In this document: positions 1-64,000 of the stretch, piece after piece
Position numbering within the stretch: the first letter of the stretch is position 1
Layout: every line of letters begins with the position of its first letter
Assembly: GCA_951406725.2 (NCBI GenBank)
Contig: OX597818.1
Coordinates: forward strand, 64,852,001 to 64,916,000
Source: Octopus vulgaris
Lineage: Eukaryota
Direction of reading: 5' to 3'
Length of the DNA stretch: 64,000 nucleotides
Made by a program: the position numbers and the translations under genes
Notes under the pieces: generated by a model
Told to the model about the DNA's origin: nothing
Seen by the model: only the letters and a program-made list of their open reading frames with translations
Database searches by the model: none

Positions 1-824
1 TACTCCTCTCGTGTAATTATCAACATTTAATTAAATCAAACCAATTGATCTTCTGTCATTGATGCGTGAGTCTATGAACCATTTATAGAAAATTAATTAA
101 AGAGCTGAAACGTAATGCATATCATTCATAACGTCAAAATTGCAAACCTCAGTTAAACATATTCCTATCAATTTACAAATAATGCATGAAATGATTTGTG
201 GCTGTGTGGTAGGAAGTTTGCTGCCAAACCAAATGTTTTCAGATTCAGTTCCTCTTCGTGAACAATGAATTCTACAAAGAAATTCTAGTCTAGTCACTGT
301 TATGTACCAATAACCTGTAAACGCTCAATGTCTTAACAAGGATTGCTGTTTAGTAAAGGAAAATAACATTAATAATTGCACAAGCTGTCTTTCATATCAT
401 ATATCAGCAAATATTGTAATTATGCTAACATAGTTAATTCTTAATGATGATAAATGTCATTTATTATGAACCAAGTAGGTCTATATACATGATAAATTAC
501 TTTAAGGAACTAATTTATTCATCACTTACTTGGAATGGGTATGATGAATTAAGCACACCATAGGAATTTTAACTTAGTTTTCACAACAATGAAGAAAACA
601 TATGCATGCTTTATGCAAATTATTAAAGCTATTTAACAAGAGAGGCAGATTAGATGTATTGGATAAGAAATCACATTTATAAATGTCTATTCAAGTTAGA
701 TAAACATTAGCTGACACGTAAGTCTCGAATATTTATTACTTATATATAACAATATTCTGTCACATCCTATTCCATTGACCTGTTCTATACATATATCTGT
801 AGTACTACATATGAAATATGTAAC

Positions 825-864
<40 letters not shown>

Positions 865-867
<3 letters not shown>

Positions 868-1097
868 TCACCAAGATAGATCGGTAGCCACTACACACGT
901 TCTTTTCTCTTCTTTTTTTCTCTCCTTTTTTTCTCTCTTTTTTCTCTCCTTGTTTTTTTTATTTTTTATTGTATCCCTTTCTGTAGAAGAGCGTAGGCTC
1001 GAAACGTAAAATACTTTTTCAATTCCTGAGCGTTATACTAATACATCTGTTTGTTTTGTACACCCCCTGTCTTCGTCTTTTGTTTTTCGTGAACTCT

Positions 1098-1100
<3 letters not shown>
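865..1100 (+). mobile_element. PLE 3' end (pLTR-like) with variant minimal hammerhead, ending at (TA)n
   Basis: Similar to the reverse complement of 38190-38400, the tail of the GIY-YIG element; motif ctgtaga-a-gagc-gtag-gctc-gaaa-cgta at 981-1008; abuts (TA)n at 1101. Confidence 0.7.
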
Positions 1101-1146
<46 letters not shown>

Positions 1147-1345
1147 GATAGTCAATTCAAAGAACGAAAAAATTAGAGAAAATGAAAAAACAAAAAATAA
1201 GAACAAACGCGATGATGTACATAAGCAATGTCTTAATTTGACGCTCGGTGAAGGAAGAGAGCTGTTGTCAACGTTTCGAGCATAGCTCTTCGTCGGAAAC
1301 AAGGAAGTCCAAAGAGAAAAGAGTTGAAATGAGTAAAATCAACAA
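1147..1345 (-). mobile_element. PLE 3' end of a second subfamily, with minimal hammerhead
   Basis: Similar to 42020-42213; T-rich tail ends in the same (TA)n tract as the previous element. Confidence 0.65.
1265..1302 (-). ncRNA. Minimal type I hammerhead ribozyme motif (CCGACGA core)
   Basis: Minus strand reads ttgtt-t-CCGACGA-a-gagc-tat-gctc-GAAA-cgtt-gacaa; stems I and II pair; palindromic AACGTT in the stem III position. Confidence 0.7.
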
Positions 1346-1719
1346 CAGTCCTCGTGCAGTTAGAAAAGAATACACTTAGCAGCACATCTCATACAGGTCG
1401 TTATATTTCCTCGATATGTCCTTTATATATGATGCATTTCCTTTCACTATGGTTTTCCTTACTTCATTTGATTGCAGCTGCTCTCCATTTTAGCTTTAAT
1501 GCATTCAGCCGGACCATTCACCATCGCCTTAGTTGTTTTACGAATAGTTTGTCTCATTATTTCAACACCAAGGGACAACTGCATGCGTGTATCTGTTGTC
1601 TGCTGGTCTGGCGACATTTATGGCGAAATTGAATTTGGCATTTAGTGATTCCACTGTCACCTCATACGTTCCAATCCGATCAAGATTTTTCTGTTAACAA
1701 CAATAACAGCAGCAACAGC

Positions 1720-1821
1720 GTGAGGAAAGAGGAGGAGTAGAAGAAGATGAAGAATGTGAAGAAGAAGAAGGAGAAGAAGAAGAAGAAGAAGAAGAAGAAG
1801 AAGAAGAAGAAGGAGGACAAG

Positions 1822-1852
<31 letters not shown>

Positions 1853-1925
1853 GGAAAAAGTGGAAGACGAATAAGAAGAAGACGAAGAGGGAGAAGTAGA
1901 AGAAGTAGAAGAAGAAGAAGAAACG
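1720..1925 (+). repeat. Degenerate (GAA)n polypurine microsatellite
   Basis: Seen directly; source of the poly-Ser ORF 1694..2227. Confidence 0.95.
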
Positions 1926-2229
1926 AGAGTGTGAGTAGGACAGATGTGTGGAAATGAACGGCTGGATAACGTGGAAAAATGAAAGACTTTGACTACTTTA
2001 GTCTCCCTTCTTAAAAAGAAGGGTCTAAGCATGGCATGGATCGACTTTTGAAAGGCTTTGGCCAGTCTTCCCCACAAATGGGTCCTGGAAACTCTAGCCA
2101 AGAGCAAGATACCAACAATGATAAAATATATGAAATATGCCTTGAATAAATGGCAGTGCCGCAGCTCCAGATAAGAGAGAGAATTATAAAATCTGAAGTC
2201 ATCTCTATTAGAAAAGAAATATACCAAGG

Positions 2230-2910
2230 AGACTCGCTCTCCTCTTTAGTGCCTTGTACAGATAGGCTAAACAGAATTTGATGCGGATACGACTGTTATG
2301 GTAATACAATCAACCATCACTTGTGTATAAAAGATCTAAAACAGCACGCTGCAATTACAATCATTACTAGAGAGAGTGTGTAGATATACTAAAGAAGTGA
2401 AAATGAAATTAGGCTGAGAAACAGCTGCCAAAGCAACATTGAATAGAGGAAAACTAGTTAAGAGTAAGGATATAACACTAAATAAAGAAAAAATGAAGAG
2501 AATTAGACAAAATTCAGATATACAAATACTTACGAATATCTAGATACGTTACAAAACACAAATGAAAGAGGATTTTAGGAAGGAATAAGGAGCTCACAGG
2601 GAAATAGGCCAGACATTATATTGAAAGACTTCAGACCAAAATCAAGCTCCTGATTGTTATGATTGTCCCAATCGACATAAATGTATCTGTCAAGATCTAA
2701 AAAAAACTGAGAATATATAAAAAATCTTGAAACTGAAGTTGGCAAAATGTGAAACCTCAATACTAAAACAGTGCTTGTTGTCATAGGAATCCTATAATTG
2801 ATTGCCAGAGTGGCAGACTGGTTCCTTGTTCAGATACCAGGATATCCAAAATGGAAGAAATTCAAAATGCACATGGGAACCTGTACAAATACAAAGCAAG
2901 TGCCAAACAT
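2230..2910 (+). mobile_element. Degenerate RLE-type non-LTR retrotransposon (R4/Dong/NeSL-like): RT C-terminus and restriction-like endonuclease relic
   Basis: Broken frames give KMKLG..AAKATLNRGKLV, YKYL, NRPDIILKD, IVPIDINVSVK, YKNLETEVGKM*NLNTKTVLVVIG; followed by (AAT/AAC)n. Confidence 0.7.
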
Positions 2911-5348
2911 GTAATAATAATAACAACAACAACAACAACAACAATAGCATCAATAATAATTATTATTCTAAGGAGAGTAGTGTCTCTTTGATTCACAGGA
3001 GAAAGCACTACTTGAAACCTTTGGTGATCTGTTGTTTTCCTACTTTCAAGTAAAGAATAACCGGTAATTCAGAGTCTTTTATAATAACAACAACAACAAG
3101 GAGGAGAAGAAGAAGATGCAGTAGAACAACAACAACGACAGCAATATGCAAAGTGCTTTATCTCAGCCTCTGCTTTTCTCAATAATATTTATAGAACTCT
3201 GTTTAGTGTCCCTTTTATTCCAGGAGTTATCTTTTCCAATATGTTTATCATTGCAAATATGCAGCTATCAGATTTGCATAAAGTACGCACGGCAGATAGC
3301 AATGTGCATTAGTCAACACTCGCATATACTGAATGCAATCACCAGATAAATCATTATTAATGCGACATGGGTTTATACCACGATATCACCAAGGAGCGAA
3401 AAATCACTTGAATATAATGCCCTTTCGAGTCAGGAATGCAGCGACAACGAGGCTGTAGCATGCCAAAACAATCCATGACCGATGCTTATAAGCACGCATT
3501 TCTCGTCGATACCATTGACGTGAATAAACTGAAACAATACTGCTTTTTGCGCTCTTATTTTCTTCAACAGCACACAAATAATATCAAAGGGTAGTGGAAT
3601 AATCGATTTAACTGACGTTGGATTAAAGTTTTCAGTTTGAGAAATGATATTTAGTGACGTGTCTGAAGAAACTAACGTTGCAATTAGTTGGGAAACCTTT
3701 ATATTTCAACAAGCACGAAAAGAGATCAAGGTGCCTTTATAAATGCAAATGGAAAATAGTTTTGTGATTGGGAAGTGAAGGTGAAATTGTCAGCATTAAA
3801 ATGCTTGAAAACCACACTGAAAACAAGATATTTTAAATTCGGAATTTATAAGAATTTTTTAGACAGTGTAAAATTCAAAACTTGCTTTCCTTTAGTGATA
3901 GTTATATACCCAAAACTCATGGTTTCATAATTGTTCTGAATGTAGCAGTTATTCATACATGATACCATGGGAATACATGAGTATCTGGGCTAAAATATCA
4001 CATTCGATCACAGCACCAGTAACAGTTAAGCTTCGTGCAATGGCCATATTCGATAACGAGGGGGCAGCCATAATATATCTAATGAAATTAACGTTTTGTC
4101 TATTTCTATAATATCTTTCAAATGTAATGCATTTAATAGAATTTGAAGGTGCATATTGATCTAGAGCATGTTATATATAATGTCAATATATCAGAGTCTA
4201 CAAATCAATACGTCCTCATATAACGTATATAGTTACATTGAAATATATTATTTATACGTGTGTGGTGCGAGTTATACGAATGAGTTAAATGTTAATCAGA
4301 TATTTCACTACCTGGGAGAGTTTATCTTCGTAAAAGAAATTAATAAAACGCATGACATGTTTGGGAAATTACATTTCCATACCCAATTACAAATATCAAG
4401 ATGTATGAAACAGATTGAAATCGAATCAATCTTTAACGAATCCCAATTACCTGCATAAATTCTTCACACATTTACAATTACTGCGAGTTTTAGTAGACTA
4501 ACGATACTATTATAATTCCAAATAGATATCTCTGGCATTATATATATATATGTAGATGGACCTGTATATATTTATTTTCCCCAATTAATTATCACTCTAA
4601 ATCTAATAAGTTTGTCACGATTTCTTAATCTTTGACTAAATTGTGTATACTTATTTTTATCTCTTACTTCCTTCGTAAAAGGTGATGCTGCCGATAATTT
4701 ATTACCTATCAGGTTCACTTACAAAGGTAATATTAAAAACGTTGAGAATGACGTATTCCTGACTTCTTCATCCCGGTTAGTATTTAATTATTGAATTAGT
4801 ATCTCTTCATAATCAGCATAATTCAGTGAATTGCTACTATTATAACATTCGTTATCAGTTCTGCTTATGTATAATAATTCTGCTCAATCTAAAATCAGCT
4901 ATACAAAGATCTATTTAATCACTCATAGAATAATCAAATTTTGATGTACGGTGTATTATCTATTCCGTAATAAACGTAGCTGCTTATCAGACACTGGACT
5001 GATATTTCACGTCTGAAAATCGGCCCAGATTAAGTATAACCTGAACTAACGATATCCTATTTTCTTCACATGTGATATAAGATACTCTGTATTTATATAT
5101 TTGGATTGTAATGCATTATTGTAGTTGATATTTATTATGAATCGATCTAATTGGTAAATGATCATATATTGTAATAATTATCTTCGAAATTCCTTAGTAT
5201 TTGGAAGGTTTCGTAATGGCTAAGTATACAATATTTATGACGTAAACAGATTTGGTGTTCTCGGTTTCAATGAATATAATCAACAATATATTAGCTAAAC
5301 TATTAATTATTCTGTTTAAATGATGTTTCGTTCTTTTGGTTTACAGCT

Positions 5349-5525
5349 TACGTGGTCCGGTCAATAAGTATCAGGATTGTTCCTATAGTAACCAGGCTAA
5401 AACGCGCAGAGTGAAGCCGCTTGGTACAGATTAACCTTGGAGGATACTGTGCCTGCAAGCCTAGTGTTAACATTTTGGGTCACTTTCGTTGTTCACAGCT
5501 GTCCTTGGAAAGAAATGTTCGAGTT
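5349..5525 (+). mobile_element. Solo left end of the mariner family seen at 47139-48032
   Basis: tacgtggtccggtcaataagtatcaggattgttcctatagtaacc resembles the TIR of that element. Confidence 0.6.
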
Positions 5526-5745
5526 TCCAGACGCTACGGATTTATTACCACACTGCCGTTATTGAAATAGACAGACCAGAGCGTAAGACGCTCTACTGCC
5601 TTACGAATTCCTGGTCGTTTGCATCAGTGCTCGAAACATTGGGACAGATATTATTGTGAAAATAGTGTAGTAGTTTCAGAACAATAGACCCTCGAATGAC
5701 TATCTTCGTCTTCAAAGTAACTGAAGTTTGTTGAGAGAAAATAGT

Positions 5746-5746
<1 letters not shown>

Positions 5747-5827
<81 letters not shown>

Positions 5828-5867
5828 GTCTTCTGTCTGTCTGTCTGTCTGTCTGTCATTGTCTGTA

Positions 5868-5903
<36 letters not shown>

Positions 5904-5965
5904 CATCTTTCTTTCTTTCTATCTCTCTCTATATATCTATCTATCTATCAATCTGTCTATCTTAT
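5747..5965 (+). repeat. (TATC)n/(TGTC)n compound microsatellite
   Basis: Seen directly. Confidence 0.95.
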
Positions 5966-6623
5966 CCTATACATACGTATACATATATCTTATATATGCA
6001 TAGATACATATGCAAATGGGTGAATGGGAAAAAGAATGAGAAAAAATAAATGCCGCATTTTCCAGAGAATATGGCCAAAGGTACCTACGATTACCCTGTC
6101 CAGCCACGTGAGTTTACGCTCAATGATAATTATGTAACTATCTAACCATTATTACACTGGCTGCTAGTTGCCTAAGACCTAGAAGCGAGCTTTAATTTAT
6201 CTCATATAATATTATTCTCTCCAGACGAATGACAAGTTAGGTTCGTTTTTTGAGCCTATCAAATTTTAAGTTACATTGAATCCAGTCAAAATTATTCGAT
6301 AATATACACTCATATACTCACACATAGAAACATACCGCACGCACTTCCATATATATATATATGTGAAGCATAACTGTCGCCACTACTACATGAACCTGAA
6401 GATTGCATAATTTAATGCATGAAAGTACTAGTTCAATCAGAATGAACATTTAACATTCTACTATTTTATTTTATTCTATTATCTTATATTATATCATTAT
6501 AAGATTGTAAATAAAGCGCCAAAATCAGACAAAGTTGGAAATCCTTTTATTAATATATTCTTCTATACACAATCACACACACCTATCGTATGTCTATATC
6601 TATCTATCTATTCCTATTTATCG

Positions 6624-6658
<35 letters not shown>

Positions 6659-6659
6659 A

Positions 6660-6721
<62 letters not shown>

Positions 6722-6724
<3 letters not shown>

Positions 6725-6923
6725 ATAATAATAAAGGGTAAAATTAATTAATTAAGTAATAATCTGTGTCTACGTGAATAATTTTGAGTTTATGCTGTCC
6801 GGGAGTTTCTTCTTATAGTAGAATAAATAACTAAGTTCTTTGGCTGCTATGTCTAAAGTTCGGTATGTGGTGAAGTTAATTTTTTTGCTGAATCCTATTT
6901 ATAATTATATTCATAATTATAAA

Positions 6924-6930
<7 letters not shown>
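6722..6930 (+). mobile_element. Short diverged relative of the 585-bp pLTR unit with an inverted 5' piece, between (TA)n tracts
   Basis: 6722-6760 matches 40735-40775; 6815-6897 matches 41380-41460. Confidence 0.6.
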
Positions 6931-6960
<30 letters not shown>

Positions 6961-8335
6961 GCAATCTTCCAAAGGGCAGAAGGAAACTCAAGTTATTCCT
7001 GCCTGGCACAACTCTCTCTTACCATTCACGAAATATCTGGCCTGTAATCACTTTGTAAGCTTTTAGCTATACGTGGGTGTGTGCGTGTTTGTGTTTGTGT
7101 GTGGGTGTGTGTGTATGCCTGCGTGTATCGATTATTAATATCTCTTTATCGATAGGATACTTACTAATCTGAAATTGATTCCCATTCTTCGTATTTTTTC
7201 GAACATTTAACGAAATTAATTGGATTTGATTAACATTAGTATTCCTAAGTGAATATGGATGGGTATTTAAAGAGACGTACATAATACTAAATGAATTATC
7301 CATCATGTCTGATACAAAACATTTCTATAGAATGGTACACAAAGGTATTCGCTATTGGTGGTATGAGTTAATGATTTACAGAATTGCATAGAAAACAGAA
7401 AAAAGCAAATTGCTGCTATAAACATTGGATTTCTCTGTGTAGAATTAAAGGAAATAACTCATATAATAGTAATTATCATCTGAATAGTGACGTAACTCAA
7501 ATGACTGTATAGGGATTGTATGTATGTTAATGTAACACTTTAAGATTGGTAATATTAACAGCATTAACATATTTTTTCAGAGGAAGCCTTAGGAGAGGTA
7601 AATTTCATAGAAATATAATAAATTTTAAAGCAGTCATAATTCCGAAAGAAACAGATAAGGTGTATTAGGTAGAGTACGAATAATATAGCGGTATAGAACA
7701 AATATGATGATATGAATAATAAAAGTGGTCGCTCTACAAAAGAATGCAAAATATTCCGGGTGAAATATCCATAGCAGAATACAAAAAAGTCGAATTTGAA
7801 AGAGAATATACCCATCGCTTTGTCTGTATATCTATCTGCAGTTCATCTTGCAACTAAAATCAATAAGCAATAGGAAAATGATAGTGGGTAAGATATCGAT
7901 ATTTTGTATTTTTTACAAATATTTAGACAATCAATTATATAAGCAATTTGCATTTCGTACTAAGTTGCTATAGTAAACATGCATAGAAGATACACCAGTG
8001 AAGTCGAAAAGTAATAGGGAAGGAAACCTTGATGTTGATATTTAATGTTGAAACTTCGAAATCCCTCTGCTATGTCTGCACGAGTCCCATTGGACCTGGC
8101 ACATTGGAAAAGAGATTAACGCACGCGAATGTCACTCTGTTCAATAGAAGAGACTACGAAGTTCTAAAAACATTGAAGAAAGACTAAAGTATTTTAGTCT
8201 CATAAATAAACTGAAACTTTACGAAGATCTGAAATATATTAGAAAAGTAAGATTAAACGGAAACTCTACGCTGGCACACTGATACACACATTTATATATA
8301 TGCGCGAAGAAAAAATATTTACACACACACACATG

Positions 8336-8459
<124 letters not shown>

Positions 8460-9193
8460 TATATATATACGCACGCACACTCACACACACATATATAAGA
8501 TAGAGGGAAAGAAAACCGTGTGTGCGATTATAGATAAACTGGAATTGAAAATTTTTTTCATAGAATGCGTTTGAATATATAATAAACGTATGCGCTTATT
8601 TTATTTATCATTGTCACTTCATCTTCAGGTTGATTCTGAAGAAATCCTGCCTGCTATACATTCTTCTTTCTTTACCATTTCATGTTCTATTCTTATATTC
8701 CTTTCTTTTTGTACGCAAATATATAGATATATATATCTTTTTTTAAATGGCAGTGAAGTTGATAACATCTATTTCTCTACAACACTAATAAAATTCACAT
8801 TCAAATTCTATTCTGATTCTTATCCATAGATTTACTCTGTATATAAAAGATATATATGTTTTCCTTTTATATATATTTTTCATAAAGCAATATTTTAAAG
8901 TACTCTCCTTCACAAGGTGTTGTCGAGATTCTTTCTTTCTTTTTAGCTTATAAAATGTGTCGAGATTTCATTGCTTGGTAAAATATTATGACTCACAAAA
9001 ATATTCCAATGCAAAATGAAGGAAAATCTCGATAACATATATATGTAACTGTTGGAAACTATGAAGTCATGTGACAAATCAATTTATTGTTCATACAAGC
9101 ACTACCCACACGACAATATATCTCAGGTATTTTGTCCCGCTGTATTAAGAACGTCCCTTTATATTTTTGTATTATACAGTATAATCTGCCGTT

Positions 9194-9790
9194 AAGGAGG
9201 CGAGCTGGCAGAAACGTTAGCACGACGGGCTAAATGAGTAGCCGTATTTCGTCTGCCGTTACGTTCTGAGTTCAAATTCCGTCGAGGTTGACTTTGCCTT
9301 TCATCCTTTCGGGGTCGATAAATTAAGTAGCAGTCATGCACTGGGGTAGATGTAATCAACTTAATCTCTTTGTCTTTCCTTGTTTATCCTCCCTGTGTTT
9401 AGCCCCTTGTGGGTAGTAAAGAAATAGTTATTTCTCTCATCGCTACGTTCTGAGTTCAAATTCCGCCGAGGTCGACTTTGCCTTTCATCCTTTCGGAGTC
9501 GATTAAATAAGTACCAGTTACGCACTGGGGTCGATATAATTGACTTAATCCGTTTGTCTGTCCTTGTTTGTTCCCTTGTGAGCAGTAAAGCAATAAGAAT
9601 CGTTATTACCCCAGGATAAATGCTATTAGCGTATCGTTCGTTTCTGAGTTCAAATTCCTCCGAGGTCGAATTTGCTTTTCTTCCTTTCGGCGTCGATAAA
9701 TTAAGTACCAGTTGCGTACTGATGTCGATCTAATCGACTAGCCCTTCCCCCAAATTTCGGGCCTTGTGCCTAGAGTAGAAAAGTATAAAT
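9194..9790 (+). mobile_element. tRNA-derived SINE family A, composite copy with three cores
   Basis: Head aaggaggcgagctggcagaaacgttagc; core gagttcaaattcc...ctttcatcctttcggggtcgataaattaagta repeated three times. Confidence 0.9.
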
Positions 9791-10239
9791 AAAATACCAT
9801 TTGAGCACTGGTGTTGATGTAATTCACAATGTCAATTTCCATCTTAATTCAGACCTTTTTTCCATTTGTATACGACGATATTTATCTGCTGGTCATTTAT
9901 ACTCGATATCAATAAATATATAACATTAATGAAAATAATGAATAAAGTGCATGGATGTTTGTGTGTTAAGAAGCTTGTTTCCCACCCCATCAGAGCCATT
10001 GTTTCCGATTGCTATAAAAAGGCATTCTTCTCCAGCCTTAAGGACTTATGTATATCTATCCCCTGGACAGTACTATATATCTACCTAGTGGCCAGTACTA
10101 TAGAATTACTCATTTTTGCCGACTATGTGTACTAGACCAACTTGAAATAAAGTGTTTTGCTCAAGAACCCAATGTGTTCGCCGTGTCCAGGAATTGAAAC
10201 TTTAATCTTACGATCATGAGCGCAGCACTGTAAGCACTA

Positions 10240-10930
10240 GGCTATACTCCACCCTTTCTAGAACATCCTGTCAGCACACAAAGGCACTGTATACTATAAT
10301 TCACTATGATATTAACCGTTTTCGTTTAGACGCTGTGCAATTAACTTTAAAAAAAGAATACATTTCATCCCCACCCCCCATGTAGTTCTTGAATCATAGT
10401 AGCTACATGTCTTTCTTTTTGTGTCCCTTCAACCATAAATCGCTACCGCTTTAAATTACTTCAAACATTCCACTGCTATTTATAACGAATTCAATGGCAT
10501 GTAAGTTTACTTCCATCTAATTGCAACCCTAAATTCAATTCTCATCCGACTGAGCCTTTACTATGGTCTTGACTTCGAATTCACAACCCAATTGTTCCAA
10601 ATTCCTGCAACGACATTCGACGTTGTTTATTCTACCGAAACCTCGATGCTGCAACACCTACGAATATTAATAATTCGACTGCACTCGCCTTGTTGAAGAA
10701 CCCGTGAACCTGATTGTATATGTTGTAAAGATAACTCCAAAGTTTCACACGCACCAAGAAAAATATTATTTACTACATTAAATTCTGATTTTGTGCCATA
10801 TTTTATAATGGAGAAACCAGTCAGCGCTTAGCAGACCGTTTTATGGAACATTATTAATAGAAGCACGAAATATGGCCAGGTCATTTCGACATAAATATCG
10901 TGATTTGAATTCTTCTCTTACATACATTCC
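10240..10930 (+). pseudogene. Highly decayed PLE GIY-YIG endonuclease relic
   Basis: About 10744-10855 translates to FTRTKKNIIYYIKF*FCAIFYNGETSQRLADRFMEH, matching FTCTSSNIIYC..YIGQTGRRLADRFAEH in the 39-kb element. Confidence 0.7.
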
Positions 10931-11704
10931 TCTTGGTAAATCTACTTACTATTGTGTGGTTTATGATTTGAGAGATAGATAAGCCATCATCTTTTTATAG
11001 AAATGCACCTCTGATCAGTGGCGTGTAACAGAGATTTAATATAGCAATTGTAGAAGTTCTGCTTTTATGTAGCTAACACATGATGTTGAGTAGCTTGTTG
11101 CGATGTTGTTGATGATCATAAGCATGGGGTGACAGCTTGATAATAATTGTTGATTAAACATTGATTATTTCCTTTGAAAATGTAATCAATAACAGAGAAT
11201 GCTCTGTAAACCAGTTGACAATTTTGGTGCCTAAAACAAGATTGTCGCTCATGAGAAAATTGTTCTAGTTTGAACATACGTGTTTACGTTCAAGTTGTGA
11301 TAACGGTATTTTAATATTAAGTCCACTTGAATGTCCTAACTTCATAAGATTAGTTCATGTCCTAGACTTTGCACTGATGTTTTGCGTTTGGAGTGAACAA
11401 TTTAATGAAATCTGTTACTGGGGCGTTATATGTTGCAAGATGACAATTAGTCAGTGACATCAGAACATCTATTTAGAGTCCTTTAAATGTATATCACGAT
11501 GTCACATAAACTAAGTGAGAAGGGACGGCTTTCATTAGAAACTGTCATTCAGTGTATAGAAATTTTATCATGGAAATAAGTCGAAAGTCTATTGCTTGTA
11601 TGCTGCCTAGTATGCCTGTGTGCGTAATGACAGCGTCATATGAGGTGTGGGAGGAGAACTGCCATGATGCTCTCCTCTGAGCTTTGTTGAATTTGAATAG
11701 TATT

Positions 11705-12091
11705 CTTTTCTACTTTAGGCACAAGGCCCGAAATTTTGGGGGAGAGGGCCACTCGATTAGATCAAGCCTAGTACGCAACTGGTACTTAATTTATCGACCC
11801 CGGAAAGGATGAAAGGCAAAGTCGTCCTCGGCAGAATTTAAACGCAGAACGTAAAGACATAAGAAATACCTATTTCTTTACTACCCACAAGGGGCTAAAC
11901 ACAGAAGGGACAGACAAACGGATTAAGTCGATTATATCGACCCCAGTGCGTAATTGATGCTTATTTAATCAATCCTGAAAGGATGAAAGGCAAAGTCGAT
12001 CTCGGCGGAATTTGAACTCAGAACGTAGCGGCAGACGAAATACTGCTAAGCAATTTGCCCGGCGTGCTAACGCCTTTGCCAGCTCGCCGAC
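11705..12091 (-). mobile_element. SINE family A, two-core copy
   Basis: Homology to other copies; 18-bp TSD ttgaat(t/g)tgaatagtatt at 11687-11704 and 12092-12109. Confidence 0.9.
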
Positions 12092-12589
12092 TTGAATGTG
12101 AATAGTATTAGCGCAGAATGTATTTTTGTAATCGGAACAAAGACGTCAGGCAATCAGATGCAAAATTTGATCACACTAGATGATTTCACAATGTCAGGTA
12201 TTATCCGGACGAATATATTAATCGCTGATTTTAGCTTTGCTTACTAGCTACAGTTTCTTGTAATCTTTTATAGGTCTCTATCAACTTGTTCATGATTAAA
12301 GAGGGGTTGGTTTATATATATTCTCTTGATATGCACAGTTACAAAAATTTGCTGACTTTGGATAATTTTACATGATAATGAGTTGTAAAAAACTCATTAG
12401 ATAAACGATGGATCCTTTTCTGTATATTTATACCAAGCACATATTTTATTTCAGCTTTATACGCTAAATGTACACATGTCGTCAATGTAATATAAAACTT
12501 AAGGAAAGATGAAGTGTAACATATGTGTAGAAGTGCGTTTTTTTATATAATACGGGCAAATCAGAAGAACAGAGATCCACAAATTCAAA

Positions 12590-12850
12590 GAGACAGTCAT
12601 GCACAACATGTGTTCTGGGACTTTGTTTTGATAGACCACGGCCTCATTCGTCAGTTTTTCCTGAATGTCTGGTTTTGATAGCCTTTCTTAACTGCCTCAA
12701 AACGTTGGCATACCATTCTCCATTTGAATCCTCCAAAATCTGAGTTTATCAACCTTATTTACAAATGAAAAAGCCTTGGACTAATTTGGCTCAGGTGAGT
12801 AATGGTGTGTCCACTGCATTGATGGTCTCTTTGTCTCTGGTGAAATGTGA
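12590..12850 (-). pseudogene. Mariner transposase catalytic-region fragment
   Basis: Minus frames read PETKRPSMQWTH...NGEWYANVLRQLRKAIKTRHSGKL...YQNKVPEH. Confidence 0.7.
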
Positions 12851-13233
12851 AGCGAACACTCACCCCTCTAAAATACTATTGTTCTTACGCTGAGTTTCGA
12901 ACCTTAGCTATTAATGAATAACCATGACACACGATTTGATAATCCATTTGATCTACGAGAGATGTTTCATATAGTGGTTTAGCCTTAATATATACAAAGG
13001 AATTAACCTTTAACTTCCACAGCTTCTGAATGCAAAGCTTAGGAAAATTTTAACGTCATTAATAAAATATTCATGATCTTTAGACTCATTTTCAAACGAG
13101 GCGTGTTACCTATATTGTAATCGGATTGAGAGAGTTATGGCGTTCAAGGTTAAAGAGATTGTCAGCCATAATATTGCACCTAATTAGAATTTTTTAAATA
13201 ACGTTTTTGCATGCAGACATAATTATGACTCTG

Positions 13234-13265
<32 letters not shown>

Positions 13266-13288
13266 TATACATATATATATACATATAT

Positions 13289-13390
<102 letters not shown>

Positions 13391-13527
13391 ATATAAATGC
13401 ATACGATTAGTTCGATGCATCTTATATACTTATTTTTTTATATCCCTGTGGATATACGTTTATATATATTCACACACACACAAATATATACACATATACA
13501 CACATATATAAATATACATACATATAT

Positions 13528-13577
<50 letters not shown>

Positions 13578-13827
13578 TCTCTGTGTATATACGTACATTG
13601 AAACTTGGTTCTGAGTTCCCCTGAGAATGAACAGGTGTGTTAGCAAATAACTGATAAAAACGTTATTTTGTTAGGATGAACATATATTTCGCAACATGTC
13701 TCAACGCTAATATTTTTATGCTTTTTTCTCTCTGTATATCAAATGAAAATTCTTAATCAGATTCAGTAAGACTTGGTTCTGCTAGAAACTTTGGCAAGAA
13801 AAAAAAATAGTATTATATTAAGGCCAA

Positions 13828-14335
13828 AATTTTCATGAAAAACGATTCGTAACATTTTTTTTCTTCTGTTCTGGGTATCAGAGGCATTTGAGATAACTAA
13901 TTATATATATTATTTTATTTTACAAAGCATTAATTTTTGTTTTTGTTAATTGACTTGTTTTTTTTATATTGGTATAGTTTTATTTCTAAGGTAGAAACAC
14001 ATAGACATATTTCCTAAACCACATTCGATGATGCATCATTGTCAAATATTTATGAACGCATACCCAGGAAAAGTGTTATGAATTTTCATGAAACACGATT
14101 CGTAACATTTATTCTTCTGTTTTGGGTATCAGAGACATTTTGAGAGAACTAATTTTACATATTATTTTATTTTAGAAATCATTAAGTTTTGTTGTTTTTT
14201 TGTTAATAGGTCTGTTTTTGTCACATTGATATACTTATATTCCTAATGTAGAATCGCATAGACATCTTTTCTAAACCATATTCGATGATGCATCATTGTC
14301 ATAAACGCATGCCTTGGAAAAGTGTTATGAATATT
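13828..14335 (+). repeat. Diverged tandem duplication, unit about 253 bp, 2 copies
   Basis: aattttcatgaaa.acgattcgtaacattt...ggaaaagtgttatg starts at 13828 and again at 14081. Confidence 0.9.
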
Positions 14336-14952
14336 GTATAGATTTCTAAAAAATAATAACTATTTTCACATCTGAAATAAAAAGGAATAAACGCCAGACC
14401 ACAGGAGAGATACTGAATGACTTGACCGCTAGTATGGAAACATTGAGACGTATAAATACACGGAGGAACGCATGCGCACATGGAAGCCTATTCAGACTTA
14501 TACATAGGAGTAGGAGTGGCTGGGTGATAAGTAGTTTGTTTACCAACCACATGGTTCCGTGTTCAGTCCCACTGCGTGACACATGTCACAATTTTCCTCT
14601 TCAGTAGGTGATATTTAAATTAAGCATGTCTGGAAGAAAAGAAAAAAAAAATCCCCTCAAAATTAATAATAAATAAGAACAAAAATCTATGTTTATCTCC
14701 AATGTCCTTTGTTCATTTTTATTTTACTTTAAACAGCACCTGCTGCAGAGTAAAAGTTTGACCATTACGATGTTCTCTTTATGACGATCTTGGTCCATTT
14801 GTAAGAAACAATTGCATAGGAATATGAAAATACAAAATAAAATCTATTTTGACATCTACATCTAATTTTCTTCATTTCAATAACATGAATAAATTTGTTG
14901 AACTTTGTTTAGTAAGTTAAGTCATATAATGGTTATTTCTATGAGAGTGTTT

Positions 14953-15031
<79 letters not shown>

Positions 15032-15267
15032 TGTGTGTGTGTATATATCTCTATATAAATACATGTGTTAGCGCCTCGCAGGTATACTTCGCTTCTTCTT
15101 TATTATCGAAAAAGAGCATTTCCGTCTAATATTCATAAGCTTTCATTTATAGATATATGCCTCTGCTTCCAGATATTTTCAACAAGAGATTGTAAGATGT
15201 CGACCTGCTCTCGGAAGTTCCTAAAATGTTTAACTTGCACAATGTATATATATATATATATATCATA

Positions 15268-15326
<59 letters not shown>

Positions 15327-16653
15327 TATACTTACACATGTGTACATACCTACATATATATGCATATACACATGCATATATGGGTACGGGACGTCAAAAA
15401 GGAAACGTGAACAACGGGAAAAACGAGAATAAGAAAAAGAAGGAAATGGAAAACAAACTTCTTTTTGAACAACGAAAGAAACAAATAAAAAAACGATTCG
15501 GCAACATAAGAAACAATCCCTTCATGTGTTGTACCCCGTTTTATCTACTCCACGTTTCGAACGCTTGGTGCAAGACGCATCTTCGCTAAACAGTCTTTCC
15601 CGCAAAGCAAATTATACAAAATTTGGCATACATGTATATGTATACATGCATATATCCATACATATGTCTGTGTGTATAAATGCATGCTTACTCTACAACA
15701 TCTTCTGCAGCGTATTTCTGGAACACACACAAGTGCTTCAAATATCTTTCTATAAATTTCATGTTTCTTCTTTCTTTCTTCTTACTTTCTTTCGCGTCTC
15801 TCTTTCTATATCCATGTATTCATATTTATGTGCTTGTGTGTATATGTATGTTTGATTGTTAGTGTGTCTATGCTTCTCTGCGTTTCTGAAAAGTGGAACA
15901 CATTTATATATATAAGACAACTTCTCCACGTATCAGTGTTTTTAACATTAAAGCTTATCGTGTCTTGAAAATCTGTCATTTTTATATTTATTATGTTTTT
16001 TGTGATATTTCTATATATCCTCTATAACGAGAAAAAATTCCCATCTTTTTTTTTATTTTCAATGTTAGCTGCAAATATACAGAATGTCTGAATATTAATA
16101 TAAACATAACGAAACTCATTTTTGTTAGAAATTACATTAATCGCTTACGAGTTAAATGTCAATAGGTTATCTGTACCTGACATTGATATTCTGAGGCAGT
16201 TAACTGAACAATATCTTAGTATACCCCATAGTGATAATAACAGAATGAAACAGAATAGCGAAGAACTGCTGGGGACCGTATAATAGTATCATATTTACGA
16301 TGTATTAATGTTGCTTACTCGTAAACGTAAATTATGCCTTTTATTAAAACGTTCAATAACAGTGTATTCGATGGAGTGCATTGCAGACGAACACAGTTAT
16401 GATGCACCACGAAAGGAAAATATCACGGTGACATATTTTAATACAATAGATGTGATCCTACTTATGGAACTCCTTTTCTTTCTGGGAAAATGTGTCACGC
16501 CAACTTTTATACACGTCGTAATTCTAGTGTTTCCGGTTAGTAATGGAGTCAGGCGAGTGTGTTAGATCAATAGACATGAAACGGTTACTTAAGAAGAATA
16601 TAAATATCGCCACCCATTAATAATACACAAAGTGGTTATTGTGTTATGTAGAA

Positions 16654-16705
<52 letters not shown>

Positions 16706-16786
16706 CTGTGCGTGTGAGTGTTTATGCACGCATCTATGTTTATGGAACCTTATACAAACATATTTGTTTAAGTATCTATATATAAA

Positions 16787-16843
<57 letters not shown>

Positions 16844-16979
16844 ATATATAAAGATATAAAGATATATATATATATGTACATGCATACATACATATATATA
16901 GCTAGATAGATGGAGACAAACATGAATATATATATATACACATGTCTATATCTATCTATTTACACACACACGTATATAT

Positions 16980-17022
<43 letters not shown>

Positions 17023-17025
17023 AAC

Positions 17026-17087
<62 letters not shown>

Positions 17088-19736
17088 GTTATTCATGTAG
17101 ATCTTGTAAAGAAAATTACATTATATTTTCTTGCAGATTGTATATGGTTTTGCGTGCCTGTGTGTACTATTCCTGAATGCTACACTTGCCTATCGTGTAA
17201 TGAATACTAAAATATGAATTCTTGCTGTATAACAATAACTTTATTATACTATCGAAACTGCAATCAGAATAACTTTGAGTGAATCTGTAGGTAATTAGGC
17301 GTTCAAAGTTTACGGGGGAACGACACCATTTATACAAATAAATATGAAGATCTTATTTGAATAAACATATAGAGATATCAACGCACATTAATATATATTC
17401 TGCAAGTTTGTTCGCTCGTTTTCGTAGAATACATGATCTGCAGAAAATTATTTAATATTAAGCTTGACCCTCCTGACGTAAAATGGTTAAGGATTGTTTA
17501 GCAAATTCTTGATGAAACAACTCCACAGTTGATTTCTTTCCAGCGGTCAAATTTCTCTTTTATACATTAAGAAGTTCTATTCATTGCAAGTAAGATTGCT
17601 TGTTTTATACATTTCAAATGGAATGTTTTGCTCAAGAACACAGCAAATCGCCCTGTCAGGAAATCGAAACCGTTATCTTCAGATCATGAGTACAATACCT
17701 TAACAGCATGTTTAAGGACCGTCACAATATTCATGTCATTCGATGCCAAAATTAGTCCTGAAATGGGCCTCAATAGGTCACTACTTAAGACTTGGGTATA
17801 TTTCATAAAGAAAATAAAGTACTTAGAGCTTGCGGATTTTACGGAGACGGCTAAACTCTAACCACTGAAACGTATTCATTGCGAAGGAGTACAATTGCAA
17901 ATTAGTAACACATCAATGATCAAGGATTTCAGCCTTGATACAAAGTTCAGTTAACACATACATATTATATTCTTGGTTTCAAAATTTGCCTTAAGATTAG
18001 CAGTATAGGGGATTACCATGACCCCGGTGCTCAAATGGTACTTGGTTTATCGACCTCGAAATGATATAGGTCAATGTGAACTTAGCGGATTTTGAACTCA
18101 GAACGTAACAAAAACTGTCATCGAAATGACGCTAAGCATTTTGCCCGGCGCGGTTAGCGATTCTGCTCGCTGACACTCTGCAGAGGCCAGTTTACAATTA
18201 TTAATATTAGAGAATTACTGTCATTCCATCGGTAAAATTCGACCTGGATGTACGAGCCACATTTGTCGTATCAGTAACTAATGGCTTGCGAATGAGATGT
18301 GATCGAGCGATCGCTGCAATGGTAGAAATTAATGGCTAAAAAATCTGGGAAGAAAAACAATATTATCGGTAGAATCTGGAAAGCAATAGCAGCATGGCGC
18401 TCGAGAATTGTTTTATTATTCCTTTGAAGTGAAGAAGACTGATAGCAAATGGACAACCTGTCACAATGAAACACGCCCACCTTCCTCAGACAAATGCACC
18501 TGTAAAATAATAGCTTTTCATGGAAGTGGTAGTGTTATGCCAGCCCTGAGAAATACGAAATTCAAAGAAAAATGGAAGATTAGGTATGTGAGGTGTGGAA
18601 GGGTAGGTGTGTGTACATATGTATGCGTGTGTACGGATGCGTCAGTAAAATTGCTTCACGCATTAGCATAGGCTTTATCGATATATCACAACTATATTTT
18701 TCCTGTAATAATTCACGGAAGGCGGTTTTCTTCCTCTGTCAGCAATATATATATTATATATACAAGGTGCACAGCTGCACTGATAACCAGCTGGCAGAAT
18801 ATCTACCTGGGATTAGGCTAGTAGAAACATGGAGCAGCCACTCTGATGTGATTACTGACTTTACTTGTTAGTGTAATTACTATTCTGATCTCTTCCTGAG
18901 ATTTTCCAACGAGATATTTTTTCTTGCTGCAAATCAGTGACCGATGGTTGCTTTGTTTACAACATATTTCTGGCTGGAGCGGACTCTGGCTATCGCTCTA
19001 GAGGGCCAGTACTCGCGACTAAGAATAAGCCAAGTAGCTTCAAACTGAATCAGTCTCGCCATCCTGTTGTTTCCTACACAATGGTAGGGGTTCTCTCCCC
19101 CTGCTAGCAATATGGATTGCATATACAAAATGCAACGTTGCACCGATAACGAGCTGGTGGAAGATCTGCCTGGAGTTAAACTAGCAGTAACAGGGAACTG
19201 CCACTTTGACGTGGTGATTACCTTTATGTGTGTGTGTGAGCGTTTGTCTGTTTTTGTATATTTTGTACCAGCATTTGTCTACCACACCCGCTTGACAATC
19301 GCTGCTGATGCTTTTACGGCCCCGTAGATTACAGGGTCGATAAAAGGACCCAGCAGGATAAGTAACAACTCTAAAACCGGATTAGCTCTGGGGATGATTC
19401 ACTTGACTAAAAGTTCTTCAAGGTTCGTGCGCTCCAACATGGCCGCAGCCACTTCATTGACACGAGCAAAAGGGAAAAGTCATTGAAAATTTGAATTTTT
19501 ATTGGACATAGATTTTTAGCCGTTGGCTCAATGGTTATTCAACATGCAAAACTTTAGAAATTATGTGAAAATTGGGTAGAGGTAGTTTATACTAAACAAC
19601 AGTATTTATGGATTTCTCATGAAGCTATTGCTAAGGAATTACCTTTGTTTTTGTGAAAATGCATTTCACTTTTGGTAAATTTCAAAATAATGACTTACTC
19701 CTTATAGCTCTGTATTTTGGTATTAAAACAGCATAA

Positions 19737-19970
19737 TATTAGGTTGTTGCATAATTATTGCGGCTTTTTACAGCAAAATTTATTCATTAAAAACAATAAC
19801 AACATTTAACAAAAGCATATTTACATGATTATTCCAACGGGCTGCGAAGCAAATGGAAAGCAGTAATTGAAGTAGATGGTGAATATGCGCCGGAATAATA
19901 ATTTAAATATGTTTTGTTTGAAAACATTTTTTTTTAATATAAACCGCAATAATTATGCACCAACATGATA
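19737..19970 (+). mobile_element. Mariner-derived MITE
   Basis: TIRs ttaggttgttgcataattattgcgg / ccgcaataattatgcaccaacatga, TA-flanked; internal remnant LRSKWKAVIEVDGEY* is a mariner transposase C-terminus. Confidence 0.85.
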
Positions 19971-20332
19971 TATGTCAACTGCAATAAATGAAATTCTTAA
20001 ATTCATTTTATTGTAATTGAATTGCCCGAGGAATCATCACTGGTTGTCTCGATCCAGGATCTGGGTTTCTGTATCATATCTCATATCTCGATGAGAAAAT
20101 AATAATGTTGTTTTTTTTTTCTTTTTCATATAAGCGACACGGGTACCGTGTTTCTGTCGTATTTGTTTAGTTATTATTGATCATTTTATGAGATGAAAGG
20201 ATTCTTATGTGGCGTAATGGTGATTCCTGTCTGTTAGTGATTCAGAAAATCATTTTAACGTTTGCAAGCCATTACGTTAATATGATTACTCAACTTCATC
20301 AATGTTCGATACGAATAATTGGCAGCAAAATC

Positions 20333-20402
<70 letters not shown>

Positions 20403-20473
20403 GTATATATATGTATATATATATGTATATGTATATATATGTATATATATATGTATATGTATATATATGTATA

Positions 20474-20569
<96 letters not shown>

Positions 20570-20597
20570 CTGTGTGTTTATATATATATATATACAT

Positions 20598-20630
<33 letters not shown>

Positions 20631-20781
20631 AGCATGTACATATATAGGTATAAACATGCATTTATATACTTATTTATGTGTGTGTTTGCGTGTATGTATG
20701 TATACGTAGGTATTAGATTTGTGTTAATTCGCCTTAATTACTGATTCTATAACAACGCGATTTCTATTAATCTTGTTTTCA

Positions 20782-20836
<55 letters not shown>

Positions 20837-21030
20837 TATATATATATAGATATATATATATATATATATATATTGTGCATCCATAAACTTTCTTTATATC
20901 TAAGGTAAAGTGGGAGTGAAAAGTTCATGTAGGTGGCGAGAACTATGGATATATACGTATTTTCATGAACATATATATATATACACAAACATACACATGT
21001 GTATATACATATACATATACATATACATAC

Positions 21031-21163
<133 letters not shown>

Positions 21164-21173
21164 TCTACAGGAC

Positions 21174-21272
<99 letters not shown>

Positions 21273-21787
21273 TTCTCTCCATTTATATGATCTTTGTTCT
21301 TCCTTTTTACCTTAGATATATTTCTAGCAATGCTAGTGTTCCCTGGGCCCTTCGTCATTTTTTAGGGACGGTGAATTATTTCCTTTTTCGTTTTGAACTT
21401 CGTGTAGCTATTTTAATTATTTTATAATTTCCACTCTACAATTTTGCGGAATCAGCCACTCAATCTTTTGATTAATTCTATATGAAATGAAAGGGTTGAA
21501 TACAGCTTCACCACCCGCCTCAGTGTATGAATTAATGAAGACCATTAAATTCCACACGAAATGGCATGCCAATCTAATGCCACTCGCTTGCAGTGGGAAG
21601 GTTATCTCCCTCATCGGTGAATATAACATTTTCTTGTGTGGCTAAATAGTTCTTTCACACTTATTTCTAGCACAGTTGGTGCTTGCGGCGCCCTTCGTCA
21701 CTTTTTAATGACGGTGAGTTATTTCCTTTTTGGGTTTGAAAAAATGTCTAGCCGCATTAATTATTATTATTGTTGTTGTTGTTGTTG

Positions 21788-21877
<90 letters not shown>

Positions 21878-21889
21878 CTGGTTTGGCAG

Positions 21890-22600
21890 TGCTTCTGTGT
21901 GGCGTTACAGGTTCGTGATGTACTGTCAAGGCACGGAAATGCCGTCTACCCGATATATCCGCGGTGCGGGTGGGACAAGGAAACCGTCTTGCACGCATTT
22001 CTGGAATGTCCAGAATTCACAGGACTGATAGTTTTCGCAGAACAACTGTTGTCATCAATGGGAAGAGTACAGCTATCAGTTGAGTTTATCATCGGGACTG
22101 TGTCACCTAGTTCCCTTAACAGGGAAAGGAAAGCTTGCTTTTTCTGTGTAGTAGTCATTCTGAAAGAAACAGTATGGAAGATGCGTGTGAGAGGCATTAT
22201 GACGGGTACCTTTGTATCCGGTCAGGCGTTGGTTAACCTTTTTTTGTTACCACCTCAGTAGTAAGATCAGGCTGGGGAAGAGGTACCTGTCACGAGACAG
22301 ATTCATGAAAATATGGAAGCAGGTGGTAAGGAAGCTGGGAGCGAATGGAACCAGGTAAGTGGAGTTAAAAAGTAAACAATCGAAAGAGAAAGCAAGGGTT
22401 CTACTTTGGTGGTCGGATGCCTTTCCTTCGCAATGAGTAACATGTTATCAAGTAATTGGTAATTAGTAATTTGTAATTTGTAAATTGTAATTTGTAATTT
22501 TTAAATTGTATCGTAAATTTTTAAACGTTATAGCAGCTACTACACGTTTTTATGTTTGTCTGTCTTTGTTCGTCCCATCTTTGTAATGCCTTCACGGCAA
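21890..22600 (+). mobile_element. 5'-truncated L1/Tx1-type LINE 3' end (zinc-binding C-terminal domain plus 3' UTR)
   Basis: ORF 21770..22261 after the poly-Leu artefact: PRCGWDKETVLHAFLECP...KETVWKMR. Confidence 0.7.
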
Positions 22601-22614
22601 AAGTTTGTGAAATA

Positions 22615-22754
22615 AAGTAGCTTGCTTACGAATCACATGGTCTTGGGTTCCGTCCTACTGCGCGGCAACTCGAGCAAGTGTCTTCTACTATAGCCTCACA
22701 CCGTCCAAAACCTTGTGAATGGATTTGGTAGACGGAAACAGAAAGAAGCCCGTC

Positions 22755-22844
<90 letters not shown>

Positions 22845-22965
22845 TTGTGTCTGTTTGTCTCCTCAACATCTCTTGACAACCGATGCTGGTTTGTTTACGT
22901 CCCCGTAACCTAGCGGTTCGATGGTCACAGTCAATTGACTGAAACTAGTAAAAGCGTAAAAGAGT
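22615..22965 (+). mobile_element. SINE family B with internal (TA)n
   Basis: Homology to the complete copy at 59131-59580. Confidence 0.85.
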
Positions 22966-24599
22966 ATACTTTTTTCTTATACAGTTGTGTGCCGATCCAT
23001 GCGATTTGATATAAGTCTACCTGTCCACGTGTTTAAACGGCAAGAAACTATAAGTAGCTAAAAATTATGGATATATGAATATGACATCACTCCTTATCCT
23101 GCCTGAGGCATACTCGTCCTGTCATCACACGTAAATAAGCTCACTGTTTTATTAATGGAGCATTACGGATCTCTCATCATTCTTTCCTTATGGCTAAATT
23201 ATCTTTAATTATAAATGAATGCAGCTGATTTTTGATTGGAATCTAAACTGGAATATGTTCTAGAGAATGACATGAGTGTTTGATGTGTGAAATATCCTTC
23301 ATTTCCTTAGCGAATTCATCAATGACATTACTAATATACACATTTCCGTGGAACATCTGAGCTGTCAAAATACTATCTTTATTGGGATACTAACAAGAAT
23401 GCATACACTCAAATTATTCCAGTGCAATTTGAAATGTTTTTTCAAATAGTCGAGAAACCATAATATATAATTTATTCTCATCAACAACTTCTCCCTTCAA
23501 AATCCCATTATATTTTCACAGAAGAATGGGTGTGTTTTTAAATTGATTTCAGATTCTTTATTTTAAAACAAGCTTTCAATGGTCGCCATTGCAATACTCG
23601 TCTAACATAATATTGACTTCCTTTTGTTTGACATGTATGTTTATGTACACAAACTAATATCAATGGATGAACAAATAATTAAACTGCGAATATTTATTTT
23701 GCACCCTTTTATATTTATTTCGTTCGTTCCCTCACATTATACCATTAGTAATTTTTTCTAATTCCTTCTTAACTTCGTTCCATCGATCATTTTATATGTC
23801 TTCTCAGTATTTGTTATTTTAATCTTTATAATCTTTTTTATTTCTAATTTTATGGAATAGTTGATGATATTAATTCCTGTATTTTTACATTTATTTTAAA
23901 TAAGATATAGTTTTTATCTGTTCCTTTCTATTCTATAATCTGAAACACATCTTATATATTTATATATGAAATTTTCTCTTTTTTTGCCCATAATCTTAGT
24001 CTTTCACTCTATGGATTTCAATTAAATTTCTCTGAAGGCATTCTAGAAATCTAATATTTTTTCTCCATTTTTCAATCTTTATCACACATTTCAGTTTGAA
24101 CAAAGTATTTTCTTCAACGAGAAAGTAATATCTGCATAGAATAAAGTGCATAGTATTATGTTGCCCATAAATATAATTACATTTCCGTTAATGAAGGTAA
24201 AGTTCCGTCTTTAATTCTAACCTTATGTAACTCAACAAAGTATCTTGAGGAATGAATTTCCGTCTAATTATATTAAAGGGAAAGAATATGAGGAAAAAAA
24301 GGTTAAGAAAAAGATACCTGATGTGGTAATAGATGGGGAGGTTAAAAAGTATTGTCATTGTTTTGTATCACACCCCGCTCATTATTGGCAAGAAATAGTA
24401 TACAAAATATCTGTAAATAAACATTTATTAATCATTATATGGAGGGAGAAACTCGCAACATAATATTCCCAAACCAGACGGACTCGATGGAGAAACAAAT
24501 ATGGAAATGGGGGTGGGGTGAATCACAAATTCACTTCCATTAACTTACGGGGAATAGTGTATATATGATGTGTGTTATTTTATTCATTAATTTGTCTCA

Positions 24600-24774
24600 G
24601 TTATTTGAATGCGGCCATGATGGAGCACTGCCTTTAGTCGAGCAAATCGCCCCGCGTACTTATTCTTTGTAGGACAAGTACTTATTCTATCGGGTCTTTT
24701 GACAAACCGCAAAGTTACGGGGACATAAACACGCTAGCACCGGTTGTCAAGCGATGCTATGCTCACACACACAC

Positions 24775-24830
<56 letters not shown>

Positions 24831-24920
24831 CAGGCTAATATTTATTCTATCGCTAAGTTACGCGGACGTAAACACACAAGCATCCGTTGTCAAGCGAACG
24901 TAGGTACAAACACAGACACA
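24600..24920 (-). mobile_element. SINE family B 3' segments
   Basis: gcggccatgatggagcactgcctttagtcgagcaaatcg is the reverse complement of the family B tail. Confidence 0.75.
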
Positions 24921-25218
24921 CAGACGTGGGCGCACACACACTCACACAGTGAGGGGCTAATACCATTCCACATGCCCTTTACACGTAGTACTTATCCATC
25001 TGTTCTATTCTGATTAAAGTAGCCTCAAATTATTGTAAACTTGTTTACAAAGACCTTAAGTTTCGTAACAATACTTTGAAATTCACTGTCAAGTGATTCT
25101 TGTCGATGGATATTCGTCCCTTATTTACCTAGATTTTGAGGTTCACGAGCTGTCAATTTTGGCATTTAGTCAACATTCCACCCCTCTACTTCATGGTGAG
25201 ATTCATATTATAGCATCT

Positions 25219-25680
25219 GAAGGCGGCAGAAACGTTAGCGCGCCGGGCGAGATGTTTAGCGGTAGTTCGTCTGTGTTTATCTTGAGTTCAAATTCCGTCG
25301 AGGTTGACATTGCCTTTCATCATTACTAGGTCGATAAATTAAGTACCAGTTGTATGCTGGTGTCGATCTAATCGACTTGAATCCTCCCCAAAGGCCGATC
25401 TAAACGACTGGAATCCTGCCCCAATATTTCGGACCTTGTGCCTGGAGTAGAAAAGAATAATATAGCATCGGAAAGCGGTGAGCTGGCAGAAACGTTAGCG
25501 CGTCGGGCTAAACGCTTAAAGGTATTTCGTCTGTCTTTACGTACTGAGTTCAAATTCCACCGAGATCGACTTTGCCATTCATCCATTCGGGGTCGATAAA
25601 TTAAGTATCAGTTGCGTACTGAGGTCGACCTAATAGACTGGTCCCCACCCCAAAGACTTTCCCGCATTGTGCTTAGTGTA
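25219..25680 (+). mobile_element. Two tandem SINE family A copies
   Basis: Heads at about 25219 and 25472, each followed by the core. Confidence 0.85.
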
Positions 25681-26363
25681 TGTCATCTGAAGTTGAGATA
25701 TGTTTTCCACTCTCTCGTCGGGATTAATGGAAATTCGAGAATAGCAAAGAGAGCAATGACAATTTGGATTGACAGATGCAATTTTTGAATAGTTTATACT
25801 TGATCATCAGAGAGTGTAGGAGATGCGAACTTGTCTTTTAAGTCAGAAACTAAATTAATTCCTATGGCACAAGACACAAAACAGTTAACCGTTTTAATCC
25901 TTCAATGACTGAAACTTGATTCTAACTGCAACTGTAATAAACGCTGCTTATCCACAGCGGGTGCATTCATACAAATGCAAGGAAAAACAGATATAGAAAG
26001 AGAAGAGAACACTCACAGACATGTAACCCGCAACACACACACATATGTGAGTATGTAAAATCATTCACACTCACACACATACATGTGTGTGAATAGTTAT
26101 TAACCCGTACACTCCCACAGAGACCCAAATATACGCGGGTAGGAATTAGCTCTTACGTGCTCCTACATATGCGTGCGTGTATCTGTGTGTGTGTGTCTGT
26201 CTGTCTGTCTGTCTGTCTATATTTGCGTAGAAGTCCTCATACATAGACACACATACACATGTGTATATTTATTCAATGTCACTCTATAGTGCTCTTGCCG
26301 TTTTGGAAATACATATATATATATATATATATATATAAGTATGTATGTATATATATATACATG

Positions 26364-26405
<42 letters not shown>

Positions 26406-26425
26406 AATGTATATATTTGTGTATC

Positions 26426-26475
<50 letters not shown>

Positions 26476-26485
26476 CATACATACA

Positions 26486-26570
<85 letters not shown>

Positions 26571-28910
26571 ATTGAGGATAACAAAATTTTGAAATATCGC
26601 TCTTCGATGAGGACCAAAATAGCAATTTGTGATCGAGTCTCTCGGCCTAATAATCAGTTTCCTGAGTCTGTCGAAATTATTTACGCATAAATGTCTTTTC
26701 CAATGTATTATATCGCCTGTATTAAACTATATTCGGGGTTATATTTAAAGGAACGAATTGTAATAAACTTATTTATAAAGAAAGGACTTTTAATACATAT
26801 TCGTTCACACACTATAAATTATCAAGTTAAAATGTCATATATATTTTCGTTATATATATCTTCGCGAACATAATATGCATTGGTTAAATTCCACAAAAAT
26901 TTTGAAATATATTCTTTGCTTTTCACCAATGAAATAAATATAATTTCACACACACACACTCACATACACACACACAAATACACCCACGCATACACGGATA
27001 CACATGCGCGCACACTCACACACATAATAAATGGCTTAAGTTGATTTTATTGTTTAGAATTTTTGTGCGAATGGAAACGTTTTCATAAATAATCATATAT
27101 ATTTACTTTAAGACTGGCTTCATTTTATTTCACTGTGTATTTTTTTGGTTTAAAAAAAACATTTTCATAAATCTTCATTGAATACTTATATAAATAGATT
27201 ACCGTTGATATATCAATAATAATATTTGTCATAATTCAATTTGTTTGTTTCTATAAACCACATATTTTGTTATCGCAACGCACATATATTTCCTTCTCTA
27301 TGCTACCGTGTGCATAGAATTTTCTGAAATTGAATCATGCTACTTATCCAGGGTCTTTAAAATTTATTTGTCTTCCATAGCGAAAGATTCGTTAAAGTTT
27401 CACTGACGCTACACAATATAAATATCCACGAAGACATAAACCATTTTTGAGTCAGAATTTCTGCACAAACAAAGAAAAAAAATAGTACACCGAAAGCATT
27501 CTACAAGAACGTCTTGAATCGAAGAATTTTTCCGATTGCTATTAGATTCCTGTTTGATGGATGATTCGATCTCATTTCGTAGCAATATTTCACCGCTGTT
27601 TCTATTCCATTTGTTGAGTGTCTACTAGAGCCATAATAATGTAATATGTTACGATAAAAACAACATACAATAAAACACATGATATATAACTGATATCTTT
27701 ACACGCATTTATAATTCATACCCTGTACAATGTATTGATTGTATACTTTCAAATAAACCTTAAATCAAATTCCATAGCAGAAAGCTCTACTATTCACACA
27801 TAATTTGCCAAACAAAGTGTTCATATTGCAGTGAATAGGAAGATATGCGGGGGAACTTACAGTAAAATCCTAAACCTATTACGGTCAATTTTATTGCATT
27901 ATTTTTAAAAATCCGAAAATAATCCTCGAGATTTTATTATGTATTAGTCTGAATGACTTTTTTTTTTTCTATCATACCTAATGCGCCTACTATAATTGGA
28001 TTTTTTTCTGCTTTTGGCTCATAATATAGCTTGGATTTCCAGCCGCCATTCCGCTTCATCATCATCCTCTGCAGTTTGGCCCTAGATCCCTCTCCAGAAT
28101 GCCCTGCTTTCCTTAACATCTGGTATTATTGCCATATGTAATTGCCCATTTTGTTCCTGAAACAGTTACTTCTTATTCACTTCAAACAATCTGTTTTGCT
28201 AGAATTGTTTTGTTCTTCTGTCATATCTTGCCAGTTTTGCTTTGACTGCTACTACATTTAGAATGCAACAAAAGCGTAAATACCCTTTGAATTTTCTTTT
28301 CTTTCAGAAGCATTCACAAAACACGAATGACACTGAGAAGGTTCTAGAATCGTGTGTTATGGATTTATGAACTCTACGTTTCCAATCCAACTATAAAAAC
28401 CTAATAATAATGTATGAAAAATAAAATCTAATATAAGAAATAAAAGTTGATCAGAGCCAAAAGATAAGTAGAATAAATATATAGACATATACACACGTGC
28501 ATATATATATATATATATATATATAAGAATTTGTGTATGTAAGTGAGTGTGTGTGTGTGTGTGTGTACGAGAAACAGTCGTAGAGAAACATAGAGAGAAT
28601 TAGGGAATAATACATTCATGAAAACAGTAGGGTACATTTTAATTAATGAAAAAGAAAAAAAGCCTGAACATCAAGGAAAAATATTTGTGAGGAATATATC
28701 CAGGTAATAATCATCATTTCTGGTTTGTGACGTAAGTTTGTACCAAAATTCACACCACAATAGAAACGCAGCGTAGTATGTTATATAAAATGAACCAGCA
28801 GCAACAGCAACAGTAACAGCAAGATGCAACGTAATTCTGTCTAAGCAATGATATCAATCTTCTAATCTAAAACCGATAGAATTGTTCATATATTTCCTTC
28901 ATAACATTCA

Positions 28911-29081
28911 GCAGAACTGTCAGATTTTCAAATAGGTCGTATAGTTGGGCAATCTGAGGCTGAACTTAGCCAGCGAAAAATTGCTGAAAATCTTCAAATT
29001 CCTCTTGCTACTGTTAATAGAATTATAGTGCAATTTAACAGCCAAAGAAAAGAAACAATAGACTCTCGTCCAGGCCGACCT
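28911..29081 (+). pseudogene. Tc1-type transposase N-terminal HTH fragment
   Basis: Open frame [39 protein letters not shown]...SRPGRP. Confidence 0.75.
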
Positions 29082-29666
29082 ATAAACATGTTGCTAGCAC
29101 TATCCACTTCATTCACTGTTTCGTATCTTATCTAAAATAACTATTACTTAAACATTTTCTCACCCCGTGACCGATGAATGGATATAATAAATATCCTGAA
29201 AACAGCTGTAAGACCTATTTACAAATGTTCTAAAATCTTCACAGCCTTAGTTTTTTTTAATCGCATTCTGAACAAAAAATTAGGTATACACATGCTGATA
29301 TATGACCTACGTTGGACTCCTTATTCGCATTATCACCGAACCTGGAGCTTAAATATAACCTATCCATAGCACTTACTCAGCATTACCTGACACCTTTGCG
29401 TCTTCCTGACACGATTACCTCCCATAACATCTATCTATATATATATATTATTAATAAATATCAGGGTAGGTAAACTTTTTTAAATGTTTACTGCCACTGG
29501 CACGAAGAAACTAGTCAATAGACTGTATATTATTCATATAAAAACAGTGTACATTTAAACACATATTAATTTCTTAATTACCACTACTAGTGGTTTGGAT
29601 TTTGACTACTCCTAGCGTGTTAGATGTCCTATTAGTGTTACCTCTTATGTCTTTTAAGTGTATATT

Positions 29667-29719
<53 letters not shown>

Positions 29720-30404
29720 GAATCACACACACACACACACAAATACGCATACTTGTATGTGAATGAAATAATTTATTTTCGTATGTACTGCAAATAGACT
29801 GCTGAAATACTAATCGCTTCCCCGTCAAGGCACACCATACTTCGGTTAATCACGGATCAAGCAACCAAGCATAAAGTCTTTTTTAAGCACATTGCCATAA
29901 TTCCATACCTTCTATCTTTCACGAAGTGCGGTCATTGAACTAGGGCCATGCTGGGTCACGGGCACGAACGATTTAGCCCAAAGTGCAATATTAATAATAT
30001 ACGCCGCTACTTAATCTATCGGTACATAAGACCGAACTGTTAATTTCAAGAAATTTAAATGATAATTGCCTTGTGTAATTTATATATCTCAATAGATAAA
30101 TAAAAGTAAAATTCTGGCATTTTCATTTGTTCCAATACAAACGCACCAAAATACAGCCATTTATGAAAATATTTTATTTATATTTCGCGCTACTCAATGA
30201 TAAACAAACGTACATTAAAATCATTATAATCAAGGTCAATCTCTTGCAGTTGTAATCACGCATTTTAGAACGTACGTGAACATATACACATGCACACACA
30301 AACACACAGACACATATATATGTGCTTGTATATATATGTCAGTGTGGGAGCACGTGTGTATGTATGTGTGTATATGTATGTGTGTATATGTGTATATATT
30401 ATGT

Positions 30405-30885
30405 GAGGTCACTTTCGAGTGCTACTGGTAACATGTAACCCAGTACAACCTGTTGCATGGTCGGGTCGTCGGCGACTAAACCGGCAACCCCACCAAGCTT
30501 GCTTGGTGAGGAGGGTGTTTATTGGACACCATGCGGGATGAAAAACAAAACTCGTCAAAGGGTGGAGTAACTCTTGAGAGTCAACGGCCATCCAATAAAT
30601 GTCTTAAGGCTGTCGCGGTTAAGCCATTGGGAGTGAAGGACTCCTAGCCTTTGTTAGGGCATCCTTCTAGGAGAAGGTAACTCAGGTACTGGGATAACTG
30701 CGGTTCAGTGGTTACCGATGGCGTTGACTTGGATTATGGCTGCTGTTGCTTAGTGAGTGAGATTGATTCAGTGCACAACATTTCCTCGCTTTAAAAACAT
30801 ATTTTTGCACAGGCATTGTACGATAACAACATTGATTTAAGGTTCGTGCAATGGACATATTCGATAACGAGGGGGCAGCCAATAT
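30405..30885 (+). mobile_element. GC-richer non-autonomous element resembling an RTE 5' UTR
   Basis: Motif ggcatccttctaggagaaggtaactc; its 3' end ttcgtgcaatgg.catattcgataacgagggggcagcca recurs at about 4032-4070. Confidence 0.45.
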
Positions 30886-30892
30886 ACGAGTA

Positions 30893-30934
<42 letters not shown>

Positions 30935-30939
<5 letters not shown>

Positions 30940-31075
30940 GCAGGAGTAGGTGAGTAGTAAGTATCTTGCTTACCATCCACATGGTTCCAGGTTCTGTCCC
31001 ACTGCTATAGCCTTGGGCCGACAAAAGCCTTGTGAGTGGATTTGGTAGACGGAAACTGAAAAAAACCCGTCGTAT
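30935..31075 (+). mobile_element. SINE family B 5' part
   Basis: Homology to 59131-59292. Confidence 0.8.
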
Positions 31076-31089
31076 TTATGTATATATAC

Positions 31090-31310
31090 TTGCACAAAGT
31101 AGATGTAGCGGTTTTTAAATCAAAGCTGGACATCTTCCTGTCAAGAGTCCCAGATGAACCTACCTCACTGCAAGAGGTGCAAATGAGAGTAGCTATATCA
31201 AACTCCATTCATCACCAAGTGCCACATATTAGACGAGTTTCGTCGTAATAACAGTGTAGCACAAAAACGGCGGTGCATCAGCATGGCCGCAGCTCTGAGA
31301 TGAAACTAGA
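31090..31310 (+). mobile_element. CR1-group LINE 3' end
   Basis: Translates to VAVFKSKLDIFLSRVPDEP...SNSI. Confidence 0.65.
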
Positions 31311-31319
31311 AAGAAGAAT

Positions 31320-31359
<40 letters not shown>

Positions 31360-31439
31360 TTTATTTAAAGCAGCAGAAAATTCAACAAAATCTGTATTTG
31401 AGTATTTTCCACCTTGTTTCACATTTATGTGTTTACTCC

Positions 31440-31543
<104 letters not shown>

Positions 31544-31573
31544 CATACCTATATATATATACATACATACATT

Positions 31574-31630
<57 letters not shown>

Positions 31631-31729
31631 CAGGATATATTTGCAAAACTGAGATTGTCAAACACTTCACGTCCCCCCTATGATATGGAAATCTCACTGT
31701 ACTGAAGGTTTTGTACAAGAAATATACAA

Positions 31730-31760
<31 letters not shown>

Positions 31761-32024
31761 TGGAGACATATGCAATAGCTAATGCATCAATCAGCATGCG
31801 CTTCCTTACGTGAAAAACTGGTAATTCGAATGAAATATCATAGCACCATTCAAGGTTTATCATATCTTTCTTTTCTCCAATCTGTTAAGTTAAGCTGTAA
31901 AAATCCCCAGCTTTTTTAGAGAAACACAGAGTGAAAATGTCAGGAGATTTGAGAAACACATTGTTATGGCTTCAGATTCCTTTCTTGTTTATCAGATATT
32001 CCAAGCCGTAAAGAACTACAGTGT

Positions 32025-32620
<596 letters not shown>

Positions 32621-32718
32621 GTATTTCCTGCATGAATGTGACACGCACACATATATATATATATATATGTATATACCTATATACCTATATACATATACAT
32701 AGATATATATGTATGTAT

Positions 32719-32758
<40 letters not shown>

Positions 32759-32829
32759 CGTTTATATATGTGTCTATATCGTGTCTTATATACGTTTATA
32801 TATGTGTCTATATGTGTCTTATATATGTG

Positions 32830-33175
32830 TCTAAAATCGTACATCGGAATGACGTCAAACAGCTTTAAGACTCGTTGGTACGCCCACACACATTCGTTCC
32901 GGCGACCTGACAAATCCAACCAAACTACCCTCGCCGCCCACAGCTGGTACCTTAAAAGGAACTCCATCCCCTTCAAGATCAAGTGGAGACTACTACAGAG
33001 GGCGCGTTCGTACACAGGAGGCCATACCTGCTGTGACCTTTGCATTTCTGAGAGCCTGGAGATCTTGTTCGCCAAAGGCCCTCCCCTCAACAAGATCTCG
33101 GAGCACTCCCCAAATTGCATGCATAAGATTTATGCATACTACAAAAACTACAGATCCACCCGGCAACCCGATTGA
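32830..33175 (+). pseudogene. GIY-YIG endonuclease C-terminal part of a 5'-truncated PLE
   Basis: KSYIGMTSNSFKTRWYAH...CDLCISE...LNKISE..CMH; frame intact; starts abruptly after a microsatellite-like tract. Confidence 0.85.
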
Positions 33176-33407
33176 CGACACCCCACCCACAAACCCCCCA
33201 CCCCCACCGTTCCCCTAGCACCCCCAAATACCTTTTCTCCTAAGACTATTCACATATTGTATGTGTACACTTGTATATATGTATTGTATATATGTATAGA
33301 AATGTATGGGTGTTAGTAGGAATATACGTATGTATGTTAGTGCGTGTATTTACGCGCGTGTATATGTATGTGTATGTGTATGTATATGTGTATATGTATG
33401 TATGTGG

Positions 33408-33507
<100 letters not shown>

Positions 33508-34084
33508 GGAAATATGTATATATATATGTATATATATATATATATATGTGTGTACGCTTGTGTGTTTATGTATATGTAGGTATGTAGAGTTATGTGTATG
33601 TTTATATGTATGTATCCGTCTGTATAATGGGTAACTGCATGTATATATATTTATTATTTATTATTTGAGTATGCATGTATGTATATATGTATATGTTTGT
33701 ATGCATGTATGTATTTATGTATATATAGATGCGCGTGTGTGTATATATGTGTATGCATGTGTGTATGTATATGTATGTGTATATATATACTTGTGTGTAT
33801 ATATATGTGTATGTGTATGTGTATATGTGTATGGTTATACATGTGTATATGCATGTATGTATGTGTATGTGTGTACATGTATGGACTTGTTGGGTTTCTT
33901 TTTTATATATGTAGATAGATGTGTGTGCGTGTGTATTAGTATATGCTTGTGTATACATACGTGTATGTATATGTATAGATATATGGATGTATGGGTATGT
34001 AGGTATGTATATGACTGGTGTAAGTATATATGTGTGTATGTATACGTAGGTATGCGCGTACGTGTATGTGTATGTGTATATATG

Positions 34085-34133
<49 letters not shown>

Positions 34134-34567
34134 GTATGTATATATATGTGTGTGTATGTATGTGTATGTATGTTTATATGTATATGTGTATATATATTTA
34201 TTTGTGTATATGTATGGACTAGTCTTCTGTGGGTGTATAGATGTATGTATGTATGAATATAACACGTGCGTGTGTGTATGTGTATGAGTGTACGTGTGAG
34301 TGTGTGTGCGTGTGTGAGTGTTTGTGTTCTTATCAGTGAGTAGAAAGATAGAAAGGAAGGGAGCCGGGCAATAAATGAATTCTTTAGACTTGTTCCCTTG
34401 GGACAACACCACTTCAGTGGTGACCTCGGCCAGCCAGCCCGAGGTCAAGATAAAAATAAAAATAAAAACAAAAATAAAAATAAAATTAAAATAAGGGAAG
34501 ATATGTGTGTGTATGTGTGTGCATGTATATGCATTTGTATGTGTATGTATGTGTGTGTGTATATATA

Positions 34568-34621
<54 letters not shown>

Positions 34622-34689
34622 TATATGTATAGGTATGTATGTGTATGTATGTATATATAGGTGTATATGGGTGTGTGCAAATATAAGTG

Positions 34690-34724
<35 letters not shown>

Positions 34725-35262
34725 ATATGGGAGCGTGTATGTATGGGGGAGTATATCTCCTTTGATATATAATATATATATGTGTGTAGACATATATAAG
34801 TGTATGTATGAGTATGGGTATGGGTGTGTACGTAGACACAGGTATATGGGTACATATGTACATGTGTATATGGGTGTATGTGTGTATGTGTACGTATGTG
34901 TATGTGTATATATGTATATATGTATATGTGTATGTATGTATATGTGTGTATATGTATGTATATGTATACATATGTGTATGTGTGTGTGTATGTGTATATG
35001 TACATGTGTGTATATACATATATATATGTATGTGTATGTATATGTATATGTATAAGTGAGAGTCTCCTTACTTACCTAAAACTCTATTTTTCTATTTATT
35101 CTTTTATTCTTTTATTTATTCTTTTATCTACTTTACCACCGATTCCTTTGACCACTCCCCTAAGAATGATAGTTTGCGCCATGCCTACCCCAAAAAAGTC
35201 ACCCACCACCACCCCTTTAAACCTGCCTAAATGTATAAATGCCAAAACTACTCTTGTCACCT

Positions 35263-35313
35263 AGCTTCCTGATGATTTCTTTTGAATGAAACAGTTCTAG
35301 TCCTGTAGAAGCT
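35263..35313 (+). ncRNA. Canonical type I hammerhead ribozyme
   Basis: agcttc-CTGATGA-tttc-tttt-gaat-GAAA-cag-ttctagtc-ctg-TA-gaagct; 6-bp stem I, 3-bp stem III, GUA cleavage triplet. Confidence 0.85.
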
Positions 35314-35395
35314 CCTTCTATAAAATAAATTAATTTACTCTGCTATGTATTGAGTACCTTATTTACTGTGGTTAACCCCGACTCAACCCGTGACC

Positions 35396-35497
<102 letters not shown>

Positions 35498-37457
35498 TAT
35501 ATATACCATTTATAATATTATTTGCCTTTTCTCCCCTTAACCGTTTTCTAGTTGCCTGTCTTTCACCGTCTTTCTCCTTTACTCCTTCTCGTTGCTCACA
35601 CGTGAACATCGTTCATATTTCTTTGCTTCACATGATCTTCTTCTACGGCTGTGCTAAGGGTTAGACATATCCTATATTTCAGTTCTTTCTTTCTTCTTGT
35701 CAAAGAAAATATATCTCCAGCGTTCGCCACTTTACCCTCGTTCTGCTCGTTCTGTTTTTCTCTTTCAATTTCCTTCTATGTCTCCATTGTCCTGTATTTG
35801 TTCCCAGTATTGACCCCCCCCCTAAAATACCAACTTTTATGTTTGTAATTATGGGAGCATATTGCCGTTGAATGCTCGAAATGTAAAGGACAGCCGGCAA
35901 ATGACGAAGGGTTGTATTATTGTGACTCACGTGGGAGAAATTCTGGGGGGAGATACGAATTCACTTGTCTATATAAATGTTGATATGCTGGTCAGCTTCT
36001 ATATGTCCGATGTCGCCTGTTCGGAATATGGTGGTAAGAATTCCTAGCATTTTCAAATTTATTGATCGGAATATTATGTTGAAAAAGGAAATGAATCTCT
36101 TATTTTGATCCAGAAACGTATGCGTCCATAATTGACCGGACACTGATTGATTTCGTTGTTTTTCTGCCATAGTGAGTTACAAATACCGTTGTCTGTGGGA
36201 CATATTTTGGGTACTAAAAGAAATAACAGTCGTCTGGCTGCTATTTCTTATACTTTCGTTATGTGGTCTAGCAACCTGTTGCAAAAACCCTCATTGTTAT
36301 AATATATATATACTTTTACTTTCATATACATACATATACTTTCACGGCTACTGGTATAATGTACATTTACTCCACAGAAAGAGATAAAGGACAGATGCGT
36401 ACATATTTCTATACTCTTATATATACATATACATATATATGTGAGTGTATGTGTGTATGTGTGTGCGTGTATGTGAGTGTATGTGCATGCGTGCATATAA
36501 GAATGGGTATCTTATGAATGTGTATCATATGTAAGAAATGAATGTCTAGAGAACGAACATCCGCTGGCATAGATGTATATATTCAAGTACATATATTTGT
36601 CTATGTATGTAGCTTTTAAAGCCACTAAACTCTCATAGTGTGCGCTTCTGTACCGGAGTCTTTTGTGTGTTTTTCTCTCTGTGTATTCTTACACAGATGT
36701 ACAACCATTTTAGATATATTTAATTTAATTCTCTTGCTTTGAGAAAAGGAACAATATTTACGCACTGAAATACACTTGAAACTTGAATGCTGTGTCTCGA
36801 GAGCAATTATATCATTTAGCAGCTCTGTGCGTATCATTTCAGAAATATTTACATGGCATTTTTTTTTTGTTACATAATCCCCCAGGAAAGACTGCAATGT
36901 ATATATCTGTCTTTAGAAACAAGTGATTTGTTTTGTATCTGCAAGAATATGATAATAGTTTGTGTAAAGAATTTCGGTACATATTCTCACACTACAAAAC
37001 TCGAGACAATACACAATATCATTTTATAATATTTAGAAACTGTTTTGGAAAAAAACATGCGTCTTTATTATTATTATATATATTTCTATTTTTTTTTTGT
37101 AAACAAAGAGATATTAAGATTATGAATAGATGGATGCAACATCGTTTGTGGTTCGATACCGCATTCAAGAACCGTTGCTCACTGACTGAAACACTGACTC
37201 CTTCTGACGAAAGACTTACATTTGCAAATAGATGCAGTTAGTGGAATATATATATATGTACAGACCTCGTAGCAAGGTTTATATATATTATATAAGCCTT
37301 CACATTTGTCAATGCAATATGATTTATTTCCTCCATTAGCCTGTGAAGAAACGCCGTAAACCTAAGGGCTTTAAGGACGTAAAACCCAGTGTAAGCACAT
37401 AGACTAGCCCTAAGTATTTTTATCCAATATATATATATATATATAGATATATATGTA

Positions 37458-37494
<37 letters not shown>

Positions 37495-37497
37495 GCA

Positions 37498-37665
37498 TAG
37501 GCGCAGGTGTGGGTGTGTGGTAAGAATCTTGCTTACGAACCACATGGTTCCGGGCTCAGTCCCACTGCTTGGCATCTTGTTGGGCAAATGACTTCTGCTA
37601 TAGCCTCGGGCTGACCAAAGCTTTGTGAGTGATTTGATAGGCGGAATGTGAAAGAAGTCTGTCAT
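37498..37665 (+). mobile_element. SINE family B 5' part
   Basis: Homology to 59131-59292. Confidence 0.85.
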
Positions 37666-37678
37666 ATATATATATATG

Positions 37679-37773
<95 letters not shown>

Positions 37774-38131
37774 ATATGCATACGTTTGTATGACTGTGTG
37801 TTTATTTGCGGGGGTGCTCTTTTGCTATGTGAGAGTGTCTTTCGGTCTTTTTAACACTTTCGGAATTCTTTGTCTCTCAGTCCTATGTAATATGTATGTC
37901 TTTAGTACACTGTAAATCAAAGGCATTACTCAAACTTTTATAAATTAGAACATAATTACTTTATGGTGCACTAATTTACCCACGGTGTCGCACAAACACG
38001 CTCATATTTTACCTTCCTTAAATAGACATGAGCGTACATACGTACACAAAAATATATATGTTAGTGTTAATATATATATTTATATATATATATATATATA
38101 CATATGCACAAACACACACACACATATATAT

Positions 38132-38189
<58 letters not shown>

Positions 38190-38286
38190 CGGGAAGCTTT
38201 ATGAAAATAGACAAAAAACGAAGGCAGGTGGAAAACAAACAAACAATTGTATTAGTATGGCGCTCAGGAAATATAAATAAAACAAG

Positions 38287-38324
38287 TCTTTAACGTTTCG
38301 AGCCTACGCACTTCAACAGAAAGA
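38287..38324 (-). ncRNA. Variant minimal hammerhead motif (CUGUUGA core)
   Basis: tcttt-CTGTTGA-a-gtgc-gtag-gctc-GAAA-cgtt-aaaga. Confidence 0.55.
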
Positions 38325-38714
38325 TACACAGAGAGAAAAAAAAAAACACAGAAAGAAGGAGAGAAAAAAAATGCGTGCAGTAACTAACGTATCAACATGG
38401 CGATCTGATTTCGGCCAGAGGTCAAAGATCAAACATGAGACGCGAGAGCAAAATAAGGGGAGATAATAGGGTTGATAATAAGGTTGAATGACCCTAGGAT
38501 AGGTCCGGACAGGCGTATGTATGGGGTTGGTGTATGTATTAGTATGTATTAGTATGTATTAGTACGTATTAGTATGTATAAGTGTGTGTGTGTGTATGAG
38601 AGAGTATAAGTGCGTATGAGGGGTCTGGACGTGTGTATGTATAGGGTTGGTGTATGTATTAGTATGTATTAGTATGTATTAGTACGTATTAGTATGTATT
38701 AGTTGGTGAATGTA

Positions 38715-39942
38715 TTAGTATGGCACATCATATATGATGTGATGTGTAAAGTCGTGTGGTGTAGTGAGGAGAAGAGGTGGAGAGGAGAAGAGGGGAAGAA
38801 GGGGAGGGGGAGACGAGGGGGAGGAGAAGGGGGGAAGAGGAGAGGAGGGGGAGAGAGGAGGGGGAGAAGGAGGGGGAGGAGGAGGGGGAGGAAAGAGGGG
38901 GAGAGAGAAGGGGAGTGAGGGAGCAGAGGGAAGAGGGAAGGAGAGAGGGAGAAAGAGGGAAGAAGGGAAGGGGAGTAGGGGTGAAAGGATGAAGGACTGA
39001 AGAAGTAGGGGTCGGGGGGGAAGGATAGGTGAGGAGGGGGAGAGGGGGTTAGATGAGGAGGGGGGAGAGTTGAGACCAAATGGCGTATAAGAGCGAAGAG
39101 AGAAGATTAATTCCTGTTCACGGCGCAAACGGGAATCCGGATGGCCTCTGTGTAAGGACAAACCGAACACAGATAGGTGTTGCAAGGAGTGACCGGTGGA
39201 GCGGAAATGGCGTGAGACCGGTGTGTCGTTCGCAAGGTGGATGTCACGAAGGTGTTCCGCGAACCGGTCAGCCAAGCGGCGCCCCGTTTGTCCGATGTAC
39301 AAGGAATTGCAGAGAGAGCAAGAGACGCAATAGATAATATTGCTGGAGGTGCAGGTGAAGGAGTGGATGATGGGATAGGGTCGATGGTGGGTGCTAGTGA
39401 GGCGGGTGGTGTTGGAGAGGTAAGGGCAAGTGCGGCAACGTGGGCGGGAGCAGGGGAACGAGCCGGGTTGGGAGGTAGGGTCAGGGAAGGAGCTATGGAC
39501 CAAAAGGTCTCGAAGGTTGTGGGCTCGTTTGAAAGAGGGGAGGGGTCGGTTAGGGAAGAGGTGTGAAGTGGACGGGTCGGACTGGAGATGACAGAAAGCT
39601 CGAAGAATGGTGCGTTGGAGACGTAGGGTCGTGGGGTGGTAAGTGAGGGGAAAAGGGAGGCGGGAGACTACAGGGCGGGTTCGGGGAGAGAGAGCAGATA
39701 CACGGTCCACGGACCGTGCTCTGGAAAGGGCGGTGTGGATAGTGGTGAGGGGGTATCCACGTAGGGTGAAGTGGTGAGCCATACGTTGAGACTGAGTCTC
39801 AAAGTCATGGTCGTCACTACAGAGCCTACATAGACGGAGGAATTGGGAATAGGGGATGGAAAGCTTGGTGTGTTCTGGGTGGGAGGAAGAGAAGTTGAGG
39901 TATGAGTGTGAGTCTGTGTGTTTGTAGTGAATGGAGGTGGTA

Positions 39943-39944
<2 letters not shown>
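38715..39944 (-). pseudogene. PLE ORF C-terminus: RT thumb/linker, Cys-rich linker, GIY-YIG endonuclease
   Basis: YKHTDSHSYL..SSHP..KLSIPYSQFLR..RGYP; CSRPRCRTC; NIIYCVSC..C..YIGQTGRRLADRFAEH; REQELI..GLN; no stops; the ORF's nominal N-terminus is microsatellite. Confidence 0.92.
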
Positions 39945-40017
<73 letters not shown>

Positions 40018-40193
40018 CATGTATGTATGTATGTATGCTGGATATAGCAGTCAAAACTTGACTCTAAAACCACATCAAAAATTCATACAGAACCAGGAGA
40101 GTAGAAAAAGATGCACAAAAACTAGCAAAAATTATTGGATAATTCCAGATCCCCGAATATACACAAAATACTACATAAATACAAATATACATA

Positions 40194-40250
<57 letters not shown>

Positions 40251-40441
40251 TAAGTAATTAAGGGTTTAGCAACGAATTGCCTCACCAACACACCGAATTT
40301 AGAAATAGCAGTCAAAGAGATATAGCTATTCCTTCTACTAAAAGGGGGATCTCAGTAAAAACACAGCACTTGAAAGGCAAACACAGACAGGTAAGAAAGA
40401 AAGAATGAAATGACGGCAATCTATCATGCAATTTTAAGTTA

Positions 40442-40534
40442 CCTACGGACGTACGTTTCGAGATCAAGTTTTAGGATAGCATAAGAATTAGAAAATTCTA
40501 CTTTACCCAAAACTTCTTCTCTCATCGGCGCAGG
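40442..40534 (-). ncRNA. Type I hammerhead motif in the inverted copy
   Basis: Same motif as 41190-41278; stem II extension aagttttggg/cctaaaactt. Confidence 0.75.
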
Positions 40535-41189
40535 ATACCACAATTATGAATAATTGTATATTAAATTTTGAGATACTAGAATGCATCATCTCAACTCAGT
40601 GTCAGAGCGAGCCAAAGCATGACCAGTACCACGAAATTCAAAGTTTGAATGAAAGTTTGTGTCACCAGCCCCCTTCCACCCGCGTGTAGCCAAGACAAAA
40701 TGCTGCGGTCATTTACTGGGATAACATATGTTTATCAGTAATAATAAAGGGTGAAATTAATTAATTAGGGATAATTATCAATTACAGGAATTATCAATTA
40801 TAGGAATAGCTATATCTCTTTGACTGCTATTTCTAAATTCGGTGTGTTGGTGAGGCAATTCGTTGCTAAACCCTTAATTACTTAGTATTACTTAAATTTT
40901 CCTCGAATGGGGTTTTTACATGCCGAAATCTACTTGGTGTAATTGATAATTATCCCTAATTAATTAATTTCACCCTTTATTATTACTGATAACCATATGT
41001 TATCCCAGTAAATGACCGCAGCATTTTGTCTTGGCTACACGCGGGTGGAAGGGGGCTGGTGACACAAACTTTCATTCAAACTTTGAATTTCGTGGTACTG
41101 GTCATGCTTTGGCTCGCTCTGACACTGAGTTGAGATGATGCATTCTAGTATCTCAAAATTTAATATACAATTATTCATAATTGTGGTAT

Positions 41190-41278
41190 CCTGCGCCGAT
41201 GAGAGAAGTTTGGGTAAAGTAGAATTTTCTAATTCTTATGCTATCCTAAAACTTGATCTCGAAACGTACGTCCGTAGG
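41190..41278 (+). ncRNA. Type I hammerhead motif, CCGAUGA core, long stem II
   Basis: cctgcg-CCGATGA-gaga...tctc-GAAA-cgtacg-TC-cgtagg; predicted cut after 41272. Confidence 0.75.
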
Positions 41279-42019
41279 TAACTTAAAATTGCATGATAGA
41301 TTGCCGTCATTTCATTCTTTCTTTCTTACCTGTCTGTGTTTGCCTTTCAAGTGCTGTGTTTTTACTGAGATCCCCCTTTTAGTAGAAGGAATAGCTATAT
41401 CTCTTTGACTGCTATTTCTAAATTCGGTGTGTTGGTGAGGCAATTCGTTGCTAAACCCTTAATTACTTAGTATTACTTAAATTTTCCTCGAATGGGGCTT
41501 TTACATGCCGAAATCTACTTGGTGTAATTGATAATTATCCCTAATTAATTAATTTCACCCTTTATTATTACTGATAACCATATGTTATCCCAGTAAATGA
41601 CCGCAGCATTTTGTCTTGGCTACACGCGGGTGGAAGGGGGCTGGTGACACAAACTTTCATTCAAACTTTGAATTTCGTGGTACTGGTCATGATTTGGCTC
41701 GCTCTGACACTGAGTTGAAATTTAATATACAATTATTCATATTTCTAAATTCGGTATATATATATATATATATACACAACATATGAATACTTACATATAC
41801 GCACGTATACATACATATATAAGCAAGTATGCACACGACTAGTTCAATTGCCCGCCTAGACCCCTCGTGTGATACGGTCAAAATATCACCGCAGTGATTA
41901 TAATGACAAAGTAAATATATACAGTTATATAAATAACGATCTTGTCCTTATTTATATAAATTTATATATATCATATCGTATATATATATATATTCCCTCA
42001 CACACATATTTTCTGTAAA

Positions 42020-42210
42020 ACCACATTTGAGTCGTTGGCGATTTTCTTCGCCCGTCTTCCTTTTCCATTGGACTTTCTTCTGTTTCTGAAGAAGAGCTTT
42101 GCTCGAAACTTAAAGCTACCTTTCTTTCCTTCCCTGGGCGATTGCTAATACTTTACATCCTCAAGTTGTTGCATTTTTAGTTTGTTCTCGTCTTTTTTGT
42201 GGGGTGGATT

Positions 42211-42213
<3 letters not shown>
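42020..42213 (+). mobile_element. PLE 3' end with minimal hammerhead (42082-42116), ending at (TA)n
   Basis: gttt-CTGAAGA-a-gagc-ttt-gctc-GAAA-ctta-aagc; similar to 1147-1345. Confidence 0.65.
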
Positions 42214-42268
<55 letters not shown>

Positions 42269-42345
42269 AGAGATAGACAGAGACTGGAAGACAAACACAC
42301 AGAGAGAAACGTAGAGAGAGAGAAATATAAGTAGATAGATAGATC

Positions 42346-42399
<54 letters not shown>

Positions 42400-42826
42400 A
42401 AGGCAGGTGGATGTAGATCTGTCAATGTATATATTTCCCACTACGTTTCCTTTATGAGTAACTTCATATTTAATACGCGCGGACTGGGAAACTTGATGCA
42501 GCGATGTGTGTGCAGGTATATAAATAACTCTGCTTACGCATACGTTTATGAGTGTAAATGTGAAAATGAAAGTATATTCCCATATCTAGGTCTTCATATA
42601 TTAGAGTTCCTATATATTCATCCATAAACGTGAAATTAATGGATGGCAATATTCTAAAGTCATTCCAATCTATTGAAAGAAATATCTTTGAAACATAACT
42701 AATGTATATCCACTTATATCAAGAGAGATTGCGTTAGAATTTTTATGTGCAGACTAATATAATTGGGTATTTACACATACACACACGCACACATGCATAC
42801 ACACATACGTACGTACGTACATACAA

Positions 42827-42878
<52 letters not shown>

Positions 42879-42917
42879 GTATATATATAAACATATGTAC
42901 ATATATATATATATATA

Positions 42918-42976
<59 letters not shown>

Positions 42977-43021
42977 ATATATTTATATAGGGAGAGAAAG
43001 AGACAGACAGATACATACATA

Positions 43022-43160
43022 TAGGTGTAATCTTTACTGTGTGTTAAGCAGTTTGCTTTCCATCCCTATATATCCGGATAAGCGGCTTCTTCTATAGCCT
43101 CGGCCCAACCAGAGACTGGTCAATGGATTTGGTTGACGGAAACTGTAAGACTCCCGTCGC
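43022..43160 (+). mobile_element. Decayed SINE family B 5' part
   Basis: ctatagcctcggcccaacc...ggatttggttgacggaaactg. Confidence 0.7.
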
Positions 43161-44013
43161 ATATATATATAACAAAAGAGTGGATGTGTTTCCACGCAGG
43201 AAAAATTATCGGCAAATTTGTTGTTGAAAGTGCACCTAAATTTGAAAAACTTGTAATCGTTTAAAATAAATTTATTTACATATATACGTACCTAGTTTCA
43301 AAAATATTTTTCTATATCAATTGTAAAAGTTAAAATTATAAATTAGAAAAACATCTTTAAATTTTCCAATGTTGACAAATTAAAAAGATCAAAACAAAAA
43401 AATTCAAAATTATGAAGTAGAAAAACATGTTCGGAAATTTCGATAAATTCATAACAGTCAATAATGTTAATATGAATTTGTTTGAATGTACAAAGCTCCT
43501 TAGTTTTAGTAGTGATCGACAATAAATAAATATCATCAAAGATTGAGTCATACTGAGTGAAGGTGGGTGAAGAAAACAAGGGAGAAATAAAGGTAGTAAA
43601 AAAATTTTCTCTCATCCTCTTTCTGTCCTGTGTTGGAATTTTCCCTTGCTATATGTGGACTTATCAATTCCTTTCCGCAGAGTCCACATAAACATTTCAT
43701 GTTTCTTTTTTTTTTCTCTGATGAAATTATGCTCACATCACATAAATGCAAATTTAATGTACAAATGAGGAACTGAATTATTGAGCATTAATTAAAACGG
43801 CTGTAAGAAACAAAGATGACCAATTTTTTAGAAATATAAATAATTGTCAACTACCTTATCTCCATTTTCTATTTTTTTTTAACAGGATATAATCTATACG
43901 ATTAATATATACCTCTTGATTTAATGGAATTTCGTTCCCCAAGAATGTTATGTATTGAACCAGAATTTCCTTGAATGCAGCCATTCATTCACGAGGTTAA
44001 CATATCCTCTAAT

Positions 44014-44099
<86 letters not shown>

Positions 44100-44486
44100 G
44101 TCTGTCTGTCTATCTATCTATCAATCTCTCTCTCTCTATATATATATATACGTATACGCACACACATATATACATATATACACATATATACACATACACA
44201 CACATATATATATATATATATATACACGTATTATGTATATATGTATATATAAAAGGATGTACTTTTCATGTGCATTTACAACATTTCTAAAGTTTTTCTA
44301 AAAGTTGTCTGGTAATGAAATAATCTGTGATTGAAATCGGAAGAATGATGTCGGAAGAGAAACCTTAACATGATTTATCCATAAACGATAATAAATAAAC
44401 AAATTGATGACACGGAAAGCGTATAAATATTTATTGAATACATCTGACACCAATTATCACTATACACTCACAAGCTTGCAAAGTAC

Positions 44487-44602
<116 letters not shown>

Positions 44603-45871
44603 CAAATACCTACATATATACATACATATATGTTTGTGTGTGTGTACGTTTGTCTCTGTGTCTGTGCGTATGTGTGTATATTCACACACTGGTACAAACA
44701 TAGTTATATGCACATACATATTTGTTTTTATTTTTGTGTCAATTATATTTTCTGGTTTTATTTTATATTTGCATTTACACTTAATCGAGAATATGTTCCT
44801 CTATATCTCTCTAAGATATTCCAGGAAATAAAAGTGAAATTATCGGTAATATATTCCTGAAGACTGTTAGTATCATAGAGTTTATATTCATTGGAGATGA
44901 GTGATATTTTAACCAAATTTACTATCTTCTCATTCATTGAAAGTGTATGAAAGCCATATCGTTCCATAAAAATCTATTGCTCTTCCTAGAATATACTTCA
45001 ATGGCTTTCTATAATCAAAGATTAGCAAAATGGGATTTATTGATTTATTAATTACATGAAATTTACCGCTTAGTTATTGCTGTCTTGAAGTTAATCACTT
45101 TGGTTTTGTCGGAGAATTTTGTTTCAAGACTAGTAAATTGCTGTTTCTATTGAAATTATCTACTATTTTTGTCTTTATGTATGACATCGGACAATACTTT
45201 GGTAATTTTGATTAATGCTATGTTATTTATATAAAACTAAAATGCTATCATTGAAATGCGAGTTGTTACACCGTTTTAAGAACTGCGTTCCGATCCCGTC
45301 GAATTCGTTATTGCTTTTCTAGATCAATTTAATAACCATTAAAATTTCAGGATCGATTTTATCGCCTATGAAATAACGGAAGTGTTCTGACATCATGTCT
45401 GGTACCACACTTAAGCGGGTCAGCTAATGTAGTCCGTATGAGAAGGAGACATTATTTCAATTATCCAAATGTTAACCAAATGGATACAAGACGATTAAAC
45501 AGCGACAGACGGACTTAGCTCCTCCGGTAAACCTTTGCACAGCCTACACTTTTTCTGATGTGTAGTTTGGCGCCACGAGATCTGAAGACATAGTTTGTCG
45601 TCCACGTGACAAAGCCAAACCACATCCATATGGGTTTGAAACCTATTACAGAACATATTTAAATTTTATACATAGGTAATTAAGTTAGGAAATATTTTTT
45701 TCTGAAGCAATATATACAATTTCTAGTTTTGTTTATCATTTATGTGTGTGTATGTGGGTTAGCGCAGGTGTGATTCAAATAATTTTACTTCCAACACACG
45801 TGATTTGTGCTACCCTGGTAACTATTTATCTATTTTTCCGTGTAAATTGTTAACAAGGGAAAAATACACAC

Positions 45872-45945
<74 letters not shown>

Positions 45946-45950
45946 ATATC

Positions 45951-46038
<88 letters not shown>

Positions 46039-46042
46039 CACT

Positions 46043-46273
46043 CTCTTATTCTTTTATTTGTTTCAGTCATTTGAATGTGGCCATGCTGGAGTACCACCTT
46101 TAATCGAGCAAATCGCCTCCAGGACTTTGTACTAGTACTTATTCTATTGACCACTTTTGCAGAACCGTTAAGTTACTGGGAGGAAAATACACCAGCATCG
46201 GTTGTCAAGCGATGTTGGGGGAAGACAAACACAGATATACAAACATACACACACACACACACACACACACACG

Positions 46274-46324
<51 letters not shown>

Positions 46325-46760
46325 ACGGGATTTTTTTAACGCCTATGTGGAAACCCTTATGCTAGAAGAAGATTCGCTATGGTCTCAACTACTATGTATT
46401 GTTCTCCAGAAAATTTAGCACACCAGAAAGTCTTAGTGGTTGAGACCATAGCGGATCTTCTTCTAGGATAAGGGTTTCCACATTGTGGTTAAAAAATTCC
46501 CCTCTTATATTTGTGTATGAAATACTATCTACTGAATCTCAGTTTTTTTAAATGCTAGACCACTGGTGTTACAATTGATGTTATACATATATACGACGGG
46601 CTTCTTTCAGCTTCTGTCTACCAAATCCACTCACAAGGCTTTGGTCGGCCCGAGGCTATAGTAGAAGACACTTGCGCAAGGTGTCACGCAGCAGGACTGA
46701 GCCCGGAACCAAGTGGTTGGTAAGCAAGCTACTTACTACACTGCCACTCCTACGCCTATA
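46043..46760 (-). mobile_element. SINE family B split by an insertion in its internal microsatellite
   Basis: 5' half 46592-46760, 3' half 46043-46240, foreign insert about 46340-46580. Confidence 0.8.
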
Positions 46761-46776
46761 AAAATCAAGCTTACAA

Positions 46777-46847
46777 TGCATCGGCCGGGAAACGAACCCG
46801 GGCCGCCCGTGTGGCAGGCGAGCATTCTTCCACTGAACCACCGATGC
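46777..46847 (-). tRNA. tRNA-Gly-GCC: tRNA-Gly(GCC), variant or pseudogene
   Basis: GCATCGGTGGTTCAGTGGAAGAATGCTCGCCTGCCACACGGGCGGCCCGGGTTCGTTTCCCGGCCGATGCA; perfect acceptor stem; three departures from the usual invertebrate sequence; T5 run 13 nt downstream. Confidence 0.9.
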
Positions 46848-47138
46848 AGATATGTTAATGTATGAGTGTATGTGTGGGGGGTTTTCTCTGTGTGTGTCCC
46901 CCAACAGCGCTTGTCCAATCGGAATTGGCTACTTGACGTCACCAGGATTCAGTAGTTCAGTAAACCAAAAGTTTGATTAGTTACCAAGCTTCAATAAATA
47001 AGTAATCGAATTTGGTTCGTTGAACTAAAATTCTTCAAGGCAGTGCTCCAGCATGACCGCAGTGTAATGCGCGAAAGAAAACACAAAATGCATTTATTCC
47101 TTTAATTAAATGTAAAACAGTGTTGGTTGGTCATATTG

Positions 47139-48032
47139 TACGAAATCTGATGAATGTGTATCAGGACTGTTACCATAGTAACGAAGCTAAAGAACGCATC
47201 TTAAGCCACTTGCAACAAATTGACAATGAACTCTGCTGCGCATGTGCGTTTACTTTTAACGTCCCAGTTTACTTTCGCTGTTTACATCAGTGCTTGGAAG
47301 GGAGGTGTGTAGCGTGTGATTGTTGCATTGACCGTGACAGAGAAAGTTGTCATGGTGATACCGACAGAGTGGCCTACACAATGTTGCAGAAAGTATTTGG
47401 AGAAAAGTGCATGAGCCGCACACGAGTGTACCAGTGGTTCGGACGTTTCCAGGATGGCCGAAAATTGTCGATATGGACGAATGTTCTGGGAGACCCGCAA
47501 CCAGCAGGACTGAGGAAAACATTGCAGACGTGCCTTGCAGCTCTGAGAGGAAATCTTCGAATCACCATCCGTGAGTTATCAGAAGCTGTGGAAATTCATT
47601 GCGGTTCAGTTTAGTCCATTATCGCTGAAGATTTGGATATGAAACAGGTCTCTTTCAAGTTTGTGCTAAAACAGCTTTCAACAAACCAAACTCGGGTTTC
47701 AGGAGCACAAGATCTCCTCGGTTATGTCAAGAACGATGACAATTTATTTGAAAATTTTACGTACACCACTGAGCAGGTATCGTCAAGCTGTTGTCAAAAT
47801 TTGATGCAGATTCTCTGCTCAACTTCCTCTCTCATTATCAATGCGACGATCACACACTACACACTTTCCTTCCAAGCACTGCTGGAAAGAGCGGAAGTGA
47901 GCTAGTACGCCAATATATAGTGCGCATGCACAACAATGTTTAAGCTCAGTTTGTGCCAAGCAGCTTCATTCTGTGTGCTTTAGCTTCGTTACTACGGCAA
48001 CATACCTAATACTTATTGATCAGATTACCTAT
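47139..48032 (+). mobile_element. Internally deleted mariner with long (about 200 bp) imperfect TIRs
   Basis: tagtaacgaagctaaag / ctttagcttcgttacta and cagtgcttggaagg / ccttccaagcactg; transposase remnant MLQKVFGEKCMSRTRVYQWFGRFQDGR...RITIRELSE with frameshifts. Confidence 0.9.
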
Positions 48033-48271
48033 ATTAGCGCCTTCCATACATCCATCAACTACTTTTTAGCTATCAATATTACAGGGCTCTAAATAATTTC
48101 ACGCTGTTTTCAATGTTCTCAATCATTGAATAAATTATGATTTACGAAATAACACGATATACATAGGTACGCAGACACACAAACACACACACACACATAG
48201 ATATATATTGTAGTATTTCGGATGGTACATTATGTGTTTCTGTTTTGGAGCCAAATAAATACACAAACACG

Positions 48272-48336
<65 letters not shown>

Positions 48337-48561
48337 TGTGTATATATATATATAAATAAATATATCAAAAATAAGAGTGAAAATATTGGATATTAATTTA
48401 ATAATACCATCAATTTAACACCAAGTGGCTTAGCGCATAGAAACCAGGGTTACAATAAAAATTTATACACAAATATAAGAGAGTGTCCACTATGTGGTCG
48501 ACTCATAGCGGATCTATTTTTAGCGCAAGAGACGACCAAATAGTGGACGCTCTCTTATATT

Positions 48562-48620
<59 letters not shown>

Positions 48621-49912
48621 GTTCTTCACTCGTTTATTTATGTTACTATTTTACCTTATGTTCATTGTACGTAAATATTTCGTCACACATCTGTGACGTC
48701 ATCAGCGACACTTTCCTTCCAGGTTTGTGCTACGCCTCATCTATTCTGTTCTTCTATAACGTGCACCCTTCTATGCGCATGCGTTTGCGTCTATATTTGT
48801 GTGTGATTGCATATACATATGTGTGTGTCGTTGTTCTTAGTATCAGTATTACCCTCCCCTTACCCCTGTCCTTTCCGTTGTTGCCCCTCCGGCTCCGCTT
48901 GACCCAGATTTTAGTACCGTTCCTATATATCTTTGCGTATGTGTGCTCGTCCACGCTGCAGCAATCTTGGTAGTTGTTGTTATTGTTGTTGCATTTGTCG
49001 TGGATGGTCGTGTTGTTGATTTTGTTGTGGCCGTTGTTGAAGTTAGTATATGTGTGTTTGTATGTGTATATGACTTTGCTTACTATGTTGCTTGTATCCC
49101 TGCCTTTATAACATGTTTTTTTTTATCTATTTACTTCTATTTCTTTTATTTGTGATAGGTATGGGCATATTTGTCTATTGTGTGTGTTCACATTGTATCT
49201 ATTTTCCTTATTCCTTCAGGCTTTTGTCCTCTTATTGCGTCATGTGTCAATGGGTGTTATTATTACATTCGTGTTTCTGCTGAGGATCGGTCTATAAATT
49301 GCTGTGTTTAGCCTCTGTAGTTTGTCTTTACCATTTACTGCAGAAGTTTGCATAATTATGCATTTGCGTAAATGTAGTTTACGTCACGAATTTTATATTC
49401 GTATATAGACACGTATGTGCAAAGTAGTAGCGGAGATGATAACCAGCAAGTTTATACCAACTTTATTGCATAAATATTTTTCTGAAATAAAGAGCAGAAT
49501 TATGAGTCGTAGTATTCTATTCAGACAATGCAGCCTACTGGTAGAAAAACAACTTCATTATGGGAATGCAGTGTACTCATCTAATTGTCCTTGTTCTTAT
49601 GAACGGCTTTTCCGTTTGTTGTCCTCTTCAGTCAAACACAAAACAGCTTTTTTCTGGAAAACCTCAGTCACGAGTCTTCAATTTTGCGTGTGAATATGCT
49701 TTCCTTGAAACAGCTTGAGCATATTAGAAAAATATATCCTTCTCTGATAAGTGTAATATTTTTGCACCATTCAAAGTAGTGTGCTGGCAGAATCGTTAAT
49801 GAGCCTAGCAAAATACGGCATAAAATAGGTATCACCTGAGCTCTGGAGTGCAAGTCATCGACATATTTTCTCCCCCCAAATAAATGGTCTTTTGCAAAAA
49901 CCTGAAACTAAA

Positions 49913-50065
49913 ACATTATTTATATTTGGTGGATATTTGTCCTCATCTTGTTTGTTGTTAACACAATGTTTCGGCTGATATACCCTTCAGCATTCATCAG
50001 GTGTCTTGGGGAAATTTCGAACCTGGATGCTTATTCCTAAGGTATTAGGTATTTTTCGATATTAC

Positions 50066-50125
<60 letters not shown>

Positions 50126-50127
50126 CA

Positions 50128-50214
<87 letters not shown>

Positions 50215-50304
50215 TCACTGCTTCGAATCGAACTCGGAATCTTGTAACCCGCGCTACAAATCCCGGTAGTGACCTAAATAATTAATAATAATAATAATAA
50301 TAAT

Positions 50305-50357
<53 letters not shown>

Positions 50358-50553
50358 TAATAACAACAACAACATCGAAAAATACCTTAGGAATGAGAAG
50401 CCAGGTTCGAAATTTCCCCAAATCACTTGATGAAGTCTGGAGTGTTTATCAGCCGAAATATTGTTTTAACAACAAAGATGAGGATAAATATGCGTCAAAT
50501 GTAAATAATGTAAACAATCTAAATAATGTACATAATTCCTTGTCTCTTAAATA
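49913..50553. mobile_element. Head-to-head pair of SINE family C copies, each with a hammerhead
   Basis: Minus copy 49913-about 50255, plus copy about 50260-50553; possible TSD ctgaaactaaaac / ctgaaagtaatac. Confidence 0.8.
49960..50005 (-). ncRNA. Minimal type I hammerhead in SINE C 3' module
   Basis: gacac-CTGATGA-a-t-gctga-agggtata-tcagc-c-GAAA-catt-gtgtt. Confidence 0.75.
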
Positions 50554-51827
50554 TACAACTGAAAGTAATACTTTTGCAAAGTTCCGCATATACCTTGCCG
50601 TTCTTGTGACTCGCTTTAAACCGAAACTATGTACTGAAATATTGTAGATAAGCACTTTGTTTTTCCTGAACATATTTTTCAGCGAATCCAACAGTTCTAA
50701 TTCCGAACGTATGAGTATAAATTTGGGAGGAATTAAATGCAGGAACTGAATGTTATTGGCGTCATTGTACTGAACGTATTCTAGAAAATGTTATTGATGG
50801 TAGTAATGGTTTCTTTGAATTGGAAGAAAAATAAGCAGAAAAGACGTGAGGAATTTCAAATAAATACGGAATAGGAAAGAGTGTACATATAGCAAGAGAG
50901 ACAGAAATATCGATTGGTGAACTTTTGTCAATCATATATCAAGTGAAGTGAGTCGAAGAGAAAAATGTTGGTGAAGAAAAAAATGAGGTGAAAAATAAAA
51001 GAGATACGTAGCTCTGAAAAGGTAAATAATTCAGCTTAACATTCTGAAAGAATTGTAAAAAGCAAGTTTTTCATTCGTATATTAAATGGCTACTTTATCA
51101 TAGAATGACGGAAATGGTAGGTCAATTGTTGGGACGAAATAGATCCCAATAAATGAAGTTGAAAAAAATAAGTTTAGTCATTTATCTGTGTTTTGTATAT
51201 TAAAGACGACTACATAATAGAGTTATTGAAAGAAAGGAGAACAGAAGGGGGATGTGTTTGGGGATGTATGAGTAATGATATGGCTTAGAGATTAAACGGA
51301 AACCCAACATGTGAAGCGGAGTTGGCGATAGAGTTCCTTAAAAGAATATATCAAATATTTTACTTTCAGACTCAGTACAGTTACGATACAAATGTTTTGT
51401 AGAGAAAGTTCATCGGAGTGGGTAAAATAAATTTCATGCCAAAATTTAAAATTTGCTTTTAAAATATTTATTTCTTTATTGACAACACGATCACATTCTA
51501 ACATACGATCACATTCTAACATACTAGACTTTTCGTAAAATGAAATCAAAGCACTAAATCGCACTGATTACAATCACTAGTGATCAACTGTTACTTATTT
51601 TATCGACTCCGAAAAGATGAATGGCAAAGTCAAATGCGATGGAATGAAAAAAGCGGACGAAATACCGCTAGGCATTTTGGCTGCTCGCACCATTTTATAT
51701 ATATTATGCGAAGAAATCCGAAACTTGTGCGTGAGATCTAGGAAAACATTAACAACCACTGGTAACTTCCACATCAACAGTGACGTCAAGATCATCTATG
51801 TAAGTCCAGAAACAGAAGATTGCTACT

Positions 51828-52213
51828 GTGGTGGAAGCACTCCGTCGGTTACGACGACGAGGGTTCCGGTTGATCCGAATCAACGGAACAGCCTGCTCGT
51901 GAAATTAACGTGTAAGTGGCTGAGAACTCCACAGACACGTGTACCCTTAACGTAGTTCTCGGGGATATTCAGCGTGACACAGAGAGTGACAAGGCCGGTC
52001 CTTTGAAATACAGGTACAACAGAAACAGAAAGTAAGAGTGAGAGAAAGTTGTGGTGAAAGAGTACAGCAGGGATCACCACCATCCCTGCCGGAGACTCGT
52101 GGAGCTTCAGGTGTTTTCGCTCAACAAACACTCACAACGCCCGGTCTGGGAATCGAAACCGTGATCCTACAACCGTGAGTTCGCTGCCCTAACCACTGGG
52201 CCATTGCGCCTCC
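51828..52213 (-). mobile_element. Full-length tRNA-derived SINE (family D)
   Basis: Head ggaggcgcaatggcccagtggttagggcagcg...ggtttcgattccc with A/B boxes; 16-bp TSD acagaa(g/a)attgctact; decayed heads also near 10140-10245 and 17620-17705. Confidence 0.9.
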
Positions 52214-52269
52214 ACAGAAAATTGCTACTAAATACCTGATGAATAAGGAGATAGAGATGTATCTTAGTA

Positions 52270-52560
52270 TCCAAGCAGGGATGAAAATTGTTCATTATTC
52301 CATACCAGTGTGGAATTTATCAGCCATATCATCATCAGCCGGCCATAAATTTTATGCGCCATATTACCTCTCCACAGGTTATGACATAGTTGCAAAAACA
52401 GTTTTAAATATCATACGTATGAAAGACTGTCCTGATAGTGTTACAGAAGCTACTACAGAACAGAAATGTACTCAGACCTCTAAAACCAAGGAATATTTGC
52501 GGAACATTCCAATCAGAACAGCGATCCAGAATGTTACGCAAAGAACGTTACTGAATTTAG
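52270..52560 (+). pseudogene. RLE-type non-LTR retrotransposon relic
   Basis: YYL..GYDIVAKTVLNII...KEYLRNIPIRT resembles the RHD.VAK region of R4/Dong-like ORFs. Confidence 0.45.
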
Positions 52561-52569
52561 AGGAACAGA

Positions 52570-52805
52570 ACTTGGAAGCCCTGTCAAACCCCACATTCAT
52601 CAGACCTTACACCAACTGACTATCAAGTTTTCCAAGCTTCAGACAATATTTTACAAGGAAAAAACTTCAAATAAGAAGAAAATTCAGTAACAGTCTTTGG
52701 CGATTTCCTCACCTCTTGCTCTCCAGATATCTTGGATGCCAGGATAAAGATGCTACCGATAAAATGGCAAAATGTGTTGATAAATTGAAGTGCATACTTT
52801 GATTA
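52570..52805 (+). pseudogene. Mariner transposase C-terminal fragment
   Basis: HSSDLTPTDYQVFQASDNILQGKNF...IKMLPIKWQ...AYFD* (YSPDLAP-D-like motif). Confidence 0.7.
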
Positions 52806-52861
52806 ACTGCAAAATCGGACGTTTCGTTCTTAATGACTCGATATATATATATACTTATATG

Positions 52862-52954
<93 letters not shown>

Positions 52955-53460
52955 ATTTAGTAAAACTATGAATGTACATATTTTTAGATGAAGTGCAACT
53001 CCATTACCTTTAATGTCTTCATGTCTCGCCTCAATTAATTATTCAAATTTAGTCTACAAGTTTTACTTAGAGACATTTTTGAGGCTGCGCCATCCACTGG
53101 TATATCGCTTGTTGTGTTTCATTTTGAAGTAGAATTACTGTCACGCCCCCAAAGGAATTCGTCTTAAAAATGGTTTTATAAGAATACTCTCAGTTGTAAA
53201 ATAACATAGTATAATCGTTTGAAAATACTTCAACTCAACTCAAACATTATTAATTGTATTAAATGAAAGTAAATAGAAACCTAAAGAATATTATAGTTGA
53301 ATGCTTGTATAAATTTAGTGAATAGATTTTTCAGTTGGTAATGTATAGGATCTAGGTATTTTGAAATTGATAATATTTGATATTAATATTCAATTATATC
53401 AGAGTTTTATATTCTATAACTACTTGGATTCTACCTACTAATACAAAATATACACTGCAG

Positions 53461-53512
<52 letters not shown>

Positions 53513-55329
53513 ACATATATTTATATATTTATATATATATGCACAATATATATTTTTCATAATTGTAGAAACGTAAGTGTATTTTTAAAATAGATGTGTT
53601 ATTTTTGTGTGCGAGTTAATCTACCTGTCTGATTTTTCATTTTAAATTAAACTGTTGCAGGGTGTGAGGTGAATTTAAGAGAATGGGATTTGGGAAATAT
53701 AAGTAAGAAAAGGAACAATTGAGAGGCGACGCTAAATAATTGAAAATCATCGTTCCCTGTGGCAAGATGGTTTCGTTTCGAAGAAAATCTATAAAAACTT
53801 GAAGGTAGCCACATGTAACGGGTTTGTAAATCCAGTACACAAAAAACACTTTCAGTTTCAAATGTATTATTATTGCGGTAACAGGAAACCTACCAACCTG
53901 TGCGTAGAAAAGTGTTGCTGAACTTTTAATCTTAGGAAGAGAATGCAAATACTTAATTCATATGCTACGAATTATCACTGTATCTGTGACTACAGACAGT
54001 TGTGAAACTTTAGGATTTAAAGGATGGTGGTTAAAAGAAGTTATATTCTTTTTGAACTTTGCTATCCGGTTGGTGACCGTTCAAAATTTATTTTAAAATT
54101 GAAAAATAATAAAGTGAAGTGCATACATGAAGGCACGCATATATTGTACTTTATTACAGCTCCTTGCAAGCTATCAGATGTGGCACGCACATAGCTCTGG
54201 TTGTAATGCTTTTCTTAACAGAAACATCATCAAGCTAAGAAGTTGATTTTGAAATGTGTCTCTTGTAATCAAATAATTTATATATATATATATATATAGA
54301 TATGTGAGCATGTGTTTGTATCTGTAAAATTTATGCTTAAATTCCAAAGCTTCTTTCATAGAGAGTTGTTGTTTCCGCTGAAATTCCCTGCAAATATTCT
54401 AATTTATAAATTCCGATAGATAATTTCGTGGTAAATATATAAATATATGAAAAATTTAATTATATTTCCGCACACGCTGATGAATCTGCCCCTCCACCAA
54501 CGTTCCACCATTTATTAGTTATACATCATCATTAATCTACAAATATCCTACACGTACAATTTAATTGAATATAGGAATATGTTGTTTTATTAGGAAGTGT
54601 ATTATTTACTAATTATTTTCCAAAATTAATTAGTCAATTTATAGAACAATAAATAAAATAATAAATAAATAAAACATTGTACGGTGCACTTACAAATATA
54701 TGCATAGTGTTACGTATGTATACGCAAGTGTAAAAATTGGAATTTTGATATGGTATAAAAGTCAAACGCGTTATCTTTATTTCGGTGTTCGTGCCTACCC
54801 TTACTTGCGGACATGGATCTTTGGTAGTGACCGAAATGATATAAATAACACGAACAACAAAAATACTTCCTACTAAATACACGAGTCCTAAACGTCTAGA
54901 GGGAGGGGGAGCTAATGGATTACATCAACATCTGTTCTCATTTAGTACATATTCTCTTAACCCAAAGAGGATGAAATGCAAAACCTCAATTTGTTTTGCG
55001 TGTCATTTGTTAAGATTGAATTTTGAACTCTATATACTTTCATTTAATATAATTAATAATGTTTGAGTTGAGTTGAAGTATTTTCAAACGATTATACTAT
55101 GTTATTTGACAACGTAGAGTATTCTTATAAAACCATTTTGAACTCAGAAGGTACAGATCGACGAAATGCCCTCACAAACGAGAATACTAAAAATGAGCCC
55201 GACTGCTCCCAAAAATTAAGTAAAAGACCCACAAAAATTATTCAGAATCCTTGCCCAACATCTGATCGATCTCAATGGAGTCATGGAATATGAAGATGGT
55301 TGTAGAAAACTTTGTAACAGTAATATATT

Positions 55330-55648
55330 GTTTATCCTTATTTAATACAAGCCAAAGTTAAATTCACCGTTCCAAATAGTCACAGCCTCAAGGGAGATAA
55401 TTGAGAATGATTTAAGTGTTAACGTAAGAATGTAATTATGTAAGGTAAATATCACAAATAATCCAGAATCATTGTCCGGTACCGTATCGATCCCAGAATC
55501 AAATCAGTTCGTGCCAGTCACGAGACCAAACATCCCTGAAAGTTTCATTCGAATCCATCCTACGATTCTTGAGATATCTTGTCCATGGACAAACAAACAA
55601 ATACGACTGAAAATAATACTTCCGCCTTCGCTAAGGCGGAAGTAATAA
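55330..55648 (+). mobile_element. Helentron-associated (HINE/DINE-like) non-autonomous element end
   Basis: aagtttcattcgaatcc...(acaa)n...gaaaataa then terminal 12-bp hairpin tacttccgcctt-cgct-aaggcggaagta (55617-55644). Confidence 0.55.
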
Positions 55649-55964
55649 CAATTCAAATAGTAGAGAAAGCAGCGCCAATATACTCACTCCCGTCATAAAT
55701 CAAAGTCAGAAATATTTGTGGTCAACTAATGGCCATTTTTCTAGCATAACTTTCGAACAGCATACTCTCTGGAGGGATAAAAAACACAGCGTTTGTTGAT
55801 AAGAATTTCTTTTACCGGCAGGAAGGGGCGAGATATTGTTAATCTTTATCTACAGCTGGCTACCTTTCACACTAATTAACGTCCCCTATAGCGTATCCAC
55901 ATTGTATACGGGTAGTTTATACACATGAGGGATTAGAAAGGGCTGGCGGTATCCATATATCTCT

Positions 55965-56198
55965 TAAGGCGGCGAGCTGGCAGAAACGTTAGCCCGTCGG
56001 GCGAAATGCTTAGCGGTATTTCGTCTGCCGTTACTTTCTGAGTTCAAATTCCGCCGAGGTCGACTTTACCTTTCATCCTTTCGGGGTCGATAAATTAAGT
56101 ACCAGTTACGCACTGGGGTCGATGTAATCGACTTAATACTTATGTCTGTCCTTGTTTGTCCCTTCTATGTTTAGCCCCTTGTGGGTAATAAAGAAATG
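55965..56198 (+). mobile_element. SINE family A, clean monomer
   Basis: 17-bp TSD ggtatccat(a/g)tatctct at 55948-55964 and 56199-56215. Confidence 0.95.
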
Positions 56199-57169
56199 GG
56201 TATCCATGTATCTCTGGGAAGATCTGTGAACACCTCCTTGATCTTGGTCACTAGCTAGGCCATGGTGTTGCAGGTAGGGTGGATAGTGCGTGTCTCACTA
56301 TAGACGTTAAACGTTAGAAACTTTTGAAACTGTTAAACGTTAATGTGAAAATTAATATAAAATTAAAACTCCGATGAATCTAAAGGTTGATGCACAAGCA
56401 TTCAACTATGAGTGCATTGTAACTTGTAGCAGAAACAGTTGTTAAATAATGAAAATAATGACAAGATATTTCTTCGCTTCCCATTCTAATTTCTCATGCA
56501 GATATGTGTATGTGAGCGCTCATGTGCAAGTGTGTATCGGGTGTTTGTCTGCCGCAGAGATATCTGCGTATTCTTTCTTTAGGCATCGAAACTTGCCGAT
56601 GCATCATTTTTAGCGGGAATGCTCTTGACAGTGCCCTTACTTTTGAAATCCGATTTGTTTATTTCCATTCCAAATTTACATGCATAAACACATTTGCATA
56701 CACATATACACAGAAATATATGCATATAACGTAATATATCACGTGTATGTGCGTATGTGCTGGTGATTGTTAAAGAGCTATGAATGTGTTTATACATGTG
56801 TACATGTATATGTGTGTGCATGCGTGTGTGTGTGTGTGTGTGTATGCGTATGTACGGGTGAGTATGTATATAAGAAATGAAATTTAGTTTTCCTGCATTT
56901 CATGACTTATTTAAATATTTATATTCGCAAGAGGTTTGACATTATATGCAATCCAGTACGTATAATTCGCTTTGCAGATTATACAAACTAGTTACTTACA
57001 TTATTAACATTTTTTCTCGGGCAAACGAAATCTCTCTTGCATTTGCAGTCTTAACCAATTTTCTACTTTTTAAATCTCTCTTTCCCAGAATTTCTTAAGT
57101 ACATTGATATTTAAGCAACATGTATGGTGAAGTAAAACAAAGGACAGTGCGCATTATTTAAAACAAACT

Positions 57170-57990
57170 AGCAAAAACTACTCACAGACACACAATCACA
57201 AATATTGTGCAGAAATTTAAGGAAAACATTACCCCAACCAAGAGTAAAAGTATTGTAAATATCAAAAGAGATCAACTAGATTATTATAGGGACATATCTG
57301 TCTACTTAAAGTATCCGCATATAAGGAACACCGCCGCCTCAAGATGTCTTTGGAATCTGGTTCATGCGTTCCTCATTACATTCCTGAGAAGATATTTGAA
57401 TGTCTCCTTGATTTTGGTCACCAACTTGACTTTGGTGTTGCTGGTAGAGAGGTAAATTTATTTCTCAACCGCACCTCAAACCTAGTAAAACCTCCGACAA
57501 ACATCAGGAGTATTCGGAGTTCTTGTATTGGGAAATTCTGATTCTTTCCGGAAGTATGACAAGTATTCTTTGAACTATGTGACCTACTTCGGCCAGGAAC
57601 TGAACGCAATCTCACATTTTCAATAGACGTGTACATTGTGCGTATGCACTTGTCCAAGGACATGCTGTAATTGTTGGCCGGACTCCAGTGTGTGATCGCA
57701 GTCACAACGCCTGTTTTCTCGTGTCCTGCCGAACTGGGCATTTTTGCCCCCGTTGTAGTTGTCCATGCCAGGACATACAACCTTTATAATATTCAGAAAG
57801 CATTGAGTAACATATTGACACCCGGCGTGAAGTATCATCATACAAGTAACACAACCTCCACCCCCCACTGTAGACAGATGGCTTCCACTCCTCCCTGTCA
57901 GCTAACATTTTATCAGCTATAAATTTAACCTTTCTGATCTCCAACACCGTTGACTCTCCACCAAAATATTTAGCTAATCACAAAAAAAAA
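57170..57990 (+). mobile_element. Possible decayed LINE ORF1 (gag-like) relic
   Basis: GC-richer stretch; VPHYIPEKIFECLLDFG and a broken zinc-knuckle-like C...TGH...C near 57710-57755. Confidence 0.3.
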
Positions 57991-58035
57991 AGACGTACTC
58001 ATTGTCATATCTAGACCGAACATCACATAAATAGA

Positions 58036-58416
58036 TACTCTTTTACTTGTTTCAGTCATTTGACTGTGGCCATGCTGGAGCACCGCCTTTATTCGAGCAA
58101 ATCGATCCCGGAACTTATTCTTTGTAAGCCCAGTACTTAATCTATCGGTCTCTTTTGCCGAACCGCTAAGTAACGGGGACGGAAACACACCAGCATCAGT
58201 TGTCAAGCAATACTAGGGGGACAAACACAGACACACAAACATATACACACACACTTATATATATATACATATATACGACAGGCTTCTTTCAGTTTCCGTC
58301 TACCAAATCCACTCGCAAGGCATTGGTCGGCCCGGGGCTATAGCAGAAGACACTTGCCCAAGATGCCACGCAAGGGGACTGAACCCAGAACCATGTAGCT
58401 GGTTAGCAAGCTACTT
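58036..58416 (-). mobile_element. SINE family B, near complete
   Basis: Reverse-complement homology to 59131-59580. Confidence 0.9.
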
Positions 58417-59130
58417 TTATAAACGTTCGCTGTCCTCTTACTGCACCGTTCTTTTTAAAACTGTTGTAATTTCAACTGCCAGGACTCTCAATTGCGTTGT
58501 TACAATCTCTATCGATCAACCTACAACTCTCTTTCATTCTTTTATTTTTAATGAAGGTCTCTTACGTAAACATTAAAAAGAGTTGTCTGCTATTCGGCAC
58601 ATGATTTACAATTACATATTCTTTGCGAATATTCGAATATTACCATAAGTGCAGGAACGGAACATGCTTACAGATTGCTGTCCATTTTTTTTTTAATACG
58701 CAAGGTCAATTTTTTTTTAATCTCATCAAAAGAAACAAAGGTACAGTAAGGATAATGACTATTATATCCGTATATCAATCAAATCTGATAGATCTAAAAA
58801 TGGTTACGTAATGTTTCAAATCAGTCCCAGAATTTGTCTCATTTCTTTTGGCGATAAGGTTTTTCAGGGTGATATTTAATACGTTTTTATTGCCCCTGAA
58901 AACTATTAGGGTATATGCTTGAACACTCTGCACTCCCGTTCCCGATATCATTGCGTTTCCAGTCTGGAGATATTTAGAGTACATCTCAGGCGCTGACATA
59001 GAATATTGGCTGGTGTGTGTTTATATGTGTGTATGTGTGTGTCTGTGTGTGTTACCTATGTGATTCTATACAAAATTTCGGTTTAAATGGGAAAAACACA
59101 CGCATAAATGTATTTATAGGATATCTATAT

Positions 59131-59580
59131 AGGTGCAGGCGTGGCTGTGTGGCAAATAGATTGCTTACCAACCACATGGTTCCGGGTTCAGTCCCACTGC
59201 GTGGACCCTTGGGCGAGTTTCTACTATAGCTTCGGGCCGACTAAAACCTTGTGAGTGGATTTGGTAGACGGAAACAGAAAGAAGACCATCGTATATATAT
59301 ACATATATATATATATTTGTATTTATATATATATATATGTGTGTGTGTATGTATATATGTGTGTGTATGTTTGTTTATCTCTGTTCGTCCCTCCTACCAT
59401 CGATTGACAACCGATGGTGGTGTGTTTACGTCCCAGTAACGTAGCGGTTCGGCAAAGTGACTGATAGAATAAGTACTAGGCTTACAAAGAATAAGTTCTG
59501 GGGTCGATTAGTTCGACTAAAGGCGGTGCTCCAGCATGGCCGCAGTCAAATTACTGAAAGAAATAAAAGAATAAAAGAAT
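59131..59580 (+). mobile_element. SINE family B, complete, with internal (TA)/(TG) tract
   Basis: tRNA-like head gtggctgtgtgg...ggttcagtccc; tail ccagcatggccgcagtcaaattactgaaag-(aataaaag)n. Confidence 0.92.
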
Positions 59581-59610
59581 GCACCTATACACCCCCCCAC
59601 ATACATACAT

Positions 59611-59644
<34 letters not shown>

Positions 59645-60489
59645 ATTTAATCACATGATGCATACAGTCACGCACATACACGAGTACAAACATGTGTATG
59701 TATACGAATACATATATGTGTGAGTTTGTATACGCGCACACAACACACATACACACATATGCACACGCATATACACACACACAGATACACATACATACAC
59801 AAGCAAACATAAAAGATATTGTTTGTATATTTTGTGGGTTTCTTCACAGAAATCGATAAACATAATTTACAGTAGAATTTCTGAATTTCAATGATGACGT
59901 ATTGATTTCATTGCATAATTTAAAAGATAACTAAAACATAATACACAGATTAAATAATTAACTAATTACTTTCGCTACTGTAATTATGTCGATATATACT
60001 TCTGAAATAAGACTTAATTGGACAATTGAATAATTATTAGGAATTTTCATTCCATCTCTGAATCATCCACCTCATCAGTACTTCGTACTTACAGTTATCA
60101 GTTTCTCTTCATACAACTCTAACTACAATAATTATACTGTATAATTATATACTTGGCGCAATGAAGCGATAATTATTGTCAATTGTTTGTTCTGTTTTAT
60201 TTATGGAAGCCTTATCAAACAAACTGTCATCTTCCTTGTTGTATTATCGTATCTGCTTTAAAATATCTATTGTTTATCTCGTAAATTCGTTGCCCAATCT
60301 TTAAGATTTCTTTAAGATTTATTATCGCGTAAGTGTCGTTTCGTCGTCAAAATCTTCATCGTCGTCGTCGTCATTATCAACACCGCTATCACTACCACTA
60401 CCACCATCACCAACACCACCACCATTATCATCGTCATCATTGCCGTCGTTTTCCTCCGCATCCTCCTGCTCCTCGTCACCATCTACACC

Positions 60490-60724
60490 TATTTCTTTAC
60501 TGCCCACAAAGGGGCTAAACACAGAGAGGGAAACAAGGACAAACAAGCGGATTAAGTCGAATATATCGACCCCGGTGCGGTAACTGGTACTTAATTTATC
60601 GACCCCCGAAAGGATGGAAGGTAAAGTCGACCTCAGCGGAATTTGAACTCAGAACGTAACGGCAGACGAAATACGGCTACACATTTCGCCCGGCGTGCTA
60701 ACGTTTCTGCTGGCTCGCCGCCCT
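60490..60724 (-). mobile_element. SINE family A monomer
   Basis: 15-bp TSD gtcac(c/g)atcta(c/t)acc at 60475-60489 and 60725-60739. Confidence 0.93.
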
Positions 60725-61259
60725 GTCACGATCTATACCGTCAGCAACAACAACAACTGTAACAATAGCAATGACAACATCAGCAGCAACAATAACAAGA
60801 AACACAACAGTAGCAGCAGCAGCAGCAGTAGCAGCAAAAGCCGCAACCTCTGGACAGTATTGCCTCGAGTTCTGTGGCTCCTAGTGCTCGCTGCTAGGTT
60901 TCAGTAGCGTGTAAGTGACCGGAGTCACAACAGTTGATTTAAATGGATCATTCTGTCCCATGGTCAATATTTTAATGAACTGGTGTGGACTGGAGCAATG
61001 CCAACAGAAGTCTGGCAATAATACCTTAATCTTACGATCCTGAATCGAACACCTTTGACATTTAGCCACGTAAACTTTGTAATCATATACGTAAGTAGAT
61101 ATGTGTTTGGTAGTTTTCGGTTATCTGAATGCAGCCAAGATGGAGCACTGCCTTGAGTTTCATTCGAAACTGACACCAATAGTTACTACATTTTGAGCCT
61201 GGTAATTGCCGAACCGCTAACACACCAATATCGCTATTCAGACGGTGGTACAGGACAAT

Positions 61260-61492
61260 AAGGCGGCGAGCTGGCAGAAACGTTAGCATGCCGGGCGTAA
61301 TGCTTAGCGGTATTTCGTCTGACGCTACGTTCTGAGTTCAAATTCCGCCGAGGTCGACTTTGCCTCTCATCCTTTCGGGGTCGATAAAACAAGTACCAGT
61401 TACGTACTGGGGTCGATGTAATCAACTTAATCCGTTTGTCTGTCCTTGTTTGTCCTCTCTGTGTTTAGCCCTTTGTGGGTAGTAAAGAAATA
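61260..61492 (+). mobile_element. SINE family A monomer inserted in a decayed family B copy
   Basis: 16-bp TSD ggtg(g/a)tacaggacaat at 61244-61259 and 61493-61508. Confidence 0.93.
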
Positions 61493-61533
61493 GGTGATAC
61501 AGGACAATCACACACACACGCCTTCGCGCACGC

Positions 61534-61587
<54 letters not shown>

Positions 61588-62564
61588 ACTCGGAGGGTTT
61601 CCTTTCAGTTTCTTTCGACAGAATCCACGCACAAGGCTTAATTCGACCATTAATTTACAGTAGAAGATACTTGGCCAAGTTGTTACTCTTTTGCACTAAA
61701 CCCGGTCCTGTATCGTAGCGAAACACAGGTCTTACCACACAGTTATATTTGCAGCAATAAGAAATTTGGTCTCGATTTTCTACAGCCTATTCTGTAGTAA
61801 ACACTTCAAAACCGCAACAAAGTAATGCTAACAAATTTCAAATTATGTGGAATGAGCCTACTTTAATACACATTAATATAATTCGGTACTGAAAATATTT
61901 TGTTATGACTGGCGAGACGCATTTAGCAATTCTAATGATGCTGTTTAGCATCGCCATTTTAATTTCCTCAAGGAACGCAGTGTAAATAGGGGACAGAGTC
62001 AAGATTATTGAAATGGTTGCAAGACGCAACAAAAATTTTAGGAAAATAAAAATAAGCAATAAGTGGAAATTTTACCGGTGAGTGTGTTAAATCATAAGGC
62101 ACAAAAAGAAAATGACGCTCCCCAGACACAACAGAATATGCTTCAAGACACAAACTCACATAAAGAATCTTGCTAACCAAACCCCAAAACGAAATAATTC
62201 ATAAAACGTTTCATTGAAACTAAAATTGCAACGGAATTTTTATTAAGATTTGTGCTATACTTCTGTTAGATCCATATAACTTAATAAGTAAAAGAACTGC
62301 TTCAGGCCCTGAAGCAGACCTAGCGTAGGGAGATATGTAGTTGATGAGGTCACGAAAAAGCAACGAAAGATCATTCATAAACCTTATTGGTAGGTCCACC
62401 GGGGTATTATTCCCAGTATCGATTATTTCATTGGTCAAGCAGCTCACCAAGTAACAAACAGAAATTGCAGAAGTGAAGCCGAACAAGTGCGTAATGCATC
62501 CCTCGAGACCTAAAACGCTTGAAGATAAGGGTTTACATCAAGAATCTTGCAAATGAAATACACA

Positions 62565-63005
62565 ATTTCCAATCTCTCCAACGCCGCCGGGGTTGCTACA
62601 TCATTTGTGTTATGTGAAAAATATTCCATCAATTTTGAACAAATGATGTTTTCATCAATTTTAAAATCCATCCAAGATTTGGCCCCCGTGCTATCCGCCC
62701 ACTACAAAAATCGAACACGGTACACATAGCACCATTACGTCACAATTACTTTACCTCAACCGGTCCAGCTCACTTTAATACCCATTACAAAATACGTCAA
62801 AACGGAAACGGATTCCATAAAATTCAAACGTTCACTGGACAAATTTCTTCAAAAAACCCCGGATCAACCTTCTACACCTGGATATGTCTCCAACAATAAT
62901 AACTCTTTGCTAGAGTGAGCAATTGTGCCTCATATATGACTAAAAGGCTTCACCGGGTGGTGCTATTAAGTTAGACATGGCCTGGACCTATACTTATCGA
63001 AACCT
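62565..63005 (+). mobile_element. CR1-group LINE ORF2 C-terminus and 3' UTR
   Basis: SLQRRRGCYIICVM*KIF...GPAHFN...FKRSLDKFLQKTPDQPSTPGY...NSLLE. Confidence 0.75.
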
Positions 63006-64000
63006 ATCAAAGTTATAAACATAATGCCTAAAACTGATTCGCAGCAAAATATGGGTAATCTGTGGAATTATTCTGTTACACAGGCTGTACGAGGAATTCA
63101 TTGATGTCATAATGAAATTTAAGTTGATTCACATTCGATGTTCAGGATTCGCTATATTTCAGACATTTTACTTCGCAACAAGCAACAGCACTAAATAGTG
63201 TTTGAACGTGTGTGACATACACAGGGAAATTCTATTAGTGAAATACCGACAAACATGATGAGGGCATCGTAGATAAATGCGAAACTTATGACAGAAAAAT
63301 CAACGATTTGATTCTTGGATGGTATAATGCGTTATGTTAATTTCACTCAGTGCATTCAACTGTAAATGAACCGTAAATAGTTGGGCAGTTAAATCTGAAA
63401 TGGATGGCCTTCCGGTCCAGGTTTAAACGGTCCGGCAGCAAATTTGAAAAGCTATTTACTTATGATTGAAATTTCGTTTTGATATATAAGCATTTTGACT
63501 ACGAATGATGCTGACCATGTGATATGAAACTGCGCCATTTTCGACTGTATTGAAAGATTATACAGTATATTGGTTTTATATCAAATTTTAGGCAAAGTTT
63601 CAAACTTATAAAACAAAAAATATAAAATGCAAGCTTCTAAATATTTTATTGCTTAAAAACTTTAATGCTGGTAGATGATGAATTACTCTGCAAATAAGTG
63701 GGGAAATATGTAACATTCACATCATATTTCTCAAATGCATTGCAGACTAATATATAATCACATTCACATTCTCTTCGTTTTGTAGTTTAGAATCGAAATT
63801 TCAGATGGTGACTGTTATTATTTAAAGGTCAATCCATTCTATTTCTTCGACTACTCCTCCTGAGACTTTCGTGGACGAAGTCAGCGAACAGCTCCTACAA
63901 AGTCACATGAAAAGCAAACATTTTAAAACTTTTCTGCTGCATTTCCAAGTATGATTAACAGAGAGTATGGATATTGTCCAACTCCCTCATTTTTCGACTC

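Follow-up and report, generated by a model that had tools for sequence, protein, structure and literature searches.

Metazoan non-LTR retrozymes have been proposed to be non-autonomous derivatives of Penelope-like elements (PLEs) (PMC7229834), a case argued again in a recent preprint (Li, Clavereau and Pollet 2026, bioRxiv 10.64898/2026.07.22.740005; hereafter Li 2026). In the accessible text of these two sources, such retrozymes are ORF-free, low-GC, head-to-tail repeats that carry a type I hammerhead ribozyme and a monomer predicted to be self-paired, and PLEs are proposed as both their origin and their means of mobilisation. PLE insertions have hallmarks of their own, namely a layout that is head-to-head inverted and partially tandem, an optional tail and a bias for (TA)n (PMC8557442, PMC3846280), and the Chlamys/Naiad group is described as favouring microsatellites (PMC8557442). 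In vitro, PAc, the only PLE examined in this way, starts reverse transcription internally at two sites, cleaves and extends both target strands, and uses uncleaved RNA as its main substrate (PMC11167929). The hammerheads of PLEs combine a small, palindromic helix III with a large helix II, and a dimeric mode of action through the palindrome has been put forward for them (PMC4209133). Two questions stand open in this work: whether Penelope-like proteins move animal retrozymes, and whether the template is a circle.

Here we describe a repeat family, represented by a 585-bp unit in a 64-kb stretch of DNA (the window), that combines retrozyme anatomy (a closed, ORF-free unit with a structured monomer) with the insertion footprints of PLEs. 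The family probably belongs to the known non-autonomous, hammerhead-bearing, PLE-derived kind. Our preferred reading, to which we assign a probability of roughly 55%, is that an ORF-free family descended from a gene-less PLE end-repeat and that a PLE protein copied an uncleaved RNA of more than one unit into (TA)n. The kind itself is already published, and the gain is a good test system rather than a new class. Three points set the family apart: most of its ribozyme cores are U4C, the unit is closed even between subfamilies 15% apart, and its insertions bear PLE footprints. Our literature search, with Repbase and Dfam outside its scope, found no such family described in cephalopods.

The repeat was inserted recently into a TA microsatellite (Table 1). 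Its layout bears out the preliminary description, which had reported a 585-bp repeat, inverted once and then about 1.6 times in tandem within (TA)n, although the inverted arm amounts to 0.93 of a unit and not a whole one. The direct arm comprises 1.6 tandem units with a period of exactly 585, and arm-to-arm BLAST identity is 98.5-100%. Among the arms we count three substitutions (U112, U192 and U306) and indels that include 4 nt in stem II of the hammerhead and 23 nt in the second unit; the inverted arm departs from the full unit by one substitution and by a stem II that is 4 nt longer. Both outer ends are RNA-sense 3′ ends lying in (TA)n, so the arms meet head-to-head. The RNA-sense 3′ end of the inverted arm, U87, meets the left microsatellite with a TA microhomology, and the (TA)n flanks mask any target-site duplication. 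On the other side, the second unit ends at U378, 11 nt before the hammerhead, and the jump from there into the terminal piece (U27-42) omits 233 nt that contain it. The short re-copied pieces noted earlier at the junctions (40773-40805 and 41740-41755) were found as described when the sequence was re-examined, and the head-to-head junction has the pattern of back-and-forth copying of short pieces. Template jumps fit these junctions, as may microhomology-mediated repair.

Table 1. Features of the 585-bp repeat locus and of its neighbourhood. Positions are those of the 64-kb window; U numbers count along the full unit (U = 40802-41386, U1 = 40802).
Feature	Position	Strand	Details
Old relic of the unit family	6720..6925	.	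(TA)n, inverted U190-144, direct ~U532-95, (TA)n
5′-truncated Neptune/Nematis-type PLE	38189..39944	-	open RT-end/GIY-YIG frame, CX4CxxC linker; (TA)n bounds
(TA)n target, left	40197..40249	.	53 nt
Inverted arm, U137-585 + U1-87	40247..40786	-	BLAST/alignment; 0.93 unit
Type I minimal hammerhead, longer stem II	40442..40534	-	descriptor and fold; predicted cut after 40448
Head-to-head junction	40773..40805	.	inverted-arm end, U2-6, 12 nt of inverted arm again, one T, U1
Full unit, 585 bp, 37% GC	40802..41386	+	sense strand predicted strongly self-paired
Type I minimal hammerhead	41190..41278	+	descriptor and fold; predicted cut after 41272
Possible spliceosomal intron, 105 nt	41278..41382	+	directly behind hammerhead; suggestive only
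Second unit, partial: U1-331, 23-nt deletion, U355-378	41387..41741	+	
Terminal 16-nt piece U27-42	41740..41755	+	joined via shared TA
(TA)n target, right	41755..41774	.	20 nt
Hammerhead-bearing piece, CUGAAGA core at 42086	41995-42213	+	(TA)n about 100 nt later

The resemblance to the pLTRs of Penelope/Poseidon and Neptune elements is close. The locus shares with them a minimal hammerhead with a palindromic helix III, a partial tandem with an adjacent, head-to-head, 5′-truncated inverted copy, alternative internal 3′ ends and an AT/(TA)n target, and like them it may have an intron near the hammerhead; the spacing of the ends in the family, 45 and about 103 nt, is longer than the usual PLE tail of 30-40 nt. 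Unlike the PLE pLTRs presented in the accessible parts of PMC4209133, PMC11167929, PMC3846280 and PMC8557442, the unit has no RT or GIY-YIG ORF, and the sequence behind the tail returns to the hammerhead within about 200-300 nt throughout the family. In agreement with the earlier claim that the unit lacks an ORF, ATG-started frames in the doubled unit reach 48 aa at most, and a tblastn search of 36 PLE proteins against the locus returned no match at E ≤ 1e-3 and two chance-level matches at E of about 5. The RT plus GIY-YIG ORF that marks an autonomous Penelope-like element is not found in the unit. The putative intron is bounded by the only AG/GTAA donor and the only pyrimidine-tract acceptor on the sense strand of the unit, and its spliced joint is absent from the contigs of the four public runs introduced below. 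Searches of the unit with simple patterns found no Pol III A or B boxes and no TATA box.

For the hammerheads, which the preliminary description had placed on each strand as type I ribozymes with U4 changed to C, a long stem II and a palindromic stem III, the descriptor and the predicted fold are in agreement. The parts are a 6-bp stem I, a CCGAUGA core (U4C), the long stem II, GAAA and a stem III of 2-3 bp with the palindrome ACGUACGU, so that the unit shares the small palindromic helix III and large helix II of the PLE type (PMC4209133). The descriptor matched four times in the window, two of the matches being the unit's own, and three times altogether in 20 Markov-simulated 64-kb sequences, and no Rfam hammerhead family matched the unit at the gathering score or at E ≤ 10. 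Core position 4 is U in 27% of the depth in run X1 and in 38% in X15, with none in X2 or X5. C4 is thus the commoner core base and a trait of the family, not decay in the window copy. Family variants change G-U to A-U and C-G to U-G in stem I and G-C to G-U in stem II, which keeps the pairing of both stems, and N7 varies. The same core substitution is natural in a viroid, where a replicon tolerates it even though it lowers hammerhead activity considerably in vitro (PMC3088659); in this genomic repeat of an animal, unlike in the viroid, C4 is the more frequent allele, and copies with the canonical U4 persist beside it. PLE hammerheads are reported to cleave poorly, dimers included (PMC4209133), and eight of nine Xenopus hammerhead dimers showed no cleavage (Li 2026). 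Judged by its U4C core and short stem III, the ribozyme of the unit looks weak. C4 cores may already have been reported by Lunse et al. The natural pair of U4 and C4 alleles could offer a built-in control for the role of cleavage in the spread of the family.

Parts of the stretch were found in 20 of 24 listed runs, which come from nine studies and carry two organism labels; none of them is recorded as RNA, and X2 and X5 are RNA by guess only. We aligned the contigs of four public runs (X1, X2, X5 and X15, with 1,942, 82, 37 and 1,202 aligned contigs, respectively) to 40745-41390 at 85% likeness. Our analysis concerns the rows listed, beyond which lie a further 143 loose ends, 43 variant rows and 3,275 contig pieces. 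The unit belongs to an abundant repeat family that is present in two organisms. X15 has one contig at a depth of 13,919, with the rarest pieces at 7-35, which suggests a copy number in the hundreds as a rough estimate, contig depth not being copy number. Among the loose ends listed, (TA)n follows behind U79 (X5), U87 (X2) and U190 (12 contigs in X1) in other copies. The recurring 3′ ends in (TA)n are U42, U79-87 and U190, with U42 and U87 represented at the locus. A drop in depth upstream of the hammerhead was considered as a sign of 5′ ends at the cleavage site, but it does not lend itself to this reading, stem II being variable and the 85% threshold clipping relatives. As a separate observation, an X5 loose end before 40817 extends for 239 unaligned nt, the last 30 of which are unit-like, which points to a subfamily below 85% identity. 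The variants of the four runs show no asymmetry of the A-to-I editing kind (A/G versus C/T of 20:16, 17:19, 26:25 and 20:19), and exact-pattern scans of metagenome, prokaryote genome and viral contig collections found 0 loci each.

These contigs also bear on whether the locus is instead stacked debris of 5′-truncated pLTRs from an ORF-bearing PLE, with 585 bp merely the local truncation length. The region is indeed a nest of PLE ends, and in X15 one contig (461 nt, depth 34.9) parts from the unit upstream of U251, with 326 letters of unseen sequence beyond that could represent an ORF. The 32 contig pieces listed, however, bridge 510 of the 522 cut points tested with at least 31 nt on each side, and the 12 unbridged ones all fall within stem II. 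The joint from U585 to U1 is present in X1, X2 and X5, and X15 has it with a few variant letters in between. Five contigs of 85-99% identity bridge U190 and one of 92% bridges U87, some of the bridging contigs being relatives at 85-93% from diverged subfamilies, and one 85% contig runs unbroken from U97 into the hammerhead. Three contigs (85, 89 and 99% alike) add up to the depth of 68 in X5 over U142-251 and two to that of 270.9 in X2 over U208-251, and every one of them crosses U190. In both runs, the entire depth over U208-251 continues across U190 to the tail region, and immediately upstream of the ribozyme region the depth leads in full back to the unit and not to an ORF. An identical junction is also found twice within the locus itself. 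The unit closes on itself at the level of the family, across subfamilies 15% apart, and the family is a long-lived non-autonomous one, not a single truncated pLTR; we regard the debris explanation as unlikely. The arrangement that the preliminary description had named as fatal to its own proposal, a unit always sitting at the end of a full PLE ORF, did not materialise in the contigs listed, where near-identical copies and subfamilies at about 85% alike close on themselves.

Within the locus, all three arms have G at U198, an allele with zero depth in all four runs, and the arms that cover U156 and U341 have rare alleles in common there too. The arms are therefore derived from one recently multiplied source monomer and not from random family members that happened to stack, and the four runs, lacking the U198 G, probably come from other individuals. 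Separate templates for the arms, considered on account of stem II length, were rejected, since the X5 depth is all of the longer form (36.2 + 16.4 of 52.5); the short form may be private. The inversion junction is missing from the contigs of X1, X2, X5 and X15, and the arms differ by three indels against three substitutions, a ratio typical of long-read error, both of which would suit an error of assembly at the locus or the rearrangement of a satellite at the level of DNA. Yet the inversion is asymmetric (U137 versus U1) with unrelated flanks, its left end matches a (TA)n end typical of the family, both organisms do carry the family, and the layout recurs in an old relic elsewhere in the window, whose BLAST-matched cores are 81-87% identical to the unit. 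We consider such an origin very improbable, and the asymmetry of the inversion rules out a fold-back read chimera.

The circular monomer is predicted to fold at −155.3 kcal/mol, compared with −120.9 ± 5.9 kcal/mol for shuffled sequences (z −5.8; none of 40 shuffles equal), with 66% of its bases paired and stems I and II formed. Without the ribozyme, the unit still folds at z −4.3 in the sense direction, versus +0.2 in the antisense; a neighbouring stretch that contains a further hammerhead fragment is likewise well folded (z −3.7). Variants of the family were mapped onto the fold predicted for the window copy. Among the 40 listed, 17 fall on unpaired bases, 13 keep a pair and 10 break one, the last figure against a null mean of 14.5 (P 0.046), and none is a two-sided compensatory change. 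Six of the eight G>A variants listed convert G-U to A-U (P 0.004), and seven of the ten C>T variants listed are unpaired (P 0.02). The support that this variation lends to the predicted fold appears real but modest, and a fold of this kind falls short of demonstrating a circle.

How such a unit came to lie in (TA)n can be outlined from these features. Under the reading preferred here, a source array of two or more units would be transcribed, and its weak ribozyme would leave the RNA mostly uncut. A GIY-YIG/RT protein would nick both strands of the (TA)n, and each nick would prime cDNA at an internal start site through 1-3 nt of TA pairing. The two cDNAs would then run toward the RNA 5′ end through the ribozyme, where short back-and-forth copying would join them head-to-head. 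What results would be a dead end. Each strand has a single ribozyme, and a transcript of 40247-41473 is predicted to fold into a nearly perfect RNA hairpin of about 540 bp in which one hammerhead pairs with the other. On this folding model, the locus releases no monomer. The hairpin RNA, should it be made, is a possible source of small RNA against the entire repeat family.

A cut linear monomer cannot have been the sole template, because both arms cross the cleavage site and one of them exceeds a unit. Beyond that, an uncleaved multi-unit transcript, homologous template switching and a circle can all yield identical DNA. The same family and helper could have used a 585-nt circular RNA, formed by dimeric cleavage and host ligation, around which the RT rolls, a route already proposed in PMC7229834 and PMC4209133. 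Arms that read through the cleavage site, a direct arm longer than one unit and a private allele common to the arms are what a circle would leave; the monomer is predicted to be self-paired with stems I and II intact, as in metazoan retrozyme circles, and the palindrome gives a predicted duplex of −11.2 kcal/mol between two copies. Formation of the circle would nevertheless depend on a U4C ribozyme, much less active in vitro (PMC3088659), and on the dimers that cut poorly in PLE hammerheads and stayed uncut in eight of nine Xenopus cases, while PAc is reported to have copied uncleaved RNA (PMC11167929). We hold the circular template to be possible but doubtful. Equally tentative is a fuller version, a rolling-circle RT footprint in which a U4C-damped, dimer-only hammerhead would keep the circle closed and a PLE protein would prime both TA strands. 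If true, it would tie the circles of animal retrozymes directly to PLE enzymes, a connection hitherto only proposed. Uncleaved multi-unit RNA accounts for the locus at least as well as a circle, and we favour it because the ribozyme looks weak and ribozymes of the PLE type often fail to cleave.

Twin priming also gives a head-to-head layout. The mover could accordingly have been a microsatellite-targeting LINE (for example Dong-R4 or RTE) instead of a PLE, with twin priming as the source of the inversion. To judge from its AT- and microsatellite-rich sequence, the host is probably an octopus-type cephalopod; should it be an octopus, Dong-R4 and RTE elements with many recently active copies are described there (PMC13282606). 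The unit is without detected PLE homology. The multiple internal starts, the hammerhead of PLE type and the intron signals resembling those of pLTRs are, however, features of PLEs, and the ends have neither poly(A) nor a LINE-type tail; we consider a LINE as the mover quite unlikely.

Relative to the closest described systems, the locus works in the manner of a non-LTR retrozyme, its insertion follows the PLE pattern, and we class it neither as an active retrozyme nor as an autonomous PLE. On the retrozyme side, each unit has a type I hammerhead, is non-coding and below 50% GC, and is arranged head-to-tail at the level of the family, with a monomer predicted to be self-paired; its 585 bp falls inside the range of 51-972 bp given for retrozymes in Li 2026. 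Unlike the retrozymes of the cited accounts, the unit is longer than the 170-400 nt of the experimentally known circles and is known here from DNA, it has a PLE-type minimal ribozyme with U4C in place of the canonical form, the locus has one ribozyme per strand, and dispersed copies end PLE-style in (TA)n. The preliminary description had gone further and proposed an active non-autonomous ribozyme retroelement. The non-autonomous, hammerhead-bearing PLE/retrozyme kind stands, and the word "active" has to be dropped, since Li 2026 reserves it for two consecutive ribozymes, whereas the locus has one hammerhead per strand and its transcript is predicted to pair the two; circles are hypothetical. 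Non-autonomous Chlamys elements, such as MRC1 (PMC8557442), are similar in being PLE derivatives with pLTRs that are often multicopy and head-to-tail. Unlike the unit family, they are green algal and have partners known by shared 3′ ends, and most Chlamys elements lack canonical hammerheads as far as that account describes them.

Neither of the PLE pieces that flank the unit appears, by its sequence, to be a helper candidate: the truncated PLE at 38189-39944 and the piece at 41995-42213 share no homology with the unit. Comparison of the unit with the 3′ end of the neighbouring PLE gave a score of 31, which 17 of 100 shuffles equalled or exceeded, and none of seven flanking stretch/strand pairs scored above shuffles. 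Both pieces sit at (TA)n sites like that of the unit. The truncated PLE is about 50% identical to RT-bearing proteins and has a minimal hammerhead-like motif of its own at 38319 (core CUGUUGA); its 3′ end has a 76% copy at 926-1083. The piece at 41995-42213, which is unrelated to the unit, is probably the 3′ end of a further PLE. Between two microsatellites, the 160 bp at 40037-40197 have a 12-nt word in common with U18-29, at a level not above shuffles. Farther away, an open frame at 32642-33175 (+) matches no Pfam family; we take it to resemble the C-terminal endonuclease of a different PLE clade. A short remnant of the C-terminal part of PLE proteins lies at 10729-10851 (+), with nine hits from 36 queries and a best E of 7e-07. 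Finally, a tRNA-like match (54.4 bits) at 46777-46847 (-) lies beside what is presumably a fragment of a mariner-type transposase at 47057-47614.
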